Source of the DNA: a virus
Direction: 5' to 3' (one strand)
DNA length: 64,000 nt
IMG/VR virus record: IMGVR_UViG_3300035696_000018
Span: 32,001-96,000 of that record
This document shows, in pieces, positions 1 through 64,000 of this stretch; within the stretch, counting starts at the first letter, position 1; every line of letters starts with the position of its first letter. Below the pieces are notes generated by a model, which saw nothing but the letters and a program-made list of their open reading frames with translations, did not search any database and was not told the origin of the DNA. The translations under genes were made by a program, and so were the position numbers.

Positions 1-2
1 CG

Positions 3-1874
3 GCATCGTATGTTCCTGCCACGGCGGTTATCGGGTCAGTTCAGTTTGCTACAAGTGCCTCGTGGGCATCGTGTAGCATTTCAGCTTCATGGGCAAAGTC
101 GGCTTCTCATGCTCTGTTGTCGGATTCGGCATCGTGGTATCCTCCACAACAGTTTCCAGCATCCGCTTCGTGGGCCTCCCGCTCACTCCAAGCGTGGTAT
201 TCAACTCGCTCCATTGATGTGGACACTCATGGGCCACAATACAATTTCCCATACTGGACAAGTAATACGCCTGGGGCAGGAAATGGAAATCTGAACCCAG
301 ATTCTCCGATTGTTTACTATCCATATTCTGGGGACACGGGGCTTCTAACCATTGATAGTGCGTCAACAGCTTTGATTTCCTCTTATCCATATCCAGCTCA
401 ACCATATTTTCAGGTATGGCAATATGGAGATAGAGCCAATGTTCCGTGGGGATTTGCTGGCGTCACTGGAATTCAATCAATTTGGCCAATTACGTCTCAA
501 ACGTTCATCGGGACTGACCAGAGAGATTGGTATTTCACTACATCTTCAACCCCTCATGCTGGATATGACCCTTACCTGCAAGTAACCAACAGTTATTTCT
601 CGGGAAGTGCGGGTGATTCAACCAGTGGGTCATTCTATACAATTCCGAATGCACCAGGGGCATTAGCATCCATTTTCAATGGTAAGTGGGTTCGGTTTGC
701 TGCTCGAAGCATAACTCCAGCGGCTATTCCAAATCCAGTACCACCACACGCCGCTATGGGAGAAATGTGGTCCAATGAAGACCAAATCATGAAGGGTCTC
801 ATTTCCATTCAGGTAGGGACTACTCTTGGTTCAGGAGGTTCTAATGCTTGGAATCAAGTTGATTTCTATGTTCATCAGAATCAATGGGGCGGTGGAATAA
901 GTGCCACGGTTCTTCACGCAAATACCTACGGGCCACAACTCATTCGTGCCATTCGACTTCATACCGCTGCACCAAATCACGACCCATCAATGTGTATTGA
1001 TGTTCTGATTGATGGACTTTACTCGGGTGGAGAAGCTCCAGGTTACTTGGGCGAGCCAGTCATGAGCGTAAAGGCACAGTCATGGCAAGGAATACGTTTC
1101 TTGAAATGGCTCAACGTTGACCCGTGGCCTTTCCAAGACACTGGAAGCAATGACATCACTCAAGATTCAACTCAACTGATTTTCCCTGCGGCACCTGGAT
1201 TCTATTCCAATGTTTCCAAGGCCATGAATTACTACGTTCAAGGAAAGAACGTGGTGATTTGGCCAAACGCAAATCAGTTGACTCAAAGCGGGGCATCAAT
1301 CCTTGCTCAAGCCAGCACCCAATCCCTCTTTGTCAGCGGGAACATCAATACCAACACGGCTTACTGTTGCGATAACAACGTTGGATTGACGACGCAAGTG
1401 GTTTATGGAACCAACAACTTGTATTTCTCGGGTGGTATTTTGATAGGAAAGTATCCTCCTGATGGTATGGTTACTCCTGCCGGAACTCCATGCGGTCAGA
1501 CTTTGAAGTACGCAGGCGGTCAAACGATGCCATTTGAACAAAACATCATCCTCGGCTCAGATACGGGACCAGTTATCGTGGCTTTCGACATGTATGATAA
1601 TCCAGACCGTTTGCAGGTATGGTTTGACGGCAACGTTGTTCATGATACTGGTTATCGTGGGGCACAGTCCTATGAGGCAACCCTCAATGCGGGGCTGACT
1701 GCTCACGGTTCGGCTTCGGAAACCCCGGCAACAATCATAAGCCCTGGTCAAGGAAACTTCACTTGGTATAAAAACTCGGCGACGACCTATGCCAAGATTC
1801 AAGTCTTCGCACCGGATGCTGGCACAGCCTGGAACTTTACCATGAGTTGCCCGAACCAGCCACTCCCGTCATAA
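3..1874 (+). CDS. tail fibre / virion structural protein, 5'-truncated by window edge
   Basis: The frame is open from nt 3 (ASYVPATAVIGSVQFATSASWASCSISASWAKSASHA...) with SASWA repeats and is Ser/Thr/Gly rich. The C-terminal FDMYDNPDRLQV...GTAWNFTMSCP domain recurs in 13540..18711. Confidence 0.6.
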   Translation, partial: ASYVPATAVIGSVQFATSASWASCSISASWAKSASHALLSDSASWYPPQQFPASASWASRSLQAWYSTRSIDVDTHGPQYNFPYWTSNTPGAGNGNLNPDSPIVYYPYSGDTGLLTIDSASTALISSYPYPAQPYFQVWQYGDRANVPWGFAGVTGIQSIWPITSQTFIGTDQRDWYFTTSSTPHAGYDPYLQVTNSYFSGSAGDSTSGSFYTIPNAPGALASIFNGKWVRFAARSITPAAIPNPVPPHAAMGEMWSNEDQIMKGLISIQVGTTLGSGGSNAWNQVDFYVHQNQWGGGISATVLHANTYGPQLIRAIRLHTAAPNHDPSMCIDVLIDGLYSGGEAPGYLGEPVMSVKAQSWQGIRFLKWLNVDPWPFQDTGSNDITQDSTQLIFPAAPGFYSNVSKAMNYYVQGKNVVIWPNANQLTQSGASILAQASTQSLFVSGNINTNTAYCCDNNVGLTTQVVYGTNNLYFSGGILIGKYPPDGMVTPAGTPCGQTLKYAGGQTMPFEQNIILGSDTGPVIVAFDMYDNPDRLQVWFDGNVVHDTGYRGAQSYEATLNAGLTAHGSASETPATIISPGQGNFTWYKNSATTYAKIQVFAPDAGTAWNFTMSCPNQPLPS

Positions 1875-1984
1875 GCATATACGTATCTACATGCAAAGCC
1901 CCCCCCCCGTATAGTGTCAATTTCAAGACAATATAAATAATAAAAATTCATCTAAACTGATTTCCGTAACCTATTTATATTGGT

Positions 1985-2896
1985 ATGAGAAATATAATTC
2001 AGTTTAGTGAGTGGAGCAGGATTTGTTCGTCTTGTCTGTCTCCGATTTATTACTCCAACAAATATAAGATGCGATATGGGGAAACCCACAATTCTGTCTG
2101 TAGTCGCTGCAAATATTCAAAAATTTCTGTTTCTCTTACAGGAAAGCATTTATCTGATGAACATAAACAATCTCTAAAAAGAGGATGGGAGCACAGAAAA
2201 GAAAATGGATATATCCACCCGATGTTAGGACGAACTCATTCCGAGGAAACTAAACGGAAAATGTGTTTGGCAAAACAAAAATATAATCCATTTCTCGGAA
2301 AGCATCATACACAAGAAACCCTACAAAAAATGTCTCACGCATGGAAGGAAACCCCGAGGGATATGCAAAAAGTGATAGATGCAGCACGCATTAAAAACAT
2401 AGGAAGATTGCATAATCAAATACACAAGGAAAAAATATCTTTGGCTTTGTGTGGGCATAAGTTATCCGATAATACTAAACAAAAAATATCAAGTAAAATA
2501 TTGGGGTTGAAACGTTCAGATTCCACCAAAGAAAAATTACGAATAGCAAAATTAAATCAACTAAAATCTCAAGGGATATGCCGTGGTTATAATCCAGTCG
2601 CCTGTCAGTTTATATCAGAATTTGGAAATAGGTATGGATATGATTTCCAACACGGAATGAATGGTGGGGAAGTTATGATAGCTGGTTACATGGTTGATGG
2701 TTATGACAAAAGCAAAAATATCGTATTTGAATATGATGAACCAAAACATGAAAATTTCAATAGGAAAATGAAAGATTTGGAAAGGATTAGCCGTATTATC
2801 CAAAGAGTGAATTGCAAGGTAATTAGATATAGTAAACGATACAACACGTTTTATTGGTCTTTTCCTGATAGGTCGGAGATATTTATAAAAACATGA
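1985..2896 (+). CDS. free-standing homing endonuclease (CxxC ribbon, NUMOD3 repeats, C-terminal PD-(D/E)xK/Vsr-like domain)
   Basis: GKHLSDEHK, GRTHSEETKRKM and GKHHTQETLQKMS NUMOD3 repeats; VDGYD..IVFEYDEPKH..DLER; AT-rich compared with flanks. Confidence 0.8.
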   Translation: MRNIIQFSEWSRICSSCLSPIYYSNKYKMRYGETHNSVCSRCKYSKISVSLTGKHLSDEHKQSLKRGWEHRKENGYIHPMLGRTHSEETKRKMCLAKQKYNPFLGKHHTQETLQKMSHAWKETPRDMQKVIDAARIKNIGRLHNQIHKEKISLALCGHKLSDNTKQKISSKILGLKRSDSTKEKLRIAKLNQLKSQGICRGYNPVACQFISEFGNRYGYDFQHGMNGGEVMIAGYMVDGYDKSKNIVFEYDEPKHENFNRKMKDLERISRIIQRVNCKVIRYSKRYNTFYWSFPDRSEIFIKT

Positions 2897-3894
2897 AATA
2901 TTTAATGTTTGACAAGATATTATTCGTTTCTGCTATGCTGCTCGCTTTATGCGGGGCATATTATTCTATCATCGGAATAGCAACTCTATTTAGTGGAGCA
3001 ATGCTCTCGGTAGGAATAATGGCGTGTGCAATAGAATTAGCGAAAATTTGTTCGGTGACATTTTTATATCGTTATTGGAATAAGACAAACAAAGTTATGA
3101 AGAACTATATGTGTATAGCATCTATAGTTTTGGTAATGATAACTTCGGTAGGAATTTCTGCATTTTTACTTGCTGCCTATCAGAAGTCATCCCTTGAATT
3201 CAAGGCGGGACAAGAGAGGATTGTAATGGTTGAGGGGCAGAAGACGTATCTGACCGACAAAATCGCCCAAGCCAAGTCTCGAATTGACACCCTGAACAAG
3301 ATGCGAGCATTGCAGGAAAGCCGTATGAATGAGTCACTTACGAATGCTTTCCTTACCCGAACTCCAATACAGTTCAAACAGTTGCAGGACCAAACGGCTG
3401 AGATGATTAAGACTGCCGATGCCAACATTGGCACTGAGCAGCAGACCATTCAGAAGACCACGGACGACATCGCCAAACTTGACCAGCAAGTGAATGAGAT
3501 GAAATTCGCCTCAGCCAACAAGAAGGACATTCGCACCTTTCAGTTCGTTGCTGACCAGTTTGGGACCACCCTCGACAAGGTAGCGAAATGGTTCATCTTC
3601 ACTATCATTTTTGTCTTTGACCCGATGGCAATCGCACTCATCCTTGCCTATAACGTGGTGACTTATCATAAACCAGAGGAACCAAAGGTGGAGTTAACCA
3701 AAGCGGAGTTTTTCGAAAAGTTGCCGATAGTTAATCCCCCCGAGGAATCAACCAACTCCGAAAATAAGGAAAAGGTGGAGATAGTTGATTCTCCATCAAA
3801 AGAGCCTGTGGCAGAGAATCCTGTAACTTCTACCTCGTCTTCCCCGTCTATAACCCAATCCAAACCTCAACCTCGTCCCAGTTGGTTGCAGTAA
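2893..3894 (+). CDS. membrane protein with coiled coil
   Basis: Three N-terminal hydrophobic helices, a coiled-coil region, a further TM segment (IIFVFDPMAIALIL) and a low-complexity tail. Confidence 0.6.
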   Translation: MKYLMFDKILFVSAMLLALCGAYYSIIGIATLFSGAMLSVGIMACAIELAKICSVTFLYRYWNKTNKVMKNYMCIASIVLVMITSVGISAFLLAAYQKSSLEFKAGQERIVMVEGQKTYLTDKIAQAKSRIDTLNKMRALQESRMNESLTNAFLTRTPIQFKQLQDQTAEMIKTADANIGTEQQTIQKTTDDIAKLDQQVNEMKFASANKKDIRTFQFVADQFGTTLDKVAKWFIFTIIFVFDPMAIALILAYNVVTYHKPEEPKVELTKAEFFEKLPIVNPPEESTNSENKEKVEIVDSPSKEPVAENPVTSTSSSPSITQSKPQPRPSWLQ

Positions 3895-3904
3895 ATAAAA
3901 TAAG

Positions 3905-3933
3905 TTGACGTATTGTTTGAGTTAGTATATCAT
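3905..3933 (+). promoter_or_regulatory. sigma70-type promoter upstream of the sigma-factor operon
   Basis: TTGACG-17 bp-TATCAT. Confidence 0.6.
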
Positions 3934-4018
3934 TGGAGGCGAAAAGTAAAAAAATCTACCTTTTCGTCTTGAAACCTATATGTATGCGACGGTTAGTCAT
4001 AGAAAGTCAACTGACAAT

Positions 4019-4156
4019 ATGGACCAATCAGACATCGAATACACATTGGAACTACTCAACGACGCCATCACTGAAAAAGATTGGGATAAGGTGGAGGAAG
4101 CTCGTGAAACCTTGAAAGAATTCTTGGACCACGAGGAACTTCCCTTGGAAGAATAA
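4019..4156 (+). CDS. small acidic hypothetical protein (45 aa, not in ORF track)
   Basis: MDQSDIEYTLELLNDAITEKDWDKVEEARETLKEFLDHEELPLEE*, abutting the next ATG at 4158. Confidence 0.6.
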   Translation: MDQSDIEYTLELLNDAITEKDWDKVEEARETLKEFLDHEELPLEE

Positions 4157-4157
4157 T

Positions 4158-4445
4158 ATGATTACACTTTTGACACTTGGTCTAGTTATCGCTTTGGTGC
4201 TTCTTCTCATTTCAGTCGCCATTATCAAACGGCTCATGGACCGCTGTGAGACCTACGAAGATTGGATACTAGACTTCAAAACAGATGTCATTGACACGTT
4301 GGAGCAGATGCGTGAAATTGACAAGTCGGCTGTCTTCTCTTCAAAACTCAACGACAAAGGAGTGTTTGAGTCTGACGACATAGTGGGTGGAGTTTTCAAG
4401 GAGCTAATGGACCTTGTTGATAAACTCAACCAACGAACCCAATAA
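4158..4445 (+). CDS. small membrane-anchored hypothetical protein
   Basis: N-terminal hydrophobic helix; TAATG coupling to the next gene. Confidence 0.6.
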   Translation: MITLLTLGLVIALVLLLISVAIIKRLMDRCETYEDWILDFKTDVIDTLEQMREIDKSAVFSSKLNDKGVFESDDIVGGVFKELMDLVDKLNQRTQ

Positions 4446-5350
4446 TGAGAAAACACAAAACGGTTACACGTCGTTCCCGAGCACCCAAACATCGTCGTAA
4501 GTTTCAACAAAGAACCTCCCGCAAGCAGCGAAGGCATTATAGCCGCAAGCCTGCTGTGAAGGTGATTCCTGTCGTAACCATTTCCGAGGAACCTATCAAG
4601 CTTCCCCGCAAACGACGCACCAAGAATGTGTCCCGCATGTACTTCACCCAGGAGACAGAGGACGCAATCATTCTATACAATCAAACCGAAGACATCGCTC
4701 TTCGAGAGCAAATCTTCCAAGACAAAATCCTACACCCGTTCCAAAAACTCGTAGAGAACGTCTTCAATACGTTCAAGTTTTCGTATTTTGAAACTGGCCC
4801 GCAGGATGTCCAGAAAGAATGCTTAACTCACCTTGTTGCCAACATGCACAAGTTTGACCCTTCCCGTTCAAGCAAGGCGAACCCCAAAAAGAAAACGACT
4901 GCTTTCGCATACTTTTCTATCATCGCCAAACACTATCTTATCCTCCTGAACAACACCAACTACAAGAAGTTCAACCAGAACATTGAAATCAGCGAGGAAC
5001 GGGACGAGAACACCGTCCAGCTTCAACAAGACGACAGATATTACGCCCAGCAAGAATTGACCGACTTCATCAAGCTTATCATTGACTTCTGGGAAAAGAA
5101 CGTCGGGAAAATCTTCACCAAGCAAAGGGATTTGAATATTGCCAATGCTGTGGTGGAATTGTTCCGAAATTCCGAGCGTATTGATGCCTTCAACAAGAAA
5201 GCATTGTACCTCTACATCCGTGAAATTGCCTCATGCAAGACCCAACAAATCACCAAGGTCATCAATCGCATGAAGCAGTATCATGATACAATTCAAAAGT
5301 CGTACGTAGAGCATGGCACCGTGAATACGGAGCGATACGCAACGGCGTAA
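4445..5350 (+). CDS. phage sigma factor, T4 gp55 (late transcription)-like
   Basis: YFTQETEDAI...DVQKECLTHL...KFDPSR...AFAYFSIIAK resembles sigma region 2 of gp55-like proteins; Arg/Lys-rich N-terminal extension. Confidence 0.7.
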   Translation: MRKHKTVTRRSRAPKHRRKFQQRTSRKQRRHYSRKPAVKVIPVVTISEEPIKLPRKRRTKNVSRMYFTQETEDAIILYNQTEDIALREQIFQDKILHPFQKLVENVFNTFKFSYFETGPQDVQKECLTHLVANMHKFDPSRSSKANPKKKTTAFAYFSIIAKHYLILLNNTNYKKFNQNIEISEERDENTVQLQQDDRYYAQQELTDFIKLIIDFWEKNVGKIFTKQRDLNIANAVVELFRNSERIDAFNKKALYLYIREIASCKTQQITKVINRMKQYHDTIQKSYVEHGTVNTERYATA

Positions 5351-5420
5351 GTAAGTACTGCCCAGTAAAAAGTGCCCTTTTGCCCGTGTAAATTCGGGTG
5401 AAAGGGCTATTTATGTACGT

Positions 5421-5804
5421 ATGGCTGACCTAGATTTTGAAGTTTTCGGAGGCAAGACCTTTAAGGACTTGTGCAAGGATGTTGTCGAGCGGTCTATGGC
5501 AAAGAAGGACCAGATAGACATCATGATTAGTGACCTCCGTTCTCTTATCAAGCAACCCAACGATGTTCAGGTCTTTATTCCTCGCATCAAAGAACTTCTC
5601 GAAGTGGGTGTGAAAAACGACGAGCAGCTTATCAAGCTTGCCGCAGTTGTTCAACGAATTGCCAGCAGTCAGATTGAAGTTTCTGGTGGTGAAGGTGCAG
5701 GGTTGACAGAAGCGGAGAAAGAACAGTTGCGAAAAAATCAGATGGCGGTGATTGATACTCTCAAAAGTATCAAAACAGAAACCGACCAACCAGTCCCCAA
5801 GTAA
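5421..5804 (+). CDS. hypothetical phage protein
   Basis: ORF preceded by the TATTTATG motif; phage-like codon usage. Confidence 0.6.
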   Translation: MADLDFEVFGGKTFKDLCKDVVERSMAKKDQIDIMISDLRSLIKQPNDVQVFIPRIKELLEVGVKNDEQLIKLAAVVQRIASSQIEVSGGEGAGLTEAEKEQLRKNQMAVIDTLKSIKTETDQPVPK

Positions 5805-5807
5805 CCT

Positions 5808-7394
5808 ATGGCTTATTGGAAAGGCAGTTCTAAAAACACAAGACCGCTGGATAGCTACGGTGTAGCCACGAGCCATACCGCAGGCGGCGGTGCTGGGCGT
5901 GAATTCCACGAGTTGGAGTTTGGCGTGGTCCTTGACATCGTGTTGGACCTCAAGCATCCCATCTTCACAAGTGCTAACACTCAACAAACTCGCATTGACA
6001 CTGACCGATGGCCCGTGGATTTGACAGATGCCCCGCCAGCCAAAGGAGACCCAGATTTGACATGGATTGGCCGTGCCCTTATTCGCCCTCTCGTCTCAGG
6101 GCAAATCATTGAAAAGGACCAACTCCGATGGGCATATCCGATGGAGACAAACTTTACGGAATACCCGCTCATCAACGAAACTGTCATTCTGTTCGAGCAA
6201 GACGACAAACTTTACTATAGCCGAAAAGTCAACTGCCGAAATTGGGTAAACAACAACCTCGATTTCACGATTGAGGGTGGAACGTCTGGACAATCCAACA
6301 TGGAATTGTTCACGAGGACACCATACACGGGGCGAATCCAAACGAATACGGATTGGAAAGCCGATTCTGGATACCACGGGTATGCAGGGAAGTATTTCTA
6401 TGGAAGCCCCAAGATGCGTACTTTGCACCGCTTCGAGGGAGACATTCTTGTAGAAAGCCGCTTCGGTTCCGAACTCCTGATGAAGGCATTCGATAAGAAC
6501 CGTGGAAACGATGTGGGAGACACAAAGTACCCCGATTACAAGAATAGCGGCAATCCAATGCTTATTCTTCGCAACCGTCAACGCCCATTGCTCAAAGTTG
6601 GGCAAACGCTTTCGTTGAAACACAGCCCGAATCCTGCGACAGTCGTGGGAACCGTTGAAGAGAAGAATGTCGGCGGGTATCTCGATGAGAATATCAATCA
6701 TGATGGGTCATCCATGTATATGACTTCGGGACTTACCATTAGCGAATGGGTAACGACCTGTTATAAGCGGATGTTTCATGACTCGAAGGATGAAGAAGTA
6801 GCCAAGTTTCGAGGGCCGAGCACGTTTGTATATCCAAATCCGATGAAGGGAGACCAGATTGTCATCAACTCCGACCGTCTTGTGCTTTCGGCTCGTTATG
6901 CTGAAATCCTTTCCTATTCCAAAAAGAGATACGGAATTTGCACCGACAACGAGTTCACGGTGGATGCACACCAGCAGATTGTGATGACAACCCATACCAA
7001 GACTGTTTTGAACTCGCCCGCCATTTATCTCGGGCAGTATGATGCCACAAACGAGCCAGTATTGCTTGGGCAGACAACTGTCAATTGGCTATACGAATTG
7101 TGCAATTGGCTACTGGCTCATACGCACTGGTATAAGCACTCCCACACGAATGCGGGGGAAGAATCTCCACACCAAACCCAAGTACCTGTTGAAGTTCAAC
7201 AACTGATACAGCTACGGGATAAGTTACACAAACTCATGAGCCGCCGTGTCTATGTAGTAGGCGGTGGGCTTGAGGCTGGCCAAGACGGGGCAAGTATCCC
7301 CGAGGGCACTCCACCCGTCAAGATTCAGGTCTATGACAGCGGTGCTGGGGCACCAGGAGGCTTTAAGGGACAAAACTATCGTCCGTCAGCCTAA
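5808..7394 (+). CDS. baseplate hub/spike protein (gp5/gpV-like)
   Basis: N-terminal OB-fold-like YPLINETV, GDILVESRFG, QIVINSDRL, a C-terminal HxH motif (HTHWYKHSH), and position before gp25. Confidence 0.55.
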   Translation: MAYWKGSSKNTRPLDSYGVATSHTAGGGAGREFHELEFGVVLDIVLDLKHPIFTSANTQQTRIDTDRWPVDLTDAPPAKGDPDLTWIGRALIRPLVSGQIIEKDQLRWAYPMETNFTEYPLINETVILFEQDDKLYYSRKVNCRNWVNNNLDFTIEGGTSGQSNMELFTRTPYTGRIQTNTDWKADSGYHGYAGKYFYGSPKMRTLHRFEGDILVESRFGSELLMKAFDKNRGNDVGDTKYPDYKNSGNPMLILRNRQRPLLKVGQTLSLKHSPNPATVVGTVEEKNVGGYLDENINHDGSSMYMTSGLTISEWVTTCYKRMFHDSKDEEVAKFRGPSTFVYPNPMKGDQIVINSDRLVLSARYAEILSYSKKRYGICTDNEFTVDAHQQIVMTTHTKTVLNSPAIYLGQYDATNEPVLLGQTTVNWLYELCNWLLAHTHWYKHSHTNAGEESPHQTQVPVEVQQLIQLRDKLHKLMSRRVYVVGGGLEAGQDGASIPEGTPPVKIQVYDSGAGAPGGFKGQNYRPSA

Positions 7395-7416
7395 ACACAC
7401 ACATATTTATAAGAGT

Positions 7417-8139
7417 ATGAAAAAGTCAGAACTCACACAACTCACACAGTTAATCGAGGTTCTCGTTGAACGAGAAATCAAGAAACAGCTTCCAAAGCTG
7501 ATAGGCGAAGTATTCCAGAACATGGTTGGGAAATCTATGGTCACTGAAAGGGTGATGGTTCCCGAGCGTGAGGACTACATTGCCAAGGAAATAGAAGCTG
7601 CGACAATCAAGCAAGACCCACACGAATTTCGTGCGTCTTTGAAGGAACTCTTTACGGGTGCGACTCCCGTAACCAGAGCAGAATTGGAAACTGGAGCACC
7701 ACCGCCGCCGCCGAGAGTGCCAAAGCATTATACCAAAGACCCAGTTCTGAATCAGATTTTGAATGAAACTACTGGCGACCTGCGTCAACGTGAAAGTATG
7801 ACTGGAATGGCGGCATTTCAAGGTGGATACAATCCAATGCCAGGAGCGACTGCCGTAGTGGGGGTTGGAGAAATGATGCCAGAGTCAGAAATGCCTGCAT
7901 TTGCCCGTAATATGCCGACAATGCCTCACCCCGCAGCCGTGAGCAAGGCTCCGAACATGAACATCCCCGTGTCTCAGCCGTCCACGAGCGATGGTCATGC
8001 CCCTATGGCAGCGTTACCACAAGGGCTTTCGGCTTTGGACGTAGCCAGAGCGGTGACGCCAGCACCCGTAGCAGAAGCAATGACAAACTTTGCACGTATG
8101 AGGGCAGTTCTCGAAGCGTCAAAGGGCAAGAGATACTAA
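7417..8139 (+). CDS. hypothetical late protein
   Basis: Start re-called to ATG 7417 (MKKSELTQL), 5 nt after TATTTATA. Confidence 0.6.
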   Translation: MKKSELTQLTQLIEVLVEREIKKQLPKLIGEVFQNMVGKSMVTERVMVPEREDYIAKEIEAATIKQDPHEFRASLKELFTGATPVTRAELETGAPPPPPRVPKHYTKDPVLNQILNETTGDLRQRESMTGMAAFQGGYNPMPGATAVVGVGEMMPESEMPAFARNMPTMPHPAAVSKAPNMNIPVSQPSTSDGHAPMAALPQGLSALDVARAVTPAPVAEAMTNFARMRAVLEASKGKRY

Positions 8140-8140
8140 A

Positions 8141-8569
8141 ATGCCAACAGTACCACTCATCAAAAATACACCTATTGGATTGTCTCTCCCGATTAGGGAT
8201 GGGAGCGTGGGATATTTTGAGCAAACAACCGATACATTCAATGCGTATCGGATGAATATCATCAATCTTCTACGAACAAGGCCAGGAGAACGTAGGCTAA
8301 ACCCTACGTTCGGATGTCGTTTGTGGAGTTTGGTATTCGAACAGAATGACGATTTCATCCCAAAAAAGGTTGAAAACATCATTCGGTCTGATGTAGCTCA
8401 ATGGATTCCAGGCGTAACCGTCAATTCGGTGCAAGTAAAATACCAAGATACTGACTCAAGTGTGGACTTGCGGGATATTTATAAACTATACATCATCGTC
8501 TCGTTCACCATTGATTCAATAAATGCGTCCGATGCGGTGGAGCTAACCCTCGACGTGAATAAGGTTTAA
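8141..8569 (+). CDS. baseplate wedge protein gp25-like
   Basis: NLLRTRPGERRLNPTFGCRLWSLVFE is the GPW/gp25 signature. Confidence 0.85.
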   Translation: MPTVPLIKNTPIGLSLPIRDGSVGYFEQTTDTFNAYRMNIINLLRTRPGERRLNPTFGCRLWSLVFEQNDDFIPKKVENIIRSDVAQWIPGVTVNSVQVKYQDTDSSVDLRDIYKLYIIVSFTIDSINASDAVELTLDVNKV

Positions 8570-8574
8570 GACAT

Positions 8575-10554
8575 ATGGCAACCACAGTACAAAAATCCTT
8601 TGCCCCAAACAGCAAAGACATTCGCTACCTCAATCGGGACTTTTCCCAGTTGCGGGACGCTCTCATTAACTTTGCCAAGGTCTATTACCCGAATACCTAC
8701 AAGGATTTCTCCCCCGCTGCCCCTGGCATGATGTTCATTGAACAAGCAGCCTACGTCGGTGACGTTTTGAGCTACTACACGGATTACGCTTTCAAGGAAG
8801 GCACCCTCCAAAGTGCAACGGAACGTAAGAACATCATTGCTCTTGCTCGCTATTTGGGATACAAAGTCAAGCCATCTTCCGCAGCAACGGGAATAGTAAA
8901 CTTGATGCAGCTTTGCCCATCCGCTGATGATGGCTCGGGGAATTACTACCCCGATTCCAACTACTTCCTTTCGGTTCAGGAAAATACACAGTTCTCCAAC
9001 ACCAATGGCTCGTACTTCATTTTGACCGCAGCCGTTGACTTCTCGGTGAGTTCTTCGCTATCACCAAGAATTGAAACGGTGTACTCCCGAAATAGCGACG
9101 GGACGCCACAATTCTTCTTGCTGACCAAGCAAGGTCCAGTAAGTTCTGGACAAATCATCAGCCGCCAAGTGACAGTTGGAAATCCATCTCCATACTTCAC
9201 GATTCAGTTGACCGAAGATAATGTCCTCGGGATTGTGGATGTTTATGATTCGGACAACAACCGATGGTACGAAGTGGACTACCTAGCACAAGGGTTGGTT
9301 CCAATCGCCATTCCAAACGATGCCGAATATGAAGGTTCGCTTTCGCAATACAAGGATTCGGTGCCGTACATCTTAAACTACCTCCAGACTTCTCGTAAAT
9401 TCATCACCACCGTTGATGAGAACAATCTGACTACAATTTCATTCGGGGCGGGAGTGGACGGAGTTGACGACGAGTTGGTGACGTTCGATTCAGACCTCAT
9501 TGGTGTGGGTCTCCAGAACATCTCGAATGTGAATGTTCCACTTGACCCGAGCAACTTCCTTTCCAACGAGAACTTTGGTATAGCACCGCAGAACACGACG
9601 CTTACTGTACGCTATCTGATTGGTGGTGGACTCAACTCCAACTGCCAAACGGACGAAATTCGGGACGTGGTGTCAGCCGTATTTGACAATCCAACGGAAG
9701 GATTACTTCCAGAGCAAGTTGACTTGCTCAACACGGTCAAAAACTCACTGGCTGTCACCAACCCGTCCCCATGCACGGGAGGAAAGGATGCGGAAACCAA
9801 CGACGAGATTCGCATGAACGCAATGGCGAACTTCTCGGCACAGAACAGAACGGTCACTCAAAACGACTATCTGGTTCGGCTGTATTCCCTCCCGGCACAA
9901 TTTGGCTCTATTGCCAAGGCCCAAGTCATTGCTGACACCAGCCTTCAAGCGGGAGTCAACAAGATTCTCGTGGGAATTGTGGACCAAAACAACATTGCTC
10001 AAGTCGTTGACAATAGCGATAACAACTACTTCCGTCGCATCGCATACGATAACACGAACCCGTTCGCCATCAACGTGTATATTTTGAGCTACGATGCCAA
10101 CAAGAACTTGGTCCCGCCAAATCAAGCGTTGGTGACAAACTTGATTACGTATATCAAGAACTTTCGCATGATTACGGATGGTGTAAACATCATTGATGGT
10201 TACATCATCAACATTGGAGTGGATTTCACTATCACGGTGTACAAGGGATACAACAAAAAGGACGTGTTGACGAACTGTATTCAAACCGTACAGGATTTCT
10301 TCAACATTGACAACTGGAATTTCTCTCAACCAATCAATCTGAGCCAGTTGCAGCTTGAAATTGCCAAGGTGGATGGCGTGCAATCAGTCGTGAGCGTAGA
10401 TATTTATAACCTGACAGCTTTGGACGGAAACTATTCATCGGTGCAGTATGACCTGGACGCCGCAACTAAAAACGGAGTCATTTATCCATCGGTGGACCCA
10501 AGCATTTTCGAGGTAAAGTACCCCGATAGCGACATTCGAGGCTCCGTATTATAA
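8575..10554 (+). CDS. baseplate wedge subunit gp6-like (baseplate J family)
   Basis: RDFSQLR...YKDF...AAYVGDVLSYY...LARYLGY; GGKDAET..EIR...QNRTVT..DY. Confidence 0.85.
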   Translation: MATTVQKSFAPNSKDIRYLNRDFSQLRDALINFAKVYYPNTYKDFSPAAPGMMFIEQAAYVGDVLSYYTDYAFKEGTLQSATERKNIIALARYLGYKVKPSSAATGIVNLMQLCPSADDGSGNYYPDSNYFLSVQENTQFSNTNGSYFILTAAVDFSVSSSLSPRIETVYSRNSDGTPQFFLLTKQGPVSSGQIISRQVTVGNPSPYFTIQLTEDNVLGIVDVYDSDNNRWYEVDYLAQGLVPIAIPNDAEYEGSLSQYKDSVPYILNYLQTSRKFITTVDENNLTTISFGAGVDGVDDELVTFDSDLIGVGLQNISNVNVPLDPSNFLSNENFGIAPQNTTLTVRYLIGGGLNSNCQTDEIRDVVSAVFDNPTEGLLPEQVDLLNTVKNSLAVTNPSPCTGGKDAETNDEIRMNAMANFSAQNRTVTQNDYLVRLYSLPAQFGSIAKAQVIADTSLQAGVNKILVGIVDQNNIAQVVDNSDNNYFRRIAYDNTNPFAINVYILSYDANKNLVPPNQALVTNLITYIKNFRMITDGVNIIDGYIINIGVDFTITVYKGYNKKDVLTNCIQTVQDFFNIDNWNFSQPINLSQLQLEIAKVDGVQSVVSVDIYNLTALDGNYSSVQYDLDAATKNGVIYPSVDPSIFEVKYPDSDIRGSVL

Positions 10555-10555
10555 T

Positions 10556-13069
10556 ATGCACCACTTCATATTCCCATCACAGGACACGTACATAACCAAC
10601 CGCCCAAATGGGTTGGACGTGGAGAACTTTGGCGTTGATGAAATCCTGCAAGTGGGAACTCAGAACAACCTCGTTGCCTACATAAGCCCAACCACAAACT
10701 ATACGTATGTAAACGTCAGTTTTCTCCAAGTCGGGGTGGAGTTTTTCAATGGGCAATTTACGGGGTCTATTTCTGGAACCGATGCTACGAGTTCATTTGC
10801 CATTCTGAATGGAACTGCATCCGATGGCTTGTTTACCGTCAACAATTTCACAGGAAGCATTTCCAGTGGTTCCACTATTTGTCTCTACGGAACCGCCTCG
10901 GGCGTGGACACTCGAACGGAGAACTCACGTCAGTACATAAACCAAGCCTACATTGACCGTGCGTTGATTCAATTCGACATCACAGCCATTTCCAACTCGA
11001 TTGCAGATGGCACGATTACAAGTGCCTCATTCTTCTTGAAGGTGAAGATTTGCAATGAATACCAACTCCCTATTGACTACACAATCTACGCCTATCCAGT
11101 CTCCGAGAGTTGGGTAATGGGCAACGGATACATGTCAGACGGAGGCTCCGACGAAGGAGCAAGTTGGGTCTATCGTGATTTCAATGGAGGAACACCGTGG
11201 GCGGCATCAGGCAGCAGTATCGTCAGCAATGTTGTATGCACGCAAAGTTTCCATTACAAATCAGCCGATATTGACATGGATGTTACTCCGATTGTCAACT
11301 ACTGGCTGTCAAACCCAAACAAAAACTTCGGACTTATCCTCATTTCTTCGGGCGAACAACAAACAACAGGCTCGGGATTCACACTCAAGTATTTCAGCGA
11401 AGATACCAACACGATTTACTCTCCATTGTTGGACGTAGGTTGGAGCGAGTGGTCGTTCAATACGGGAAGCTTCCTAACGGCAAGCGTGACTATTACTCAA
11501 GCTTCGGGGTCCAACTCCACAGTTCAAACGGGGTCTTGGATTTCTGTTCCGAATGGAGTCTATGGAAACTTCATCGGGTCCGCTCTGATATATGAGACAG
11601 CCAACTTTATCACGGCGAGCGATGAAATATTCACAAGTAGCTTTGTTCAACAGTTCACTGGAAGTTTCTCGGGGTCATTCTACGGCATAGCAACTGCACA
11701 AGGGTACTACACGGGTAGCGGAGGATTCTCTGCAAGCTTCACTGGCTCCATTGACGGAACGGGGTCAATCGAACTCACAAGCAGTGCTGTTTCGGGCACA
11801 AGCGTTGAAGGATACATCGTAGGAGACGTTTCCATGCCATCATTCTTGGGAACCTTCTCTGGCAGTTTGGCGGGACTGGCATTATGTCTTGCGGGAACGG
11901 GGTCGGGAACGTGGCTAGACGAAACCTACGAGGCGTACAGTGGGTATATCTCTGCCTCGGGAATCTCGGGGGACATTGTGAATGACCCGATTTTCGGGAA
12001 TGCACAAGGCATCATGACTTTGAATTCGTTCCAAGTCGTATTGCCAGCGGACCTTCATTATCTATATCCGACATCTCCAAACGAAGCCCCTTACCAAAAC
12101 ATATTGGCTCAAAATCCGCAGTTTGCGACCAACTATCAGTTTTTGAGTCCTTACAACCCACTCGAAGAACTTTGGTATGTATGGGGTGGAGACGAAGCGG
12201 GATGGACAACAGAACTTCCACTTTACACCCCGAACGTATTCACTTGTTCTTGTGGGGTGTCTCACAGCGTTCAAGTAATGTCGGGGTCGTTCACGGATGG
12301 TGTTTTCAGTGGAAGCACATTCATAGCTTACTACGAAAACTACAGCATTATCTATGCGTCTATGACGGGTTCTTGGAATCCTACCGCACTATACGGAAGC
12401 AACTTCCTTATTCCGCTCCCGCAAGTGACGTATCCACATGTGACGGCGTACATCAATGGACCGTTCGTTACGGGCAGAGCCTTGGGATTATACACCAACT
12501 CGGCATCCATTTCTGCATCGGTGACACAGAGCATTACCAGTGCAAGCTTTTTCGGTCAAATTGTGGACGGGCCGTTCGTCGGTGGAATCGTATCACTGCA
12601 ATTGTCGGGAAGCACTGCGGGACAAACGAGTCCTTATGCCTTCACGAGCAGCGTCCAGATGACTTCAAGTTTCCTTGACCCGCTCGATACGGGACGCCAG
12701 TTCAGCATCAATTTGACGACGCTCCAGCCGACATACAAAGCAGGAGACATCATCAAAATCAATGTCTTTGCCAGACCAAAGTACCCGATTAAGGACTTCG
12801 GTATCTTGACCCAGCAGCAGGCATATCTTGTTCCTGAATTCTTGCCAACTTCGTCCTATTGGGCGTTGAAAGACAATCAGACCGACGAAATTGTAGTCAA
12901 TTTCGATAGTTATACTCAGATAAGCTGTCAGTATCCCGAGGGGAATTTCTTCCTCGTGGACACCACCAGCTTACCTCAAGAGCGTTACTATCGCATTTTG
13001 ATTCGTGTTGACGACGGAGTGCAGGTTAGCACGATTGACACTGGCAAGACATTCAAGATAACAAGGTAA
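10556..13069 (+). CDS. virion structural protein with DNRLRE-like domain and S/T/G-rich insert
   Basis: QDTYI..ENFGVDEILQVG..RALIQFDI..ESW..G.G; lies within the baseplate cluster. Confidence 0.55.
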   Translation: MHHFIFPSQDTYITNRPNGLDVENFGVDEILQVGTQNNLVAYISPTTNYTYVNVSFLQVGVEFFNGQFTGSISGTDATSSFAILNGTASDGLFTVNNFTGSISSGSTICLYGTASGVDTRTENSRQYINQAYIDRALIQFDITAISNSIADGTITSASFFLKVKICNEYQLPIDYTIYAYPVSESWVMGNGYMSDGGSDEGASWVYRDFNGGTPWAASGSSIVSNVVCTQSFHYKSADIDMDVTPIVNYWLSNPNKNFGLILISSGEQQTTGSGFTLKYFSEDTNTIYSPLLDVGWSEWSFNTGSFLTASVTITQASGSNSTVQTGSWISVPNGVYGNFIGSALIYETANFITASDEIFTSSFVQQFTGSFSGSFYGIATAQGYYTGSGGFSASFTGSIDGTGSIELTSSAVSGTSVEGYIVGDVSMPSFLGTFSGSLAGLALCLAGTGSGTWLDETYEAYSGYISASGISGDIVNDPIFGNAQGIMTLNSFQVVLPADLHYLYPTSPNEAPYQNILAQNPQFATNYQFLSPYNPLEELWYVWGGDEAGWTTELPLYTPNVFTCSCGVSHSVQVMSGSFTDGVFSGSTFIAYYENYSIIYASMTGSWNPTALYGSNFLIPLPQVTYPHVTAYINGPFVTGRALGLYTNSASISASVTQSITSASFFGQIVDGPFVGGIVSLQLSGSTAGQTSPYAFTSSVQMTSSFLDPLDTGRQFSINLTTLQPTYKAGDIIKINVFARPKYPIKDFGILTQQQAYLVPEFLPTSSYWALKDNQTDEIVVNFDSYTQISCQYPEGNFFLVDTTSLPQERYYRILIRVDDGVQVSTIDTGKTFKITR

Positions 13070-13070
13070 T

Positions 13071-13538
13071 ATGGCCGATTTCTCAACCAACATTCAGCAA
13101 TTCCAGCAGAATGGGACTTATGAATATGAGTTCGATGATGTTGGGAACCTGATTTTTAACAGTTCCTCGGCTGACTTTTCACAAGTCTATCTGTCCCTGC
13201 CTCTGACCAACGTGGGATATAATAACGTCAAAATCGCTTCGTTTTATACGCCCGACTTCGAAGAATTCATCCCGACTACGGCTTCGGCGTCTCCTACATC
13301 GAGCGTAGATGATTTGAACAATCAACTGAGCACTTTGCAGCAAGAGAATCAGCAGTTACAAGGTCAGTTGAACGACATGATTGCTCAAAGTACAACGAGT
13401 AACCCCGCCGCCGATTCGCAGGCCAGCAAGCAAGTCATTTTGGACCTTCGAAAGGCGTTGGGGCAAGGAAGAGTAGATTCCGACTTTTCGGATACTTTCC
13501 CTTACACTCCGATAACGAAACCAGCACCATCAACATAA
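13071..13538 (+). CDS. hypothetical virion protein with short coiled coil
   Basis: Tightly packed ORF; LNNQLSTLQQENQQLQGQL heptads. Confidence 0.55.
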   Translation: MADFSTNIQQFQQNGTYEYEFDDVGNLIFNSSSADFSQVYLSLPLTNVGYNNVKIASFYTPDFEEFIPTTASASPTSSVDDLNNQLSTLQQENQQLQGQLNDMIAQSTTSNPAADSQASKQVILDLRKALGQGRVDSDFSDTFPYTPITKPAPST

Positions 13539-13539
13539 C

Positions 13540-16500
13540 ATGGACTACACGTCATACCAAATCGTATCCGAGAACTCTCAGAGTTTGAATACGGGTTCAT
13601 ACTTGAACTCGACGGAGTACTCCATGTTCGTGAATGGTTTCTATTCGGACTTGTGGTATGGTCTGTCCGAGAAAGACGTTATCGAAATTGGGCTGTGGGA
13701 CCGCAATCAGAATCTCATTGGATGGAATACTCTTGACCAGTCTAAGAGCTATGACATGGTAACGGTCTCCTATTTCAATACACTGAACAATGTCATCAGC
13801 TATTCCTATCAGGAACTCGAACCCGATTTCATTCTCAATAGCACCAAGAACATTTTGGTTGACCCCGCAGACCAAGTTTCTCAATCTTTTGCTATCCCAA
13901 GCGGAAGCTACATCCTCACGTACAATTTGACTCGTGAGATGGCGGGTGGGCCATCAGCCCCATTGGTCATCAAGGATATTTCTCCTTCCAAAAAGGAACT
14001 CAAGCTTGTTCCCCAAACCACGTTTGATGATACTTACACGGCATTTTGCCAACACCAGTTCTTAATGAACACGGTGTCGCCTCTCTATCTACAAGCCGTC
14101 AAGAATTGTCAATACGGAAACATCTACAATCAAGTAGCCCCATTTTATCCGAATCAGATTGCGACCATAAAGTCGTTGTTCTTCATTCCATCCGATGGGC
14201 AGATGCTTACCTTCTTCAAGAACCTCTACGAGGACTTGCTGATGTATTCTTCGACGCCGGTGGTCACGACTCAAGGAGTCAACATCGTTAGCCAGAACTT
14301 CATCCGAATCCAAGGCATTAGCACTTATTTCAACAACTATCTGTTGTCGAATTCGACTGCGAGCGTGGATTTCGATACCCTTGACTCCCACTTCCATGCG
14401 TTCGTATCGGCATCAATCGAGAGGAAGTTTTCCGCCGTAGGCCCGAACCCGCAAGAACAATACGTCCAAGCCAAAGCGTTCGTGTATGACTTCTTCACAA
14501 AGTATTTCTATGACCCAATTAGCCAAACGCTGGCACAGGCATATGAAGACAAATACTTTGGATACTTCAAGAACGCCCTGAACGTCGGGAACAACCGACT
14601 GCTTCCAATCCTCAACTTTGGAATGCTCGACGAGCGGGTAAATCCGACAGACCCACTCACTTTGTTGGTCAAGTTGAAGGATGAGTTGCCGAACGATTTG
14701 GCGGCTCAAACACAATGTTGGGTCTCCAACGTTTCACTCGTTCCTTTCGTCATCAGTGCAATTATCAAGACGAATCCAGAACTCATCGTTCACACGATTG
14801 GACCACCAAACTTCTCTATCCCAATTCCAAACGCAAGCCTGACGAACACCAACATATCGTACACGGCGAATGATTTGAAGAATGATGACGAGACGGAACG
14901 ACAGCTTACAGTAAGCCGAAACATAGCTGATTTGACCGTAGATTACAGCGATTTCAACAACTTCGTTGTCTTTTCTTCGGCGGAAATGCGTCTCAAGATT
15001 TTCAAGAACAAGATGATTAACCTCTGTGGCCTTACGGCCTCGGTATCAACTCTTGAAAATAACGCCAGCCAGTGGATGGTTGCCATCGGCAGTGTCTATC
15101 CTTACTATGACCGAGAGTATTGCTCCCTTCAAGGGAAGATGAACGACATAATCAAGACGTTTGATGGTTATGAGTCCTATCTGTACCGCCAAGGATACTA
15201 TACCTATGTCAGCGGAGCATTTGTCAGTGCAAGCTATGTTACTTCCCAAGATTCAGCAGCCGTTGCTTATGACCAAACGAATCGTGACAGCCTGATTAAC
15301 ACCTGCCCCGAGCATATCCTGACCAATCCAGACAACGACGACTACATTGTCTTTTTGGCGATGGTGGGTCACTTCTTCGATACGCTGTACGTTTACATCG
15401 CCAATCTCCCAGCAGAAAAAGTGATTGGCCAAGACGCAACCTCGGCCTTTACTCGCCGAGTTGTAGATTACATGCTTGAAACTTTCGGATGGAATCTCGA
15501 CGACTCCCTTGAGCAATCCGATTTGCTTAACAACTATTTGACAAACGAGCAAGTTGCTGGTCTCAACAGCATGTCAGCCGAAGACCGATTGAAAGTGATA
15601 CGAAATCGTATCTTAAGCACTTTGCCTCAGATTTACAAGACCAAGGGAACAGAAGAAGCCGTACGCCTCATTTTGGCGTGCTACGGCATACCTAACGTAC
15701 TTCTAAGCGTCCGAGAATACGGCGGGGTGGTCTATGATGACCCGAAAGCTTCCTACACCCTCTACGAGCGTGTCTATATGCGACAATGGGATACGTCGTC
15801 TCGATATGACTCGTACGATTTGAACCTCCCGACGAGTTCTTATACTTACCTCTTCAAAGTAAGCATTGATGACTCGACTCCCTATACTTACGGAGTTGAA
15901 CAAACCCTCTTTGGTAGTGTTCAGACCAACGTCCGAAATTCCATAAGTGCTTCTGGAGAATGGGGAGTTGGATTTGTCCGCATTCCCAAGAAAAACACTG
16001 GACAAATCTTCTTCCGTATTGGCTACCAAGGAGCCGAGACATTCAAGATGTATAGCCAAGAGTTCCCGCTCTTTGATGGGAACATTTACTCGGTTATGCT
16101 CCGTCGTAACTATCCTGACCCAGGTTACGAGTACAATCCAAACTACGATTCAATCCCCGCCGAATATGATTTGTATGTCAAGCGGAATGAGTTTGGAAAC
16201 CAGTTGGTCAATCTGTCTTCCAGTGCCATTTGTTACTTGACAGCCTCCAATATGCAGTTTGGGGCGGGAGGATTGCTCAAGATTGGTGGATGGTTCGCCG
16301 ATGTCAACGGGCAAGGATTTACGGGAGCATTCGATAAGTTCCAAGTTTGGAGGGCACCTGTGCCCGACGCCAACGTGGAAGATTACACGAACAATTTCAG
16401 TGCTTACAGTTTCCAAGGGTCTGGGTCCGTGCCATATGAGGCTTTGATGTTTCGTATGCATACGGACTACCCGTTCAATCAGCTTGAAACGGGAATGTGG

Positions 16501-18711
16501 GTCAATGGGAACCCTTATCTCGCAGTATCGTCTTCGTGGAAACTCGATGCCCTTTACTCCGACCCAACCAATGTTGACTACATGGTTAGCACCAATGCTT
16601 GGTCTGGTTCTACCAACATCGTGGATGGTCCGTGCGGACCAGTATCACAGTCGGTATATCCATATCAATTCACGGTGTTCAACTATCCAAGCACTTGGGG
16701 TATTTCTCAATACGGCCCGAACAAATTCCGCAACGAAAAGACTCGCTACGTGTCACAGTCTGTCGAAGCCCGCTTCGACAACCTTGACCGTTCAACGTAC
16801 GTTGACCCGAATGCCACGGCTCCAGACTCCAACCAAGTCGGGTTCTTCGTGGACCCGCAGGATTTCAAAAACCGTGACATCGTTCGCTACTTCGGTAACT
16901 TCAACTTCATGGATGTCATCGGAGACCCTGGCTATGAATACTCTCAAAGCTATGACCAGTTGAGGCTTTACAGAAACGAGTATGCCACAGACCGTAATCA
17001 GTACAGCGGAAGCCGAACTCTTTTCAACGAGTTGCAGACAGTTTACAAGTTGTATTTCAACCGCTCGATTTTCGATAGCATAAAGAACGTCATTCCAGCA
17101 AGAGTCAATGCTCTTCTTGGAGTCGTGATTGAGCCAACGATTCTTGAACGTCCGAAGTATCAACTCAAGCCAGTTACCACTCATTGCCATTATGCATTGA
17201 GTTCTTCGGTGGGACATTACGCTGGGGATTCGGGGTCTTTGGTCAGAATCAGCAGCAGTATCGTTCCAAGCGGGTCTCTTTACCTTGACCTGACCGACCT
17301 CTCCACCCCAACACGGGATTATCCAGTGAACTATGGGGGCAACTACATTCGTGACCTAGCAGACAACTTTGAACTCGGGCATTTTGCCTCGGGAGTTCCA
17401 GCACGCACCGTTGACTTTGTGGGAGTACCGTTGTTTGGATATGCTCCGTTGGGAGTCCATTTCACGAACCTATCGTTCGGTCCAACGTCTTACATATGGG
17501 ATTTTGGGGATGGCACCACGAGTACGGATGCCAACCCAATACACATTTACCAGGACGCTGGAGTTTATACGGTCATTCTGTATGGTTATTACGGGGCATT
17601 CCAGTTGACAAGGAAGAAGCTCCAGTACGTCACGGCGATTCAGTACAATCTTTCGGCAGATTTCACGGCAGACCACGTTTATGGGCAAGAGCCTCAGACC
17701 ATCCATTTCACGAACAAGAGCGTGGGCGGTCAGACATATTTGTGGAGTTTCGGGTCTCAATCCATTACCTCGACGGATGTCAACCCAACCTTCACTTACA
17801 CTCACGCAGGGTTCTATACGGTTGTTTTGACAGCGTATGCTTCAATCATAAACCCAGGAGACCCACCAAACAACTATGCCTCACAGCACACAAGCACGAG
17901 CTATATTAGCATCAGTGCTCCACCGCTGCCAGCGGCAACTTGCTATGGTCCATACGAAAACTATCAGTATGGCGACAATGGAAATGGAACATTGGCCTTT
18001 ACTTGGCTTAACCCATTGGGCACTGGAACGGGTGACGTAACCTTCCAGTGGAGTGACAATAATGACCCAGTTTGGTATCGTGTGGTCCTTAATAACAACA
18101 TCGTCTTTGATTCAGGATGGCTCTGCACGGATGTCTCTCCATCCAAACAGACGGCATTGCAGGCTGCTTTGACCGCTTACCCGACGCATCCATTGTTCTT
18201 GAATAACACGACGATTCACTCTGGATTTGCGTCTCAATCAGTGTGGACTAAGACTGACACGAATGCTTATGCCACAGTCTTTGCATATGCCCCGATGCAG
18301 GCTCGCTTCGACTACACACAAAGCTGCCCAGTTTACATCCCACCAGCACTTCCTTGCGGTGGTGCTGTAACCGAGACGGGTGGAGTAGTTCCATATCCGT
18401 ACTACAAAGATTACTATGTCCAGCTTGGAAACGGGGCGGGAAGTGTAACACTCGACTTCAATATGTACGATGTTCCCGACAAAGCACAAGTCATTATTGA
18501 TGGCGTACTTGTTCTGGATACTGGTTGGAGAGGCGACACATCATATAAAAGCAATCTTGAAGCTTTGGGGTTCACTGACCCAATTACATCTCCAGGAGCA
18601 GGTTCATTGACGTTTACCAAGGCAGTATCAGTAAGCCCAGTGGCAACCGTCAGAATGTGGTCGCCGCTCGGAGGAACTGCATGGACATTCACTTTGAACT
18701 GCCCAGTGTAA
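13540..18711 (+). CDS. large baseplate wedge protein (gp7-like) with two PKD domains and two C-terminal repeat domains
   Basis: IYKTKGT motif; WDFGDGTTSTDANPIHIY and WSFGS..DVNPTFTY PKD motifs. Confidence 0.6.
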   Translation: MDYTSYQIVSENSQSLNTGSYLNSTEYSMFVNGFYSDLWYGLSEKDVIEIGLWDRNQNLIGWNTLDQSKSYDMVTVSYFNTLNNVISYSYQELEPDFILNSTKNILVDPADQVSQSFAIPSGSYILTYNLTREMAGGPSAPLVIKDISPSKKELKLVPQTTFDDTYTAFCQHQFLMNTVSPLYLQAVKNCQYGNIYNQVAPFYPNQIATIKSLFFIPSDGQMLTFFKNLYEDLLMYSSTPVVTTQGVNIVSQNFIRIQGISTYFNNYLLSNSTASVDFDTLDSHFHAFVSASIERKFSAVGPNPQEQYVQAKAFVYDFFTKYFYDPISQTLAQAYEDKYFGYFKNALNVGNNRLLPILNFGMLDERVNPTDPLTLLVKLKDELPNDLAAQTQCWVSNVSLVPFVISAIIKTNPELIVHTIGPPNFSIPIPNASLTNTNISYTANDLKNDDETERQLTVSRNIADLTVDYSDFNNFVVFSSAEMRLKIFKNKMINLCGLTASVSTLENNASQWMVAIGSVYPYYDREYCSLQGKMNDIIKTFDGYESYLYRQGYYTYVSGAFVSASYVTSQDSAAVAYDQTNRDSLINTCPEHILTNPDNDDYIVFLAMVGHFFDTLYVYIANLPAEKVIGQDATSAFTRRVVDYMLETFGWNLDDSLEQSDLLNNYLTNEQVAGLNSMSAEDRLKVIRNRILSTLPQIYKTKGTEEAVRLILACYGIPNVLLSVREYGGVVYDDPKASYTLYERVYMRQWDTSSRYDSYDLNLPTSSYTYLFKVSIDDSTPYTYGVEQTLFGSVQTNVRNSISASGEWGVGFVRIPKKNTGQIFFRIGYQGAETFKMYSQEFPLFDGNIYSVMLRRNYPDPGYEYNPNYDSIPAEYDLYVKRNEFGNQLVNLSSSAICYLTASNMQFGAGGLLKIGGWFADVNGQGFTGAFDKFQVWRAPVPDANVEDYTNNFSAYSFQGSGSVPYEALMFRMHTDYPFNQLETGMWVNGNPYLAVSSSWKLDALYSDPTNVDYMVSTNAWSGSTNIVDGPCGPVSQSVYPYQFTVFNYPSTWGISQYGPNKFRNEKTRYVSQSVEARFDNLDRSTYVDPNATAPDSNQVGFFVDPQDFKNRDIVRYFGNFNFMDVIGDPGYEYSQSYDQLRLYRNEYATDRNQYSGSRTLFNELQTVYKLYFNRSIFDSIKNVIPARVNALLGVVIEPTILERPKYQLKPVTTHCHYALSSSVGHYAGDSGSLVRISSSIVPSGSLYLDLTDLSTPTRDYPVNYGGNYIRDLADNFELGHFASGVPARTVDFVGVPLFGYAPLGVHFTNLSFGPTSYIWDFGDGTTSTDANPIHIYQDAGVYTVILYGYYGAFQLTRKKLQYVTAIQYNLSADFTADHVYGQEPQTIHFTNKSVGGQTYLWSFGSQSITSTDVNPTFTYTHAGFYTVVLTAYASIINPGDPPNNYASQHTSTSYISISAPPLPAATCYGPYENYQYGDNGNGTLAFTWLNPLGTGTGDVTFQWSDNNDPVWYRVVLNNNIVFDSGWLCTDVSPSKQTALQAALTAYPTHPLFLNNTTIHSGFASQSVWTKTDTNAYATVFAYAPMQARFDYTQSCPVYIPPALPCGGAVTETGGVVPYPYYKDYYVQLGNGAGSVTLDFNMYDVPDKAQVIIDGVLVLDTGWRGDTSYKSNLEALGFTDPITSPGAGSLTFTKAVSVSPVATVRMWSPLGGTAWTFTLNCPV

Positions 18712-18725
18712 GCTATTTATAACGT

Positions 18726-19478
18726 ATGAGCCTCAATGGTGAAATCTACTTTGACATGACCCGAGACGCCCACCGTATGTACGGGCAATCAAGGTTCATG
18801 CTCAAGCGATGGCGAAAATTTGACATTTTCACCAAGACGGGTTCGTTTGTCCGTTCGGAGAACCCCGCCGCCAATACGTATGCCAGCACGTCAGTCTATT
18901 TGTATGACTATGTGGTGGTGAACGATACGTGGTTCTTCAACAACGTGGTGACTGCCTCGTACGTTTCTCCAGTTCCATCGAACGATTGGGATTATGCTGG
19001 TGGAAACATGTGGAATCACGGCATTAACACATGGGCCAACAGTCCAAACGCCATCACAAACAACTACATTTTGAGGCCGAACCAACCGGCGTCCTCCTTC
19101 ATTGGGCATCAAGTTTCGGGGTCTCTACCGGGGTATTATCCAAACCCAGTTCCATCTCCATTCAACGGGTTGACCACGCAGCAGTATCTCACGTTGATGG
19201 CTACTCCGATTTACCGAGACGACGGAACGTACTTTGAAATCGTCCGTGGGTATCCCCGAAACCATTACACCCACAAACGAAGCATTTTCACGCTGGAAAG
19301 GTTTACCAGTTACGGCATTGCCAATGGCAGCGTTACGACTCAAGTGTATCAGAAGGGAAGAAACACGTCGCAAACGACCATTGGATTGACTGGACTCAAC
19401 GATGGAAGCGACCCCGTTCAAACGACGCAGGTCACGAACATTGACATTATCCAGTCGGACAACGTAATTTACCACTAA
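18726..19478 (+). CDS. hypothetical virion protein
   Basis: ORF after TATTTATA in the structural module. Confidence 0.55.
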   Translation: MSLNGEIYFDMTRDAHRMYGQSRFMLKRWRKFDIFTKTGSFVRSENPAANTYASTSVYLYDYVVVNDTWFFNNVVTASYVSPVPSNDWDYAGGNMWNHGINTWANSPNAITNNYILRPNQPASSFIGHQVSGSLPGYYPNPVPSPFNGLTTQQYLTLMATPIYRDDGTYFEIVRGYPRNHYTHKRSIFTLERFTSYGIANGSVTTQVYQKGRNTSQTTIGLTGLNDGSDPVQTTQVTNIDIIQSDNVIYH

Positions 19479-19530
19479 AAAACCAAGGACTCGTTGATAC
19501 TTATAGATGAGTACCTTTTTATAACAGCAT

Positions 19531-20175
19531 ATGGCCTACATAGACAATCAAACCATCACCGTGGATGCAGTTCTCACCCAAAAGGGTCGTCAACTTTTGG
19601 CACAGAATGGCAATCTCAACATTACCAGCTTCGCACTGGCCGATGACGAGATTGACTACACGCTGTACAACCCGAACCATCCAAACGGCAGTGCTTTCTA
19701 CGACATCGCACTCCGCAACACTCCAATTTTCGAGCCACTGACGGATGAGACCCAAGTGATGAAGTACAAGCTTGTCACCCTCAATCAGGGTGTCACGTCT
19801 ATTCCGGTTATCACCATCACCCAAGACAAGATTCTCGTGACGAAGGATTACACGGGCGACATCGTTATTTCTCCGTCCACCAACCCCGCTTACAACTTGC
19901 AGGCTGGTTATACGGCCATTCTTGGCAACAAGAACGTCGGTATTCTGATTGTTCAGCAAACAAATGCTGTCAACTCGGTTTCCAACACAGTTCCAACCTT
20001 CGCAGGAGACATTAACATTGCCAGTGCCCAAGTCGTGGTCGGCAACGTTTTCCGTTTCGTTCCGAACAGCGGTCTTGGAACAACGACTACCACGAACCTG
20101 ACAATCATCGGCAACGAATCGGGCGGTAGCACTTCCATTGAAGTCACTGTCACGGTCCCGCCAGTATCCTCGTAA
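19531..20175 (+). CDS. virion structural protein (baseplate/tail)
   Basis: DAVLTQKGRQLLA..ITSFALADDEIDY; beta-rich; strongly biased codons. Confidence 0.6.
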   Translation: MAYIDNQTITVDAVLTQKGRQLLAQNGNLNITSFALADDEIDYTLYNPNHPNGSAFYDIALRNTPIFEPLTDETQVMKYKLVTLNQGVTSIPVITITQDKILVTKDYTGDIVISPSTNPAYNLQAGYTAILGNKNVGILIVQQTNAVNSVSNTVPTFAGDINIASAQVVVGNVFRFVPNSGLGTTTTTNLTIIGNESGGSTSIEVTVTVPPVSS

Positions 20176-20181
20176 ACGATT

Positions 20182-21336
20182 ATGATATTCAACACGTTTG
20201 ACCCCAATCAAGACATTGTAGCTGGCCGTGTAACACGGGTGGCAAGTGGATTCTGGCCCGATGGAACTCCCGATTGGGACCAAGGCAATTTCCAAGACGA
20301 TTTTTTCCGCCTGACGGGTTCAGGTACTCCGTCGCCATCAGTCGGCACGTCGAACTATGACGTTCGCCGCACGATGTATTACCTCAACGTATTCCCCGAT
20401 GCGTCGTCTTACGTGAACTATGACCCGTACTTCTCGATTGCATACGGAAACTTCTACGGTGAATATGGAAGTGGCTCCTTCACCCAAGAGTCGGCAAGTA
20501 TTATGGCGTCCCCAACCAAGGCCATCTATACTCAGTACAAGAACGTTCTTCTCGCCAACTCTGACGCCAATGCGACTTCCGATGGAATGTTTTCAATGGT
20601 TAGTGCAAGCACCACGGTTGAAGCTCAAGACATTTGGGTTGTCAACTTCTCGGCTTACAAGATGAAAGACCGCATTGACGAAGGTCTTCTTCAACTCAAT
20701 TTCAGCGGTTCCTCGGGGTCAATCAGTCTCATTGACGACTCCATCTATACGACTCAGAACCAATCGGTATATCAATTGGTTCAAGGAACCATTGCTGCCC
20801 CACCGGGAAGCCCAACCTACCAAGGATTTGGATTGTTCTACCCACAAGCGGGAATTGTCGTTTTGAACGCCACTTTGCTTGCAGCCCAACTTGGAATTAC
20901 CAGTGGGTCTGGTGTAGGGGCTGGAACGGGTGGTCCGTGCCCAGATGGTTCATGGCCATATGTCAGCGGCTCCCTCGGGAACATTGGATACACTTACAAC
21001 CACAAGACTCTATTCGAGTCCATGAACATTTGTCAAGGTATCATGATGAATGTTCGTCGCACTGAATACGTGCCATCAATTCACTACTTCGTGCGTGTGA
21101 TGAACCGTGACTTCAACTACAGCAACAACCCGACGTACGTCTATGACGGAACGGACGGAGTTCACCCGAAGGGTCAAATTTACAACTCAGACTTCATTAC
21201 TGACCCGAGGACGTACATTACCACGGTAGGATTGTATGACAATAGCAACAATCTCATAGCCGTAGCAAAATTGAGCCGACCTGCCGTCAAGTCTTTTGAC
21301 GAAGAGTTGCTCATCAAGGTCAGACTCGATTTCTAA
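20182..21336 (+). CDS. virion structural protein
   Basis: C-terminal TYITTVGLYD..LIAVAKLSRP..KVRLDF, shared with 28682..31123. Confidence 0.6.
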   Translation: MIFNTFDPNQDIVAGRVTRVASGFWPDGTPDWDQGNFQDDFFRLTGSGTPSPSVGTSNYDVRRTMYYLNVFPDASSYVNYDPYFSIAYGNFYGEYGSGSFTQESASIMASPTKAIYTQYKNVLLANSDANATSDGMFSMVSASTTVEAQDIWVVNFSAYKMKDRIDEGLLQLNFSGSSGSISLIDDSIYTTQNQSVYQLVQGTIAAPPGSPTYQGFGLFYPQAGIVVLNATLLAAQLGITSGSGVGAGTGGPCPDGSWPYVSGSLGNIGYTYNHKTLFESMNICQGIMMNVRRTEYVPSIHYFVRVMNRDFNYSNNPTYVYDGTDGVHPKGQIYNSDFITDPRTYITTVGLYDNSNNLIAVAKLSRPAVKSFDEELLIKVRLDF

Positions 21337-21350
21337 TACGTCCTGAATGA

Positions 21351-22526
21351 ATGATAAAGCACATCAATCACCAGAATGTCTCGACGACGCCGTTCGTTGC
21401 GGCTAAGTCTCGTGCTTTATCTAACATTCAGAATGCGGATACTGTAATTCTCGAACCATCTGGCTATCCAGATGGAACCAATGTATCGCTCGACTACATT
21501 GATTACAATTCGGGAGACCCCATCATCAACCGAGAGTGCGACATTGCTCTTGAGCAGCAAGACCTCGACTCACTTGGTTATGAAGAGGGCATCACTGGTT
21601 CTGCGAAGTTCAATCCCGACACGGACCCCCAAAACACTGATGGAACGTACAAAAGCCTCGTCCATCGAACGATTAAGAATGCTTTCTACAACGATTACCG
21701 GAACCCCACGGAAATCTTCGGTATTGAGCATATTGACTTCCCATTAAGTAAAACTCTCCGAAACCTTTCCGACAAGTTCAGGATGTTCAGCATTCCTCAA
21801 CTTGTGTTTGGCGACAAAATCAAGCCCCAAAGCGTACAGTTTTACGATAACCTCCTTGATGACAATGTTGTCATTACGGATGATGGGTATCAAAATCTAG
21901 TCGCTGGCACCAACCTCTTCTCGAAGGTCCAAGAGGTCAGATTTTATCCATCGGGAGGAAACTATGTCATCACGGGGTCGGTCACTTCAAGTTACATTTG
22001 CCCGACGTACACGGATACCAAATCGGTCTCGGATGGGGATGCTGGCTATATGTTTGTCGGATTTTGCAGTGGAAGCATATTCGATACCACTGTCTTTGTT
22101 TTTCAATCTCAATCTGTACAAGCAAACATTGCATTCCAATATGGAAGCCTTGCTAATGGAGTAGCAAAGACCGAGTATCCGGTAATGAATCTGTCATTTT
22201 TGAGTGGTTCATTGCTTAATGCCATCGTTTCTTCGTCGTACCCACCAGAGTCAGCTTCATTTAGTATGGGATTCTTGAGCGGTTCTATCTTCGATACCCT
22301 TATTTATATCAATGGAGGTAGTGATACCGGGTCAATGGCGAGCATTGGATTCTTGAGCGGGTCCATTTTTGACACTTTGATTGCCGTTTCTGGAAGCAAC
22401 GAAACCTCGTCTTTCGTAATGACTTTCTTAAGCGGTTCAGTATTTACTGGACTGGTAATAGCCCCGTCTCAATACGAAAGCAGCGGGACGCTACAAATCG
22501 GATTTAACAGCGGTTACATTACGTAA
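21351..22526 (+). CDS. virion structural protein with C-terminal FLSGSIFDT repeats
   Basis: N-terminal ~195 aa paralogous to 23932..24648; about seven xxGFLSGSIFDT-like repeats. Confidence 0.6.
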   Translation: MIKHINHQNVSTTPFVAAKSRALSNIQNADTVILEPSGYPDGTNVSLDYIDYNSGDPIINRECDIALEQQDLDSLGYEEGITGSAKFNPDTDPQNTDGTYKSLVHRTIKNAFYNDYRNPTEIFGIEHIDFPLSKTLRNLSDKFRMFSIPQLVFGDKIKPQSVQFYDNLLDDNVVITDDGYQNLVAGTNLFSKVQEVRFYPSGGNYVITGSVTSSYICPTYTDTKSVSDGDAGYMFVGFCSGSIFDTTVFVFQSQSVQANIAFQYGSLANGVAKTEYPVMNLSFLSGSLLNAIVSSSYPPESASFSMGFLSGSIFDTLIYINGGSDTGSMASIGFLSGSIFDTLIAVSGSNETSSFVMTFLSGSVFTGLVIAPSQYESSGTLQIGFNSGYIT

Positions 22527-22546
22527 TCACAAATAGGAGATGACAC

Positions 22547-23923
22547 ATGAATAACGAAACGTACAATCTTGGAGGAATGCACCACCAACTGGAAGGAGCC
22601 TTTAAGGTTTCGGTGGTTGACGCCAAGACAAATGAAATCGTCTGGTCGCAGCCAGATTGGCATAAGAATTTGATTCTTAACACAGGCATGAACCAAATCG
22701 TGGGCACAACCTACGCTGGAATGTTTTCGGCGGGTATTGTCGGAACAGGTACGAGAACAAACTCGGCCCCCGGGAATAATGCTGTCATTTCTCAAACGGG
22801 AACGACAGTCACGCTTACATCCGACCCAACATTTTTGGCGTTTACCCAATCCCTCGGTGGATACACCCAAACCCTCGAAATAGGAGACGTGATTGTATTC
22901 GCTACGGGGTCGGGAGGAACGACCAACGTGTTGGTCACGGGAGGAATCAGTGGAACATCTTGTACCGTCAACAAAAGCGTGTCTCTGACGAACAACAATT
23001 TCACAATCTGGAAGACCTCTGCCCCAGGACTACAAACCGAAGTCAAACGAGCCGATGGATATAACATCGCAAACACCGCTGTTATTGGTGGTCAAGGAAA
23101 CTGTGGAACCACGATTGTCGGAAACATCATTTCCATGCAAAAGACGTGGGACTTCGCTCCAGAAGTTTCATTGGTCAACTATACCGAAGTCGGAATTGGA
23201 TGGTCTTATCTTGTAGGATACCCAGGTTCCACGTTTAGCCGTCTTCTTCTCCCATTTGCAGTTCCAGTTGGAAGTGGGCAAAAGATTCGTTTGGCCTATC
23301 AGCTTCAAGTGTCTATTTACCCAACGGCATCTATTGCACGCCCAGATGCAACTATTACGGGATGGACGCAGGTAAGCCCAAGTGGAAGTACTACACAAGG
23401 CTCGGAATCCCTTCAAACGGTTCTTTCGGGTGGACCAAACGGAAGTGGGCAGTTTACCTACGCTATGATTCAGTATCTCGATTACAACGGAGCCGTACAA
23501 GGATACGCCTCTCTTGACCCAGCATCCACCAGCAACTATTGTTCGTTTTTCATTGCGACGAACTCTCAATCCTTGCAGCCGTTCAACAGTGCCATTGACC
23601 GAACGGGGACGGGAATCAACACAACATCTGGATTCGCTGGAATGTACAGTGACCAAGGAACATTGCCATATCAAAATGCCTATGTTGCCAACTCGTTCAC
23701 CGTCAATAAAACGGCAACGTTTGGGCTTTACACAATGTCCGGAAACAGCAACATCCGTTCGATGGGATTTGGATATAGCTATCAGAACGTTGGATACAAC
23801 TATTCCACCCAACCTGGGACTCAAGCGTTTTGTTTCGTGTTTGACCACAACCAATACAAAGCGAGTACTCAGACGCTCACGCTCTCGTACACATGGACGT
23901 GGGATAGAACCTACGTGGCATAA
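22547..23923 (+). CDS. virion structural protein (tail-fibre collar-like)
   Basis: HKNLILNTGMN..VGTGT..LQTEVKR..YTEVGIG; beta-rich. Confidence 0.5.
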   Translation: MNNETYNLGGMHHQLEGAFKVSVVDAKTNEIVWSQPDWHKNLILNTGMNQIVGTTYAGMFSAGIVGTGTRTNSAPGNNAVISQTGTTVTLTSDPTFLAFTQSLGGYTQTLEIGDVIVFATGSGGTTNVLVTGGISGTSCTVNKSVSLTNNNFTIWKTSAPGLQTEVKRADGYNIANTAVIGGQGNCGTTIVGNIISMQKTWDFAPEVSLVNYTEVGIGWSYLVGYPGSTFSRLLLPFAVPVGSGQKIRLAYQLQVSIYPTASIARPDATITGWTQVSPSGSTTQGSESLQTVLSGGPNGSGQFTYAMIQYLDYNGAVQGYASLDPASTSNYCSFFIATNSQSLQPFNSAIDRTGTGINTTSGFAGMYSDQGTLPYQNAYVANSFTVNKTATFGLYTMSGNSNIRSMGFGYSYQNVGYNYSTQPGTQAFCFVFDHNQYKASTQTLTLSYTWTWDRTYVA

Positions 23924-23931
23924 GATGAGTC

Positions 23932-24648
23932 ATGATTAAGCAACTCAAAAAGACGGACGTAATGGTTTCGCCTTTCCGTGCCAACAAGGCACGGGAGTTG
24001 TTTAATGTACAGAACTCGTCGTGCCCCATTCTTGAAGAGTTATCTTCGAGCGTAGAGATTCCCGACACCCAAATCGCTCTCGACTACATTGACTACATCA
24101 CGGGGGAGCCATTGCTCAACCGTGATTGCAATATCGCCCTTGAGCAACAGGACGAAGACATAGCCGTTTACGAGGAAGGAGTGAGCGGCAGCTTGAAACC
24201 GTATAACCCCTCTGTGGATTCCTTCAACATCACTGGCACGTCAAAATTGCTTCTCTACAATCAGATGCGGCAGGCTTTTTATAACGGTTATCAAAACCCG
24301 ACCGAACTGTTTGGAATGGAGAATATTGACCTTCAACTGTCGAAAACGAATCGTTTTTTGGCAGATGATTTCCGAATGTTTACGATTCCCCGTCTCACGA
24401 TGGGAGACCGAATTCAGCCAGGAAGTGTCCAGTTTCAGGATACGGCGTTCGATGACAATGTTCGGATTCAAGATGATTCCAACGGCAACCTGATTGCGGG
24501 GGATTACCTATTCTCGAAGATTCAAGAGGTCCGACTTATTGGAAATCAAATCTTGCAAGGTTCGGCTTCTTACAGTTGTTCTGTCTATTATGAGGGGCCA
24601 CCAATGTTCATACCTAAAATCACTGCAAGCTATACGCTTCCCCCATAA
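23932..24648 (+). CDS. virion structural protein, paralog of the 21351 N-terminal domain
   Basis: LDYIDY..G.P..NR.C.IALEQQD, FRMF.IP....GD.I.P.SVQF.D and FSK.QEVR are shared with 21351. Confidence 0.6.
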   Translation: MIKQLKKTDVMVSPFRANKARELFNVQNSSCPILEELSSSVEIPDTQIALDYIDYITGEPLLNRDCNIALEQQDEDIAVYEEGVSGSLKPYNPSVDSFNITGTSKLLLYNQMRQAFYNGYQNPTELFGMENIDLQLSKTNRFLADDFRMFTIPRLTMGDRIQPGSVQFQDTAFDDNVRIQDDSNGNLIAGDYLFSKIQEVRLIGNQILQGSASYSCSVYYEGPPMFIPKITASYTLPP

Positions 24649-26381
24649 TGAATGCATCGGTATTAGTGAACTGGACGTACCAAGGAACCGATGATACCGG
24701 CTTTCTGTTGGAACGCTCCACCGACTCGGGGTCTTCATATCCCCTCGAATGGGGGTTCGATAAGAATACCCTGACGTACACTGATACGGATGTTGTTGTC
24801 AATGGAACGTATTGGTATCGAGTCGCTGCTAGAAACACAAATGGACTTGGCGGTTTCAGCAATTTGGCAGTCGTTTTCATTTCTCCACCTGCCTTTGACC
24901 AGACTCTCCTTACAGCGTCTCAATACAACTACGAACTGCAAGTCAACTTGAGTTGGAGTTACTCTGGGTCAAGTCAAGGAAATACAGATTTCTTCTTGGT
25001 CGAAAAGTCAAGTGATTTGGGAGCAACGTATCCAGTTTCGTGGTCGGTGACGGCCCCAGCATCAACTTGGAGTGATAATCTCCCGATGACTTACAGCAGT
25101 TACTATGATTATCGGGTCACTCCACATATTGACTTGAACCTTTACGGCCCTCCGAGCAACGTTTCTCGCTCGTTCATGCAAGCCCCGATTGGAACCGTGT
25201 ACACTTGGCAAACGGGGTCATCCGCAATAGCTTTTTGGAACTATCTAGGAACGTATTCAATGTCGCTTTCTCGTTCGGCGGATGGTGGAGTGACATGGCC
25301 ATTGACGACGGTCATTACTCCTTCATCATCGTCAACTTACTATTTCATTGATAACTCCACGTCTGCTGGAACGACCTATACGTATAGGATTCAAGAAATC
25401 GCTCGTCCAAATCAGCCAAATAGCACAGGTCCAGAAAAAACCATTCTCCAATATTCGACAACGACGAGTCTAGCATACGCAAGCGACCCTGGATATGACT
25501 ATTCGAATGTCGGCGACCTGATTACATGGGAACTTCACACCGCCTCGTTGCTTCAAGCAAATGACTCGGCCCGTGGCCAGTTTAGTATCAGCCGATTTTT
25601 GTTGGGTGGGGATGAGGGGCACGTCAACTGGCATGGTGGGTATCAGTTTTTGACCTTCCAATTGCTTGGTCCAACCGAGAGTATTTGGCCAACCTTTGGA
25701 AATCACGACCAAGCTGATATGGGTGGTGGTGCGGCATTCATTCACTATTTCGGATTGAGAACCGTCAACTACACTTGGAAAGAAGGATGCGTTCAAGGTT
25801 TTGTCATTCAAACCGTCTCCGAGACCGATACGACAATGACAAGTGGAAGTGCCCCGTGGCTATTTTTGAGTCGTTCGCTGTCATCTTCATTGAATGACCC
25901 GAGTGTAGCGTGGAGAATTGCGATGATTCACTCTTCTCCAATCTGTTCTCCGTTTTTGCATCCGCCAAACCCATTGGCATCCGCTATTCCGTGGCAACAA
26001 TGGGGAGTAAATATAGTGTTTTCGGGGCATAATCACATTGCAGAACGACTTGAATCTGGCTCAGTTCTTCATGTGATGAATGGAACATTTGCCAATTCCA
26101 AGACGAATTACTATCTGCGTGGGTCTCCCCATCCATATAGCAAAAACATATTCTCCAATGCAAATGACGGAAACGGCCCATATTTCAAAGGATACCTTTG
26201 GAACAACATTCTGGCGACTCCGCAGTACTTGTCCATGTCCTTTTACAGCGGTTCGACGAAAGTTCCCGACACGTCATCAACGTCAATCCCAGGTGCCCAT
26301 ATGGATGGAGGAAGTTTCATTTGGCAACATCTCCCGCCGCTTGCAACTCCATCGTTAACTTCCAGCACATTGTCCGTTTAA
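24648..26381 (+). CDS. fibronectin type III repeat protein with calcineurin-like metallophosphoesterase domain
   Basis: Three FN3-like units (e.g. YWYRVAARN); phosphoesterase motifs SDPG, GGD, GNHD, IHSSP, SGHNH. Confidence 0.7.
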   Translation: MNASVLVNWTYQGTDDTGFLLERSTDSGSSYPLEWGFDKNTLTYTDTDVVVNGTYWYRVAARNTNGLGGFSNLAVVFISPPAFDQTLLTASQYNYELQVNLSWSYSGSSQGNTDFFLVEKSSDLGATYPVSWSVTAPASTWSDNLPMTYSSYYDYRVTPHIDLNLYGPPSNVSRSFMQAPIGTVYTWQTGSSAIAFWNYLGTYSMSLSRSADGGVTWPLTTVITPSSSSTYYFIDNSTSAGTTYTYRIQEIARPNQPNSTGPEKTILQYSTTTSLAYASDPGYDYSNVGDLITWELHTASLLQANDSARGQFSISRFLLGGDEGHVNWHGGYQFLTFQLLGPTESIWPTFGNHDQADMGGGAAFIHYFGLRTVNYTWKEGCVQGFVIQTVSETDTTMTSGSAPWLFLSRSLSSSLNDPSVAWRIAMIHSSPICSPFLHPPNPLASAIPWQQWGVNIVFSGHNHIAERLESGSVLHVMNGTFANSKTNYYLRGSPHPYSKNIFSNANDGNGPYFKGYLWNNILATPQYLSMSFYSGSTKVPDTSSTSIPGAHMDGGSFIWQHLPPLATPSLTSSTLSV

Positions 26382-26396
26382 CCGATATTTATATCT

Positions 26397-26975
26397 ATGG
26401 CATACGCCGCACTCATAACTTGGAATTACGTCCTCTCCGATGAAACGGGATTTTTGTTGCAACGTTCAACAAACTCTGGTTCGACGTGGACGTTGAATCT
26501 TCCGCAACCTGTGACCACTTCTTATGTGGATGCAGCCGTTGTGACGTACGGTACGTACTGGTATCGAATTGCCGCAACCAACCAATATGGAACGGGGTCA
26601 TTTAGTAACACGGGCAGTGTTTTCATTCCTGTCCTTCCACCAAATCCTCCAAGCAACCTGATGCTCGCAAGTGGGTCGGTTAGTGCGTCATGGCAATCTG
26701 GGTCAGTAGATTCCAATCATGGACCAACTGATTACTACACCTTTCAGAAATCTTTCGATGGCATCAACTTTTCGGAACTTCGTGTGACTCTCATTGAATC
26801 CACGATTGATACGAATGTTACGGCAAGTGTGGGTACAGGAAGTACTTACTGGTATGACGTTGCCGCAGTTAATACCGCTGGAACTTCAAGTTTCACTCCA
26901 ACGGCAAGCATTTCATTTACGTATAATCCAATTCCGCAGGCCGTTCCAAGATTGACTGCGAGTATCGTACCTTAA
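26397..26975 (+). CDS. two-domain fibronectin type III protein
   Basis: YWYRIAATNQYGTGSFSN; YWYDVAAVNTAGTS. Confidence 0.75.
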   Translation: MAYAALITWNYVLSDETGFLLQRSTNSGSTWTLNLPQPVTTSYVDAAVVTYGTYWYRIAATNQYGTGSFSNTGSVFIPVLPPNPPSNLMLASGSVSASWQSGSVDSNHGPTDYYTFQKSFDGINFSELRVTLIESTIDTNVTASVGTGSTYWYDVAAVNTAGTSSFTPTASISFTYNPIPQAVPRLTASIVP

Positions 26976-26988
26976 CCACTAGAAACAT

Positions 26989-28647
26989 ATGGCAGGCGTA
27001 GCATCATCAATCAAATTGTTTACGGTTCCTCAAGCTGGTGGTACACTTACCGCCAGTTTTGCATCGGCTCAATCTATTTCACTAGGAGGCACTTCGACAG
27101 CTTTATCGGCATCAGGATTTTCTGCGACCATTCACGTCACGGCGAGCACTATAACTGCTGGTGGATATACCTTTAATGGATGGTATAACGGTGCTTCTCT
27201 GTTATCATCAAACGTTACTTATTCGTTCACAATAACAACTGGACAAAACGTATATTCAGCAAGTTTCTCGGGGGGCGGTGGACCGACAAACTATTCGGTG
27301 TCTCTCGCTGATAGCCCGAGTGGAAATTCCGTTCTCAGTGGAAGTGGTGTTTTTGCTTCGGGGAGTACCGTAACCGCCGCCGTGGGTCCGAACTATGGAT
27401 ATACCTTTTTGCAATGGACAACTGGTTCGGTCACTGCAAGTCTTTCTCCGACCTATTCATTTTCCATTGCCAACAACACTCAGCTTACAGCAAGCTTGGG
27501 GACAGCACCATTTTCAGTATCATTGGTCGCAAGTCCATCAGGAGATGCTACCCTAAGCGGCAGCGGAATCTTCCTTTCAGGGAGCACCGTGAGTGTTTCC
27601 GCAGGGCCAAACTATGGCTATACATTTTTGAACTGGACCTCGGCGTCAGTCAATGTCAGCACAAGTCCAACTTATTCGTTTGCCATTGGCAATACTCAAC
27701 AACTTACAGCAAGCCTCGGGAATGCGAGTTTCACGGCTTCCATCGCTGTAACCCCTTCTGGGTCTGCCTCTCTCAGCGGCAGTGGAATATACGTGTCGGG
27801 CAGCTTGGTGACAATTACGGCGACTCCTATTTTTGGATACGCCTTCAATGTTTGGACAACTGGCTCGGTAACGGCAAGTTCTTCTCCATCCTATACATTT
27901 GCCCTCGGAGAAAACGATTATTACACCGCCAGCGTTTACCCCGTGTACTATACGGTCTATACCGTAGATAACCCATTGGGAAGCACTGTCCTCAGTGGAA
28001 GCGGAACGTTTTTGTCGGGGAGCACTATTAGCGTCACTGCCACGGCGAATGCGGGATTCACCCCAGGAAGTTGGCTGACTGGCTCGACTACGGCAAGTGC
28101 ATTGCCAACTTATACGTTTGTTCTTGGAAGTGATACCTACCTTACTGCAAGCACAGACCCGATTTTCTACACGATAAATGCCGTCGCCATACCAGTTGGA
28201 AATGGAACAGCCACAGGCAGTGGAGTGTATCCGTACAATGGCACCGTGACATTGACCGAGAATACAAACTCTCGTTGTATTTTCGTTTCGTGGCTTGACG
28301 AAGGTGGGTCTCAACTAAGTACAAGCCAAAGTTACACTTTTACGGCAACTCGCAATGCGGTGATTACTGCTTCTTTCTACCACATACCATCGGTATCGTT
28401 GAACTGGGCGTACGACCTCACGGACGAAACGGTGTTTATGCTCCAACGTTCTAGCGATGGTCAAATAACATGGCCAGTTACAATATTCACCACGTCCACG
28501 CAGTCGGTAGATTACGACATAGCATACGACATCGAGTTGGGGGCACAATATTGGTATCAGGTTGCAGCAGTCAATAGTTATGGAACGGGGTCTTTCAGCA
28601 ACGTGGCGTACGTGAATATACCAGGGTTAATCCCGCCGCCCGTCTAA
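26989..28647 (+). CDS. InlB B-repeat-like (Flg_new-type) tandem-repeat protein with C-terminal FN3
   Basis: About six ~73-aa repeats (LSGSG.F.SGS.V...A.P..GY.F..W......S.SPTYSF) followed by YWYQVAAVNSYG. Confidence 0.7.
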   Translation: MAGVASSIKLFTVPQAGGTLTASFASAQSISLGGTSTALSASGFSATIHVTASTITAGGYTFNGWYNGASLLSSNVTYSFTITTGQNVYSASFSGGGGPTNYSVSLADSPSGNSVLSGSGVFASGSTVTAAVGPNYGYTFLQWTTGSVTASLSPTYSFSIANNTQLTASLGTAPFSVSLVASPSGDATLSGSGIFLSGSTVSVSAGPNYGYTFLNWTSASVNVSTSPTYSFAIGNTQQLTASLGNASFTASIAVTPSGSASLSGSGIYVSGSLVTITATPIFGYAFNVWTTGSVTASSSPSYTFALGENDYYTASVYPVYYTVYTVDNPLGSTVLSGSGTFLSGSTISVTATANAGFTPGSWLTGSTTASALPTYTFVLGSDTYLTASTDPIFYTINAVAIPVGNGTATGSGVYPYNGTVTLTENTNSRCIFVSWLDEGGSQLSTSQSYTFTATRNAVITASFYHIPSVSLNWAYDLTDETVFMLQRSSDGQITWPVTIFTTSTQSVDYDIAYDIELGAQYWYQVAAVNSYGTGSFSNVAYVNIPGLIPPPV

Positions 28648-28681
28648 AATGACCTCGAAGAGATATGTATAAAGCAGAGTT

Positions 28682-31123
28682 ATGTACGTCAATGTTCTAA
28701 ACAACAACTACGGCTACGCAGTGGCGACTTACGGCAACTACGTTGTCGTCTCCAACCCTGACCTTCTCCGATGGAATTCCGCAACTGCTTCGTTGCAGCA
28801 TTCGGGGACCGTGGATGTGTTTTTATACAACCGTGCCAAAGACGAGCACGATTACGTAGGAACGCTTTATCAGGTGTGGCGTCCGATGGATGTTCTCATG
28901 ACTTCGGAAGTCGTTTCTGCCTCGTGGCATATCACGACCGAAAACAACAATTGGTATCCCGATTATCAGATTTCGATTGACAAAGACCTCTACACGTCTT
29001 CCCTCGAAAACTCTTTTGGCAAATCTCTCGACATGTATGAGAATCTGGTGGTCGTCGGCACGCCTTATCTCACACAGGTATCTCAAACGACTGCCAGCTT
29101 TCTAACTGCATCTTACGCAATGGCAGAGGTTTATGACCTGAACGCACTCAAATGGACTGCCAATAGTCATAGTGCCGCCACGTTCACGATTGACGACCCA
29201 GACCTGTACATTGACCCCAATGCCGTGACAGGCTCGTTCGGGTGGTCGGTCTCAATCAGCAAAGATTGGCTCGCCGTGGGGTCTCCATTTTACAGTGCCT
29301 CCAACGGAGCGGTGTATATCTACAAAAATGTGAGTGCGGGGAACAATTACTCATGGTCGTTGTTCCAAAAAATCACCAGCCCAGAAACTTTCGACCAAGC
29401 ACAATTCGGCTTTAGCATGAAATTGAACAAGGCCGATAGCCAATACTCTTGGAGTTTGGTGGTAGGAAATGGGAACCCATCTGCTATTGAAGCATACCTG
29501 TACGAATACAGCGGAAGTGCGTGGTCACAATCCTATGTATTCCACCCCGATTACACCAACATGCCGTTGACGTTCAATCCGAAGTATTACGCACCACCAG
29601 GACAATTTCAGACCGTGTATGGCCCCGTGGACTTCCTTACGATGAACACCACCAATGGATTCGGATATTCGGTGGGGTGCTACGATGATTCCGTCATCAT
29701 CGGAGAACCATATGACCGTATGTTCTACGAGTTCAGCGGGTCAACGCTTTATCAACAGGGTTCAGCATACATATTCGAGCGTTGCACAGATTACCCACAC
29801 GGCTTCCAACAAGTTCTTAAGACCTATGGAACTCCTACCACCCTCTACAACAACCGCATGGGATGGTCCGTGGATATGTGGGGAACTAACGCCGTAGTAG
29901 GCATTCCAAAGCTTGATGTTGAGAGCATGACTTCGTGCTACATTGCGGGAACATTGAACCAACTTCACTATTGCAACGCCGACCTTCAAACACTTTTGAC
30001 TGGTCAAGCTATGCTTGTTCAGAAAAATACTGGGTCTGGTCAATGGGGCATCACCAACGTCTATCAGAAGAAGAAGAAATACCTCAGCCCATATCGTGAT
30101 TTCGGGTATGACGTTGCCGTAGCCGATGAATCAATGGTTGTAGGTTCCCCGATGTATCTATGGGATAGCAATCGTGAAATCAACATTGTCGTTACCCAGA
30201 GTGCTGATACTAACCTCGACGACCTTACGGGAAAAGCATACATTTACAATCTGCACAACCTCCGTGACCAGTTCCACGTTGGAAACGTATTCTATCGAAA
30301 CGGAAAGATTGTCATCATGACTTCTGGCTCGGTGTTTGATGGGTTGTTCTACGCCCCAATCAATACCTACACTTACGAATACGATTTGGAGTTCGAGAGT
30401 CAGCACACCATCCTTGAGAAACAAATCATTTGCACCGTGGACCCAGGCGAATTCAACGTAAGCACCAACCCATCCTCGGTTACGAAACAAGCCTCGATTT
30501 TGGACATCAACAACAACGGGGTGTTCGATTTCCAAGACGTGGACGTGATTCTTCGTTACATGCAGTACAAGAATACGCAGATTCTCGGCCTTCCAACCTC
30601 GTTCAATTGGAGTTCGTCCATTGTTACGACAGACGACGAGATAAGTTTACTGAACTACTATCAGGCCAACACTGATAGCAGCACGACGTTGTTCTATTTG
30701 AGTCAGAGTTTCAATACTTGGGAGAACGTGGATACTTCCATGCAAACCACCTTGGATTTGAACCAAGATAATCGCATTGATATTCGGGACATGAATATCA
30801 TGTGGAAGTACTTCTCCAATCGTTTGACTCAAGAGAACTATGCCACTTTCATTACCCCAGCGTGTAACCGTCGTTTGTTTAGCGACGTAATAGATTACCT
30901 CAACGGTTTGAGCAGGAAGTTCGCTCTGCCGACGATTCAAGCCCAATTCACGGATTACGAGCGTCTTTCGACGTTCGACAAGACAGGCTCGTATTTAGCC
31001 CCAATGGCCACTACAATCGGTTTGTACGATGGGTTAAGCCTTGTGGCCGTGGCCAAGCTTGGCACGCCAATCAAGATAACACCCGAATTGCCCATAAATT
31101 TCGTGGTGAAAATGGACTTCTAA
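28682..31123 (+). CDS. FG-GAP-like beta-propeller virion protein with dockerin/EF-hand-like loops
   Basis: Repeated FG.SV....LAVG.P; LDINNNGVFDFQD and LDLNQDNRIDIRD; C-terminal TTIGLYD..VAVAKL..P..KMDF. Confidence 0.65.
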   Translation: MYVNVLNNNYGYAVATYGNYVVVSNPDLLRWNSATASLQHSGTVDVFLYNRAKDEHDYVGTLYQVWRPMDVLMTSEVVSASWHITTENNNWYPDYQISIDKDLYTSSLENSFGKSLDMYENLVVVGTPYLTQVSQTTASFLTASYAMAEVYDLNALKWTANSHSAATFTIDDPDLYIDPNAVTGSFGWSVSISKDWLAVGSPFYSASNGAVYIYKNVSAGNNYSWSLFQKITSPETFDQAQFGFSMKLNKADSQYSWSLVVGNGNPSAIEAYLYEYSGSAWSQSYVFHPDYTNMPLTFNPKYYAPPGQFQTVYGPVDFLTMNTTNGFGYSVGCYDDSVIIGEPYDRMFYEFSGSTLYQQGSAYIFERCTDYPHGFQQVLKTYGTPTTLYNNRMGWSVDMWGTNAVVGIPKLDVESMTSCYIAGTLNQLHYCNADLQTLLTGQAMLVQKNTGSGQWGITNVYQKKKKYLSPYRDFGYDVAVADESMVVGSPMYLWDSNREINIVVTQSADTNLDDLTGKAYIYNLHNLRDQFHVGNVFYRNGKIVIMTSGSVFDGLFYAPINTYTYEYDLEFESQHTILEKQIICTVDPGEFNVSTNPSSVTKQASILDINNNGVFDFQDVDVILRYMQYKNTQILGLPTSFNWSSSIVTTDDEISLLNYYQANTDSSTTLFYLSQSFNTWENVDTSMQTTLDLNQDNRIDIRDMNIMWKYFSNRLTQENYATFITPACNRRLFSDVIDYLNGLSRKFALPTIQAQFTDYERLSTFDKTGSYLAPMATTIGLYDGLSLVAVAKLGTPIKITPELPINFVVKMDF

Positions 31124-31155
31124 CGATATTTATAACTGTAAGGAAATAGACGACT

Positions 31156-31455
31156 ATGCCAACTCCAGTAACCAGACCATCATTGACGACCACCCTCGAC
31201 GTTCGCTATGCACAGCAACATGCAGGTGGTGCATTCGACGTGAAACAAGTTCTCGGTAATCCGGGCACGGAACCCGCCGTTGGCGAAGTCATTGACGCCG
31301 CCAGCCAGCAAGGTGTCAACAACCAGAACCCGAACGGATTTCAAGTGAAAATGATGCCGCAGGTATCGCAACTCAAGGTTGTTCAACAGGGTGGTGCCGG
31401 AAACAACTATTCGACCTACGTGAAGGGACTCGACACCACGAAGTACCATCCGTAA
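31156..31455 (+). CDS. small hypothetical late protein
   Basis: ORF after TATTTATA with an AAGGA RBS-like sequence and biased codons. Confidence 0.55.
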   Translation: MPTPVTRPSLTTTLDVRYAQQHAGGAFDVKQVLGNPGTEPAVGEVIDAASQQGVNNQNPNGFQVKMMPQVSQLKVVQQGGAGNNYSTYVKGLDTTKYHP

Positions 31456-31484
31456 ACAACCCATCTATAAAAACTCTTTCAACG

Positions 31485-31517
31485 AAGTCCTCCCGATAGT
31501 TATAGGGAGGACTTTTT
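31485..31517 (+). promoter_or_regulatory. hairpin (terminator / RBS-sequestering) with late-promoter-like loop
   Basis: AAGTCCTCCC-GATAGTTATA-GGGAGGACTT followed by a T-run, directly before the HNH ATG. Confidence 0.65.
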
Positions 31518-31520
31518 GTT

Positions 31521-32078
31521 ATGAACCAGAATAAACACCGAAATAAACTGTTGGGTAAACGCTTTGGAAAACTCATCGTAGAAAAAATTGTAGGAGCCGA
31601 TAAACGCCACAATTCTATATGCCAGTGTCTTTGCGACTGTGGAAATAGAAAAAACGTTTTGTCATACAGGCTAAAAATTAAGCATACCAAAAGTTGCGGA
31701 TGCGAAAAGAACAAGCGGAGTCTTCGACCATATGAATGGCTATACCACCTACTTAAAATTTCGGCAAAGAGGACGGGTCGAAACGTTGATATGACGTTCC
31801 AAGAATTTTTGTCTTTTACTACGGTAAAAAACTGTCAATATTGTGGGGCGGAAATTGAATGGCCCCAATTCAATAAGAAGGGTGAAAATAAGTCTTATTA
31901 CTTGGACCGAAAAGATAATGATGATGGATATACAAAAAACAATTGTGTTGTTTGTTGTCGGCGGTGCAATTGGATAAAGGGAAATGAATTTACTTATAGT
32001 GAGATGCTCAAATTGGGGGAATCTGTCAGAGAAATATTGAATTCTCGCATCAAAACTAGGAATGGCTCCTATGTATAG
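31521..32078 (+). CDS. HNH-family homing endonuclease
   Basis: GKRFGKLIV..C.CDCGN..SCGC N-terminal domain; CQYCG..LDRKDN..GY...NCVVCCRRCN..K. Confidence 0.8.
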   Translation: MNQNKHRNKLLGKRFGKLIVEKIVGADKRHNSICQCLCDCGNRKNVLSYRLKIKHTKSCGCEKNKRSLRPYEWLYHLLKISAKRTGRNVDMTFQEFLSFTTVKNCQYCGAEIEWPQFNKKGENKSYYLDRKDNDDGYTKNNCVVCCRRCNWIKGNEFTYSEMLKLGESVREILNSRIKTRNGSYV

Positions 32079-32152
32079 CAGACGGCAACGAAGGGGTTTT
32101 CGTTGTACAACTCGTCACTAACGTTTGTTATGGAAAAAGGAAGTAACGAAAT

Positions 32153-32749
32153 ATGTCACTACAAGAAGTCAAAGTTTCACGAGAGGACGTACTGCAAATA
32201 GTACGTGATAACAAAGATAAACATGATGGTCTGCTTAAAACAGCCATCGAAGGTTACTGGATTGATGCGGAAGCCTTTTTGAAGAAATTCGAGAAGGAAG
32301 AGGTTGAAAAATACAACAAATCTCACAAGCAGCAACTCAAACAACTCCGAAAGAATCGCAAGGAGTATCTAAAGTCCCTCAAAACGAAAGTCAAGGAAGA
32401 CCTTGACCGTGTTAAGGACCGACCCCGAACCAAAGGGTTCAACTACTGGCGAGGCAATTTCCCAGAAGACCACGGGGATGACTACGTGGGCACAATCCGC
32501 CGATTGGAGTTGTCGGTGGAACCAGAACTCAAACTGGACACGCATGAATTTGATTCCTACATCTTGAACAGATGGACGTGGAAACAATCTTTCATCGCTT
32601 CCAATACGTCTTACATTAGCTCGTGGGCGACTGCTTCCTACAGCATGTCACCATGCTCCTTCGCAGTCAGTTCATCGTGGAGTAGTGGGTCGTGCATTGC
32701 TCCTAGCTATTACGGCACAGGCTCCGCAGTAATGCTGGCCAACTTCTAA
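32153..32749 (+). CDS. hypothetical protein with Ser-rich tail
   Basis: 198-aa ORF with phage-like codon usage. Confidence 0.55.
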   Translation: MSLQEVKVSREDVLQIVRDNKDKHDGLLKTAIEGYWIDAEAFLKKFEKEEVEKYNKSHKQQLKQLRKNRKEYLKSLKTKVKEDLDRVKDRPRTKGFNYWRGNFPEDHGDDYVGTIRRLELSVEPELKLDTHEFDSYILNRWTWKQSFIASNTSYISSWATASYSMSPCSFAVSSSWSSGSCIAPSYYGTGSAVMLANF

Positions 32750-32755
32750 GCATTT

Positions 32756-33256
32756 ATGGTCCTTGGCTTCGATGCATCAACAACATGTTGTGGGTGGGCC
32801 TACTGGAATGGTACGGTGATAGTAGATGCCGGGTTTATTGACTTGTCTAGGCTTGAAACGAACAAAGAAAAGGCTTTACACGTCATCTCCGTTCTGGAAA
32901 GCAATCCCAACATGCCGGTTACATCAACCATTAACCTTGAGGCTGCGTTGTCCGGGTTCATGGGAGGACGCACGAGCCAACAGACCATAATCAAGCTGGC
33001 GAGGTTCAATGCGGTGTTCGAATACATAATGTCCGAACACTGGAAGATTCCAGTCAACCTCGTTAGCGTTACAACTGCCCGCAAAAAAGTTTTCGGAAAG
33101 GCCAGAGTCAAAGGGTTTACAGGGAAAGAATACGTCCGTCAACAGATAGATTCTCGCTTCAATTACATCCACAAATTCGACAAGCTTAATACCCGAGGGG
33201 CGTGGGATGCTCACAATGAGGACGTTTACGACGCCGTGGTAATCGCAATGGCCTAA
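32756..33256 (+). CDS. RuvC-like Holliday junction resolvase
   Basis: VLGFDAST..CGWA, INLE, EDVYDAVVIA. Confidence 0.75.
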   Translation: MVLGFDASTTCCGWAYWNGTVIVDAGFIDLSRLETNKEKALHVISVLESNPNMPVTSTINLEAALSGFMGGRTSQQTIIKLARFNAVFEYIMSEHWKIPVNLVSVTTARKKVFGKARVKGFTGKEYVRQQIDSRFNYIHKFDKLNTRGAWDAHNEDVYDAVVIAMA

Positions 33257-33258
33257 CT

Positions 33259-33774
33259 ATGCCTTATAAAAATCCAGAAGACAAGCAGGAGTGCAAGCGA
33301 CGATACTACGCTCGCAATAAGCATAAAATTCTGTTCCATGCTCAAACCTACTACAAACAGAATAAAGAAGAAATTAAAGCGAGACAACGTAAGTACAACT
33401 TCACTGCCAAGGCCAAAATTTCGGAGAGGAATAGCCTGTTCCGAAAACATCATCCGTTCAAGGAGTTAATGAGGGCGGTGAATGCCAACTCGAAAAAACG
33501 TGGGCATCCCGAACGCATAGGCTATATGGATTTGTATAGGTTAGCCAAAAAACAGAAATGCCGGTGTGCTCTGACGGGTGATAAGCTGACCAGAGACAAC
33601 ATTTCTGTGGACCACATTACCCCACTTTCTAAGGGCGGAAATAACGTAGTGGAAAATCTCCGACTTGTCACGTACGACGTGAATATTGTGAAAAATTCCT
33701 TGAGTGATTTAGAGTTCCTGACGATATGTAAGAATGTAGTGAGACACAATGAAAACCATACGGATAACCTGTGA
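33259..33774 (+). CDS. HNH endonuclease
   Basis: CALTG..SVDHITPLSKGG.N..ENLRLV...VN..K. Confidence 0.8.
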   Translation: MPYKNPEDKQECKRRYYARNKHKILFHAQTYYKQNKEEIKARQRKYNFTAKAKISERNSLFRKHHPFKELMRAVNANSKKRGHPERIGYMDLYRLAKKQKCRCALTGDKLTRDNISVDHITPLSKGGNNVVENLRLVTYDVNIVKNSLSDLEFLTICKNVVRHNENHTDNL

Positions 33775-33988
33775 CCGATGCGGTCAAGAAGTCGAGGGCG
33801 TGCTCGACCAGTGTAAGTCCACAGGAGTTATTGTCACAGGTGGTTACTACATCGTAGCCGAGGGGAATTGGCAAGAGTTTCAACGGGATGATGAGGAATA
33901 CGTTTGCGATGATTGTATGCACTCCGACCCCAAATACATTGCCATCTACGGCGACTTGAAAGCCAAGCGGGTTGACTCTCCAAAGTGA
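33749..33988 (+). CDS. small zinc-ribbon protein
   Basis: CDRC...CDDC. Confidence 0.55.
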   Translation: MKTIRITCDRCGQEVEGVLDQCKSTGVIVTGGYYIVAEGNWQEFQRDDEEYVCDDCMHSDPKYIAIYGDLKAKRVDSPK

Positions 33989-34365
33989 AACCAGGGTTTC
34001 TATACATTGTTACGAACGAAGCCTTCCCTGGATGGGTAAAAGTGGGAACCACTTGGAATCTCGTTGACCGTCTCCACACTTACCAAACAGGAGACCCCTT
34101 CCGCCGTTATCGCCTCGTTTATTGGCTTCAACACCCAGAGTTCCGTCAAGCCGAGAAGAAAATCAAAGAGGTCATGAAGCATTTCGCCTTGTCCATCAAG
34201 GGGGAATGGTATGAAATTGACCTTGACATGGCTAAAAGCCGCCTTGACGAGCAGCTTGAGGATTACAACAGTTTCATGCCTCCGTTAAAAAAAGTTGAGT
34301 TTGACCCCGATTTAAGTTATGCTATCGGGGATGATGGTACAATCCGAACTGGTAGCAATCTTTAA
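33985..34365 (+). CDS. T5orf172-type GIY-YIG protein
   Basis: GFLYI..WVKVG.T..RL..YQTG.P..EWY. Confidence 0.75.
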   Translation: MKPGFLYIVTNEAFPGWVKVGTTWNLVDRLHTYQTGDPFRRYRLVYWLQHPEFRQAEKKIKEVMKHFALSIKGEWYEIDLDMAKSRLDEQLEDYNSFMPPLKKVEFDPDLSYAIGDDGTIRTGSNL

Positions 34366-35284
34366 CGAGTTGCTTGGGCAGCAAGCCCGTCTCCGCAAGG
34401 GAGGCATTCAGGCCACGTACCATTGCCCGTTTTGTGCGGACAAGAATCTTGTAACTCATAAGTTGGAACTCGCCTTGGGAGGTCCACGTATTGGCTCATA
34501 TCACTGTTGGCGATGCGACACGAAAGGAGCTACGTTTGGGAGTTTGTTAAAGAAACTCCAAGCCCCGCAAGGTTACAGAGAAGCGATTTTCAAACTGACT
34601 GGTGACATTCGACTCGCCCGATACCAAAAGTCTTCCGACCAATCCTACCTCAGCTTGCCATCGGAGTTCCACCCGATGCACAAGCCCAAGAGCACCCCAG
34701 AATATAAGAATGCATTGGCATACTTAAAAAAACGTGGAATCACCCGTGAGGACATACTTAGGTACAATATCGGGTACTGCGAAGGCGGCGAGTACGACCA
34801 GCACGTTATCGTACCATCATACGATGCGAAGGGTGCTCTCAACTTTTTCATTGGCCGACGTTACTACGTTGATGACCCAGGAATACCACACAAAAAGCCC
34901 GATGTCTCAATGGATATTGTCGGATTTGAAAGTTTTGTCAACTACCATGAACCGCTTAATCTCTGTGAGGGCGTCTTTGACGCAATGGCAATTCGCAACA
35001 ATGCCATCCCTCTGTTTGGCAAATATCCATCACCAACTCTCAGAGCCAACATGAACCTGTTCCACGTTCGGCGTGTTAACGTCGTTCTGGATTGGGATGC
35101 CGAAGCAGATTCAATAAAGATGTACAAACGATTGCGTAGAGAAGTTCCATCCGTCGAGATTCATATCGTGAAACTTGATGGCAAAGACCCCTCCAAGCTA
35201 GGGTTCATCCATACGCATACACTCATTCGAAATTCCCCCGAGTTTGACGAAAGCGACCTTTTGAGATACGAATTGCAACTATGA
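34331..35284 (+). CDS. DNA primase (Zn finger + TOPRIM)
   Basis: CPFC..HCWRC; YLKKRGI; CEGVFDAM; LDWD; KDP. Confidence 0.8.
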   Translation: MMVQSELVAIFNELLGQQARLRKGGIQATYHCPFCADKNLVTHKLELALGGPRIGSYHCWRCDTKGATFGSLLKKLQAPQGYREAIFKLTGDIRLARYQKSSDQSYLSLPSEFHPMHKPKSTPEYKNALAYLKKRGITREDILRYNIGYCEGGEYDQHVIVPSYDAKGALNFFIGRRYYVDDPGIPHKKPDVSMDIVGFESFVNYHEPLNLCEGVFDAMAIRNNAIPLFGKYPSPTLRANMNLFHVRRVNVVLDWDAEADSIKMYKRLRREVPSVEIHIVKLDGKDPSKLGFIHTHTLIRNSPEFDESDLLRYELQL

Positions 35285-38200
35285 TAAACATCATCAAAAC
35301 CAAGATTGAGAAGTTCACTCACGTTCTGCAAATTGCAGACATCCACATTCGACTGACGAAGCGGCACGACGAGTTCAAGGAAGTTTTTGCCAACCTGTAC
35401 GAAGAAATCAAGAAGACCCCCGAGACTACGGCAGTCGTCCTTGTCGGAGACGTATTCCACTCCAAGAGTGACTTGACGCCCGAGTGCGTTCAAATGGCCT
35501 CCGACCTATTCAGCGGAATCGCTGCCATTCGTCCGTTAGTCCTCGTTGCTGGAAACCACGATGCCACACTGTCGAACAAGAGTCGTCTGGACAGTCTAAC
35601 TCCCATTGTGGATGCTATCAACAACCCCAATATTCACTATCTCAAGACCACGGGTCTTTATGGGATGGCGAATATCTTGTTCAACAACATGGGGGTGTTT
35701 GATGCCCCCGAACATTACATTCGTGGGGACACCATCCCAGAAATCTATCGTAACCAATACGAACACATAATTGCTCTATTCCACGGGGCAGTTGACCGTG
35801 CGGCATTGGATACGGGGTATTCGATTAGCAACCCCGCCATCATGAATCCGTTGTTCGATTACAATGACATGGCGATGCTTGGGGACATTCACAAGCGTCA
35901 AGACATGCAGGACTACGATGAAATGACTCATAAGCCTTGCATTCACTATGTCGGTTCGATGATTCAACAGAACCACGGCGAGGATTTGGATGGGCATGGC
36001 TACTCTCTGTGGGACTTGAAAACACGCAAGTATGAGTTCCACGAGTTGAAGAATGACTTCGGGTACTTCACCATTGATATTCAGAAAGGGCAACTCACAA
36101 CCGATTTGGCGAAGCTTCCCAAGAAGGTGCGTCTCCGCATGAAGTGCTACGAGAGCATTGCCTCGGAAGTCAAAAAGGTCTTGGCGGAAATCAAGATGAA
36201 GACGCAAGTCGTCGAGACTGCTTATGTCCGAATGGACCAAGAGCGGGACAAAAAGGACATCATTCCTCTCTGCAAAGACATTGTTCTGTCTGACTTGACG
36301 AGCATTGACTATCAAGAAAAGTTGCTGATTGAGTTTCTGACCAAGAAACTTGACATCACAGACCAGACGAAGATTGATTCCATTCTCAAGATTAACAAGG
36401 CGACGAACCAACTCATTAAGCGAGACGAGTTTGCTCGCAATTTGAGATGGAAGCCCATCCGATTTGAGTGGGACAATATGTTCACGTATGGTGAAGGCAA
36501 TGTCATTGACTTCTCCAATATGGCGGGAGTTTATGGCATCTTCGGGCCGAATAGGTGTGGTAAGTCGAGCATCTTATCCGCTCTTATCTTCTGCTTATTC
36601 GACAAGTTCGACCGTGGGTATAAGGGGCTTCATGTTCTCAATGTTCAGAAATCCACTTTCCGATGCAAACTCGAATTTGAGATTTCGGGCGTTCGATATT
36701 TCATCGAACGCAACGGGAACACGACTCGTTCAGGCAACGTCAAAGTGGACGTGAGGTTCTGGAAGGTCGTCAATGGGGTTGAGGAAGACCTTCAAGGTTC
36801 GGCACGACGAGATACCAATGACATCATTCGTGACTATATTGGTTCGTATGAAGACTTCATCATCACGGCTGCATCATTCCAGAGTGCCAAGAACCTCAGC
36901 AACTTCATTGACATGGGAAATAGTGAGCGTAAGGACTTGCTCGTGCAGTTCATTGGCCTGAACGTCTTTGACCGTTTGGATGAATCTGGTCGTGAGCGTA
37001 GCCGAGAGTTGGCTGCGGTTCTCAAGACGCACAAGGATAAGAACTATCAACTCGAAATCGAGCAAAACAAGAATGCGTTGGCACACGCCGAATCCATGTT
37101 TGCTTCCGCCAATGACCAAGCGGAAAGTTTGAAGTCTCAAATCGTAGCGGTCAACGAGCAAATCATCGCCGAGAGTGCGAATCTTATCAAGCTAGACACC
37201 AGCGTCCCCACGGACTTGCAGACGTTGCAGACCCGAAGGGAAACCGCCGAGAAGACCATCGAAGCCAAGCACAAGACCATAACGGAAACCCGTGAAGCAA
37301 ACGCCGCTCGGGAAAAGAAACTGGCCGAGATTGAGGAAGAAATCGTCAAGTTGGAGAAGCAAGACCTTGTGGAATCTCACAAAAAGTATAAGGAAATCTC
37401 CGACAAGATTTCCGCCATGAAGCAGAAGATTGAACTCAAAAAAGTAGAAGTCAAAGGAAAGATTGAGAAGGTGGACCGACTCAAAACCCATAAATTCGAC
37501 CCCAACTGCCGATTCTGTGTTGAGAACCAGTTTGTCAAGGACGCCTACAAAGCCAAGGATGAACTCGTTGCGGACAAGAAAGAGACCGATGGTCTGATGG
37601 CGGGTCTTATTGACCTTCGTAAAGACCTTGACGTTTACAAGTGGGTCGAGACCGCTTATGAAAAATACACCAAGCTTCTGACTGACCGTGGAAATCTCCG
37701 AGAGGAATGCCAGAAAGGCAGCAAGCAAATCATCATCATTACCAACGAACTTGAACGTTTGGATTCCGCCTTTAAGGATGTCGTGTCGAAAATTGACATC
37801 TACCACCGCAACGAAGTGGCCGTAGAGAACAATGCCAAAGTTCAATCGAAAATCAATGCGTTCAAGGTTGCTCTTGGGAAATTGGACGTTGCTCTCCAGA
37901 AGCAAAATCAAGTGCTTATGGACATTTCTGGAAAGAAAGAACTGTTCCGCAGCACCGTAGAGACGGTCACAAAGACTCTCAACGAAGTCACGGCGATGGA
38001 AGACGAGTTGGATTCCTATACACAATACCTTGCCGCCGTGGGACGTGATGGTATCCCTTATCAAGTCATCTGCAACACCGTTCCCGAGATTGAAAAGGAA
38101 GTCAATTCCATCCTCAGCCAAGTGGTGGACTACACCATCCAATTCGAGACCGATGGCAAGAACGTTGTGCCCTATGTGGCATATGAGCATGGCCGATGGC

Positions 38201-38487
38201 CGATTGAATTGACCTCTGGGTTTGAGCGATTCGTGGCAAGCGTAGCCATTCGAGTGGCTTTGACAAACATTTCCAATCTCCCGAAGTGTAGTTTTCTTGC
38301 AATTGATGAAGGTTGGGCGACGTTGGACGCCGAAAATCTGGCATCTATGTCAACCCTATTCTCGGCGTTGAAAAACAATTACGACTTCGTGCTCGTCATA
38401 AGTCATATTGACAGCATCAAGGATATGGTGGATAAGACTATAGAAATCACTCATGATGGGGCGATTGCAAAAGTGGTGTTTGAGTAA
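35281..38487 (+). CDS. fused Mre11/SbcD nuclease - Rad50/SbcC ATPase (gp47-gp46-like)
   Basis: ADIH, GDVFH, GNHD, LGDIH nuclease motifs; Walker A GPNRCGKS; Zn hook CRFC; SGFE signature; Walker B AIDEG; H-loop ISH. Confidence 0.9.
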   Translation: MINIIKTKIEKFTHVLQIADIHIRLTKRHDEFKEVFANLYEEIKKTPETTAVVLVGDVFHSKSDLTPECVQMASDLFSGIAAIRPLVLVAGNHDATLSNKSRLDSLTPIVDAINNPNIHYLKTTGLYGMANILFNNMGVFDAPEHYIRGDTIPEIYRNQYEHIIALFHGAVDRAALDTGYSISNPAIMNPLFDYNDMAMLGDIHKRQDMQDYDEMTHKPCIHYVGSMIQQNHGEDLDGHGYSLWDLKTRKYEFHELKNDFGYFTIDIQKGQLTTDLAKLPKKVRLRMKCYESIASEVKKVLAEIKMKTQVVETAYVRMDQERDKKDIIPLCKDIVLSDLTSIDYQEKLLIEFLTKKLDITDQTKIDSILKINKATNQLIKRDEFARNLRWKPIRFEWDNMFTYGEGNVIDFSNMAGVYGIFGPNRCGKSSILSALIFCLFDKFDRGYKGLHVLNVQKSTFRCKLEFEISGVRYFIERNGNTTRSGNVKVDVRFWKVVNGVEEDLQGSARRDTNDIIRDYIGSYEDFIITAASFQSAKNLSNFIDMGNSERKDLLVQFIGLNVFDRLDESGRERSRELAAVLKTHKDKNYQLEIEQNKNALAHAESMFASANDQAESLKSQIVAVNEQIIAESANLIKLDTSVPTDLQTLQTRRETAEKTIEAKHKTITETREANAAREKKLAEIEEEIVKLEKQDLVESHKKYKEISDKISAMKQKIELKKVEVKGKIEKVDRLKTHKFDPNCRFCVENQFVKDAYKAKDELVADKKETDGLMAGLIDLRKDLDVYKWVETAYEKYTKLLTDRGNLREECQKGSKQIIIITNELERLDSAFKDVVSKIDIYHRNEVAVENNAKVQSKINAFKVALGKLDVALQKQNQVLMDISGKKELFRSTVETVTKTLNEVTAMEDELDSYTQYLAAVGRDGIPYQVICNTVPEIEKEVNSILSQVVDYTIQFETDGKNVVPYVAYEHGRWPIELTSGFERFVASVAIRVALTNISNLPKCSFLAIDEGWATLDAENLASMSTLFSALKNNYDFVLVISHIDSIKDMVDKTIEITHDGAIAKVVFE

Positions 38488-38537
38488 AATATTCTCACTT
38501 TTATGTTATTACATCTATATTTATAGGAGGACCACTT

Positions 38538-38696
38538 ATGGGTCGAAAACGAAAATACTTTACCGAGGAAGAAATAGATGAATGCAACCGAGCAAAAGCC
38601 AGACGTTATTACGAGCGGCACAGGAAAGAAATCCTGCGGAAACGAATGCGAAAGTACTGGGAGTCGGTGGACAAAGGAGTGTCCAAGATGCCATAG
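38538..38696 (+). CDS. small basic protein (52 aa) overlapping the homing endonuclease in another frame
   Basis: TATTTATA + GGAGG + ATG; MGRKRKYFTEEEIDECNRAKARRYYERHRKEILRK... Confidence 0.5.
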   Translation: MGRKRKYFTEEEIDECNRAKARRYYERHRKEILRKRMRKYWESVDKGVSKMP

Positions 38697-39450
38697 GATA
38701 CAGACATATTCCAACAAATGGAAACTCCAACGTGCCGTCGAATCCAATACTAAATGCTTCAAGTGTTGCAACGCCATAGTTCTCGACCAAGAGTTTTATT
38801 ATAGGAATTGTCCTCAATGTGGTCGTCAGATAAAACTCAAAGACAAATTTCGATTTTACGAGGGGCAACGGAAAAACTTGAAGTGCCCAAGATGCCGTCA
38901 TCTTGGGATAAAAATGCCAGAGTCAGCGAAGAAAAGACTTTCCGAGTTGGCATTACAGCGTGGTGGACATCCGCACACCGATGCCCATAAAACGAAAATT
39001 CGTGGTAGTGGAAACCCCATGTATGGGGTCCATAGATATGACAATCTCAATCCCTTCTATGGCAAGCGACACAACGAAGACGCCCGCCGACGAATGCGTG
39101 TCGCAGCGTGCTTGCGAGTTATCGCACTACAGCGGAGCAACAACGGGAGGGTCAACAATGTCGGGAAGCGAGAGGGTGCCTATTTCTCGCAGTTGGAGCA
39201 GGAAATGGGCTGGAACGGAGTGTACTTCGCCAAATGCGGCAGTCAGCACTTCGTTGACCACGTAGGATATTTCGTTGACTACTACGAGCCGTACTACAAC
39301 ATCGTGGTGGAATACGACGAACCACGACATTACAAGAATGGTATGCTTAAAGAGCGAGATATTCGGAGGATGGAGCAAATCCACGAGCATATGGACTGCC
39401 AGTTTTTTCGGTACAATGCCTACGGGAAAGAGTTAACCAGATTTTTTTAA
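38578..39450 (+). CDS. homing endonuclease (CxxC ribbons, NUMOD3, PD-(D/E)xK-like), paralog of 1985..2896; start uncertain
   Basis: NPFYGKRHNEDARRRM; FVDYYE..IVVEYDEPRH..DIRR. Confidence 0.75.
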   Translation: MNATEQKPDVITSGTGKKSCGNECESTGSRWTKECPRCHRIQTYSNKWKLQRAVESNTKCFKCCNAIVLDQEFYYRNCPQCGRQIKLKDKFRFYEGQRKNLKCPRCRHLGIKMPESAKKRLSELALQRGGHPHTDAHKTKIRGSGNPMYGVHRYDNLNPFYGKRHNEDARRRMRVAACLRVIALQRSNNGRVNNVGKREGAYFSQLEQEMGWNGVYFAKCGSQHFVDHVGYFVDYYEPYYNIVVEYDEPRHYKNGMLKERDIRRMEQIHEHMDCQFFRYNAYGKELTRFF

Positions 39451-39457
39451 TGGGGAC

Positions 39458-39486
39458 TTGACACGGAGCGGGGTGCGTGGTAATAT
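39458..39486 (+). promoter_or_regulatory. sigma70 promoter, probably leaderless
   Basis: TTGACA-17 bp-TAATAT, with ATG 6 nt downstream. Confidence 0.7.
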
Positions 39487-39492
39487 GCCATC

Positions 39493-39993
39493 ATGAAAAA
39501 GACCAAATTCTGTAATCGTTGTGGGCTGGAAAAGCCCGAAACTCATTTTAGCCCCAACCGTCACTGCTTATCGGGCGTTACCAGACGTGCCTATTGCATG
39601 GACTGCGAATCAAAAAAGATTCCTGTCAACAAATCCCAACTCACGTTGTTTGAAGTGACATTTCCGAGACCAGACTACGGAGAGTTGTTTTCGTGCCCGC
39701 TTTGCCTTCTTGCCCGACCCAAACGCAATCCCACGGACGTTTGCCTTGACCATAGCCCTCTTAACGGAAACGTTCGGGGATGGTTGTGCAATACCTGCAA
39801 CACCAATAACGGAAAGTGGTCGCAGGACCAAATGATTCGGGCGATTGCCTATGGGATTCTCCACGAGAAGAAGAACTCGCCGTGGACCGCCGAAGGGTGT
39901 AACCAGTTGGGAAACCTCAATCGCCTTTCATCATTACTTTCCGATTCTATTAACACTGCCGTAACATCATACCTCAATCCTACTCCTGCCTAA
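39493..39993 (+). CDS. endonuclease VII-like nuclease
   Basis: CPLC..VCLDHS..G.VRGWLCNTCN..NG. Confidence 0.75.
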   Translation: MKKTKFCNRCGLEKPETHFSPNRHCLSGVTRRAYCMDCESKKIPVNKSQLTLFEVTFPRPDYGELFSCPLCLLARPKRNPTDVCLDHSPLNGNVRGWLCNTCNTNNGKWSQDQMIRAIAYGILHEKKNSPWTAEGCNQLGNLNRLSSLLSDSINTAVTSYLNPTPA

Positions 39994-39994
39994 T

Positions 39995-40957
39995 ATGGCA
40001 ACCAAACTCAAACTGAATACGGTTTATAACGAGGACTGTTTGCAGACAATGGACCGCATGGAGGATGACTCCGTGGATTTGACGGTCACATCCCCGCCGT
40101 ATGATGATAGACGGTCATACGATGCCTTAATCAAGGGATTGAAACCAGAGTTTAATGGGTATTCGTTTCCGTTTGAGAAAATTGCGAAAGAACTCTATCG
40201 GGTCACAAAACCCGGTGGAGTTGTTGTGTGGATTGTCGCCGACGCCACGGTTGGAGGGAGCGAGACAGGGAATTCGTTTCGTCAGGCTCTATTCTTCAAG
40301 GAATGTGGATTCTGTCTTCACGATACGATGGTATATCAGAAGCCTCCCCGAGGGGCACAAGGAAATAACCACGGGTATTGGCAGGTGTGGGAGTATATGT
40401 TTGTCCTCAGTAAAGGACGCCCGAAGACTATTAACCTAATTAAAGACCGAAAGAATCGGGAGGCAAGAATGGGTGATAACGGGACAAAACGATTGCGTAA
40501 TGGAGAATTGCAGAAGACAAAACGAGGCGGATATGACGAGTTTGGTCGGAGGACCAACGTATGGTATTACATAACTGGGAAGGGGCATTCGGCAAGCGAT
40601 GATATAGCATCCAAACACCCAGCACCATTTCCCGAGAAATTGGCACAGGACCACATTCTGTCATGGTCCAATGAAGGAGATTTGGTTTATGACCCGTTTA
40701 TGGGAGGGGGCACAACAGCAAAGATGTGCATTCTGACGGGTAGAAAATGGGTGGGAAGCGAACTGATGGAAAAATTCTACAAGGTTTCCCAAGAGCGAGT
40801 AGCAGAAGGTTTGAAGGTTGCTAAAGCGAATGAAGCCAACAAAAAGAAATTGGCGGTGATTGAGCATAGTAACGAGGAAAATGGATTTGCTGATATGGGA
40901 GACGAGCGTCCCGTGGATGACGACGAAACGTGGGATATAGCCGCAATGGCAAAGTAA
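39995..40957 (+). CDS. N4-cytosine/N6-adenine DNA methyltransferase (beta class)
   Basis: VTSPPY catalytic motif precedes HPAPFP and DPFMGGGTT. Confidence 0.9.
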   Translation: MATKLKLNTVYNEDCLQTMDRMEDDSVDLTVTSPPYDDRRSYDALIKGLKPEFNGYSFPFEKIAKELYRVTKPGGVVVWIVADATVGGSETGNSFRQALFFKECGFCLHDTMVYQKPPRGAQGNNHGYWQVWEYMFVLSKGRPKTINLIKDRKNREARMGDNGTKRLRNGELQKTKRGGYDEFGRRTNVWYYITGKGHSASDDIASKHPAPFPEKLAQDHILSWSNEGDLVYDPFMGGGTTAKMCILTGRKWVGSELMEKFYKVSQERVAEGLKVAKANEANKKKLAVIEHSNEENGFADMGDERPVDDDETWDIAAMAK

Positions 40958-40966
40958 CTTCAATCT

Positions 40967-40992
40967 GGCGGGACTTCGGTCCCGCCTTTTTT
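40967..40992 (+). terminator. Rho-independent terminator with UUCG tetraloop
   Basis: GGCGGGAC-TTCG-GTCCCGCC-TTTTTT. Confidence 0.9.
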
Positions 40993-40998
40993 CTGTAC

Positions 40999-41088
40999 AT
41001 CTCACATCTTGACGTACTCAAGGACGCCGTGGATAAGACCATTGAAATCAAGAAGGAAGGCAACTTCTCGTTCGTAAACTACGAATAA
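40999..41088 (+). pseudogene. orphaned original 3' end of the Rad50/SbcC gene
   Basis: ISHLDVLKDAVDKTIEIKKEGNFSFVNYE* vs ISHIDSIKDMVDKTIEITHDGAIAKVVFE*: 16/29 identical, same length, no start codon. Confidence 0.8.
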
Positions 41089-41123
41089 GGCTATATGTAT
41101 AGGGGAGGCGTCGAGCCTCCCTT

Positions 41124-43766
41124 ATGGCAAAGCAATTACTCTCAAGTTTCGGTAAAAAAGGAGACAGCAGCTACACCACGACTGGTGTATCCCAAGGGCT
41201 TGACCAGATTCAAGTGGATATTGAGGATACTGCTCACCTTTCTCGCTATTTCCAAGTCGTTGAGTTTGACCCCGCATTCACAGCGGGTAAGAATTGTATA
41301 TCATTCAACGGCTCCAGCTTTCTTCAAGACGGTTCCGAAATCAAAGTCGAAGTTCTCGACAATGACGGAAACTCCCTCTATCTTGCTTCCCCTCCCCGTG
41401 GAACCAACTACGTGGACATCGCCAACTTCACTGTGGCGATTTATGTCTATCAGGAGACCGTCAGCGGTGCTGGAAAAGTCATCCTCGTAGGCACCACGAC
41501 AAAAGGTGAAGTTGTCCGATGGACAGGCAACATCAGCATCAATACCACGTACCAAAACGTCTCCCGTGTGCGTTTTTACCACGCCCCGTACATGGAAGTT
41601 CAGCCTTTGCTTTACCCCGTCATTGAGAATCTCACTGGTTCTACATTGACGCAAGATGTTACGATGTCGGGGTCTTTCTACTTACGAGTTGACAATGCGA
41701 ATGGATTTTACACTCCAGGCAGTGCCAACTACGGATACACGCTTCCTTTCAACGCCCGAATAGTTCTGTGGTCTGCACAACCAGGAAATCCAACCGTTCT
41801 GGTGGATTCATTCACTGCCGACATGATTGGGCAACCAATCATACTTCACTATGATTATGCTAGTGCCGTGGTTCCAGGCAGTCCTCCCGTTTACCGATAT
41901 ACTCACGCCGATGTAACAGCCAACATAACATCGGTCAACAGTACTACGGAGATTGTTGTAGATTCAATACCAGTAGGACCGCTGGCCATGCTATCTTCTT
42001 CGGGACAGTTTACTTGTAGTTTTGCCGAGACGGATTACATTCAACAAGCCGTTACTCAACCGATGTATGCTCCCCTCGTCAACAAAACATTGACCAACCC
42101 AGGATTCATGGAAGTAACAGTCTCGACAAATACGTTTACTTCCTCGCTTGTTGGCCAGCAAGTAACATTGACCTATGGGTCAATCTATTTGCTCGGGGCC
42201 AATCTTCCTCCATTCAATCCTGCCGTTATTTCGAGCCGAAACCAACATCCCGTCACGGCAAGTACATTTACAGTTCGAGCGGTCACAGGAAGTCAAGTCA
42301 TTCATACCGACCCGTTTACTTACACAATATACCACGGCAGCGGGTTTTCTACGGTTGCCACGAGTTATACGGCATCCAGAGTTACAGGAAGCATAACGGT
42401 CCTGAGTGCGTCCAATCCATACCAAGGATATGTTAACGCCGCAGGGTCAGCTTCTTTGATGAAGAAGTCCTATGTGGACATCATTTACCGAAATATTGAT
42501 ACCTTTACGGGATATGTTGCCCGCCATAAGCTGTACGCCAAAAGCAACATTTACCCTGGCAACTTCACGCTGATTGATGATACTGTTCTCGGACCAAGTG
42601 AACTGCTAGTGGACCCGATTACAGTCAACAAGAACTTCTCGACGATTGGAACATTTATCAACCAAGACTTCATCAATCAGTATTGGTTTGCGTCTTCGGC
42701 GTCTCTCAACTTGATTTATACGGATAAACCCACGCTGCGTTCGATGATTATCCACCCCACGACTGGATACTCAGGGTCGGATGGAAATTCCTATGTCATT
42801 GTCAAGGCTCAAGCCATTGGAACTGCCAATGATGCCAATTACTATCCTTATGACGAGGCGGCATTTGACCAGTTCTCTGGAACTGGGTACACGTCCAACT
42901 TCATTTTCCTACAAGAGGGAACTCTCTACAGGCTACAAGCCAGTATGAGTATCAACAAGAATCTAACTGATACGGCCACGGTCATGTTTTTCTTTACGAG
43001 TTCCATCCCGAGTATATCAAACGAAACGTCTTACAATCCGCAGTTTGGGTGGAAGCTTGGCGAGATTGTTGTTGGCGATAAAGTGACTAGCAGAATATTC
43101 CCGTCCCCTCAACAACTCTTCTTCACTCCATTGAATGACTACTATGGGACGCTTGTCATCGTTCCTATAGGGTGTGAAGTCATAATCTCTGCCGTTTCGT
43201 TACAGAACTACGGGGATTATGGATTCTCTCCGCAATCAGCCGTAGTTCAGATTCCATTCCCCGTCAACATCGCTAACGAAAAGTGGACGCTCAAGGCCGA
43301 ACTTTTCGACAGCAACTACAATTTGGTCTATACACTGTCACCAGTGGTGCAATCTTTCGACCCATCGGGGGCGAGCCTTTATGGTAACAGCATCATTGGG
43401 ACTGGCACGAGCACGGGCGGGAATAGCACGGTAAACTCGTTGACCATAACCAACAACCTCTACTTACCAAACATCGGGGAGGCTTTAACGCCGCACCGAT
43501 TGTTGGGGTATAACATCCCAACCCATAATCCTCCGCTCTCTGGCGAAGGCTCCCTTGGATATACAGATGTCTCCGACCTGTCTCTAATCCCCACCAACAA
43601 CAACGGAGTGGTTACATCCAAGGACTACATTAACGTCAATACGGTTGAAAGCGGAACCCCATTTTCTGGCCGTTCCATCGCCGTCAGATATAGTGGAAGT
43701 GCCCCAAATCCCTATGGCAGGAGGGTTTATGTGGATACAACGGGCACAAAATACACGTATTCTTAA
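41124..43766 (+). CDS. virion structural protein
   Basis: S/T/G- and beta-rich 880-aa protein; late motif upstream. Confidence 0.55.
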   Translation: MAKQLLSSFGKKGDSSYTTTGVSQGLDQIQVDIEDTAHLSRYFQVVEFDPAFTAGKNCISFNGSSFLQDGSEIKVEVLDNDGNSLYLASPPRGTNYVDIANFTVAIYVYQETVSGAGKVILVGTTTKGEVVRWTGNISINTTYQNVSRVRFYHAPYMEVQPLLYPVIENLTGSTLTQDVTMSGSFYLRVDNANGFYTPGSANYGYTLPFNARIVLWSAQPGNPTVLVDSFTADMIGQPIILHYDYASAVVPGSPPVYRYTHADVTANITSVNSTTEIVVDSIPVGPLAMLSSSGQFTCSFAETDYIQQAVTQPMYAPLVNKTLTNPGFMEVTVSTNTFTSSLVGQQVTLTYGSIYLLGANLPPFNPAVISSRNQHPVTASTFTVRAVTGSQVIHTDPFTYTIYHGSGFSTVATSYTASRVTGSITVLSASNPYQGYVNAAGSASLMKKSYVDIIYRNIDTFTGYVARHKLYAKSNIYPGNFTLIDDTVLGPSELLVDPITVNKNFSTIGTFINQDFINQYWFASSASLNLIYTDKPTLRSMIIHPTTGYSGSDGNSYVIVKAQAIGTANDANYYPYDEAAFDQFSGTGYTSNFIFLQEGTLYRLQASMSINKNLTDTATVMFFFTSSIPSISNETSYNPQFGWKLGEIVVGDKVTSRIFPSPQQLFFTPLNDYYGTLVIVPIGCEVIISAVSLQNYGDYGFSPQSAVVQIPFPVNIANEKWTLKAELFDSNYNLVYTLSPVVQSFDPSGASLYGNSIIGTGTSTGGNSTVNSLTITNNLYLPNIGEALTPHRLLGYNIPTHNPPLSGEGSLGYTDVSDLSLIPTNNNGVVTSKDYINVNTVESGTPFSGRSIAVRYSGSAPNPYGRRVYVDTTGTKYTYS

Positions 43767-43797
43767 GGTTTTGAGTTTGATGTAGATATTTATCTAT

Positions 43798-44460
43798 GTG
43801 AACGAATGGTCAAAAACAGGAGTCTATCTTATAAAAAATGTCATAAATGGACATTGCTATGTAGGAAGTACTTCTTCTCGGTGGGGAATAAATCACAGGG
43901 TAAGTAATCATATAAGTGATTTGAAAAAAGGAATACATCATTCTCAAATACTCCAACGAGCGTGGAATAAGTATGGAGAAAGCAGTTTTTCCACAGAAAT
44001 TTTGGAAGAGTGTTCACCAGAAGATTGTCTTGAGCGAGAACAACACTATCTTGATACTTTAAGACCATACTACAATATCCACAAAGTTGCAGGAAGTCCC
44101 CGAGGAAGAGTTGTATCCGAGGAAACGAAATCAAAAATATCGGCTGCGTTGACGGGGAGAAAACTTTCTCCAGACCATAAGAAAAAAATCTCTGAGTCTT
44201 TGAGAGGGAAGCCCTTAACAAAAGAACATATAGAGAAAGTTAACGCATCGTTGATAGGGAAGCGTAAAACTGGAAGGGAAAATGGAAGATTTACCGGGTG
44301 TTTCGTGTTTGAAAATACAGAAACCTTGGAAAAGTTCATAGGAGGGAAATTTGAACTGGCGAAAACCTATGGATTGGATTTATCGGGCATATCAAAAATA
44401 TGCCTTGGAAAAAGAAAATCCTATAGAAAATGGATTTGTTTAGGAAAGGACCAAATATGA
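43798..44460 (+). CDS. GIY-YIG homing endonuclease with NUMOD3 repeats
   Basis: GVYLIKN..CYVGS..R..H..LQRAWNKYG..REQHYLD..YN; SEETKSKIS. Confidence 0.9.
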   Translation: MNEWSKTGVYLIKNVINGHCYVGSTSSRWGINHRVSNHISDLKKGIHHSQILQRAWNKYGESSFSTEILEECSPEDCLEREQHYLDTLRPYYNIHKVAGSPRGRVVSEETKSKISAALTGRKLSPDHKKKISESLRGKPLTKEHIEKVNASLIGKRKTGRENGRFTGCFVFENTETLEKFIGGKFELAKTYGLDLSGISKICLGKRKSYRKWICLGKDQI

Positions 44461-45119
44461 AGAATAACATAGAGATAATCAAAGATTATTTGGCGGGCGA
44501 ACGTCCCGTGAGTGTGTTTGGTTATACTGGCAAGAAATACGCCCCACGGGCCGTAGGAGAGCATTGGACAGACCCCAAGGGTCAAGAGTGGGAACAATTA
44601 GCCAGCGGCCCTCGTAAGGTCAACAGAGTGGCAAATATCGTCCGTGAGGCGATAGGCGTCCAGAAATGCCGATGTGGGCAGGACATCAAGTGGGGAAATA
44701 AACGAGACCGTCTTTTTTATAACAAGACTGGACTTTGTGAGGGATGCCTCATTGATTACGAGACCAAGTTGCATGTTTTGGGCATCTACCCCGACTATGA
44801 GAAGTACAAGTTGGCTTCGAACGAGTTGGGAGCCACGAAGGATTTGAAGGAAAAGATTAAGGAAACCATCAAATACTTCACTGGAAATGATACAGACGTA
44901 ACCATGCTATGCAACTCGGAAGGGTTCATGGAACGGTGGAAGACCACCAATAAGGACCAAATTCTGTCTGATGCCAAAAAAGATTTGAAGGAGGCTCGTC
45001 GCCGCATTGAAGCGTTGACGAAAATCCGTGACGAGTTCAAGAAAAAATACGAATCAGCCGCAGCCAAATTCAATCTGGAAATTCTATGTCAGACGGAAAA
45101 GTCAGCTATCAAGAGCTAA
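44457..45119 (+). CDS. hypothetical protein upstream of terminase
   Basis: ATGA overlap with the GIY-YIG stop; CxC/CxxC and a coiled coil. Confidence 0.55.
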   Translation: MKNNIEIIKDYLAGERPVSVFGYTGKKYAPRAVGEHWTDPKGQEWEQLASGPRKVNRVANIVREAIGVQKCRCGQDIKWGNKRDRLFYNKTGLCEGCLIDYETKLHVLGIYPDYEKYKLASNELGATKDLKEKIKETIKYFTGNDTDVTMLCNSEGFMERWKTTNKDQILSDAKKDLKEARRRIEALTKIRDEFKKKYESAAAKFNLEILCQTEKSAIKS

Positions 45120-46732
45120 TCAAAGAAGAATATCGTAAGTGCTTGGAGTCCCCCGTGTACTTCATGAAGCACTACGTCAAGATTAAGCACCCAATTCGTG
45201 GAACCATTCTCTTCGACCTATTCAAGTTCCAAGAGGAAACCCTCCAAGCGTTCCACGATTACAAGTTCAACATCATCCTCAAGTCTCGACAGATGGGTAT
45301 TTCAACCCTTGTCGCCGCTTATTCCCTATGGACAATGTTGTTCTTTCCCGACAAAAACGTTCTCCTGATTTCATTGAAACAGGACGATGCCAAGGACGTT
45401 CTTACCAAGGTTCGTGATGCTTATGCTACTCTTCCAAACTGGCTCAAAATCAAGATGGTTGAAGACAATCGTCTGTCCATCCGATTCGCCAACGGCTCTT
45501 CTATCAAGGCCGCATCCACGACCAAGAAGTCGGGTGTTGGTCAAGCACTTTCCCTCCTAATCATTGACGAAGCCGCACTCATTGAAGATGCCGAAGACCT
45601 TTGGACTTCGGCTCAACCAACTCTGTCAACGGGTGGTAACGGCATTGTGCTTTCAACTCCCCGTGGTGTTGGTAACTGGTTTCACAAAATGTGGGTCGGT
45701 GCTGAGACTGACAACCCCGATAACAAGACGGGAAAGAATGGATTCCATCCTATTACTTTGCCGTGGCATCTTCACCCCGAACGTGATGAAGAGTGGCGTC
45801 GGGTTGAGGGCGAAAAACAAGGCAACCCCAAGAAAGCCGCACAGGAGTATGATTGCAACTTCCTCGCCAGCGGTGATAACGTGGTTGACTTGAACATCAT
45901 TGAGTTCTACAAGAAGAACAAAGCCTGTGACCCACAAGAAACCCGTGGATTTGATAAGAATCTATGGATTTGGGAATACCCCGATAGGACTCACGTTTAC
46001 GTAGTTGCTGCTGACGTGGCCCGTGGCGATGGTCTTGACTATTCGGCCTGCCATGTTCTCGACATCAGTAGAGAAAAACCCGTTCAAGTAGCCGAATACA
46101 AAGGCAAGATTGGAACAAAGGATTTCGGAGATTTCCTCGTTGCCCTTGCCACAGAGTACAACAGTGCTTTGCTTGTAATCGAGCGTGAAAACGTGGGATG
46201 GGGCACAATCCAAGAGGTTCTTGACCGTGGATATTCTCATACTTTCTACAGTTCTGCTGACTTGAAGTACGTTGACGTTCAGCGTCAACTCAACAACAAC
46301 TGGGCGTCCGAAGAAAAGAAACTCGTCCCAGGATTCAGCACGAACATCAAGACTCGCCCGCTCGTAGTGGACAACATGGAACACTACATGAGGTTTATGG
46401 CAGTGGAGATTCGCTCGAAGCGAACACTGGCCGAGTTAGAGACTTTCATCTGGAAGAATGGTAAAGCAATCGCAATGGAAGGATACAACGACGACTTAAC
46501 AATGGCGTTGTGTATCGGCCTTTGGGTGCGTGACACCGCACTGCGTCTGCGTCAAGAAGGCATTGAATTGACGAAGATTGCGGTGGGTGCTATTGGTGCC
46601 AATCGGATGGACCAAACTCCCTTCTATAAGGTCAAGCAGGCTCAAGTTGGACGTAATTCGTGGACCATGAACCTCGGTCGTGTGGGGCATGGAAAACAAA
46701 ATACGGAAGATTTGAAGTGGCTATTGGGCTAA
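45086..46732 (+). CDS. terminase large subunit (gp17-like)
   Basis: KSRQMGIST Walker A, LIIDEAA Walker B, STPRG, ADVARG..D nuclease, NDDL.MA. Confidence 0.95.
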   Translation: MSDGKVSYQELIKEEYRKCLESPVYFMKHYVKIKHPIRGTILFDLFKFQEETLQAFHDYKFNIILKSRQMGISTLVAAYSLWTMLFFPDKNVLLISLKQDDAKDVLTKVRDAYATLPNWLKIKMVEDNRLSIRFANGSSIKAASTTKKSGVGQALSLLIIDEAALIEDAEDLWTSAQPTLSTGGNGIVLSTPRGVGNWFHKMWVGAETDNPDNKTGKNGFHPITLPWHLHPERDEEWRRVEGEKQGNPKKAAQEYDCNFLASGDNVVDLNIIEFYKKNKACDPQETRGFDKNLWIWEYPDRTHVYVVAADVARGDGLDYSACHVLDISREKPVQVAEYKGKIGTKDFGDFLVALATEYNSALLVIERENVGWGTIQEVLDRGYSHTFYSSADLKYVDVQRQLNNNWASEEKKLVPGFSTNIKTRPLVVDNMEHYMRFMAVEIRSKRTLAELETFIWKNGKAIAMEGYNDDLTMALCIGLWVRDTALRLRQEGIELTKIAVGAIGANRMDQTPFYKVKQAQVGRNSWTMNLGRVGHGKQNTEDLKWLLG

Positions 46733-46809
46733 GTCGGGAATATTTATAAGAAGACGAATGCCCGCAGGAGGGGTGTTCATACACATACACACAACAAAAA
46801 AGGAAGCAT

Positions 46810-49800
46810 ATGCCAACAACTCCAAACAATCCATCTACTCTAAAGCCGTTTGACGACGAGATTCTTGACGTAAAGAAGCAGTCGTTGTACGCACGCTTGA
46901 AGAGACTGTTCTCCACAGACGTTATTGTACGTAACGTCGGAGGAAAACAGCTTAAGATAAAAGATACGGATAGTATCATGTACGCCACGGATAGGAACTC
47001 CCTCCGTGACCGATACAATCGCATCCGTTCAACAGCGTATAACGCTTACACCCGTGACTTTGCATTGTCATACCAAGCGGCCCGTATGGACCTCTTTCGT
47101 GACTATGATTGCGTAGGACCAGATACCATTATTCCATTACCCGATGGGTCTCGTCCCACCATAGCAGAACTTGCCGAGAAATATAAAAACCGACCCCAAG
47201 AGAGGTTTTTGGTGTTTTCATATGACCACGAAACCAATTCCGTAAAACTTGGAAAAGCATATCATCCTCGTAAAAAAGACGGAGGAACACGGAAAGCGTG
47301 GAAAGTCATCTTTGATAATGGACAACATGTCGTTGGAAGTGCGGGGCATCCATTCTTGATGCGAAATGGGGAATATAAGAAACTTGAAGATTTAACGGTG
47401 GGAGAGTCGGTAATGCCGTTCTATCAAAAAGATTTCTACAATAATGGATACCGCTCTATTTACAACTTTTCCAAAGGATGGCAGTCGGAACATGTTATTG
47501 TTGCCGAACAATTCGTGCGTTCTCTAAAATCGAGTGAAGTGGTTCACCACAAAGATTTTAACAAGACGAATAATCTTCCATCAAACCTTCAAATCATGTC
47601 TGAGGCAGACCATAAGGCATTTCATATGCATCTCAATAATGCAATCATATGGTCTCCTGAAAACAAACAAAAGACCATCGAAAAGGTTCAATCATCCGAA
47701 GGTTATAAAAACAGAAAGTGTCACAAATGGAATGGAGAACGAGTTGGAAAAAATAATCCATTCTACGGAAAATATCATTCCAAGGAATCCAATACATTGA
47801 GAAGTAAATCTCTCAAAACTGTGTTTGAAACACGAAATCAATTAGGAAGTAACAACCCGAATTATTGTGAATTGACATATAATGAATTACAGAATGTTTG
47901 TAAAAGTTATTACCTGATGTTTGGAAACTTGAGTGTTCATCGTATTGCTAAGTTTATGCACTATGATTACTCAACAGTTCAACGCAGAATAAAAGAACAA
48001 GGGATGGATTGGAGAACGTTCAAGCAAAATACTATTGCGTCTATAAACCACAAAATAACCGCCATTGAATACGTGGGGGAAATGGAAGTTTACGATGTTA
48101 CAGTGGAGAAGTATAAAAACTTTGCTACTGATAGTTGTTTCGTTCACAACACAATGGACATGGACCCCATTCTTTCCTCGGCACTGGACATCTATGCCGA
48201 TGAATGTCTTACCTACAACGAAGTGGGTAAGATGATTACGGTTCACTCCAATAACAACAACGTGAAGCGTATTCTTGAGAACCTCTTCGATGAGATTCTC
48301 AATGTTCGTTTCAACTTGTGGTCGTGGACTCGTAACATGTGCAAGTACGGAGATTTCTATCTCAAACTGTACATCACCCCTGAATACGGCATCTACATGG
48401 TTGAGCCAATCTCGGCTTACAACGTAGAACGTATCGAGAACTCAGACCCTTCCAACAAACGCTATGTCAAGTTCCAACTCCGACCTACCGATACATCGCA
48501 GGCGGAAATCCTTGAGAACTATGAAGTAGCACACTTCCGACTCATTTCAGACAGCAACTTCCTTCCGTATGGTAAATCCATGATTGAAGGTGCTCGCCGT
48601 GTCTGGAAGCAGCTTTCACTGATGGAGGACGCAATGTTGATTAGTCGTATCATGCGTGCTCCCGAGCGTCGTATTTTCTACACTGACATTGGTAACATCC
48701 CACCAAACGAAGTGGACGCCTACATGCAGAAAATGATGGATAAGATGAAGAAGGTTCCATACATTGACGAGCAGACGGGCGAATACAACCTTCGCTTCAA
48801 TCTCCAGAACATGATTGAAGATTACTACATCCCAGTTCGTGGTGGTGATAGCGGAACTAAGATTGATACCCTAGCGGGTATGGAATGGACGGGCATTGAC
48901 GACCTTGAGTACATCAAGACGAAGATGATGGCCGCACTCAAGATTCCAAAAGCATTCTTAGGCTATGAGGAAGGCATCTCTGGCAAGGCAACATTGGCGT
49001 CGGAGGACGTACGCTTTGCCCGTACCATCCAACGTTTACAGCGTATTATCGCATCCGAACTCAGCAAGATTGCTATCGTTCACTTGTATGCCCAAGGCTA
49101 CCGTGACGAGTCTCTTGTTGACTTCGAGATTGAGTTGACCAACCCATCAACCATTTTCGAACAGGAAAAGGTTGAAATCTGGCAGGACAAAATCAGCGTG
49201 GCCATTGACATGGTTGAGAACAAGTTCTTCTCCTACGCTTGGGTGTACAAGAACATCTTTAACATGTCCGAAGACGACATCAAGGAAGTCAAAGAACAGG
49301 TCGTTGACGATGCCAAGCAGAAGTACCGCCTTACCAAGATTGAAGAGGATGGTGATGACCCAGCCAAGCCGTTCAAGAAGATTGGTAAAGGAAAGGGTGA
49401 AGACGACGACGATGAAGGAGGTCTTGGAGACCTTGACATCGGTGGTGGACATGGTGGAGGCGGCGGCGGTGGTTCATTGCCCGACCTCGACGACCTCGGA
49501 GACGAGGAAGGACCAGAAGGAGATAAGGATAAGGAAGGTGAAGAGGGAGAAGAGGATAAGGACGAAGAAATTCCAGACCTCAAGAAAATCAAGGAGTCAA
49601 CGGAAGAGCCTCGGGTGGATGACAGGGACCGAAGTGATAGGGACCAGTCTGACCGAGACCAAGAGGGTGAGAAAAAGACGCCCGCTATTCCCGAAGACCC
49701 AATTGGAAAACTCGCTCGAACCGAGACTCCAAAGAAGAAGAGTGAAGGCAAGCCAGTCAGTGCCATTTCTCACAATTACGAAGGCGGTTCCCCGCTCCGA

Positions 49801-49965
49801 ATCAAGGAAGTTCACAAAGAGAAACCAGTCATGGACAAAGGGATGATTGGCGGATTGGCTGAATTCCTGACCAAAACACACGGAGATACCAAAAAGGAAC
49901 TCCTTGCCGAAGCCCAGATAACTGGAAGCAAGTCAATGTTGGACCCATCCAACATTTTAGAATAA
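46810..49965 (+). CDS. portal protein (gp20-like) with intein and acidic C-terminal extension
   Basis: PYGKSMIE..LMEDAMLI.RIMRAPERRIFY.DIGNIP..EDYYIPVRG..IDTLAG..ALKIP. Confidence 0.92.
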   Translation: MPTTPNNPSTLKPFDDEILDVKKQSLYARLKRLFSTDVIVRNVGGKQLKIKDTDSIMYATDRNSLRDRYNRIRSTAYNAYTRDFALSYQAARMDLFRDYDCVGPDTIIPLPDGSRPTIAELAEKYKNRPQERFLVFSYDHETNSVKLGKAYHPRKKDGGTRKAWKVIFDNGQHVVGSAGHPFLMRNGEYKKLEDLTVGESVMPFYQKDFYNNGYRSIYNFSKGWQSEHVIVAEQFVRSLKSSEVVHHKDFNKTNNLPSNLQIMSEADHKAFHMHLNNAIIWSPENKQKTIEKVQSSEGYKNRKCHKWNGERVGKNNPFYGKYHSKESNTLRSKSLKTVFETRNQLGSNNPNYCELTYNELQNVCKSYYLMFGNLSVHRIAKFMHYDYSTVQRRIKEQGMDWRTFKQNTIASINHKITAIEYVGEMEVYDVTVEKYKNFATDSCFVHNTMDMDPILSSALDIYADECLTYNEVGKMITVHSNNNNVKRILENLFDEILNVRFNLWSWTRNMCKYGDFYLKLYITPEYGIYMVEPISAYNVERIENSDPSNKRYVKFQLRPTDTSQAEILENYEVAHFRLISDSNFLPYGKSMIEGARRVWKQLSLMEDAMLISRIMRAPERRIFYTDIGNIPPNEVDAYMQKMMDKMKKVPYIDEQTGEYNLRFNLQNMIEDYYIPVRGGDSGTKIDTLAGMEWTGIDDLEYIKTKMMAALKIPKAFLGYEEGISGKATLASEDVRFARTIQRLQRIIASELSKIAIVHLYAQGYRDESLVDFEIELTNPSTIFEQEKVEIWQDKISVAIDMVENKFFSYAWVYKNIFNMSEDDIKEVKEQVVDDAKQKYRLTKIEEDGDDPAKPFKKIGKGKGEDDDDEGGLGDLDIGGGHGGGGGGGSLPDLDDLGDEEGPEGDKDKEGEEGEEDKDEEIPDLKKIKESTEEPRVDDRDRSDRDQSDRDQEGEKKTPAIPEDPIGKLARTETPKKKSEGKPVSAISHNYEGGSPLRIKEVHKEKPVMDKGMIGGLAEFLTKTHGDTKKELLAEAQITGSKSMLDPSNILE
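47110..48150 (+). mobile_element. intein (347 aa) with HNH + NUMOD3 homing endonuclease
   Basis: DYD|CVGPDT...HPF...VYDVTVEKYKNFA...FVHN|T; VHHKDFNKTNN..NL; NPFYGKYHS. Confidence 0.9.
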
Positions 49966-50047
49966 GTCGTACGTATCTCTATACAAACTTGGAAGTTTAG
50001 CCTCGTTTGTCTATATTTATAATCGTTGAAGAGAAACGTCAAATACT

Positions 50048-50944
50048 ATGCAGAAAAGAATGCGTCATTCCAAATTCCGTAATACCGGCATCCTGTTTGA
50101 GCTACTCACCAAGCAGGTAACTGCCGATATTATTTCGGGTAAGGAGTCATCGCCAGCCCAACAATTGCTCCGTAAGTACTTCCGTGAGAGCAGCGAGTTG
50201 GGGAGGGAATGGCAACTCTACAACACGCTCTTGACCGAGCGGATAAAGGACGAGCCACATGCCGAGCGATTTTTCTCCGTGATTTTGGAAGCCCGCAAGA
50301 AATTGAATAGTCGAAAACTCTCTCTTCTCAAGTACGATTTAATCAAGGAAGTCAAGGAAGCATATCCCATCGAAGAAATGCTGAAAGCACCCGTCAAAAA
50401 CTATCGGGTCTTGGCTTCCATATACAAAGTTTTTGAAGACGTGGTGTCCTCGGAAAAGAAGTTTGATGTCAAAGAAGTGTATCAGGCGAAAAACTGCATA
50501 GTCGAACACATCGTTGATAAAAGACCAGTTACGCATTCCGAAGACGAACTCATCAACTATTATCAGACTCAGACTGAGGACATCCGTCTTCTCACTTACA
50601 AGCTTCTGTGTGAGAAATTCAATGAGAAGTATGCCAGCACATTGGATGAAGACCAGAAAGCAGTTTTGCGTGAATACATCTGCAACGTCGCCAACACGAA
50701 TAACTTCGATGTATTCGTTAAGCAAAAGGTTGCCCAGATTAAGAAGTCCCTGACCGAAGCGATTGATAGAATCAAGGACTCGGATGTGATGAAAATCAAG
50801 ATTCGTGAGGTTGTCAACCAGCTTGATAAAATCAACCCCGGCAAAATCGTTAAGGACAATCACGTCATGGTATTGATGCTCTCCTACGAGTTGCTGAAAG
50901 AAGTCAAGAAGCAATTGGAAGGAAAGCACCATGATAGTAGATAA
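50048..50944 (+). CDS. hypothetical head-module protein
   Basis: Helical 298-aa ORF directly after the portal; late motif upstream. Confidence 0.6.
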   Translation: MQKRMRHSKFRNTGILFELLTKQVTADIISGKESSPAQQLLRKYFRESSELGREWQLYNTLLTERIKDEPHAERFFSVILEARKKLNSRKLSLLKYDLIKEVKEAYPIEEMLKAPVKNYRVLASIYKVFEDVVSSEKKFDVKEVYQAKNCIVEHIVDKRPVTHSEDELINYYQTQTEDIRLLTYKLLCEKFNEKYASTLDEDQKAVLREYICNVANTNNFDVFVKQKVAQIKKSLTEAIDRIKDSDVMKIKIREVVNQLDKINPGKIVKDNHVMVLMLSYELLKEVKKQLEGKHHDSR

Positions 50945-52805
50945 GGCCATCCTCAATAGATTGATTAAGCGTTTCGGGGTATCTCCTATCTCCGACGCCG
51001 ACCCCAAACTCCAGCAGTTACTCCAAAGTGGAGAGCACTTCATCAAAGCCCCTGCCGGTTTCGAACCAGCTATCACAGGTGGTGGATATGAATGGGATGA
51101 CTCCATAAACGGGTATCGTCTCGGACAAAACCAGAAGATTTTCCTCCTACCCAATGGAGTTGCTCTATGGGTTTTCAAGGACATCTTGATTCGAGCCATT
51201 CCTCCCCAAAGTATTCAGAAGTGGGTATCCGCCGACGATGAGTACCCAATGGGAAAGGCAAATGCCTTCTTTATCATTTACGGCAAGTTGACTGGCCAAG
51301 AGTTGGGTCAGAACGAAACCGCTGGCGATGACGTTCCAGACGGTGAAACCGAACCTGGGGATGGTGGTGGATTGGCTACTGCCGATGACGAGAACCAACC
51401 ACATTACTCCAAACAAGACATTCAGAAGATGTTGAAGGGTGAGTTTCCTTCTGACGTTCAACAGCATGGTCCGTCAATGGCAAGTTCTATCCCTGTAGCT
51501 GGTGGAGAAGAAGAGCCTGAATCTGAGGTTCCTATCAGTGGAAAGCCATCCAAGCCATCTGGTGCTATGCCTGACCGCTCCAAAGTCGGGAACAAGCCCG
51601 AAGGCCAGAGCGAGGCAGACAATATCATTCAGACACTTTATAAGCAGGCCAAAGTCAATCCAAAGTTGAAATTGAGCAAGCAAAATCCAATCCGTTTGGA
51701 CTCGGATGCGATTATTGATTTGTACAATCGTGCCAAGACGCTTCCTCCCGAAGACAAAGAGAAGCTTATTGCGTTTCTCAAGAGTGGAGCCGTCAAACCA
51801 TTGGAAGAGGGACACATTACCAAAGCCACTCTCGAAGCCCTGATGGAACATATCGTCAACGGCATCATGCAAGAAGTGGACAACGCTAAAAAAAAGTCCC
51901 GAGAAAAGAAGAAACCAGCTTCGAAGCCAGCTTCAAAACCGTCTAAACCCGAGCATTCCCAAATGGATTGGGAGCCAGGGCAAGAGCAAGGATTTGGTCC
52001 TCAAAGAACCGATTACGAGAAGTGGGTCATAGCAGTTGCCAATAAGCTTTGGAAAGACCCCGAAGACATCGGAAAGGGTCGTCCATCGTGGCAAATCATG
52101 AAAGTGGTAAAGCACCCATCGGGTGATTACTACTTCCTCGGCAAAGAAAAGACAGTTCATCTTCGTCGAGCCATCAAGAGAGCAGACAATAAGTGGTACT
52201 ATCTGGACCCAGATGCCAAGAACCGTGTTGCTGGTCGTGCGTGGATTGAACTTGGAAGGCAACATCCTTCGGACGAGCCATCCATTGAGCAAGAACAGAG
52301 TGCCGCTGGAGCCGCAGGTCCAACCTCGGGTCCGATGACGGTCAAGGACAAAGAAAATCCACTTGAAGAAATGACCACGAGCAGCGGTGGTGGTGGAAGT
52401 TCGGCTGGCACCACGGGCTATATGGTTCCAGGTGCTTTCTCGAATGCGGGTGGAAGTGAGGCGGGAGTTGCGGGGTCCGAAAAGTTGGGATACAAACTTA
52501 CACCTATCGGCAAGCAGGAAATGAGACGGAAGGCCGATAAACTGTACGAATCCGTCAAACACAACTTGAAAATGTTGAAGGAAATGGCTTCGGGTCTCGG
52601 TCCAGATTTTGATAGGGCACAGAGACAATACGATGCTCAAATGCCTCCAGAGTCCGATGACCTTGAATGTCCAAACTGCGGTGGTGAAAGTGGGTTTTAC
52701 ACGGACAAAGGTAATCGAGCGGGTGCTTTTTGGTGGAATGCTGAATGCCCCGATTGTGGTCATACGTGGGGAGATGACAACTTCGACTCACTAAACGATA
52801 GGTAA
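50931..52805 (+). CDS. putative internal head protein (modular, low complexity, C-terminal Zn ribbon)
   Basis: LxE-delimited segments; CPNCG..CPDCG. Confidence 0.5.
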   Translation: MIVDKAILNRLIKRFGVSPISDADPKLQQLLQSGEHFIKAPAGFEPAITGGGYEWDDSINGYRLGQNQKIFLLPNGVALWVFKDILIRAIPPQSIQKWVSADDEYPMGKANAFFIIYGKLTGQELGQNETAGDDVPDGETEPGDGGGLATADDENQPHYSKQDIQKMLKGEFPSDVQQHGPSMASSIPVAGGEEEPESEVPISGKPSKPSGAMPDRSKVGNKPEGQSEADNIIQTLYKQAKVNPKLKLSKQNPIRLDSDAIIDLYNRAKTLPPEDKEKLIAFLKSGAVKPLEEGHITKATLEALMEHIVNGIMQEVDNAKKKSREKKKPASKPASKPSKPEHSQMDWEPGQEQGFGPQRTDYEKWVIAVANKLWKDPEDIGKGRPSWQIMKVVKHPSGDYYFLGKEKTVHLRRAIKRADNKWYYLDPDAKNRVAGRAWIELGRQHPSDEPSIEQEQSAAGAAGPTSGPMTVKDKENPLEEMTTSSGGGGSSAGTTGYMVPGAFSNAGGSEAGVAGSEKLGYKLTPIGKQEMRRKADKLYESVKHNLKMLKEMASGLGPDFDRAQRQYDAQMPPESDDLECPNCGGESGFYTDKGNRAGAFWWNAECPDCGHTWGDDNFDSLNDR

Positions 52806-52809
52806 ACAT

Positions 52810-53136
52810 ATGGCAAAGTTTCAACGCATAAACGAGAACGTTTTCAAGCTGATGCCCGAGGCTCAAGCAGCAATGTCAGCCGAGGAAGTAGCTGCAACGT
52901 GGAAAGACGACGAGAATGGTGAATACATCTGTGTTCTTCCAGACGAGAATCGTGCCTATTACTGTGCCCATCGCAAAGTAATGGAAGAGATTCCAGTTCG
53001 CTATGGAAACATCTGGTCGGGCATCAACGTTTGGATGGACGCTCACGGTTTCTACCCAAACATTTGGAGTGCTAACGACCACGGAAATTTGACACTTTGG
53101 AACCGACGTGGGAAACCGCTCGGCGGATTGGTATAA
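52810..53136 (+). CDS. hypothetical protein
   Basis: 108-aa ORF coupled to the next gene by TAATG. Confidence 0.55.
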   Translation: MAKFQRINENVFKLMPEAQAAMSAEEVAATWKDDENGEYICVLPDENRAYYCAHRKVMEEIPVRYGNIWSGINVWMDAHGFYPNIWSANDHGNLTLWNRRGKPLGGLV

Positions 53137-54020
53137 TGATTAAGCTAACGAGAATCGTAGAGTCTTATGGTGCCGAAGGTCAGCTTTATGACCTCGGGCA
53201 GGACTTTGCTGCTTTTCGTCGCATGATTGATGGTGCCGACCAACAGATTCGTCAACAGTACGAGAAGCAAATCGCAGCCAAATTGGTGGGAAAGCGAGTG
53301 CGTGCCCGTGCGTCCCGTGGGTACAAACAATACGTCAAGGACTATGAGTTCGATGTCACCAAGATTACCCTCGACGATTACTATGACAATTTCGTGGTGG
53401 TAGCCTATGATAGCTCGACTCCAAAGCCAAAAGAGTATTTCCTCAAGTCCGGGTTCAAGATTCAGATTCTCGGACCTGCTACTGGTAAACCGTCTCCGCA
53501 AAAAGGAGGCGACCCACGATTTGAGAAGCCAAAACAGGCCGGACCTATGCCAATCCAGCCAAAGCAGAACCAGGATTTGGCCCAATCTCAACCTATGGCT
53601 TTAGCTCCCGCAACTCCCGCCGCTTCCGCACCGGCGTTGGATGAAGATGGTAGGAACCAAGGAGAAGGACTTTATGATGCCTATGGAGTGGAAGACATCT
53701 CCAACGACATCAAGACGTGGTTGCCAAAGCTTCTGTTGAAGCCTGGAACCTCTATGCGTGACTTTGTTAAGGGATTGGGTTGGGTGAAAGACCTTGGGCG
53801 TGGAACGGTGGTTGCCATGTATGATTTGAGGCTTCCTGGTAACATGATGAAACCAAACGTTAATCAGACTACGATACAGAATTTGCTCGCTCAAGCGAGT
53901 GTTTCCCCGCCACCGGGACAAAGCATTGGAACACGCTATGAAGTGGTCAAACTTGAACCCGACCAGCAAAAAGGTGAGTGGACACTTCGCATAAAGAAGG
54001 TAATGTCAAATGAACAATAA
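53136..54020 (+). CDS. hypothetical head-module protein
   Basis: Start re-called to ATG 53136 (MIKLTRIVE). Confidence 0.55.
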   Translation: MIKLTRIVESYGAEGQLYDLGQDFAAFRRMIDGADQQIRQQYEKQIAAKLVGKRVRARASRGYKQYVKDYEFDVTKITLDDYYDNFVVVAYDSSTPKPKEYFLKSGFKIQILGPATGKPSPQKGGDPRFEKPKQAGPMPIQPKQNQDLAQSQPMALAPATPAASAPALDEDGRNQGEGLYDAYGVEDISNDIKTWLPKLLLKPGTSMRDFVKGLGWVKDLGRGTVVAMYDLRLPGNMMKPNVNQTTIQNLLAQASVSPPPGQSIGTRYEVVKLEPDQQKGEWTLRIKKVMSNEQ

Positions 54021-54636
54021 TGATAAGAAACTCTTAATGGAGTGCATCACTTTCCAAGCAGACGAAAGAATGCTTCGAGAGTCAACAGAGCATCCTAATC
54101 GTCCATTTACGGTGCGGGGAGTCCTGCAACGCAAAGGCAAGAAGAATCAGAACGGGCGTATTTACCCCGACGACATTCTTATCCGTGAGGCGAACAAGTA
54201 TGCTTCAACATTTATTGCAGACCGACGTGCTATGGGCGAATTGGACCATCCCGAATCCTCGGTGGTGAACCTGAAAAACGTCTCACATACGGTTACGGAA
54301 ATGCACTGGGAGGGTGATGACCTTGTTGGTACGGTTGAAGTATTAACCACACCAAATGGCAACATTCTCCGTGAACTTTTCCGAAATGGAATCAAGCTTG
54401 GTATCTCAAGCCGTGGTCTCGGAACCCTCAAAAAGGTCTCGGAAAACGTGGCAATGGTCGGCGACGACTTTGAATTGATTGCCTTCGACTTTGTGTCCAA
54501 TCCATCAACGCAAGGTGCTTTCATGGCCCCAACGGGTGCCATTCCTCTCGCCGAAGGCATTGTCAAAGACCCAATCTCAAGCCGATGGGTCCGCACCGAC
54601 GACATCGTTCGCAACATTCTTTCCGAAATTGGATAA
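54010..54636 (+). CDS. prohead core protease (gp21-like)
   Basis: NQNGRIYP, GELDHP, VSH, TPNG, LGISSRG.G, FDFVSNPS. Confidence 0.93.
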   Translation: MNNNDKKLLMECITFQADERMLRESTEHPNRPFTVRGVLQRKGKKNQNGRIYPDDILIREANKYASTFIADRRAMGELDHPESSVVNLKNVSHTVTEMHWEGDDLVGTVEVLTTPNGNILRELFRNGIKLGISSRGLGTLKKVSENVAMVGDDFELIAFDFVSNPSTQGAFMAPTGAIPLAEGIVKDPISSRWVRTDDIVRNILSEIG

Positions 54637-55964
54637 TGAAAAACCTCACGTCATTCTTAAAGCAATGCATCGCTGAGGTAATCGTCGAACCACGCCCTCA
54701 GCCGCCTCGCAAGATGAAGGGCTTACGCTCTTTGGTCAAGCATTGTGTCGCCGAGGTCATCGTCGAACCTGGAATAACAGCCGAACGCCTGCGTGAACGA
54801 GTCAAAAAGGTTCTCAACAAACGGGTTCACATTGTTGGAAATCCGAAGAAGTTCGACATGAACAAACTTATCAAAGAATGCACTCTTGAAGTTCTCAAGG
54901 AGAGAGTGCTTTCTGAGAACTTTGACCCATTGTCTCAAGGACCAAACATTCCACAAGATAATCCATACCCCGCTTGGAATGCCAAAATGGCTAAACTCGA
55001 AGAGGAAGGCGATTCTTGGGATAGGTATCAAAAAGGATACCAAGCTGGTAAAGCCGACAAAGCTGCCAAAGCCAAGCCCAAGACGGGAATGGAAAATGTA
55101 TTCTCGGTAGGATACAACGATGGGTACAGTGGTAAGAAATCTTCTACACCAGACATGGTTCGTAAGACAATCCGTGAGACTCATCCTCATGGTCGTTATG
55201 CTCAACAGGCGGGGGCTACCCCATTCGAGACACCACAAGACTATGAGGAAATCAAAACCTTCCAAGAAATCCGAGACAGGGAAGACCCGAAAGGTCTCAA
55301 CCACAATCTCACTCTGGAATGCGTTCATTGCGGGAGCGTCCACACATGCCGTTGTTCAGCACCCAAAAGGCGTTTCAAAGGCATATGCGAAACCTGTGCG
55401 AAAGTCCCGCTCAAAGAGTGGGGGACGGAAGAAGACACCATCGCCAAAGTCAAAAAGGAAGTCTATTCGGCGTTGAGGTCACAAGGATTCCAAAAACTCG
55501 GGGACGAACCACGAGACTACATGGAATACTATTTGAATGGATTCGTAACTGTTTCCATCTACATCAGTTTCGATGACCGAAAAGCCCACGTTGAACGCTA
55601 TTACGATAGCGAAATGGTGGACAATATTCCTGGTCATCACATTGACACTGCCATTCCAATTCCGCCTCAATATGACCCGACTTTCTCAAAGAAACTCGTC
55701 GCCGTTTGCGTCAAGTTGAAACAAGCTGCCGCTGGTGATGAATCCCTCTTTGGAGGCATTGATGACATAGAAGAACGTGTTCCAGCAATGGAATGGAAAT
55801 GTCCTCATTGCAAAAAGAAAGCAGGCATCATTCTCGAAGTTGAATCTCCCGCCGATTATGTGGCATTTGCAGACTGCAACCACTGCGGCAAAGAAATCAG
55901 TGACCCCAAGCTGGATAAGGCGATTTACGAGGTCGTACTTCGTCATTACAAAGTTCTGCATTAA
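54636..55964 (+). CDS. putative internal head protein with repeated N-terminal helix and Zn ribbons
   Basis: C[IV]AEVIVEP duplicated; CVHC/CETC and CPHC/CNHC pairs. Confidence 0.5.
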   Translation: MKNLTSFLKQCIAEVIVEPRPQPPRKMKGLRSLVKHCVAEVIVEPGITAERLRERVKKVLNKRVHIVGNPKKFDMNKLIKECTLEVLKERVLSENFDPLSQGPNIPQDNPYPAWNAKMAKLEEEGDSWDRYQKGYQAGKADKAAKAKPKTGMENVFSVGYNDGYSGKKSSTPDMVRKTIRETHPHGRYAQQAGATPFETPQDYEEIKTFQEIRDREDPKGLNHNLTLECVHCGSVHTCRCSAPKRRFKGICETCAKVPLKEWGTEEDTIAKVKKEVYSALRSQGFQKLGDEPRDYMEYYLNGFVTVSIYISFDDRKAHVERYYDSEMVDNIPGHHIDTAIPIPPQYDPTFSKKLVAVCVKLKQAAAGDESLFGGIDDIEERVPAMEWKCPHCKKKAGIILEVESPADYVAFADCNHCGKEISDPKLDKAIYEVVLRHYKVLH

Positions 55965-56011
55965 AATAAGTTGCGGGGCTTCTTCATTCGTTGCTATAAT
56001 ACCCATGTATT

Positions 56012-56962
56012 ATGCAACCATTCCTATTTTCATACGACGATATTTGCCTTCGTCCGAAGCATTCTATCCTGAAATCTCGGGATGATGCCGATACGTCGGT
56101 AAGTTTTGGTGGATTCAGGTTTGGATTGCCCATCATACCCGCCAATATGGTGGACGTTATCTCGCTCGAACGAGCACGGGAGTTGGCCAAAGACGGATAC
56201 ATGTACATCATGCATCGGTTTGGTAACGCTACACAGGAAGCAGTTGACAGCGACCTTGATGGCACCCTCTTAAGCATCAGTATCGGCGTCAAGGATGACG
56301 ACAAACGGTTCCTCGATAAACTGTTTTTGACTCCTGCCTTCATCACTATTGACGTGGCTCATGCGGACCATCAAAACGTGGCAGATATGCTTACCCATCT
56401 CCACAACATATTTGCATGTGGCGGGTGGGCCATGCGTCCGAAATTCATTGCGGGGAACGTAGCTACGGCTGACGGATTCAAGTTTCTTGCCGATGCTGGT
56501 GCCGATGTTGTCAAGGTGGGTATCGGAGGCGGGTCCATCTGTACAACCCGCTACAAGACGGGTTTCCACGTCCCTACGGCCTATTCTGTATGGGAATGCC
56601 GACAAGAGGAAAAGTATCAAGACGTGCCGATTATTGCCGATGGCGGATTGAAGCATTTCGGAGACATCGCCAAGGCATTAACCCTTGGGGCAGATATGGT
56701 TATGTCGGGGAAGTGGTTCGCAGAATGCATTGATTCCCCCGCCAAAATCGAGCATGGAAAGAAGATTTATCGTGGCTCAACCTCTTACGAGGCAAAGGGT
56801 AACAACAATCATGTCGAGGGACAGACGCTTGAAATCGAGCGGGCGTGTACGTATAAAGAACGGCTGGTGGAAATCAAGCAAGCCCTCCAGAGCAGCATAT
56901 CGTACGCTGGCGGGAAAGACCTTTCGGCATTCAACACAGTAAAGTGGTATTTATGGCATTAA
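56012..56962 (+). CDS. guaC: GMP reductase (IMPDH/GMPR family, no CBS domains)
   Basis: [49 protein letters not shown]. Confidence 0.8.
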
Positions 56963-57261
56963 CACGACGCACATTTCTTCGAAGCCTTGGTGCCTTTGCG
57001 GGTGCCATCGGCATTGGACTGACCGTGACCAGACCCCAACAGGGGTTCCGCACAGACTACTATTCCACTTTCACCGTCAAGGGGCCAGACAACTCCTATT
57101 TGATGGGATACAGGGGTTCCCAGTTCCTTGAAACGGGGTTCGTTTACGCCCCGTACATTCCTCTCTACCGAACTCCCGCAATACACGCTTACGTTCCGCC
57201 CAAGTTCATGGAGAAGTATGCGAACTTGACAAGGGGCAAAAATCTGTTACAATTGGCTTGA
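56953..57261 (+). CDS. twin-arginine signal peptide protein containing a major-capsid-like fragment
   Basis: [22 protein letters not shown]; YLMGYRGSQFLETGFVYAPYIPL. Confidence 0.6.
   Translation: MALTRRTFLRSLGAFAGAIGIGLTVTRPQQGFRTDYYSTFTVKGPDNSYLMGYRGSQFLETGFVYAPYIPLYRTPAIHAYVPPKFMEKYANLTRGKNLLQLA
57226..57253 (+). promoter_or_regulatory. sigma70 promoter (extended -10)
   Basis: TTGACA-16 bp-TACAAT with TG. Confidence 0.55.
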
Positions 57262-57262
57262 A

Positions 57263-57790
57263 ATGAAAAAGCCTGAGCGGATGAAGCAAGAAGCCGAGCG
57301 AATTCTTGCGAAGTTGGAGTTTGTCGCTCGCCACATACGAAATGTGGAAGACAATACCCTGCTTTTGGGCAAAAAACTCATTGAGCGGGGAGATATTGCT
57401 TTGGGCCATAAGCTGATTGCCAATGGTCAGGTTCACGATGCCAGCAAGTTTCACGGCATTGAGTTCGAATATCTATCTCTCAACAATCCCACAGATGAGA
57501 ATAAGCAGTTGAAACTCAAGTTGGCGGTACATCATCACAATACCACCAACCCGCATCACCCCGAATACTGGTCGGGCGGCATCAAAGAAATGCCGAGTGT
57601 GTACGTGGCCGAAATGGTCGCCGATTGGAAGGCCCGTTCAGAAGAATTTGGTTCATCGCTCCGAGATTGGATTGACGAGCACGCAACTAAACGCTTTGGC
57701 TTCACTAAGGAAGACAAAGTGTACGAAGAAATAATGGAGTATGTCAACTTGTTGTGCCAGACTCCGTTTACAGCAGTTACAAACACATGA
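57263..57790 (+). CDS. HD-like phage protein (DUF5662-like)
   Basis: H..HDASKF..HH..NPHHPEYW..EMVADW. Confidence 0.65.
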   Translation: MKKPERMKQEAERILAKLEFVARHIRNVEDNTLLLGKKLIERGDIALGHKLIANGQVHDASKFHGIEFEYLSLNNPTDENKQLKLKLAVHHHNTTNPHHPEYWSGGIKEMPSVYVAEMVADWKARSEEFGSSLRDWIDEHATKRFGFTKEDKVYEEIMEYVNLLCQTPFTAVTNT

Positions 57791-58188
57791 CACCCAAATC
57801 AATAAACCAAGCAGTGGCAGAGCAAGTTGAAAAGCTTGGCTCTGCGAAAGTTGTTGAGTCCGTTGTCGAGAAACTCGTCAATGTGGAACTCACGAAACGG
57901 GCCGACGCCCTCGCAGCGGCCATCAAGTTGGCCGAAGACACTTTGCGGGAACAACGCAAGGCTTCCAAAGCCGACCAAGTTGCCGTCACCACCACAGGGG
58001 AACGGGTCGAGACCTTCTCGCCCAAAGCATATGAAGCCCTCAAGAAGCTGAACGAGAAACTCGCCAAAATCGAGAAGGTCGTTCAGAATGCCACGGAAAA
58101 CGGCGACTGGGGCAAGCTGTATGAACTCGTGAAAAACGGCGGTCAGCAACCCGCAGCCGAGTCCAATGACAGCAACGCAACTGCTTAA
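57787..58188 (+). CDS. hypothetical coiled-coil protein
   Basis: ATGA overlap; biased codons. Confidence 0.55.
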   Translation: MTPKSINQAVAEQVEKLGSAKVVESVVEKLVNVELTKRADALAAAIKLAEDTLREQRKASKADQVAVTTTGERVETFSPKAYEALKKLNEKLAKIEKVVQNATENGDWGKLYELVKNGGQQPAAESNDSNATA

Positions 58189-58504
58189 GGAAGTCAAGGC
58201 AAGGGCAGACGCTCGCATGGATGAAACCGTCGAGCGTCTGCTTCCTCTTGTACGGAATTATCATGCTCACCAAGCATGGCGTGGCGAGTGCCTTTGCCAG
58301 TACTGCCAGTTCATCCGACATGAGTATGTTCCCTACAAGATGCAGATGCACAAACTCAAAAAGCGTATCCGCTATTTGGAGTGGGCGAACAATGATGTAG
58401 ATATTCATATCGCATGGGCCAATGACCAACGGCTTCTGGAAATGACCCTCGAATTGCTTAAGATTAAGCATCACAAAAAGCAACTCAAATCTGGGAATGA
58501 TTGA
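58166..58504 (+). CDS. hypothetical protein
   Basis: CxCxxC; packed ORF. Confidence 0.5.
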   Translation: MTATQLLKEVKARADARMDETVERLLPLVRNYHAHQAWRGECLCQYCQFIRHEYVPYKMQMHKLKKRIRYLEWANNDVDIHIAWANDQRLLEMTLELLKIKHHKKQLKSGND

Positions 58505-58760
58505 CTGGACTCAGACTCCGAAGGAAACCATAGAACGAGGCGAGGAATGGATTCGGGGAGAGGACATTGAGTCCACGACACCCATTCACACTCACCCGCC
58601 TCGCACTTGGCGTTACTACCTTGCTTGGGGCATCATGTTTGCCTTACTTATCACTTTTCTCACGGGCACAGGGTTTGTCATCCTACACAAAGGTCAGAAT
58701 GTCATTCAACGATACATCGAAAAAATCGGTTATGGACTTGACAACCCCGATGGGAAGTGA
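58497..58760 (+). CDS. small membrane protein
   Basis: Single hydrophobic helix. Confidence 0.5.
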   Translation: MIDWTQTPKETIERGEEWIRGEDIESTTPIHTHPPRTWRYYLAWGIMFALLITFLTGTGFVILHKGQNVIQRYIEKIGYGLDNPDGK

Positions 58761-58766
58761 TATATT
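58738..58766 (+). promoter_or_regulatory. sigma70 promoter
   Basis: TTGACA-17 bp-TATATT, with ATG 9 nt downstream. Confidence 0.6.
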
Positions 58767-58775
58767 CCTTCAACT

Positions 58776-59960
58776 ATGATGGATTGGCTCGAAAAAAACA
58801 CAGTTTATGTAACGCTTGGGGGTTCCCAGGCTTACGGACTTGCCAACGAACTTTCGGACGTTGACGTTAAAGGAATCTGTGTGCCCCCGCCCGAAGTGGA
58901 GTATCACCTTTACCACCGCTTCGAGCAGGCACAAAACGTCAAGTGGCTCGAAGAGAAGTTGGCTCACGTCAAGAACCCCAAGAACCCGAAGTTTGAGTCG
59001 GAACTCTACTCGCTTCGCAAGTTCTTCCTCTTGGCCGCAGAAGTCAACCCGAACATCATCGAGTTGCTTTTCACGGACCCGAAGGACCACTTCGTTTGCG
59101 AGCCTCTGATGCAGAAGCTTTTGGCCAACCGCCAACTGTTCCTCTCCAACAAGGCCCGCTATACGTTCGCTGGCTACGCTTGCGACCAAGCCAAGAAAAT
59201 CGAGAGGCACCGCAAGTGGATTGTCATGGGCGAAGTGAAGGAGCCGAATCGTGCCGATTTCGGTCTTCCCGCTGCCCCTCAAAAGGGCTTGGACGAAGTG
59301 TTTGGGCAAATCAAGGCTCAAGTCGAAGAGTGGAATCTCAATCAGTTCCCACTTGACGAACAAGAGCGTGCTGAACTCAAGAACACACTTTGGGACGTGA
59401 TGACGGAATTGGTCGGAACGGAAATCTCGGTGTCCAACTGGCCCGATAAGTACTCCGAAGCGGCCATCCACAAGATGCAGCAGGACTTCAACCTCAGTGA
59501 GGATGTCGTTCGCTATATCTATGCGGAACGTCAGTTCGCCAAGGCCATGCAACTCTACAAGAGTTGGCTGTCTTGGAAGAAAGAACGCAATCCCGCTCGC
59601 CGTGCGTTGGAAGAGAAGAGTGGCTACGACACGAAGCACGCTTCTCACCTTGTCCGACTCATGAGAATGGGTTACGAAATCATCACGACTGGCCAAGTCA
59701 TTGTCAAGCGTCCAGACGCCGAAGAAATCGTCGCCATCAAAAATGGTGCATGGTCCTTTGAGAAAGTCATGGAGTTCAAGGCTGAAATGGAAGCGAAGCT
59801 TGAGGCGGAATACAACCGCCAGAAGGCTCTAATCGCCGAAGGCAAGCCTACACCACTTCCTCGTTCGTCAGACAAGGAAGTGCTGAACAAGCTGTATCAC
59901 GACCTTTACAACGAGTACTGGTCGGACCACAAGCCACTTGACCTTGCGGAATATGGCTGA
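58776..59960 (+). CDS. Pol-beta superfamily nucleotidyltransferase (RlaP/YcgL-like)
   Basis: GSQAYGL....SDVDVKGI; NPNIIELL; YDTKHASHLVRL. Confidence 0.8.
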   Translation: MMDWLEKNTVYVTLGGSQAYGLANELSDVDVKGICVPPPEVEYHLYHRFEQAQNVKWLEEKLAHVKNPKNPKFESELYSLRKFFLLAAEVNPNIIELLFTDPKDHFVCEPLMQKLLANRQLFLSNKARYTFAGYACDQAKKIERHRKWIVMGEVKEPNRADFGLPAAPQKGLDEVFGQIKAQVEEWNLNQFPLDEQERAELKNTLWDVMTELVGTEISVSNWPDKYSEAAIHKMQQDFNLSEDVVRYIYAERQFAKAMQLYKSWLSWKKERNPARRALEEKSGYDTKHASHLVRLMRMGYEIITTGQVIVKRPDAEEIVAIKNGAWSFEKVMEFKAEMEAKLEAEYNRQKALIAEGKPTPLPRSSDKEVLNKLYHDLYNEYWSDHKPLDLAEYG

Positions 59961-60162
59961 GTATCAATATCGGAAAAATGACGGCAAATGGCGTCGGGTT
60001 GAGTCAATGGATGACTTAGCCGACGCCATCTATGATTTAGGCCCACGGGGCACCATAGAAATCAAACAGGTATGCGAACACGAAAAAACTTGGAATGACC
60101 ACGGCATTCGTACCTGTGAAAATTGCGGACAACAACTCGAAGTAACCAGTTACAGAGACTAA
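59953..60162 (+). CDS. small Zn-ribbon protein
   Basis: CEH..CENCG. Confidence 0.5.
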   Translation: MAEYQYRKNDGKWRRVESMDDLADAIYDLGPRGTIEIKQVCEHEKTWNDHGIRTCENCGQQLEVTSYRD

Positions 60163-60163
60163 T

Positions 60164-60994
60164 ATGATTGGAGCAATAATCGGCGACATCATTGGGTCTC
60201 CCTATGAAGGGGGATATAGGCGTTCCGTAACCACCAAGGAATTCCCCCTATTCAGCACGGACTCTCGCTTTACGGATGACAGCGTACTGACGTGTGCAAC
60301 CGCACAGGCGTTGATGCAGCCGTCGCTCTCACCCTATCCTCGACGCTTCGCCCAACAGTACAAACAATGGGCACTCCGTTATCCCGACCGAGGATATGGC
60401 AGCAAGTTCAAAGAGTGGGTTGCGAACCCCAAATTCATAGTGAACCACAGCTATGCCAATGGGTGTATGATGCGGTGCAGCCCGATTGCCATCTTCTACA
60501 ATGACAGAGAAACTGCATTGAAGCGGGCGTTGCAGAGTATTCAATACACTCACTCTTCTCCCGAGTCGGCCCGTGGAGTTCTTTCCATTGTCGAAGCCAT
60601 TTGGATGGCCAGACATGGGGCATCCAAAGAGGAAATCAAAGCCCGAGTTCAAGAGCAATATGGGCACATGCTCAACCTTTCATTGAAAGAACTGCGTGCC
60701 AAGGCATCACGAGACATCCGTTGCAATCTAACGGCTCCCCAGGCATTGATATGCTTTATGGAGTCGAGAGATTACGAGGAAGCGGTTCGTAACGCCGTTT
60801 ACACGTTGGGAGATACTGATACTATTGCGGCAATTGCGGGAGCAATTGCTGAACAATACTACGGGGCTAACTCCATCCCGTCTCGTATAACGTCTCCCGC
60901 CAAGATTCGCCTCAGTTCGGAAATGGACGAGGTAATCAACACATTCTACGCTAAATGTGGGCCTGATAAATTTGGTCAAACTGTTGGACTATGA
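60164..60994 (+). CDS. ADP-ribosylglycohydrolase (ARH/DraG family)
   Basis: GAIIGDIIG, FTDD, NG..MR, TH, GDTDTIAAIAG. Confidence 0.9.
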   Translation: MIGAIIGDIIGSPYEGGYRRSVTTKEFPLFSTDSRFTDDSVLTCATAQALMQPSLSPYPRRFAQQYKQWALRYPDRGYGSKFKEWVANPKFIVNHSYANGCMMRCSPIAIFYNDRETALKRALQSIQYTHSSPESARGVLSIVEAIWMARHGASKEEIKARVQEQYGHMLNLSLKELRAKASRDIRCNLTAPQALICFMESRDYEEAVRNAVYTLGDTDTIAAIAGAIAEQYYGANSIPSRITSPAKIRLSSEMDEVINTFYAKCGPDKFGQTVGL

Positions 60995-61102
60995 ATAGCA
61001 AAGAAGACTTGGCAGCAATGTTCGAGGCACTTTTTCAGGAGAAAGAAGTGGTCAAAAAACCAGAGCCAGAACCAGCACCGGAGGAATGGGAAGAAACGGT
61101 GA

Positions 61103-62373
61103 GTCAAATACACACGACCCTAAAGGGTCGGTGCTTGCCTCTCACTGAGAGAGACGATTGGTGATTTGACTTTCACCTGTCCATCAAGTGCGGAGCACGT
61201 AATGGAGTGTTTATTATACCGAAGTCCAATGTTGTTGGATGCGTTCAAGTCCGCATCCAAAACTTTTCCGTCAATGGCATAATACCTACATCCTTTACGC
61301 TTTCCATTGTCAAGACCCCGATAGTCAAGTTGGCTGGTGTAGTGAGGACAAACGACTTCCACTCTCTTACCGAGAGCGAGTGCCTTGTAGGTCAATATGG
61401 TTTTAAGTTGGAAAAATGGGACTTGGGATAATCGGTTGTTGAACCTTTTACCTTTGTTCTGCTTTTTGATTTTGGATAGGTCTTCCAATACCAATATGTT
61501 TGCGGAAGTTGTCAATAGGTCATTTACAATGTGATGTGTGTAGTTCTTTGAGAAATGATACTCTCTGCGTTTCAACTTTTTGAGTTTAGTTCGGGCAGAG
61601 TGTGAAAGTTTGCCTTGAAGTTTGCGTTTGTTCCAACGTATCTTTCGCTTATGCTTATTGAAATCATTGCCTTTGACGATGTTTCCTTCACTCGTGGCGA
61701 TAAGACGTTTGAGACCTAAATCTATACCAATGGTCTTAGTTCCTTTGAGTGGTTTGGTGGTGTCATCAAAGACAACCGATAGGAATACATTATCGTCTCT
61801 CACAAAGAGCGATGGGTCTTGGAGCGGGAACTTGTCAAATAGTTCATTGACCTTTTGATACTTGGAGAGTTTAGCAGTGATGCGTCCATCCATCGTAGTG
61901 AGTTTGATGGCGTCCTGTCCAATCCAAGTATAGATACGTTTATCAAGTTGGATGTTGAGGCGATTGGTTTTGACAGGTTCCTCAATCTTGTGATGATTAG
62001 CACGAATGGTCTTGTATTTGGAGATTACGTCCTGCTCTGCCTTGATTACGAACTGACTTGGAAGGGCGGGGAACTGCTTACGAACCAAGTCGTAGGAGCG
62101 TTGATGTAGTGGCATAATGCCATTACAGGTCTTCATTCCAAAGCGAATGGTGGATATAACGTTGAATACCTCCCGCTTCAAGGCGAGGGAGTTGATGAGG
62201 GACTGCTTATCCCCATCTTTCTCAAAAATCAACTTTATATTGTATGTTTTCATCTACTGACTAATATATATAGTGAGAAAGAAGAAATGTCAAAGAAAAA
62301 GTTATTATATTTTGATATGGCGTCGGTTCCTCCCCTACCCTAAAGGGATAGGGGTTTCCCCGCCGCACTGACT
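61103..62373 (-). mobile_element. non-autonomous IS200/IS605-family (IS1341-like) element, tnpB only
   Basis: Subterminal hairpins with a CCCTAAAGGG core at both ends; right end ...TTTGAC; TTCAT at the left junction; no target duplication; no tnpA. Confidence 0.85.
61120..62253 (-). CDS. tnpB: RNA-guided endonuclease TnpB
   Basis: GIDLG, LVLEDL, YTSQ, DADLNASNNI (RuvC D-E-D intact). Confidence 0.9.
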   Translation of the reverse strand: MKTYNIKLIFEKDGDKQSLINSLALKREVFNVISTIRFGMKTCNGIMPLHQRSYDLVRKQFPALPSQFVIKAEQDVISKYKTIRANHHKIEEPVKTNRLNIQLDKRIYTWIGQDAIKLTTMDGRITAKLSKYQKVNELFDKFPLQDPSLFVRDDNVFLSVVFDDTTKPLKGTKTIGIDLGLKRLIATSEGNIVKGNDFNKHKRKIRWNKRKLQGKLSHSARTKLKKLKRREYHFSKNYTHHIVNDLLTTSANILVLEDLSKIKKQNKGKRFNNRLSQVPFFQLKTILTYKALALGKRVEVVCPHYTSQLDYRGLDNGKRKGCRYYAIDGKVLDADLNASNNIGLRYNKHSITCSALDGQVKVKSPIVSLSERQAPTL

Positions 62374-62572
62374 ATGAAATCAACAATGCTCCCATCGGCA
62401 CGAAGTTTCTGTTCCTCTACAAGCTGTTCAAGGAATCCGTCCGCTTCAAGTGGCACGACGAGATTTACCAAACTGACGGAAGCCCCGTCGAAATAACAAA
62501 CGTCGAGTATCTCGAACTTCTCGAAAAACTTCTCAAGCAGTTTGCCGAAAATGATGGGAAATTGAAGCCTAA

Positions 62573-63088
62573 ATGAGTGAGCACGTCAACATCGAGAACG
62601 ACGAGATAACTGTCCCCTGGTATGCCATTCATGCTGACGGCAAGATATGCGGCTTCTTCGGTCCATTTCGTTTTCTGAGCAATTTCTACATGTTGGAGGA
62701 TGGCGGTGTTTCTTTGGACGACGTTTACTATCCCTCGGTGGAACACGCTTATCAAGCTGCCAAATGGCCTCGCAATTTGAGAGAGCAGTTCTTGGACATT
62801 ACTCCTGGGAGAGCCAAGAAGCTTGGCAAAGAGGCTCCCAACTTCAATCAGAAGAAATGGGATAAAGCAAAAGTTTCGGTCATGTCCGCTCTATGCGGGC
62901 AGAAGTTTTGGAACAACTACAAAATGAAGCAAATGCTTCTGATGACCGAGGATGCTCACCTTGAGGAAAGGAACTCTTGGGGAGATACATTTTGGGGAGT
63001 GGATGTCAACGGAGTCGGGGAAAATAACCTCGGGAAAATTCTGATGCATATCCGCCACGACATAGCAACCAATCGAGAAACATTCTGA
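62573..63088 (+). CDS. NADAR family hydrolase
   Basis: FLSNFY, YPSVEHAYQAAK, AKKLG, KF, WGDTFWG..GENNLGKILM.IR. Confidence 0.9.
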   Translation: MSEHVNIENDEITVPWYAIHADGKICGFFGPFRFLSNFYMLEDGGVSLDDVYYPSVEHAYQAAKWPRNLREQFLDITPGRAKKLGKEAPNFNQKKWDKAKVSVMSALCGQKFWNNYKMKQMLLMTEDAHLEERNSWGDTFWGVDVNGVGENNLGKILMHIRHDIATNRETF

Positions 63089-63669
63089 TGAAACAATCAC
63101 TGGAAATCACACTTGCCAAGCCTGACGTAACGGATAGGAACCTCTTTTTCTGCAAGACGGTCACGCCCGAAACAATCGAAGACATCACCAAAGGAATCGT
63201 CAAAATCTGTGAAGAGGATACCCAAAATGAAAAGGTATATGCATTCCACGGATTTCCTTACAAACGACTTCCCATCAAAATCTACATTGATTCCTACGGC
63301 GGAATGGTCTATCAGATGTTCGGTCTAATGTCAGTCATCGAAAAGAGTCCGACGCCTGTCCATACCATCGTCACGGGTGCCGCCATGAGTGCGGGATTCA
63401 TGATTCTTATCTCGGGACACAGACGGTTTGCCTACGAGAATTCGACCCCAATGTATCACCAAGTCAGCGACTTGGCGTGGGGGAAAATAAACGAGTTGGA
63501 GAAACAAGTCATCGAGGGGAAACGTTTGCAGAAGATGATTGAGGACCATGTTCTGCGAAAGACAAGAATCACCAAGATGAAACTCGAAGAGATTTACAAG
63601 AGCCAAACGGATTGGTACATGACCGCCCGTGAAGCCAAGAAGATGGGTGTGGTGGACGAAATCATATGA
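63088..63669 (+). CDS. ClpP-like protease
   Basis: IYIDSYGG, G.AMSAG (Ser), MYHQ (His), DWYMTAREA..G.VDEII (Asp). Confidence 0.85.
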   Translation: MKQSLEITLAKPDVTDRNLFFCKTVTPETIEDITKGIVKICEEDTQNEKVYAFHGFPYKRLPIKIYIDSYGGMVYQMFGLMSVIEKSPTPVHTIVTGAAMSAGFMILISGHRRFAYENSTPMYHQVSDLAWGKINELEKQVIEGKRLQKMIEDHVLRKTRITKMKLEEIYKSQTDWYMTAREAKKMGVVDEII

Positions 63670-64000
63670 AGCTACAAGTCAGAAGCAAATGTCGAGCACC
63701 GGGGGTTCCTAAGTGGGTTCCTCCCGAGAAAATCATGCGAAAATACCGCAAGAATGCGGTGGACCCGAAGAAGATTCCATTCGTCAAATTCATGATTGTC
63801 GTCCCGACAGAAGACGACAAACGTCAACTTCAAGCGGGGTTTGAGTTCATTCATGATGGACCATTATTGGATGATAACGATTTCATTGTCCTTAATCAAA
63901 TCGCCCATTCCTATTTGGACCCCGAACGAGAATTGGGGTGTATGACCCCCATCGTAGTAAACCCAGAACTATACCAAACACTCTATGCCAAAGCAAATAA
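63666..64000 (+). CDS. hypothetical protein, 3'-truncated by window edge
   Basis: ATGA overlap with the ClpP stop; frame open to the window end (MKLQVRSKC...). Confidence 0.5.
   Translation, partial: MKLQVRSKCRAPGVPKWVPPEKIMRKYRKNAVDPKKIPFVKFMIVVPTEDDKRQLQAGFEFIHDGPLLDDNDFIVLNQIAHSYLDPERELGCMTPIVVNPELYQTLYAKAN

Follow-up and report, generated by a model that had tools for sequence, protein, structure and literature searches.

In the baseplate tripod of Lactococcus phage Tuc2009, a C-terminal extension of BppU completes the beta-sheet of BppA, producing a composite domain of titin-type-like appearance (Legrand et al., 2016; PMC4742702). Type V pili of Bacteroidota (FimA, Mfa1) exchange strands in a protease-mediated way, in that a gingipain cleaves a self-complementing precursor and thereby opens a groove (PMC13655056). 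In chaperone-usher pili the missing strand is the C-terminal strand G, the donor is an N-terminal extension, and the system needs both a periplasmic chaperone and an usher (PMC13655056). Programmed frameshifting also adds Ig-like domains to structural proteins of phages (Fraser et al., 2006; reviewed in PMC5009743).

We analysed a locus at positions 23,932-28,647 of a 64,000-nucleotide stretch of viral DNA (the window). The source phage is large, uncultured, T4-like and from peat, and its genes lack Shine-Dalgarno sequences. The locus holds four co-directional genes, O1 to O4; these, their parts and two context genes are as follows (window coordinates, strand):

21351..22526, +, adaptor A, 391 aa, context gene; O1-type N-terminal domain with the distal part fused in the same chain
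23932..24648, +, O1 (adaptor B), 238 aa; attachment domain of ~215 aa, then a C-terminal tail
24595..24645, +, donor tail 1, FN3 A strand, GPPMFIPKITASYTLPP, which ends O1 directly before the stop
24648..26381, +, O2, 577 aa; acceptor FN3, two more FN3 domains and a predicted purple-acid-phosphatase-like metallophosphoesterase
24648..24881, +, acceptor FN3 of O2; starts MNASVLVNW at strand B, without strand A; 122 bits on the acceptor profile
26331..26378, +, donor tail 2, LPPLATPSLTSSTLSV, which ends O2 directly before the stop; kept in 10 of 11 homologues
26386..26393, +, promoter-like motif TATTTATA within the O2/O3 spacer
26397..26975, +, O3, 192 aa; acceptor FN3, complete FN3 and donor tail 3
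26925..26972, +, donor tail 3, NPIPQAVPRLTASIVP; resembles the tails of O2 homologues (PPQAVPSLTSSTLSI); pLDDT <50; partner possibly the C-terminal FN3 of O4
26989..28647, +, O4, 552 aa; six InlB-type B-repeats, then a C-terminal acceptor-type FN3; without donor tail
28682..31123, +, FG-GAP/dockerin-like protein, context gene; conserved, closes the variable locus in all relatives

The best reading of this arrangement, and on balance a probable one, is strand complementation in trans, in which separately translated proteins of a modular virion appendage would be joined via a split FN3 domain. The upstream protein would contribute a proline-rich linker and one beta-strand (FN3 strand A) at its end, and the next protein a dedicated acceptor FN3 with strand B as its first strand. 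Post-translationally, the tail would pair with the exposed B-strand edge and complete a seven-strand sandwich, giving a tight non-covalent joint of the pilus-like kind. In the order that we infer, the FN3-phosphoesterase O2 would be carried by adaptor O1 and would itself carry the two-FN3 spacer O3, which may in turn hold the B-repeat protein O4 via the C-terminal acceptor FN3 of O4.

Such a joint would resemble that of Tuc2009, where strands from the C-terminus of one virion protein likewise complete a sandwich domain of a separately encoded partner; the BppU hairpin shows that the sequence-only reading went too far in stating that nothing of this kind was known from phages. In Tuc2009, however, a 25-residue hairpin is added to the partner's C-terminal domain, whereas here a single strand A would serve a domain cut at the A/B loop. 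The joint here is also serial along consecutive genes and forms a conserved, swappable module with fused homologues, and Tuc2009 belongs to a phage group unrelated to this T4-like phage. Type V pili share with the proposal a C-terminal donor that fills the groove of a missing N-terminal strand and the formation of non-covalent chains, and the anatomy of the genes would fit this scheme at the level of sequence. Their groove is made by gingipain cleavage, whereas here the strand is simply not encoded: O2 and O3 start at strand B, with no N-terminal strand, signal or lipobox. Type V pilins are, moreover, non-FN3 lipoproteins that form homopolymers, unlike the short, ordered hetero-chain of FN3 proteins proposed for this virion. 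The likeness to chaperone-usher pili lies in an incomplete Ig-like fold completed by a strand of the neighbouring subunit, but what is missing here is strand A, at the N-terminus, with the donor at a C-terminus; no chaperone or usher was among the Pfam matches of 18 proteins (O1-O4, four neighbours and a further ten large window ORFs). SpyTag/SpyCatcher is an engineered split of the CnaB2 domain, in which the terminal strand serves as a tag and is locked by an isopeptide bond; that beta-sandwich is split in a similar way, with the tails here lacking a conserved Lys/Asp pair. Frameshifted Ig-like extensions resemble the locus in placing Ig/FN3-type modules, in or out of frame and moved by recombination, at the 3' ends of structural genes. 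Such extensions lack their own start codon and are covalently attached on a fraction of molecules, whereas here we find long genes with an ATG at strand B, some with a promoter-like motif.

The three junctions differ in layout. The O1 stop (TAA) and the O2 start (ATG) overlap in TAATG, and O2 lies in the -1 frame; O2 and O3 share a frame, with one TAA and five codons between them; O3 and O4 are separated by 13 nt, and O4 lies in the +1 frame. Of the ORFs on the entire 106.8-kb contig that reach >=80 aa (206 in all), a tail of the form P..P..[LIV][TS][AS][ST] ends only O1, O2 and O3, and the N-terminal acceptor pattern occurs only in O2 and O3; because of this restriction, the pattern is not due to chance. 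Logan contigs from two peat-metagenome runs (one possibly the sample of origin) cross all three junctions with zero differences, so the split is not an assembly error. For the five-C run at O1/O2, such an error was ruled out by an identical 990-nt contig from an independent assembly. Stop-codon reassignment was rejected, since the 34 tRNAs of the contig include no suppressor and, under code 11, the remaining genes all read normally.

These junctions could alternatively be sites of recoding that joins the products covalently, akin to the phage Ig-like frameshift extensions. Peptidyl-tRNA-Pro would slip by -1 at the O1 TAA (proposed slip site C-CCC-CCA, in CCCCCA-TAA; CCCCCATAA) to yield ..LPP-I-MNASVLVNW, and the lone in-frame TAA between O2 and O3 would be read through. 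Frameshifting at O1/O2 is possible: the 10 codons that precede the ATG of O2 are open in its frame, which overlaps the O1 end, the five-C run directly precedes the stop, the -1 product would show normal FN3 A-to-B spacing, and either frameshift direction is used by published phage Ig-like extensions (PMC5009743). A single in-frame TAA is likewise found at four of ~10 junctions (window O2/O3, L018, L015 and L010). The acceptor genes nevertheless have starts of their own, with an ATG kept 5-11 codons before the tryptophan in every one. Whereas O1/O2 of the window partly matches programmed frameshifting, with its C-run and open frame, L030, L031 and O3/O4 do not: at the first junction of L030 and in L031 there are stops in all frames within the 41-43-nt spacers from tail to ATG, and fusion of O3 to O4 by a simple shift is impossible owing to a stop in the O4 frame after the O3 stop. 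L005 lacks a slippery site, and joining the genes there would leave a 31-residue loop. TATTTATA occurs 13 times in the window against 0.9 expected. Each of the four O3-type acceptor genes examined has an exact copy 11-28 nt upstream, that of L108 also has one upstream, and the copy before O3 of the window sits inside the would-be read-through spacer; nor do the 34 tRNAs offer a suppressor for that read-through. Because junction frames differ, two relatives stop in all frames and O3-type genes carry TATTTATA, one recoding mechanism for all junctions appears unlikely, and we give the recoding account as a whole rather little credence.

The acceptor domains of O2, O3 and O4 are 40-56% identical to each other and share D[DE]TxFxLxRS and WYx[VI]AAxNxxGxGxFSN, the motifs that had been singled out in the sequence-only reading. 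They score 107-124 bits on the acceptor profile vs 23-33 for the three FN3 domains internal to these genes, a gap that is partly circular given that the three acceptors are themselves part of the profile. Invariant W9, Y11 and Y57 correspond to the Trp of strand B and the Tyr residues of strands C and F in the seven-strand FN3 sandwich; no FN3 family was matched in Pfam at E <=0.01, and PHROG tail fiber J was matched at 5e-7. In O2 and O3, as in all homologues, only 8 residues precede the Trp, and strand A is absent from the polypeptide. The expectation that each next gene carries an FN3 beginning at strand B thus holds at the N-termini of O2 and O3 (the latter beginning MAYAALITW and scoring 124 bits in its first domain), while the O4 domain also lacks strand A but is C-terminal.

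In a single-chain AlphaFold2 model of O2 alone, pLDDT was <50 both in the first strand (residues 1-8) and in the tail (566-577). The O3 domain, modelled with the preceding strand supplied in cis, reached pLDDT 85-92 in its core (model residues 41-100), and model residues 6-103 (supplied strand and domain) superpose on a whole FN3 (4n68, Z 12.3, rmsd 1.9 A, 93 residues). With a strand given in cis, the O3 acceptor thus forms a complete FN3. For strand A, this read-through model drew in part on the spacer residues LSVQPIFI, and the PSLTSST segment was not used; the hairpin simply formed with adjacent residues, so the model says nothing on trans binding.

O2 and O3 each have one acceptor and one donor, and the general tail pattern is common to all, as would be seen if each protein joined its own copies head-to-tail in a pilus-like homopolymer, or closed on itself, in place of forming an ordered hetero-chain. 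We consider this highly improbable: AlphaFold2 does not dock the O2 tail on its own first domain, tail classes follow the type of the next acceptor (see below), and the O3 tail, judged from tandem FN3 geometry, would leave the second domain at its far end without the length needed to fold back.

For trans complementation, comparison with relatives provides further evidence. Eleven O2 homologues at 45-66% identity all start alike (M-x(4-5)-LxxW), and 10 keep a tail of the form PPxxxPxL[TS]xST.., which in nine ends <=2 residues from the same position; because start and tail are kept over this range, the split is, by the measure of these sequences, old. The sequence-only reading had suggested a search for homologues with adjacent genes fused, and such forms exist in more distant relatives, with adaptor and FN3 joined in L069, L061 and L025 and phosphoesterase and FN3 joined in L042. 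The fused equivalents of the donor tail 1 and donor tail 2 junctions are ..SPPDMPVLTATYNLCSPSVLVTW (L069) and ..APPTASAIQSGEPTASVSW (L042), respectively. Since the same junctions are there fused into a complete FN3, the tail is strand A of the acceptor's domain, and the earlier observation that three consecutive genes (O1, O2 and O3) end in an A-strand-like peptide is upheld. Among candidates of 317-1010 aa, no fused O1-O2 or O2-O3 form was found. Scans of metagenome contigs, genome contigs and a phage collection returned no relatives, nor did viral contigs with P0002 as query. An exhaustive profile search was dominated by giant multi-FN3 proteins and is uninformative on N-terminal starts except for one match, P0174; a combined O2 and O3 alignment was left out, as O3 homologues were misaligned onto the first domain of O2.

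Selection has acted on both halves of the split domain. In the O1 tail, pN was 0.08 and pS 0.62 between the window and L005 (pN/pS ~0.14), compared with 0.19 and 0.71 in the adaptor core, and sequence divergence was complete downstream of ITAS; the tail is under protein-level selection. The ~215-aa attachment domain of O1 is common to its paralogue adaptor A, the adaptor core ends in ..G[ST]ASYxC, and the O1 adaptor had zero matches in Pfam, PHROGs, PDB and Atlas. Adaptors with the FG-GAP gene directly next lack the tail and end in ..PSL, ..SPPD, ..IDPS or ..PDYT. The tail is dispensable for the adaptor fold, because it is absent in five lineages, yet wherever a type I or type II acceptor comes next the tail is there.

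More widely, 13 N-terminal acceptor genes occur in nine lineages, and 10-11 of them follow a gene ending in a P..strand tail, counts that are not independent given that the lineages are related. Complementation within one chain as a general rule is excluded by tails on proteins without an acceptor (the adaptors) and acceptors on proteins without a tail (the last gene of each chain, P0012). Three cases depart from the pattern: on the 83-kb fragment of L018 no adaptor B accompanies the first acceptor, in L008 an orphan partial FN3 terminates the O3-like protein and the FG-GAP gene comes next, and the donor for the L010 acceptor is not clear.

Simple gene fission would likewise lead one to expect tail and acceptor to co-occur. 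The split could then be a by-product of fission and cassette recombination with no strand exchange, the six-strand acceptor folding and attaching otherwise and the tails being kept for some other role, such as linker, assembly signal or contact point for a different virion protein. The locus is indeed mosaic, with cassettes present or absent between close relatives (L001 vs window) and a 226-nt deletion between 9-bp repeats in L006. The tail is present in two copies in the O2 homologue P0006, and near-identical tails sit on different carriers (the L007 adaptor and P0009 both end in ..TVLTATLI); the orphan FN3 of L008 and the first L018 acceptor, for which no donor is visible, also suit such an origin. 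An unused remnant would not, however, hold its sequence, length and stop position across O2 homologues, nor a pN/pS of ~0.14. The tail is also always there before a type I or II acceptor although the adaptor folds without it, and AlphaFold2 leaves the O2 tail unpacked on its own protein. We therefore judge a mere by-product unlikely.

Tail classes track the type of the next acceptor, with IPxITA before O2-type and [SV]L[TM][AS][ST]L before O3-type domains. It is conceivable, and we put it forward tentatively, that split FN3 domains serve tailed phages in general as a genetically encoded plug-and-socket system, in which these class-specific tails would act as a connector code for joining order, IPxITA specifying O2-type and [SV]L[TM][AS][ST]L specifying O3-type sockets. 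By whole-gene moves, phages could then swap, add or branch (as with the two tails of P0006) enzymes and binding modules, without re-evolving attachment domains. If the joints work as proposed, they would explain how the long, mixed appendages of large environmental phages are built from separately encoded parts (phosphoesterase, spacers, B-repeat binder), and how whole genes are gained or lost between close relatives without loss of attachment. They would also give annotators a simple sequence rule predicting physically linked proteins, and provide natural, small, non-covalent peptide-domain pairs that could perhaps be reused in protein engineering.

The O3-to-O4 link is the weakest of the three and has no comparative support; a close homologue of O4 was looked for and none was found. 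The six B-repeat stretches of O4 match Pfam Flg_new_2 (E 8.6e-41), and the following FN3 (28384-28644; 107 bits; ..HIPSVSLNW.. at residue 466) adjoins the last repeat directly, without a PP..strand of its own. The last B-repeat strand (..AVITASFY) lies at canonical A-strand spacing before this domain and might complete it in cis. O4 ends in IPPPV and, as had been noted, carries no donor strand.

O2 is predicted to be a purple-acid-phosphatase-like metallophosphoesterase. Pfam Metallophos matched at 22.1 bits (cutoff 21.5), and the five calcineurin-type metal-binding motifs, which follow an FN3-like N-domain, are invariant in 12 sequences (D280, GGD320-322, GNH351-353, H428 and GHxH460-463). 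The best Foldseek matches of the O2 model were plant purple acid phosphatases (E 5e-14; 3zk4, 1xzw, 1kbp), and the model also matched tandem FN3 arrays.

Every sequence feature on which the sequence-only reading had built its chain of FN3 proteins, namely C-terminal tails resembling FN3 strand A followed by genes whose FN3 domain begins at strand B, is present in the window, confirming that observation. The window comes from a large T4-like phage, from a fragment of 106.8 kb that encodes a T4-type portal and large terminase and has a weak Baseplate_J match; peat metagenome runs contain DNA of this phage. The genes concerned form a co-directional structural block, in this order:

384-aa protein, first in the block
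21351-22526, adaptor A
458-aa protein, between the two adaptors
23932-24648, adaptor B (O1)
24648-26381, FN3-phosphoesterase (O2)
26397-26975, protein with two FN3 domains (O3)
26989-28647, B-repeat protein (O4)
28682-31123, conserved FG-GAP/dockerin-like protein, end of the block

The adaptors are paralogues with an N-terminal domain of 215 aa in common, for which we detected no relative in Pfam, PHROGs or PDB; the distal part is fused in one paralogue and split off in the other. O2 is a predicted purple-acid-phosphatase-like enzyme with the full set of metal-binding motifs, and no close relative of the O4 B-repeat array was found.

O1 ends in GPPMFIPKITASYTLPP, and its TAA overlaps the O2 ATG (TAATG), thus placing O2 in the -1 frame. 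A single TAA and five codons separate O2, which ends in LPPLATPSLTSSTLSV, from O3, in the same frame; O3 in turn ends in NPIPQAVPRLTASIVP, 13 nt from O4, which lies in a different frame. Only eight residues precede the strand-B tryptophan in O2 and O3, and the C-terminal FN3 of O4 directly adjoins the last B-repeat without a PP-strand of its own. A profile of acceptor-type domains scored the three window acceptors at 107-124 bits and three internal FN3 domains at 23-33 bits, a gap that is partly circular because the profile includes these acceptors. Among the 206 ORFs on the contig, donor-type tails occur on three, O1, O2 and O3. All three junctions are spanned, without differences, by contigs from two runs, so the five-C run is unlikely to contain a homopolymer error. 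Within the O4 acceptor, a contig from run X1 (depth about 3.6) has an extra G after window position 28538, which would frameshift the last ~36 codons of this FN3. It may be a true variant or may come from the low depth.

The best-supported mechanism that we can propose, and on balance a probable one, is strand complementation in trans. The O1 tail would supply strand A to the acceptor FN3 of O2, the O2 tail to that of O3, and the O3 tail to the C-terminal acceptor-type FN3 of O4. Comparison with relatives makes the first two predicted links well supported; the O3-to-O4 link is putative, its sole basis being the acceptor-type FN3 of O4 that lacks strand A. The homologues with fused neighbouring genes that the sequence-only reading had suggested seeking do exist. 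In three loci (L025, L069 and L061) the adaptor core runs into a complete FN3 in a single chain, with the L069 junction (..SPPDMPVLTATYNLCSPSVLVTW..) nearly a concatenation of the window tail and window start, and in a 1649-aa protein of a fourth (L042) the phosphoesterase domain is followed by ..APPTASAIQSGEPTASVSW... That the same junctions are unbroken in more distant relatives shows the donor tails to be FN3 A strands.

Structure models bear on the acceptor edge. Modelled alone, O2 had a mean pLDDT of 74 (residues 1-8 and 566-577 below 50), its first domain was lower (64-80) than the rest, and the tail did not dock in cis. When the O2 tail, spacer and O3 were modelled as one read-through chain, the first FN3 core (model residues 41-100) reached pLDDT 85-92 and residues 6-103 superposed on complete FN3 domains, the added strand being made of the tail end and spacer. 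This model shows only that the B edge can take a strand.

We mapped loci with profile HMMs (48 FG-GAP-anchored loci plus earlier ones) and found thirteen N-terminal acceptor genes spread over nine lineages, 10-11 of which come after a gene ending in a P..strand tail. Where adaptor B directly precedes the FG-GAP gene it is tail-less, ending in ..PSL, ..SPPD, ..IDPS, ..PDYT or ..ADII. Tails are also found on acceptor-less proteins and acceptors on tail-less proteins, so complementation within one chain is not the rule. Tails before O2-type acceptors share IPxITA and those before O3-type acceptors [SV]L[TM][AS][ST]L, which hints at pairing classes, although co-inheritance could equally account for these motifs. 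The exceptions are the first acceptor of L018, whose 83-kb fragment lacks adaptor B, an O3-like protein (L008) with an orphan partial FN3 at its C-terminal end, and an acceptor without a clear donor (L010).

Published Ig-like extensions of phages are made via +1 or -1 frameshifting (PMC5009743), so differing frames alone are not enough to reject recoding. At O1/O2 a -1 slip on C-CCC-CCA before the TAA (candidate site CCCCCATAA) is mechanistically plausible, and its product would be a normal FN3. As a general mechanism, however, recoding is at odds with the 41-43-nt spacers of L031 and of the first L030 junction, which are stopped in all frames, with the ATG kept in every acceptor gene, and with an exact TATTTATA located 11-28 nt upstream of all O3-type genes, the window copy sitting within the O2/O3 spacer; nor was a suppressor tRNA found on the contig.

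The split itself is well conserved. The start position is identical in 11/11 O2 homologues (45-66% identity), and the PP..L[TS]xST.. tail is kept in all except P0012, ending in nine of them no more than 2 residues from a common position. Candidates in the length range able to hold an O1-O2 or O2-O3 fusion included none. Between the window and L005, a related locus, six of the changes in the O1 tail codons are synonymous and three conservative (pN 0.08, pS 0.62; adaptor core pN 0.19, pS 0.71), and past ITAS the two sequences are unrelated. By these comparisons the split is evidently old and selected. Untranslated acceptor-frame codons lie upstream of the ATG in the window (..KLYASPI(M), 24618-24647) and in L002 (..DVYASDNGNPII(M), 6938-7000), with differing Ser codons; they may be what is left of a strand A once encoded by the acceptor itself, and in L002 a TTG there could still act as a start. 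One O2 homologue, P0006, has two tandem C-terminal donor tails (..PSLSSSLLVE LPPQAIPSLTSSTLLV; alignment A1, columns 590-624), which may be a branch point or a recombination scar.

The sequence-only reading knew of no such joint in phages. In phage Tuc2009 the BppU C-terminal hairpin completes a BppA sheet, forming a titin-like composite domain (PMC4742702), so strand completion between phage proteins is already documented; our literature search found no description of a serial split-FN3 joint between phage genes. In type V pili, a removed N-terminal strand is replaced by a C-terminal donor strand (PMC13655056). Unlike in both systems, gene boundaries here cut FN3 at the A/B loop, the joint is used serially, and fused and split forms coexist in one phage group; the strand is missing genetically, whereas in pili it is removed by proteolysis.

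Several further observations concern the wider locus. L006, from a strain near-identical to that of L005, has at ~6840 a 226-nt deletion (L005 6842-7067) between TGGCCGTTG direct repeats, which takes out most of the acceptor FN3 and puts the remainder out of frame. In L007 (6753-7452) ORFs of 100 and 138 aa together correspond to P0018, a single protein of 248 aa; this contig thus carries a frameshifted version of the gene. TnpB/IS200-605-like transposase genes lie inside or beside the fibre locus in relatives (L003 2996-4054; L001 7202-8320). The 384-aa (21260-21333) and 813-aa FG-GAP (31045-31120) proteins end in a similar motif of ~27 residues, ..[LI][IV]AVAKL..P.K...[KR][LM]DF*, conserved in all relatives, which may be a common attachment element.

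Shine-Dalgarno sequences are absent from almost all window genes, and NCBI lists an O3 homologue (P0017) with a Bacteroidales MAG. Each of these points weakly to a host in Bacteroidota, the phylum that builds type V pili. Lastly, TATTTATA occurs 13 times in the window against 0.9 expected, with 12 copies on the + strand and mostly 4-28 nt upstream of start codons (for example 1972-1979, 2880-2887, 18714-18721, 26386-26393 and 31127-31134). It is comparable to the T4 late promoter, TATAAATA, and is a candidate late promoter.

Follow-up and report, generated by a model that had tools for sequence, protein, structure and literature searches.

Probable invasion of a jumbo-phage Mre11-Rad50 gene by a homing-endonuclease element that replaces the gene's 3' end

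Fungal mitochondrial mORFs, described in Allomyces macrogynus atp6 and in Glomus atp6, atp9, cox2 and nad3, and the C-terminal duplications of Endoconidiophora cob/atp6 place an endonuclease gene within the 3' region of a conserved gene, where a foreign C-terminal piece completes the frame (PMC3630166, PMC6279837). The WHO elements of yeast are reported (Coughlan et al. 2020; PMC7282813) to home into the essential and conserved FBA1 (aldolase) gene, whose 3' end is replaced every time one integrates, with allele-specific cleavage and with no protein or RNA splicing. The EDxHD family comprises I-Bth0305I, found in a phage recA group I intron, and the Vsr-like nucleases of 'fractured genes'; among its cases is an SbcD-like (Mre11-type) gene that such a nuclease splits with no intein involved (PMC3239194, PMC2677866). 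Phage T4 carries the free-standing endonucleases SegF, SegG and MobE, which act in intron-less homing (reviewed in PMC2988022, PMC2790892). Gene-end-replacing nuclease elements are thus known from fungal mitochondria and yeast, and we found none published in phages.

The locus described here lies in a giant (jumbo) phage from peat, within a window of 64,000 nucleotides, the whole stretch of DNA that was analysed. A first-pass annotation had claimed that an element of about 2.6 kb invaded the Rad50 gene, supplied a new 3' end and stranded the original. Empty alleles, the foreign character of the in-use gene end and recurrence in other phages support this reading, and we consider it probable that 38398-40998 is a homing-endonuclease element that entered Rad50, the in-use tail being foreign and the resident end stranded. 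The features of the locus are as follows.

35281-38487, + strand: Mre11-Rad50 fusion gene, 1068 aa; Pfam Metallophos and AAA_23/SMC_N
35281-38397, + strand: native body of the fusion gene, with the Pfam Metallophos and AAA_23/SMC_N matches
38398-38487, + strand: in-use Rad50 tail of foreign origin; 29 codons and stop; H-loop I-S-H and last strands
38488-38537, + strand: intergenic left part of the cassette, holding motif TATATTTATAGG (38516-38527) and, ahead of the small ORF, a Shine-Dalgarno sequence
38538-38696, + strand: small basic ORF, 52 aa, overlapping the nuclease 5' end in another frame
38578-39450, + strand: free-standing gene for a homing-endonuclease-like protein of 290 aa, with Zn ribbons, NUMOD3 and a C-terminal, putatively Vsr/EDxHD-like PD-(D/E)xK domain
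39458-39486, + strand: putative sigma-70-like promoter ahead of the cargo; TTGACA, 17 nt, TAATAT, extended -10 TG
39493-39993, + strand: cargo gene 1, endonuclease VII-like, 166 aa; Pfam PF02945, E = 9.5e-9; PHROG 2633
39995-40957, + strand: cargo gene 2, N6/N4 DNA methyltransferase, 320 aa; Pfam PF01555, E = 1.9e-38
40967-40996, + strand: intrinsic terminator closing the cassette; 8-bp stem (7 G-C), UUCG loop, T6 tail
40999-41088, + strand: orphan, native Rad50 tail left stranded; 29 codons and stop; no start codon, no RBS
41089-41123, + strand: native intergenic region with motif TATATGTATAGG (41092-41103), a hairpin and the RBS for the 880-aa gene
41124-43766, + strand: 880-aa gene of unknown family, native neighbour downstream of Rad50

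Both cassette junctions are bridged with zero differences by contigs covering 38262-38550, 40393-41093 and 40972-41305, so the layout is no assembly artefact; the contigs come from two public peat-metagenome runs, one of which may be the source sample. As in the mORFs (PMC3630166, PMC6279837), a conserved gene harbours an endonuclease gene in its 3' part and has its frame completed by a foreign C-terminal piece, and the native C-terminus, stranded downstream, is nearer to relatives' native ends than the inserted copy is. By comparison, the host here is a jumbo phage and not an organelle, the nuclease is apparently EDxHD/Vsr-like and not LAGLIDADG or GIY-YIG, and the cargo of the element, endonuclease VII and methyltransferase, forms a pair running from promoter to terminator. 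The phage nuclease also has an ORF to itself, out of phase with the host gene and equipped with a spacer, an RBS and an overlapping small ORF of its own; an in-frame fusion of nuclease and Rad50 is absent at the window locus, where the Rad50 stop (38485-38487) is followed by a 50-nt spacer and a separate frame. The WHO elements (PMC7282813) are likewise reported to replace a conserved gene's 3' end without splicing, and the phage element may share their allele-specific cleavage; they differ in being nuclear eukaryotic elements with intein-like (HO-related) nucleases. By analogy, the mechanism proposed below would match that of the mORFs and the WHO elements.

The evidence that the Rad50 gene has exchanged its end comes from the two tails. 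They are of equal length, share 16/29 residues and each end in a stop codon, as first reported and as counted again here; by hand count from the codon listing, 52/90 bases are identical and the longest shared run is 11 nt. Comparison of the entire 106.8-kb record with itself in all six frames detected no other short duplication of a gene end on the same strand (43 bits for this pair), and a search of the upstream against the downstream sequence around the nuclease returned it at E = 1.5e-7. The orphan matches the functional Rad50 tails of the relatives L002/L003 (L numbers denote IMG/VR or metagenome contigs) at E about 5e-14, with 26/29 amino acids and 76/90 nucleotides (84%) identical, a nucleotide conservation at least equal to that of the functional flanks. 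By comparison, the in-use tail is 50% identical to L002/L003 in nucleotides, the lowest of any block (all others 60-87%), and is closest to L009 (74%). The Rad50 body is 83-84% identical to L001 and 77% to L002/L003, and in the body tree the window gene is sister to L001 (support 100/100). Codon usage had also been claimed to set the tails apart, and against 29-codon windows of the primase, Rad50 and 880-aa genes the in-use tail (GC3 0.45, C3 0.14) falls at the 0.1 percentile for core-gene codon preference, the most atypical such stretch of the neighbouring core genes, whereas the orphan (GC3 0.66, C3 0.45) is typical, at the 44th percentile. As judged from these comparisons, the in-use tail is foreign to the Rad50 body and the orphan is native.

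The orphan was described as a start-less frame behind a terminator, and indeed it has no usable start and follows a strong terminator, beginning 2 nt past the T-run that trails the stem-loop at 40967-40986. Its DNA homology to empty alleles extends from the ATC of I-S-H through the stop and into the intergenic region, which it shares with those alleles. The middle of the orphan (..DKTIEI..) resembles the in-use type and is unlike the empty alleles, showing that the tail copies later exchanged sequence and blurring their history. The notion that the replacement end is recoded holds for the I-S-H codons, to which synonymous change is confined; the rest is not synonymous, with 13/29 residues differing, and the in-use tail is a diverged allele and not a synonymously recoded one.

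In profile alignments, ITH in M. jannaschii Rad50 and ISH in E. coli SbcC are the counterparts of ISH in the in-use tail, the histidine lying some 30 residues beyond the Walker B/D-loop. From established knowledge of ABC ATPases, we take this position to be the H-loop, and the earlier assignment of ISH to it agrees with the alignment to the Rad50/SbcC motif; in the window, the replaced segment starts at this H-loop.

Empty alleles bear directly on the proposal. Cassette-free relatives had been predicted to end Rad50 in the orphan type and to continue directly into the homologue of the gene at 41124, and at least nine do so: L002, L003, L004, L006, L007, L012, L016, L023 and L025 carry IKREGNFS-type tails with the 880-aa gene directly behind, about 40 bp on. 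The tails of cassette-free alleles are nearly uniform (..LDALKDAVDKQ..), the region corresponding to 41089-41123 is kept directly 3' of the Rad50 stop in all empty alleles, and the 880-aa gene, which has no match in Pfam or PHROG, begins within about 40-70 bp after Rad50 in 12 cassette-free loci. The contrary arrangement, a cassette-free Rad50 with an in-use-type tail, had been named as refuting the proposal and is borne out in part, in L009 and L017, against the nine of orphan type. In-use-type tails can therefore also occur, or persist, where the element is missing. However, the L009 gene body groups as sister (support 99/99) with that of L023, whose tail is of orphan type, so the L009 tail is itself a recombinant module. 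In L017, the Rad50 gene is truly split without an intein.

The layout of a diverged in-use tail, nuclease and native-type orphan recurs in L029, L030, L022 and L046/L054 with different cargo. In L029, an orphan of about 28 codons, from S-H onwards, abuts the nuclease stop codon, and its last 20 residues read as identical to the functional tail of L010. L030 has a 15-codon orphan (z = 8.9), and in L022 a 13-codon orphan of L010 type lies behind methyltransferase cargo, the in-use tail switching type at the same codon. The Rad50 proteins of L046/L054 are only 34-38% identical, and their orphan reads ITKENGFS... In L001 and L005/L013 the orphan remnants are decayed, those of L001 and L005 with stops and deletions. 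Furthermore, L084/L101 show the same layout at a second target, an SNF2 helicase gene, where the in-frame partner of the nuclease is the orphan and not the host gene. The claim of insertion at the H-loop stands only for the window and L029; in L030 and L022 the junctions lie at codons -15 and -13.

The nuclease has 93 homologues, one of them labelled 'very-short-patch-repair endonuclease' by its source, and a NUMOD3 (PF07460) at residues 158-174 (E = 1.8e-8), present in most homologues as well, precedes the nuclease domain. Residues D234, E245, D247, E248 and H251 are invariant among 42 homologues and D261 is nearly so; the E/D/H/D residues fit the EDxHD pattern by their position in the sequence. 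In the structural model, residues 190-290 reach pLDDT > 90, and a PD-(D/E)xK-like fold of the C-terminal domain is clear from the prediction. Its VIA-align Z scores of 7.4 to I-Bth0305I (3r3p), 7.1 to Vsr (1cw0) and 7.5 to 3hrl represent middling similarity, those to Hjc and tRNA-splicing endonucleases are equally high, and Foldseek gave E values of 0.2 or worse. The Pfam search returned no Vsr match, and a PDB search with the 42-sequence profile matched no solved Vsr/EDxHD structure at the sequence level; the likeness to solved EDxHD members is one of fold, with HMM sequence similarity not detectable. The L015 nuclease has the same C-terminal motif and matches PHROG homing-endonuclease families. 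Like EDxHD enzymes, the window nuclease has NUMOD N-terminal to a putatively Vsr-like domain with conserved acidic and His residues, is phage-borne and sits at a DNA-repair/replication target. Published EDxHD members spare their target by an intron, split-intein halves or gene splitting, whereas here the gene end is replaced. Unlike a fractured gene, moreover, Rad50 is complete upstream, and the orphan lies behind a terminator without start or RBS.

The other cassette parts are shared to different extents. The spacer at 38488-38537 is common to the cassettes of L001, L015, L022 and L026, and its motif differs by one mismatch from that before the 880-aa gene. The 52-aa ORF, with no match in Pfam or PHROG, has homologues in the same overlapping position beside related nucleases at about 20 loci. 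The putative cargo promoter rests on a consensus match of 10/12 positions. Cargo gene 1 weakly matches phage genes annotated as endonuclease VII, and L005, L013 and L026 carry homologues of cargo gene 2 (47% identity) at their own Rad50/880-aa-gene junctions; cargo at the Rad50 site nearly always consists of DNA methyltransferases. A hairpin like that of the terminator at 40967-40996, and then CTGTACA, closes the L015 cassette.

All eight Rad50-site nucleases form one clade (support 99/98) whose branching conflicts with the Rad50 tree. A grouping of the window nuclease with that of L001 is rejected (AU p = 0.03) despite the sister relationship of their Rad50 bodies, and about 7 changes are needed to place nuclease presence on the Rad50 tree. 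This conflict indicates that the nucleases have moved horizontally. Tail type tracks the nuclease and not the body: the window, L001, L033, L015, L026 and L029 have diverged in-use tails, and those of L022 and L030 are mixed.

We propose that the 2.6-kb segment 38398-40998 entered Mre11-Rad50 at the codon that precedes I-S-H of the H-loop. On the left it would have brought the foreign, diverged last 29 codons, joined in frame so that the protein stays whole without splicing, followed by the element's own spacer with its promoter-like motif, the overlapping ORF, the nuclease, the separately promoted endonuclease VII-methyltransferase pair and the terminator. The resident 29 codons would have been pushed downstream, to lie untranslated, with this terminator on one side and the promoter region for the 880-aa gene on the other. 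From the arrangement of the alleles, we infer active homing: the nuclease would cut orphan-type (empty) alleles near the junction, a site suggested by junction positions only, and the diverged tail would escape cutting. Repair would then copy the whole unit, cargo included, from the occupied genome, using the Rad50 body as homology on the left and the orphan with the 880-aa-gene region on the right. The orphan would afterwards decay or be deleted, as in L001, L005 and L033.

T4 intron-less homing offers another model, in which the nuclease is a free-standing intergenic gene like the Seg and Mob genes, cuts the 3' end of Rad50 and swaps the tail by co-conversion. The orphan, neither needed nor propagated by the element, would then be a remnant left where end-joining or microhomology repair occasionally acted on the right-hand end of the break. 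The phage locus does share with that system a free-standing nuclease between conserved genes, a presumed cut in the neighbour and a co-converted flank, here the Rad50 tail. To our knowledge, however, the T4 nuclease genes lie outside coding sequence, and their intron-less homing replaces markers and leaves no duplicated, stranded gene end. Several observations fit the intergenic model. The spacer past the in-use stop resembles the start of the L009 native intergenic region, as expected of an original intergenic insertion in an L009-like genome, and the junction codons vary (-29, -28, -15 and -13), with orphans of 29, 28, 15 and 13 codons, as if from separate break or resection points. In addition, L033, L015 and L026 have the nuclease and a diverged tail but lack an orphan, and all that is kept there is the ATATGTAT motif with the hairpin; the nuclease gene is therefore also able to occupy a plain intergenic position, and it may be that only certain repair events give rise to the duplication. 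Decay explains these orphan-less loci equally well, however, with intermediates in L001 and L005. Moreover, orphans in at least five lineages at the Rad50 site, and at a second gene, are too frequent for rare accidents unless inherited through homing, and the abutting orphan of L029 and the fused one of L084/L101 place the nuclease gene there truly inside the target gene. We consider this model unlikely.

Far less probable is an account that gives the nuclease no role, the Rad50/880-aa-gene junction being a recombination hot spot at which morons (methyltransferases, nucleases) are swapped by illegitimate recombination and the duplication a neutral scar. The highly variable cargo (1-3 DNA methyltransferases, an EcoRI-like enzyme, unknown ORFs) would suit it, as would L005/L013, where an orphan remnant and three methyltransferases occur with the nuclease gene absent; the L005 state fits nuclease loss after invasion as well. 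Against it, one nuclease clade keeps to the site in phages whose Rad50 identity ranges from 84% to about 35%, tail type is correlated with the presence of the nuclease, and the same nuclease family accompanies the same duplication at another gene. That the orphan is instead kept for a function, as part of the promoter or leader of the 880-aa gene or as a small expressed peptide (ORF 40930-41088), is scarcely credible despite its intact frame and its 84% nucleotide identity to functional tails, because the loci retaining only motif and hairpin share the downstream arrangement, so that the downstream gene can dispense with the orphan, the L001 and L005 orphans are broken, and the sole upstream start (GTG 40930) lies inside the methyltransferase gene with the terminator between.

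Beyond the gene-end replacement favoured here, tail, nuclease, cargo and orphan may together form one self-contained homing unit. In such a unit the orphan would be kept as the break-proximal right homology arm, and an EDxHD lineage dedicated to the Rad50 H-loop would spread methyltransferase and restriction-modification cargo among distant jumbo phages, an extension that we put forward tentatively, as somewhat less than an even chance. If true, phages would house selfish nucleases in essential genes by a splicing-free route, the third after introns and split inteins, and the mosaic 3' ends of phage core genes would be driven generally by such replacement of gene ends.

The window belongs to an IMG/VR virus record of 106.8 kb with a CheckV completeness estimate of ~30%, so the virus is probably a jumbo phage, and it is present in peat metagenomes at low depth. 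The region has no megablast match among GenBank phages, and among isolates the closest at the protein level is Microcystis phage Mel-JY01, with a Rad50 identity of 36%. A cassette (38398-40998) and a start-less copy of the Rad50 tail, the orphan, lie between the body of the Mre11-Rad50 gene and its native downstream neighbour, the 880-aa gene.

Elements of the Rad50 locus (window coordinates)
35281-38487, Mre11-Rad50 fusion of 1068 aa (Pfam Metallophos and AAA_23/SMC_N), ending in the in-use tail (38398-38487)
Directly 3' of the Rad50 stop, spacer of 50 nt
38538-38696, basic small ORF of 52 aa
38578-39450, nuclease gene of 290 aa, overlapping the 52-aa ORF in a different frame
39458-39486, sigma-70-like promoter, predicted from sequence
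39493-39993, endonuclease VII-like gene (cargo)
39995-40957, N6/N4 DNA methyltransferase gene (cargo)
40967-40996, strong intrinsic terminator
40999-41088, orphan Rad50 tail, beginning two bases past the terminator T-run, without start codon or RBS
3' of the orphan, intergenic motif and hairpin, then the 880-aa gene start at 41124

The first-pass annotation had described a start-less 29-codon copy of the Rad50 tail after the terminator, and this holds: the orphan and the last 29 Rad50 codons are of equal length, are identical at 16/29 residues and stop at the matching position. The pair gives E = 1.5e-7 in an upstream-versus-downstream search around the nuclease, and the orphan matches the functional Rad50 tails of relatives at E about 5e-14. 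When the entire 106.8-kb record was compared with itself in six frames, the two tails were the sole short gene-end duplication, with none beside the nuclease paralogue at 1985-2896 or the GIY-YIG gene at 43798-44460. The duplication exceeds chance. The proposed contrast in codon usage was also confirmed, as the in-use tail ranks at percentile 0.1 and the orphan at percentile 44 among 29-codon windows of core genes. Both junctions are bridged with zero differences by contigs from two public runs, one of which is possibly the source sample; in contigs of three peat runs, at a coverage of only 2-5x, neither a joint skipping the cassette nor an empty allele was seen. The exact orphan 30-mer has no further match in IMG/VR. 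As a candidate general promoter, TATATGTATAGG was rejected, with only 9 loose matches in 64 kb.

Rad50-protein searches retrieved 23 related loci; one of these searches, a metagenome scan driven by low-complexity peptide patterns, gave six loci only. Related IMG/VR or metagenome loci are denoted by L numbers, with their own coordinates after the colon. As had been anticipated for cassette-free relatives, Rad50 ends in the orphan-type tail (..IKREGNFS..) in nine loci (L002, L003, L004, L006, L007, L012, L016, L023 and L025), with the 880-aa gene beginning 40-55 bp after it, whereas L009 and L017, also without a cassette, carry the in-use type. DNA homology between the orphan and the empty alleles starts exactly at the I-S-H ATC and extends through the stop and the intergenic region, the orphan being 84% identical to L003 at the DNA level. 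By comparison, the in-use tail shares 50% nt identity with L002/L003, the lowest of 27 gene blocks (the rest, 60-87%), and its closest match is the L009 tail (74% nt). Taken together, the homology of the orphan to the empty alleles and the 50% identity of the in-use tail show the in-use tail to be imported and the orphan to be the original tail of the resident gene. The earlier idea of a recoded tail thus gives way to that of a foreign allele, as opposed to a synonymous recoding.

In alignments, the I-S-H at the junction falls opposite the H-loop of Rad50 and SbcC proteins of solved structure. Targeting of the H-loop, as initially proposed, fits some loci and fails for others, the junctions being at codons -29, -28, -15 and -13; this spread would indicate several founding events or later deletions. 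Nucleotide conservation across the empty alleles reveals no sharply conserved candidate recognition block. The middle of the orphan (41035-41052, ..DKTIEI..) matches the in-use/L009-type tail and not the ..DKQIE.. common to all empty alleles, with ACC ATT GAA AT identical to L009; on this match the orphan is itself mosaic on a small scale, which points to gene conversion between the copies of the tail. At the right end, similar terminators close two cassettes with unlike cargo (window 40967-41002 and L015:4940-4977), CTGTACA follows both, and in several relatives GTACAT precedes the 880-aa gene start codon; the leader of that gene may be the origin of the cassette's right end. Microhomology at the right junction (T-run/CTGTAC versus TTTGTGCTTGTT) was too weak for a call.

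A nuclease-family search with a 42-sequence alignment gave 80 loci, and a comparison of the two flanks of each nuclease gene recovered the window layout again. L029 contains an orphan of ~28 codons, which starts at S-H directly on the nuclease stop codon and whose last 20 residues are, by reading, identical to the functional tail of L010. The orphan of L030 has 15 codons, and that of L022 has 13 and lies downstream of a Dam-like methyltransferase and a 388-aa ORF; the in-use tail of L022 changes type at the codon where its orphan begins. The orphan ITKENGFS.. occurs in L046 and L054, in which Rad50 identity to the window falls to 34-38%, and decayed orphan remnants lie upstream of the 880-aa gene in L001 and L005/L013. 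L033, L015 and L026 combine a nuclease cassette with a diverged tail and keep only the ATATGTAT motif and hairpin, the orphan being absent and hence dispensable for the downstream gene; the orphan appears to be lost over time. Furthermore, a second target is found in L084:3229-6861 and L101:4501-6849, where the small ORF and a related nuclease come after a SNF2 helicase gene, and a copy of the last ~11 helicase codons (NLDLLNDGD..) is fused in frame to the nuclease C-terminus. This helicase gene also holds an intein (Hint and LAGLIDADG), and thus two different selfish elements reside in one gene.

NUMOD3 is the only Pfam match of the nuclease. Among its 93 metagenome homologues, the closest are the proteins P0004 (73%) and P0001 (60%), and the source annotation of one reads 'very-short-patch-repair endonuclease'; two CxxC pairs and residues D234, E245, D247, E248 and H251 are invariant in 42 aligned homologues. 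The AlphaFold model is confident over residues 190-290, which align to restriction-endonuclease-fold proteins (I-Bth0305I, Z = 7.4; Vsr, 7.1; DUF559-like, 7.5) and match Hjc and tRNA-splicing endonucleases equally well. Foldseek with the whole model gave E 0.2 or worse, single-sequence and profile searches of PDB sequences returned Zn-ribbon noise only, and PHROGs matched neither the nuclease nor the small ORF. A Vsr-like domain preceded by NUMOD motifs is the published architecture of EDxHD homing endonucleases (PMC3239194), and the modelled nuclease is a likely, not proven, member of this family. In phages, the family is found in a recA intron, in split-intein 'fractured genes' and, with no intein involved, in a split SbcD-like gene (PMC2677866). 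In L017:8001-12194, a free-standing gene for a 289-aa Vsr/DUF559-like nuclease (L017:8774-9643), located in the Mre11 part near residue 215, divides Mre11-Rad50 into two ORFs (240 aa and 862 aa). Both new ends carry short additional peptides and no intein is present, an arrangement that resembles the intein-less 'SbcD-like' fractured gene (PMC2677866).

A basic ORF of ~50 aa with a ..RRYYERH.. core accompanies the nuclease family and in every case overlaps the 5' end of its gene (window 38538-38696, L001:11376-11531, L015:2164-2310, L022:5847-6041 and about 20 more loci), and the nuclease frame is +1 relative to it in the three loci examined (window, L001 and L015). That it is the nuclease N-terminus of a fused form was rejected, as 0/93 homologues have it in frame; candidate roles are a regulator, a DNA-binding partner or the leading portion of a protein made by frameshifting. 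The 303-aa nuclease paralogue at window 1985-2896 (24% identity, NUMOD3 repeats, ..EYDEP.H.. motif common to both) is flanked by a 585-aa gene and a gene for a membrane protein, with no duplicated gene end detected around it.

On a Rad50 body tree built without the tail, nuclease presence is scattered, with about 7 changes, and the window and L001 are sisters (100/100). The nuclease tree unites all eight Rad50-site nucleases in one clade (99/98); in it the window and L001 are not sisters, and their forced pairing is rejected (AU p = 0.03). Their nucleases are only 49% identical, as compared with 83% for their Rad50 bodies. Tail type is discordant with the body tree as well, since L009 (in-use type, cassette-free) groups as sister (99/99) with L023, whose tail is of the orphan type. 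The tail is almost uniform in cassette-free alleles, diverged in six nuclease-bearing alleles (window, L001, L033, L015, L026 and L029) and mixed in L022 and L030. These tree and tail patterns are the expected trace that a site-specific nuclease turning susceptible alleles resistant would leave. A milder reading, which we consider improbable overall although it may apply at some loci, takes the nuclease as an ordinary intergenic gene co-converting the adjacent tail, with orphans as occasional repair scars.

In the replacement-end interpretation, which is supported with qualifications, the putative nuclease would cut orphan-type alleles close to the junction. An occupied genome would serve as repair template, pairing on the left through the Rad50 body and on the right through the orphan and the 880-aa-gene region, and the imported tail, nuclease module and cargo between these arms would be copied. 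The first orphan would need a non-homologous join; an existing orphan would provide homology right at the break, hence be propagated, and would decay after fixation. Cleavage by the nuclease and immunity of the imported tail are both putative.

Between Rad50 and the 880-aa gene lies a hot spot for DNA methyltransferase cargo, which is present there almost always, at one to three genes per locus.

Cargo at the Rad50/880-aa-gene junction
Window, one methyltransferase
L022:6651-7715, one methyltransferase, D12 class
L026:9220-11725, two methyltransferases
L005:11204-14102 (L005/L013), three methyltransferases
L015:3175-4101, one methyltransferase
L034:1892-3936, EcoRI-like endonuclease beside a D12 methyltransferase
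L031:6638-7291, FkbM-type methyltransferase

The two L034 genes look like a restriction-modification pair, possibly a complete one, that travels with the nuclease. In the window and L022, the cargo is placed between the imported tail and the orphan and would therefore move with the unit.

Other window genes were also compared. A GIY-YIG/NUMOD3 homing-endonuclease-like gene (43798-44460; GC 0.38 versus 0.47 for the window) directly follows the 880-aa gene, with homologues at the equivalent position in L012 and L023. The T5orf172/MUG113-domain gene upstream of the primase (33985-34365) keeps its position in the 16 relatives with loci reaching that far upstream and so behaves here as a fixed core gene, not a mobile nuclease. 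The neighbouring genes at 21351-21608 and 23932-24198 have a common diverged N-terminal region (61%/44 aa and 46%/35 aa) and are probably paralogous structural or fibre genes.

Selfish nucleases in essential genes need a way to spare the host, and phages are reported to solve this with introns, with inteins (whole or split), by splitting the gene or by placing the nuclease beside it. The present locus and its relatives represent a further phage solution, in which a spare gene end is supplied, as documented so far in fungal mitochondria and yeast. The window layout shares the design of fungal mitochondrial mORFs, found first in Allomyces atp6 and later in Glomus atp6, atp9, cox2 and nad3 (PMC3630166; PMC6279837), for which the terms 'inserted C-terminal' and 'native C*-terminal' are used (PMC3630166). 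It also shares the design of yeast WHO elements, which are reported to replace the FBA1 3' end at each integration (PMC7282813). A full-text literature search found no phage description of gene-end replacement, and a paper on nucleases at boundaries of genetic exchange in ICP1 makes no mention of it. Among the relatives, one target site is seen empty, freshly invaded, with a decayed orphan and in an orphan-free end state, so that the life cycle and the cut-site specificity are directly testable. The finding accounts for a mosaic Rad50 3' end discordant with the gene body, which is relevant to phage phylogenies and gene callers, and points to nuclease-linked spread of DNA methyltransferase cargo.
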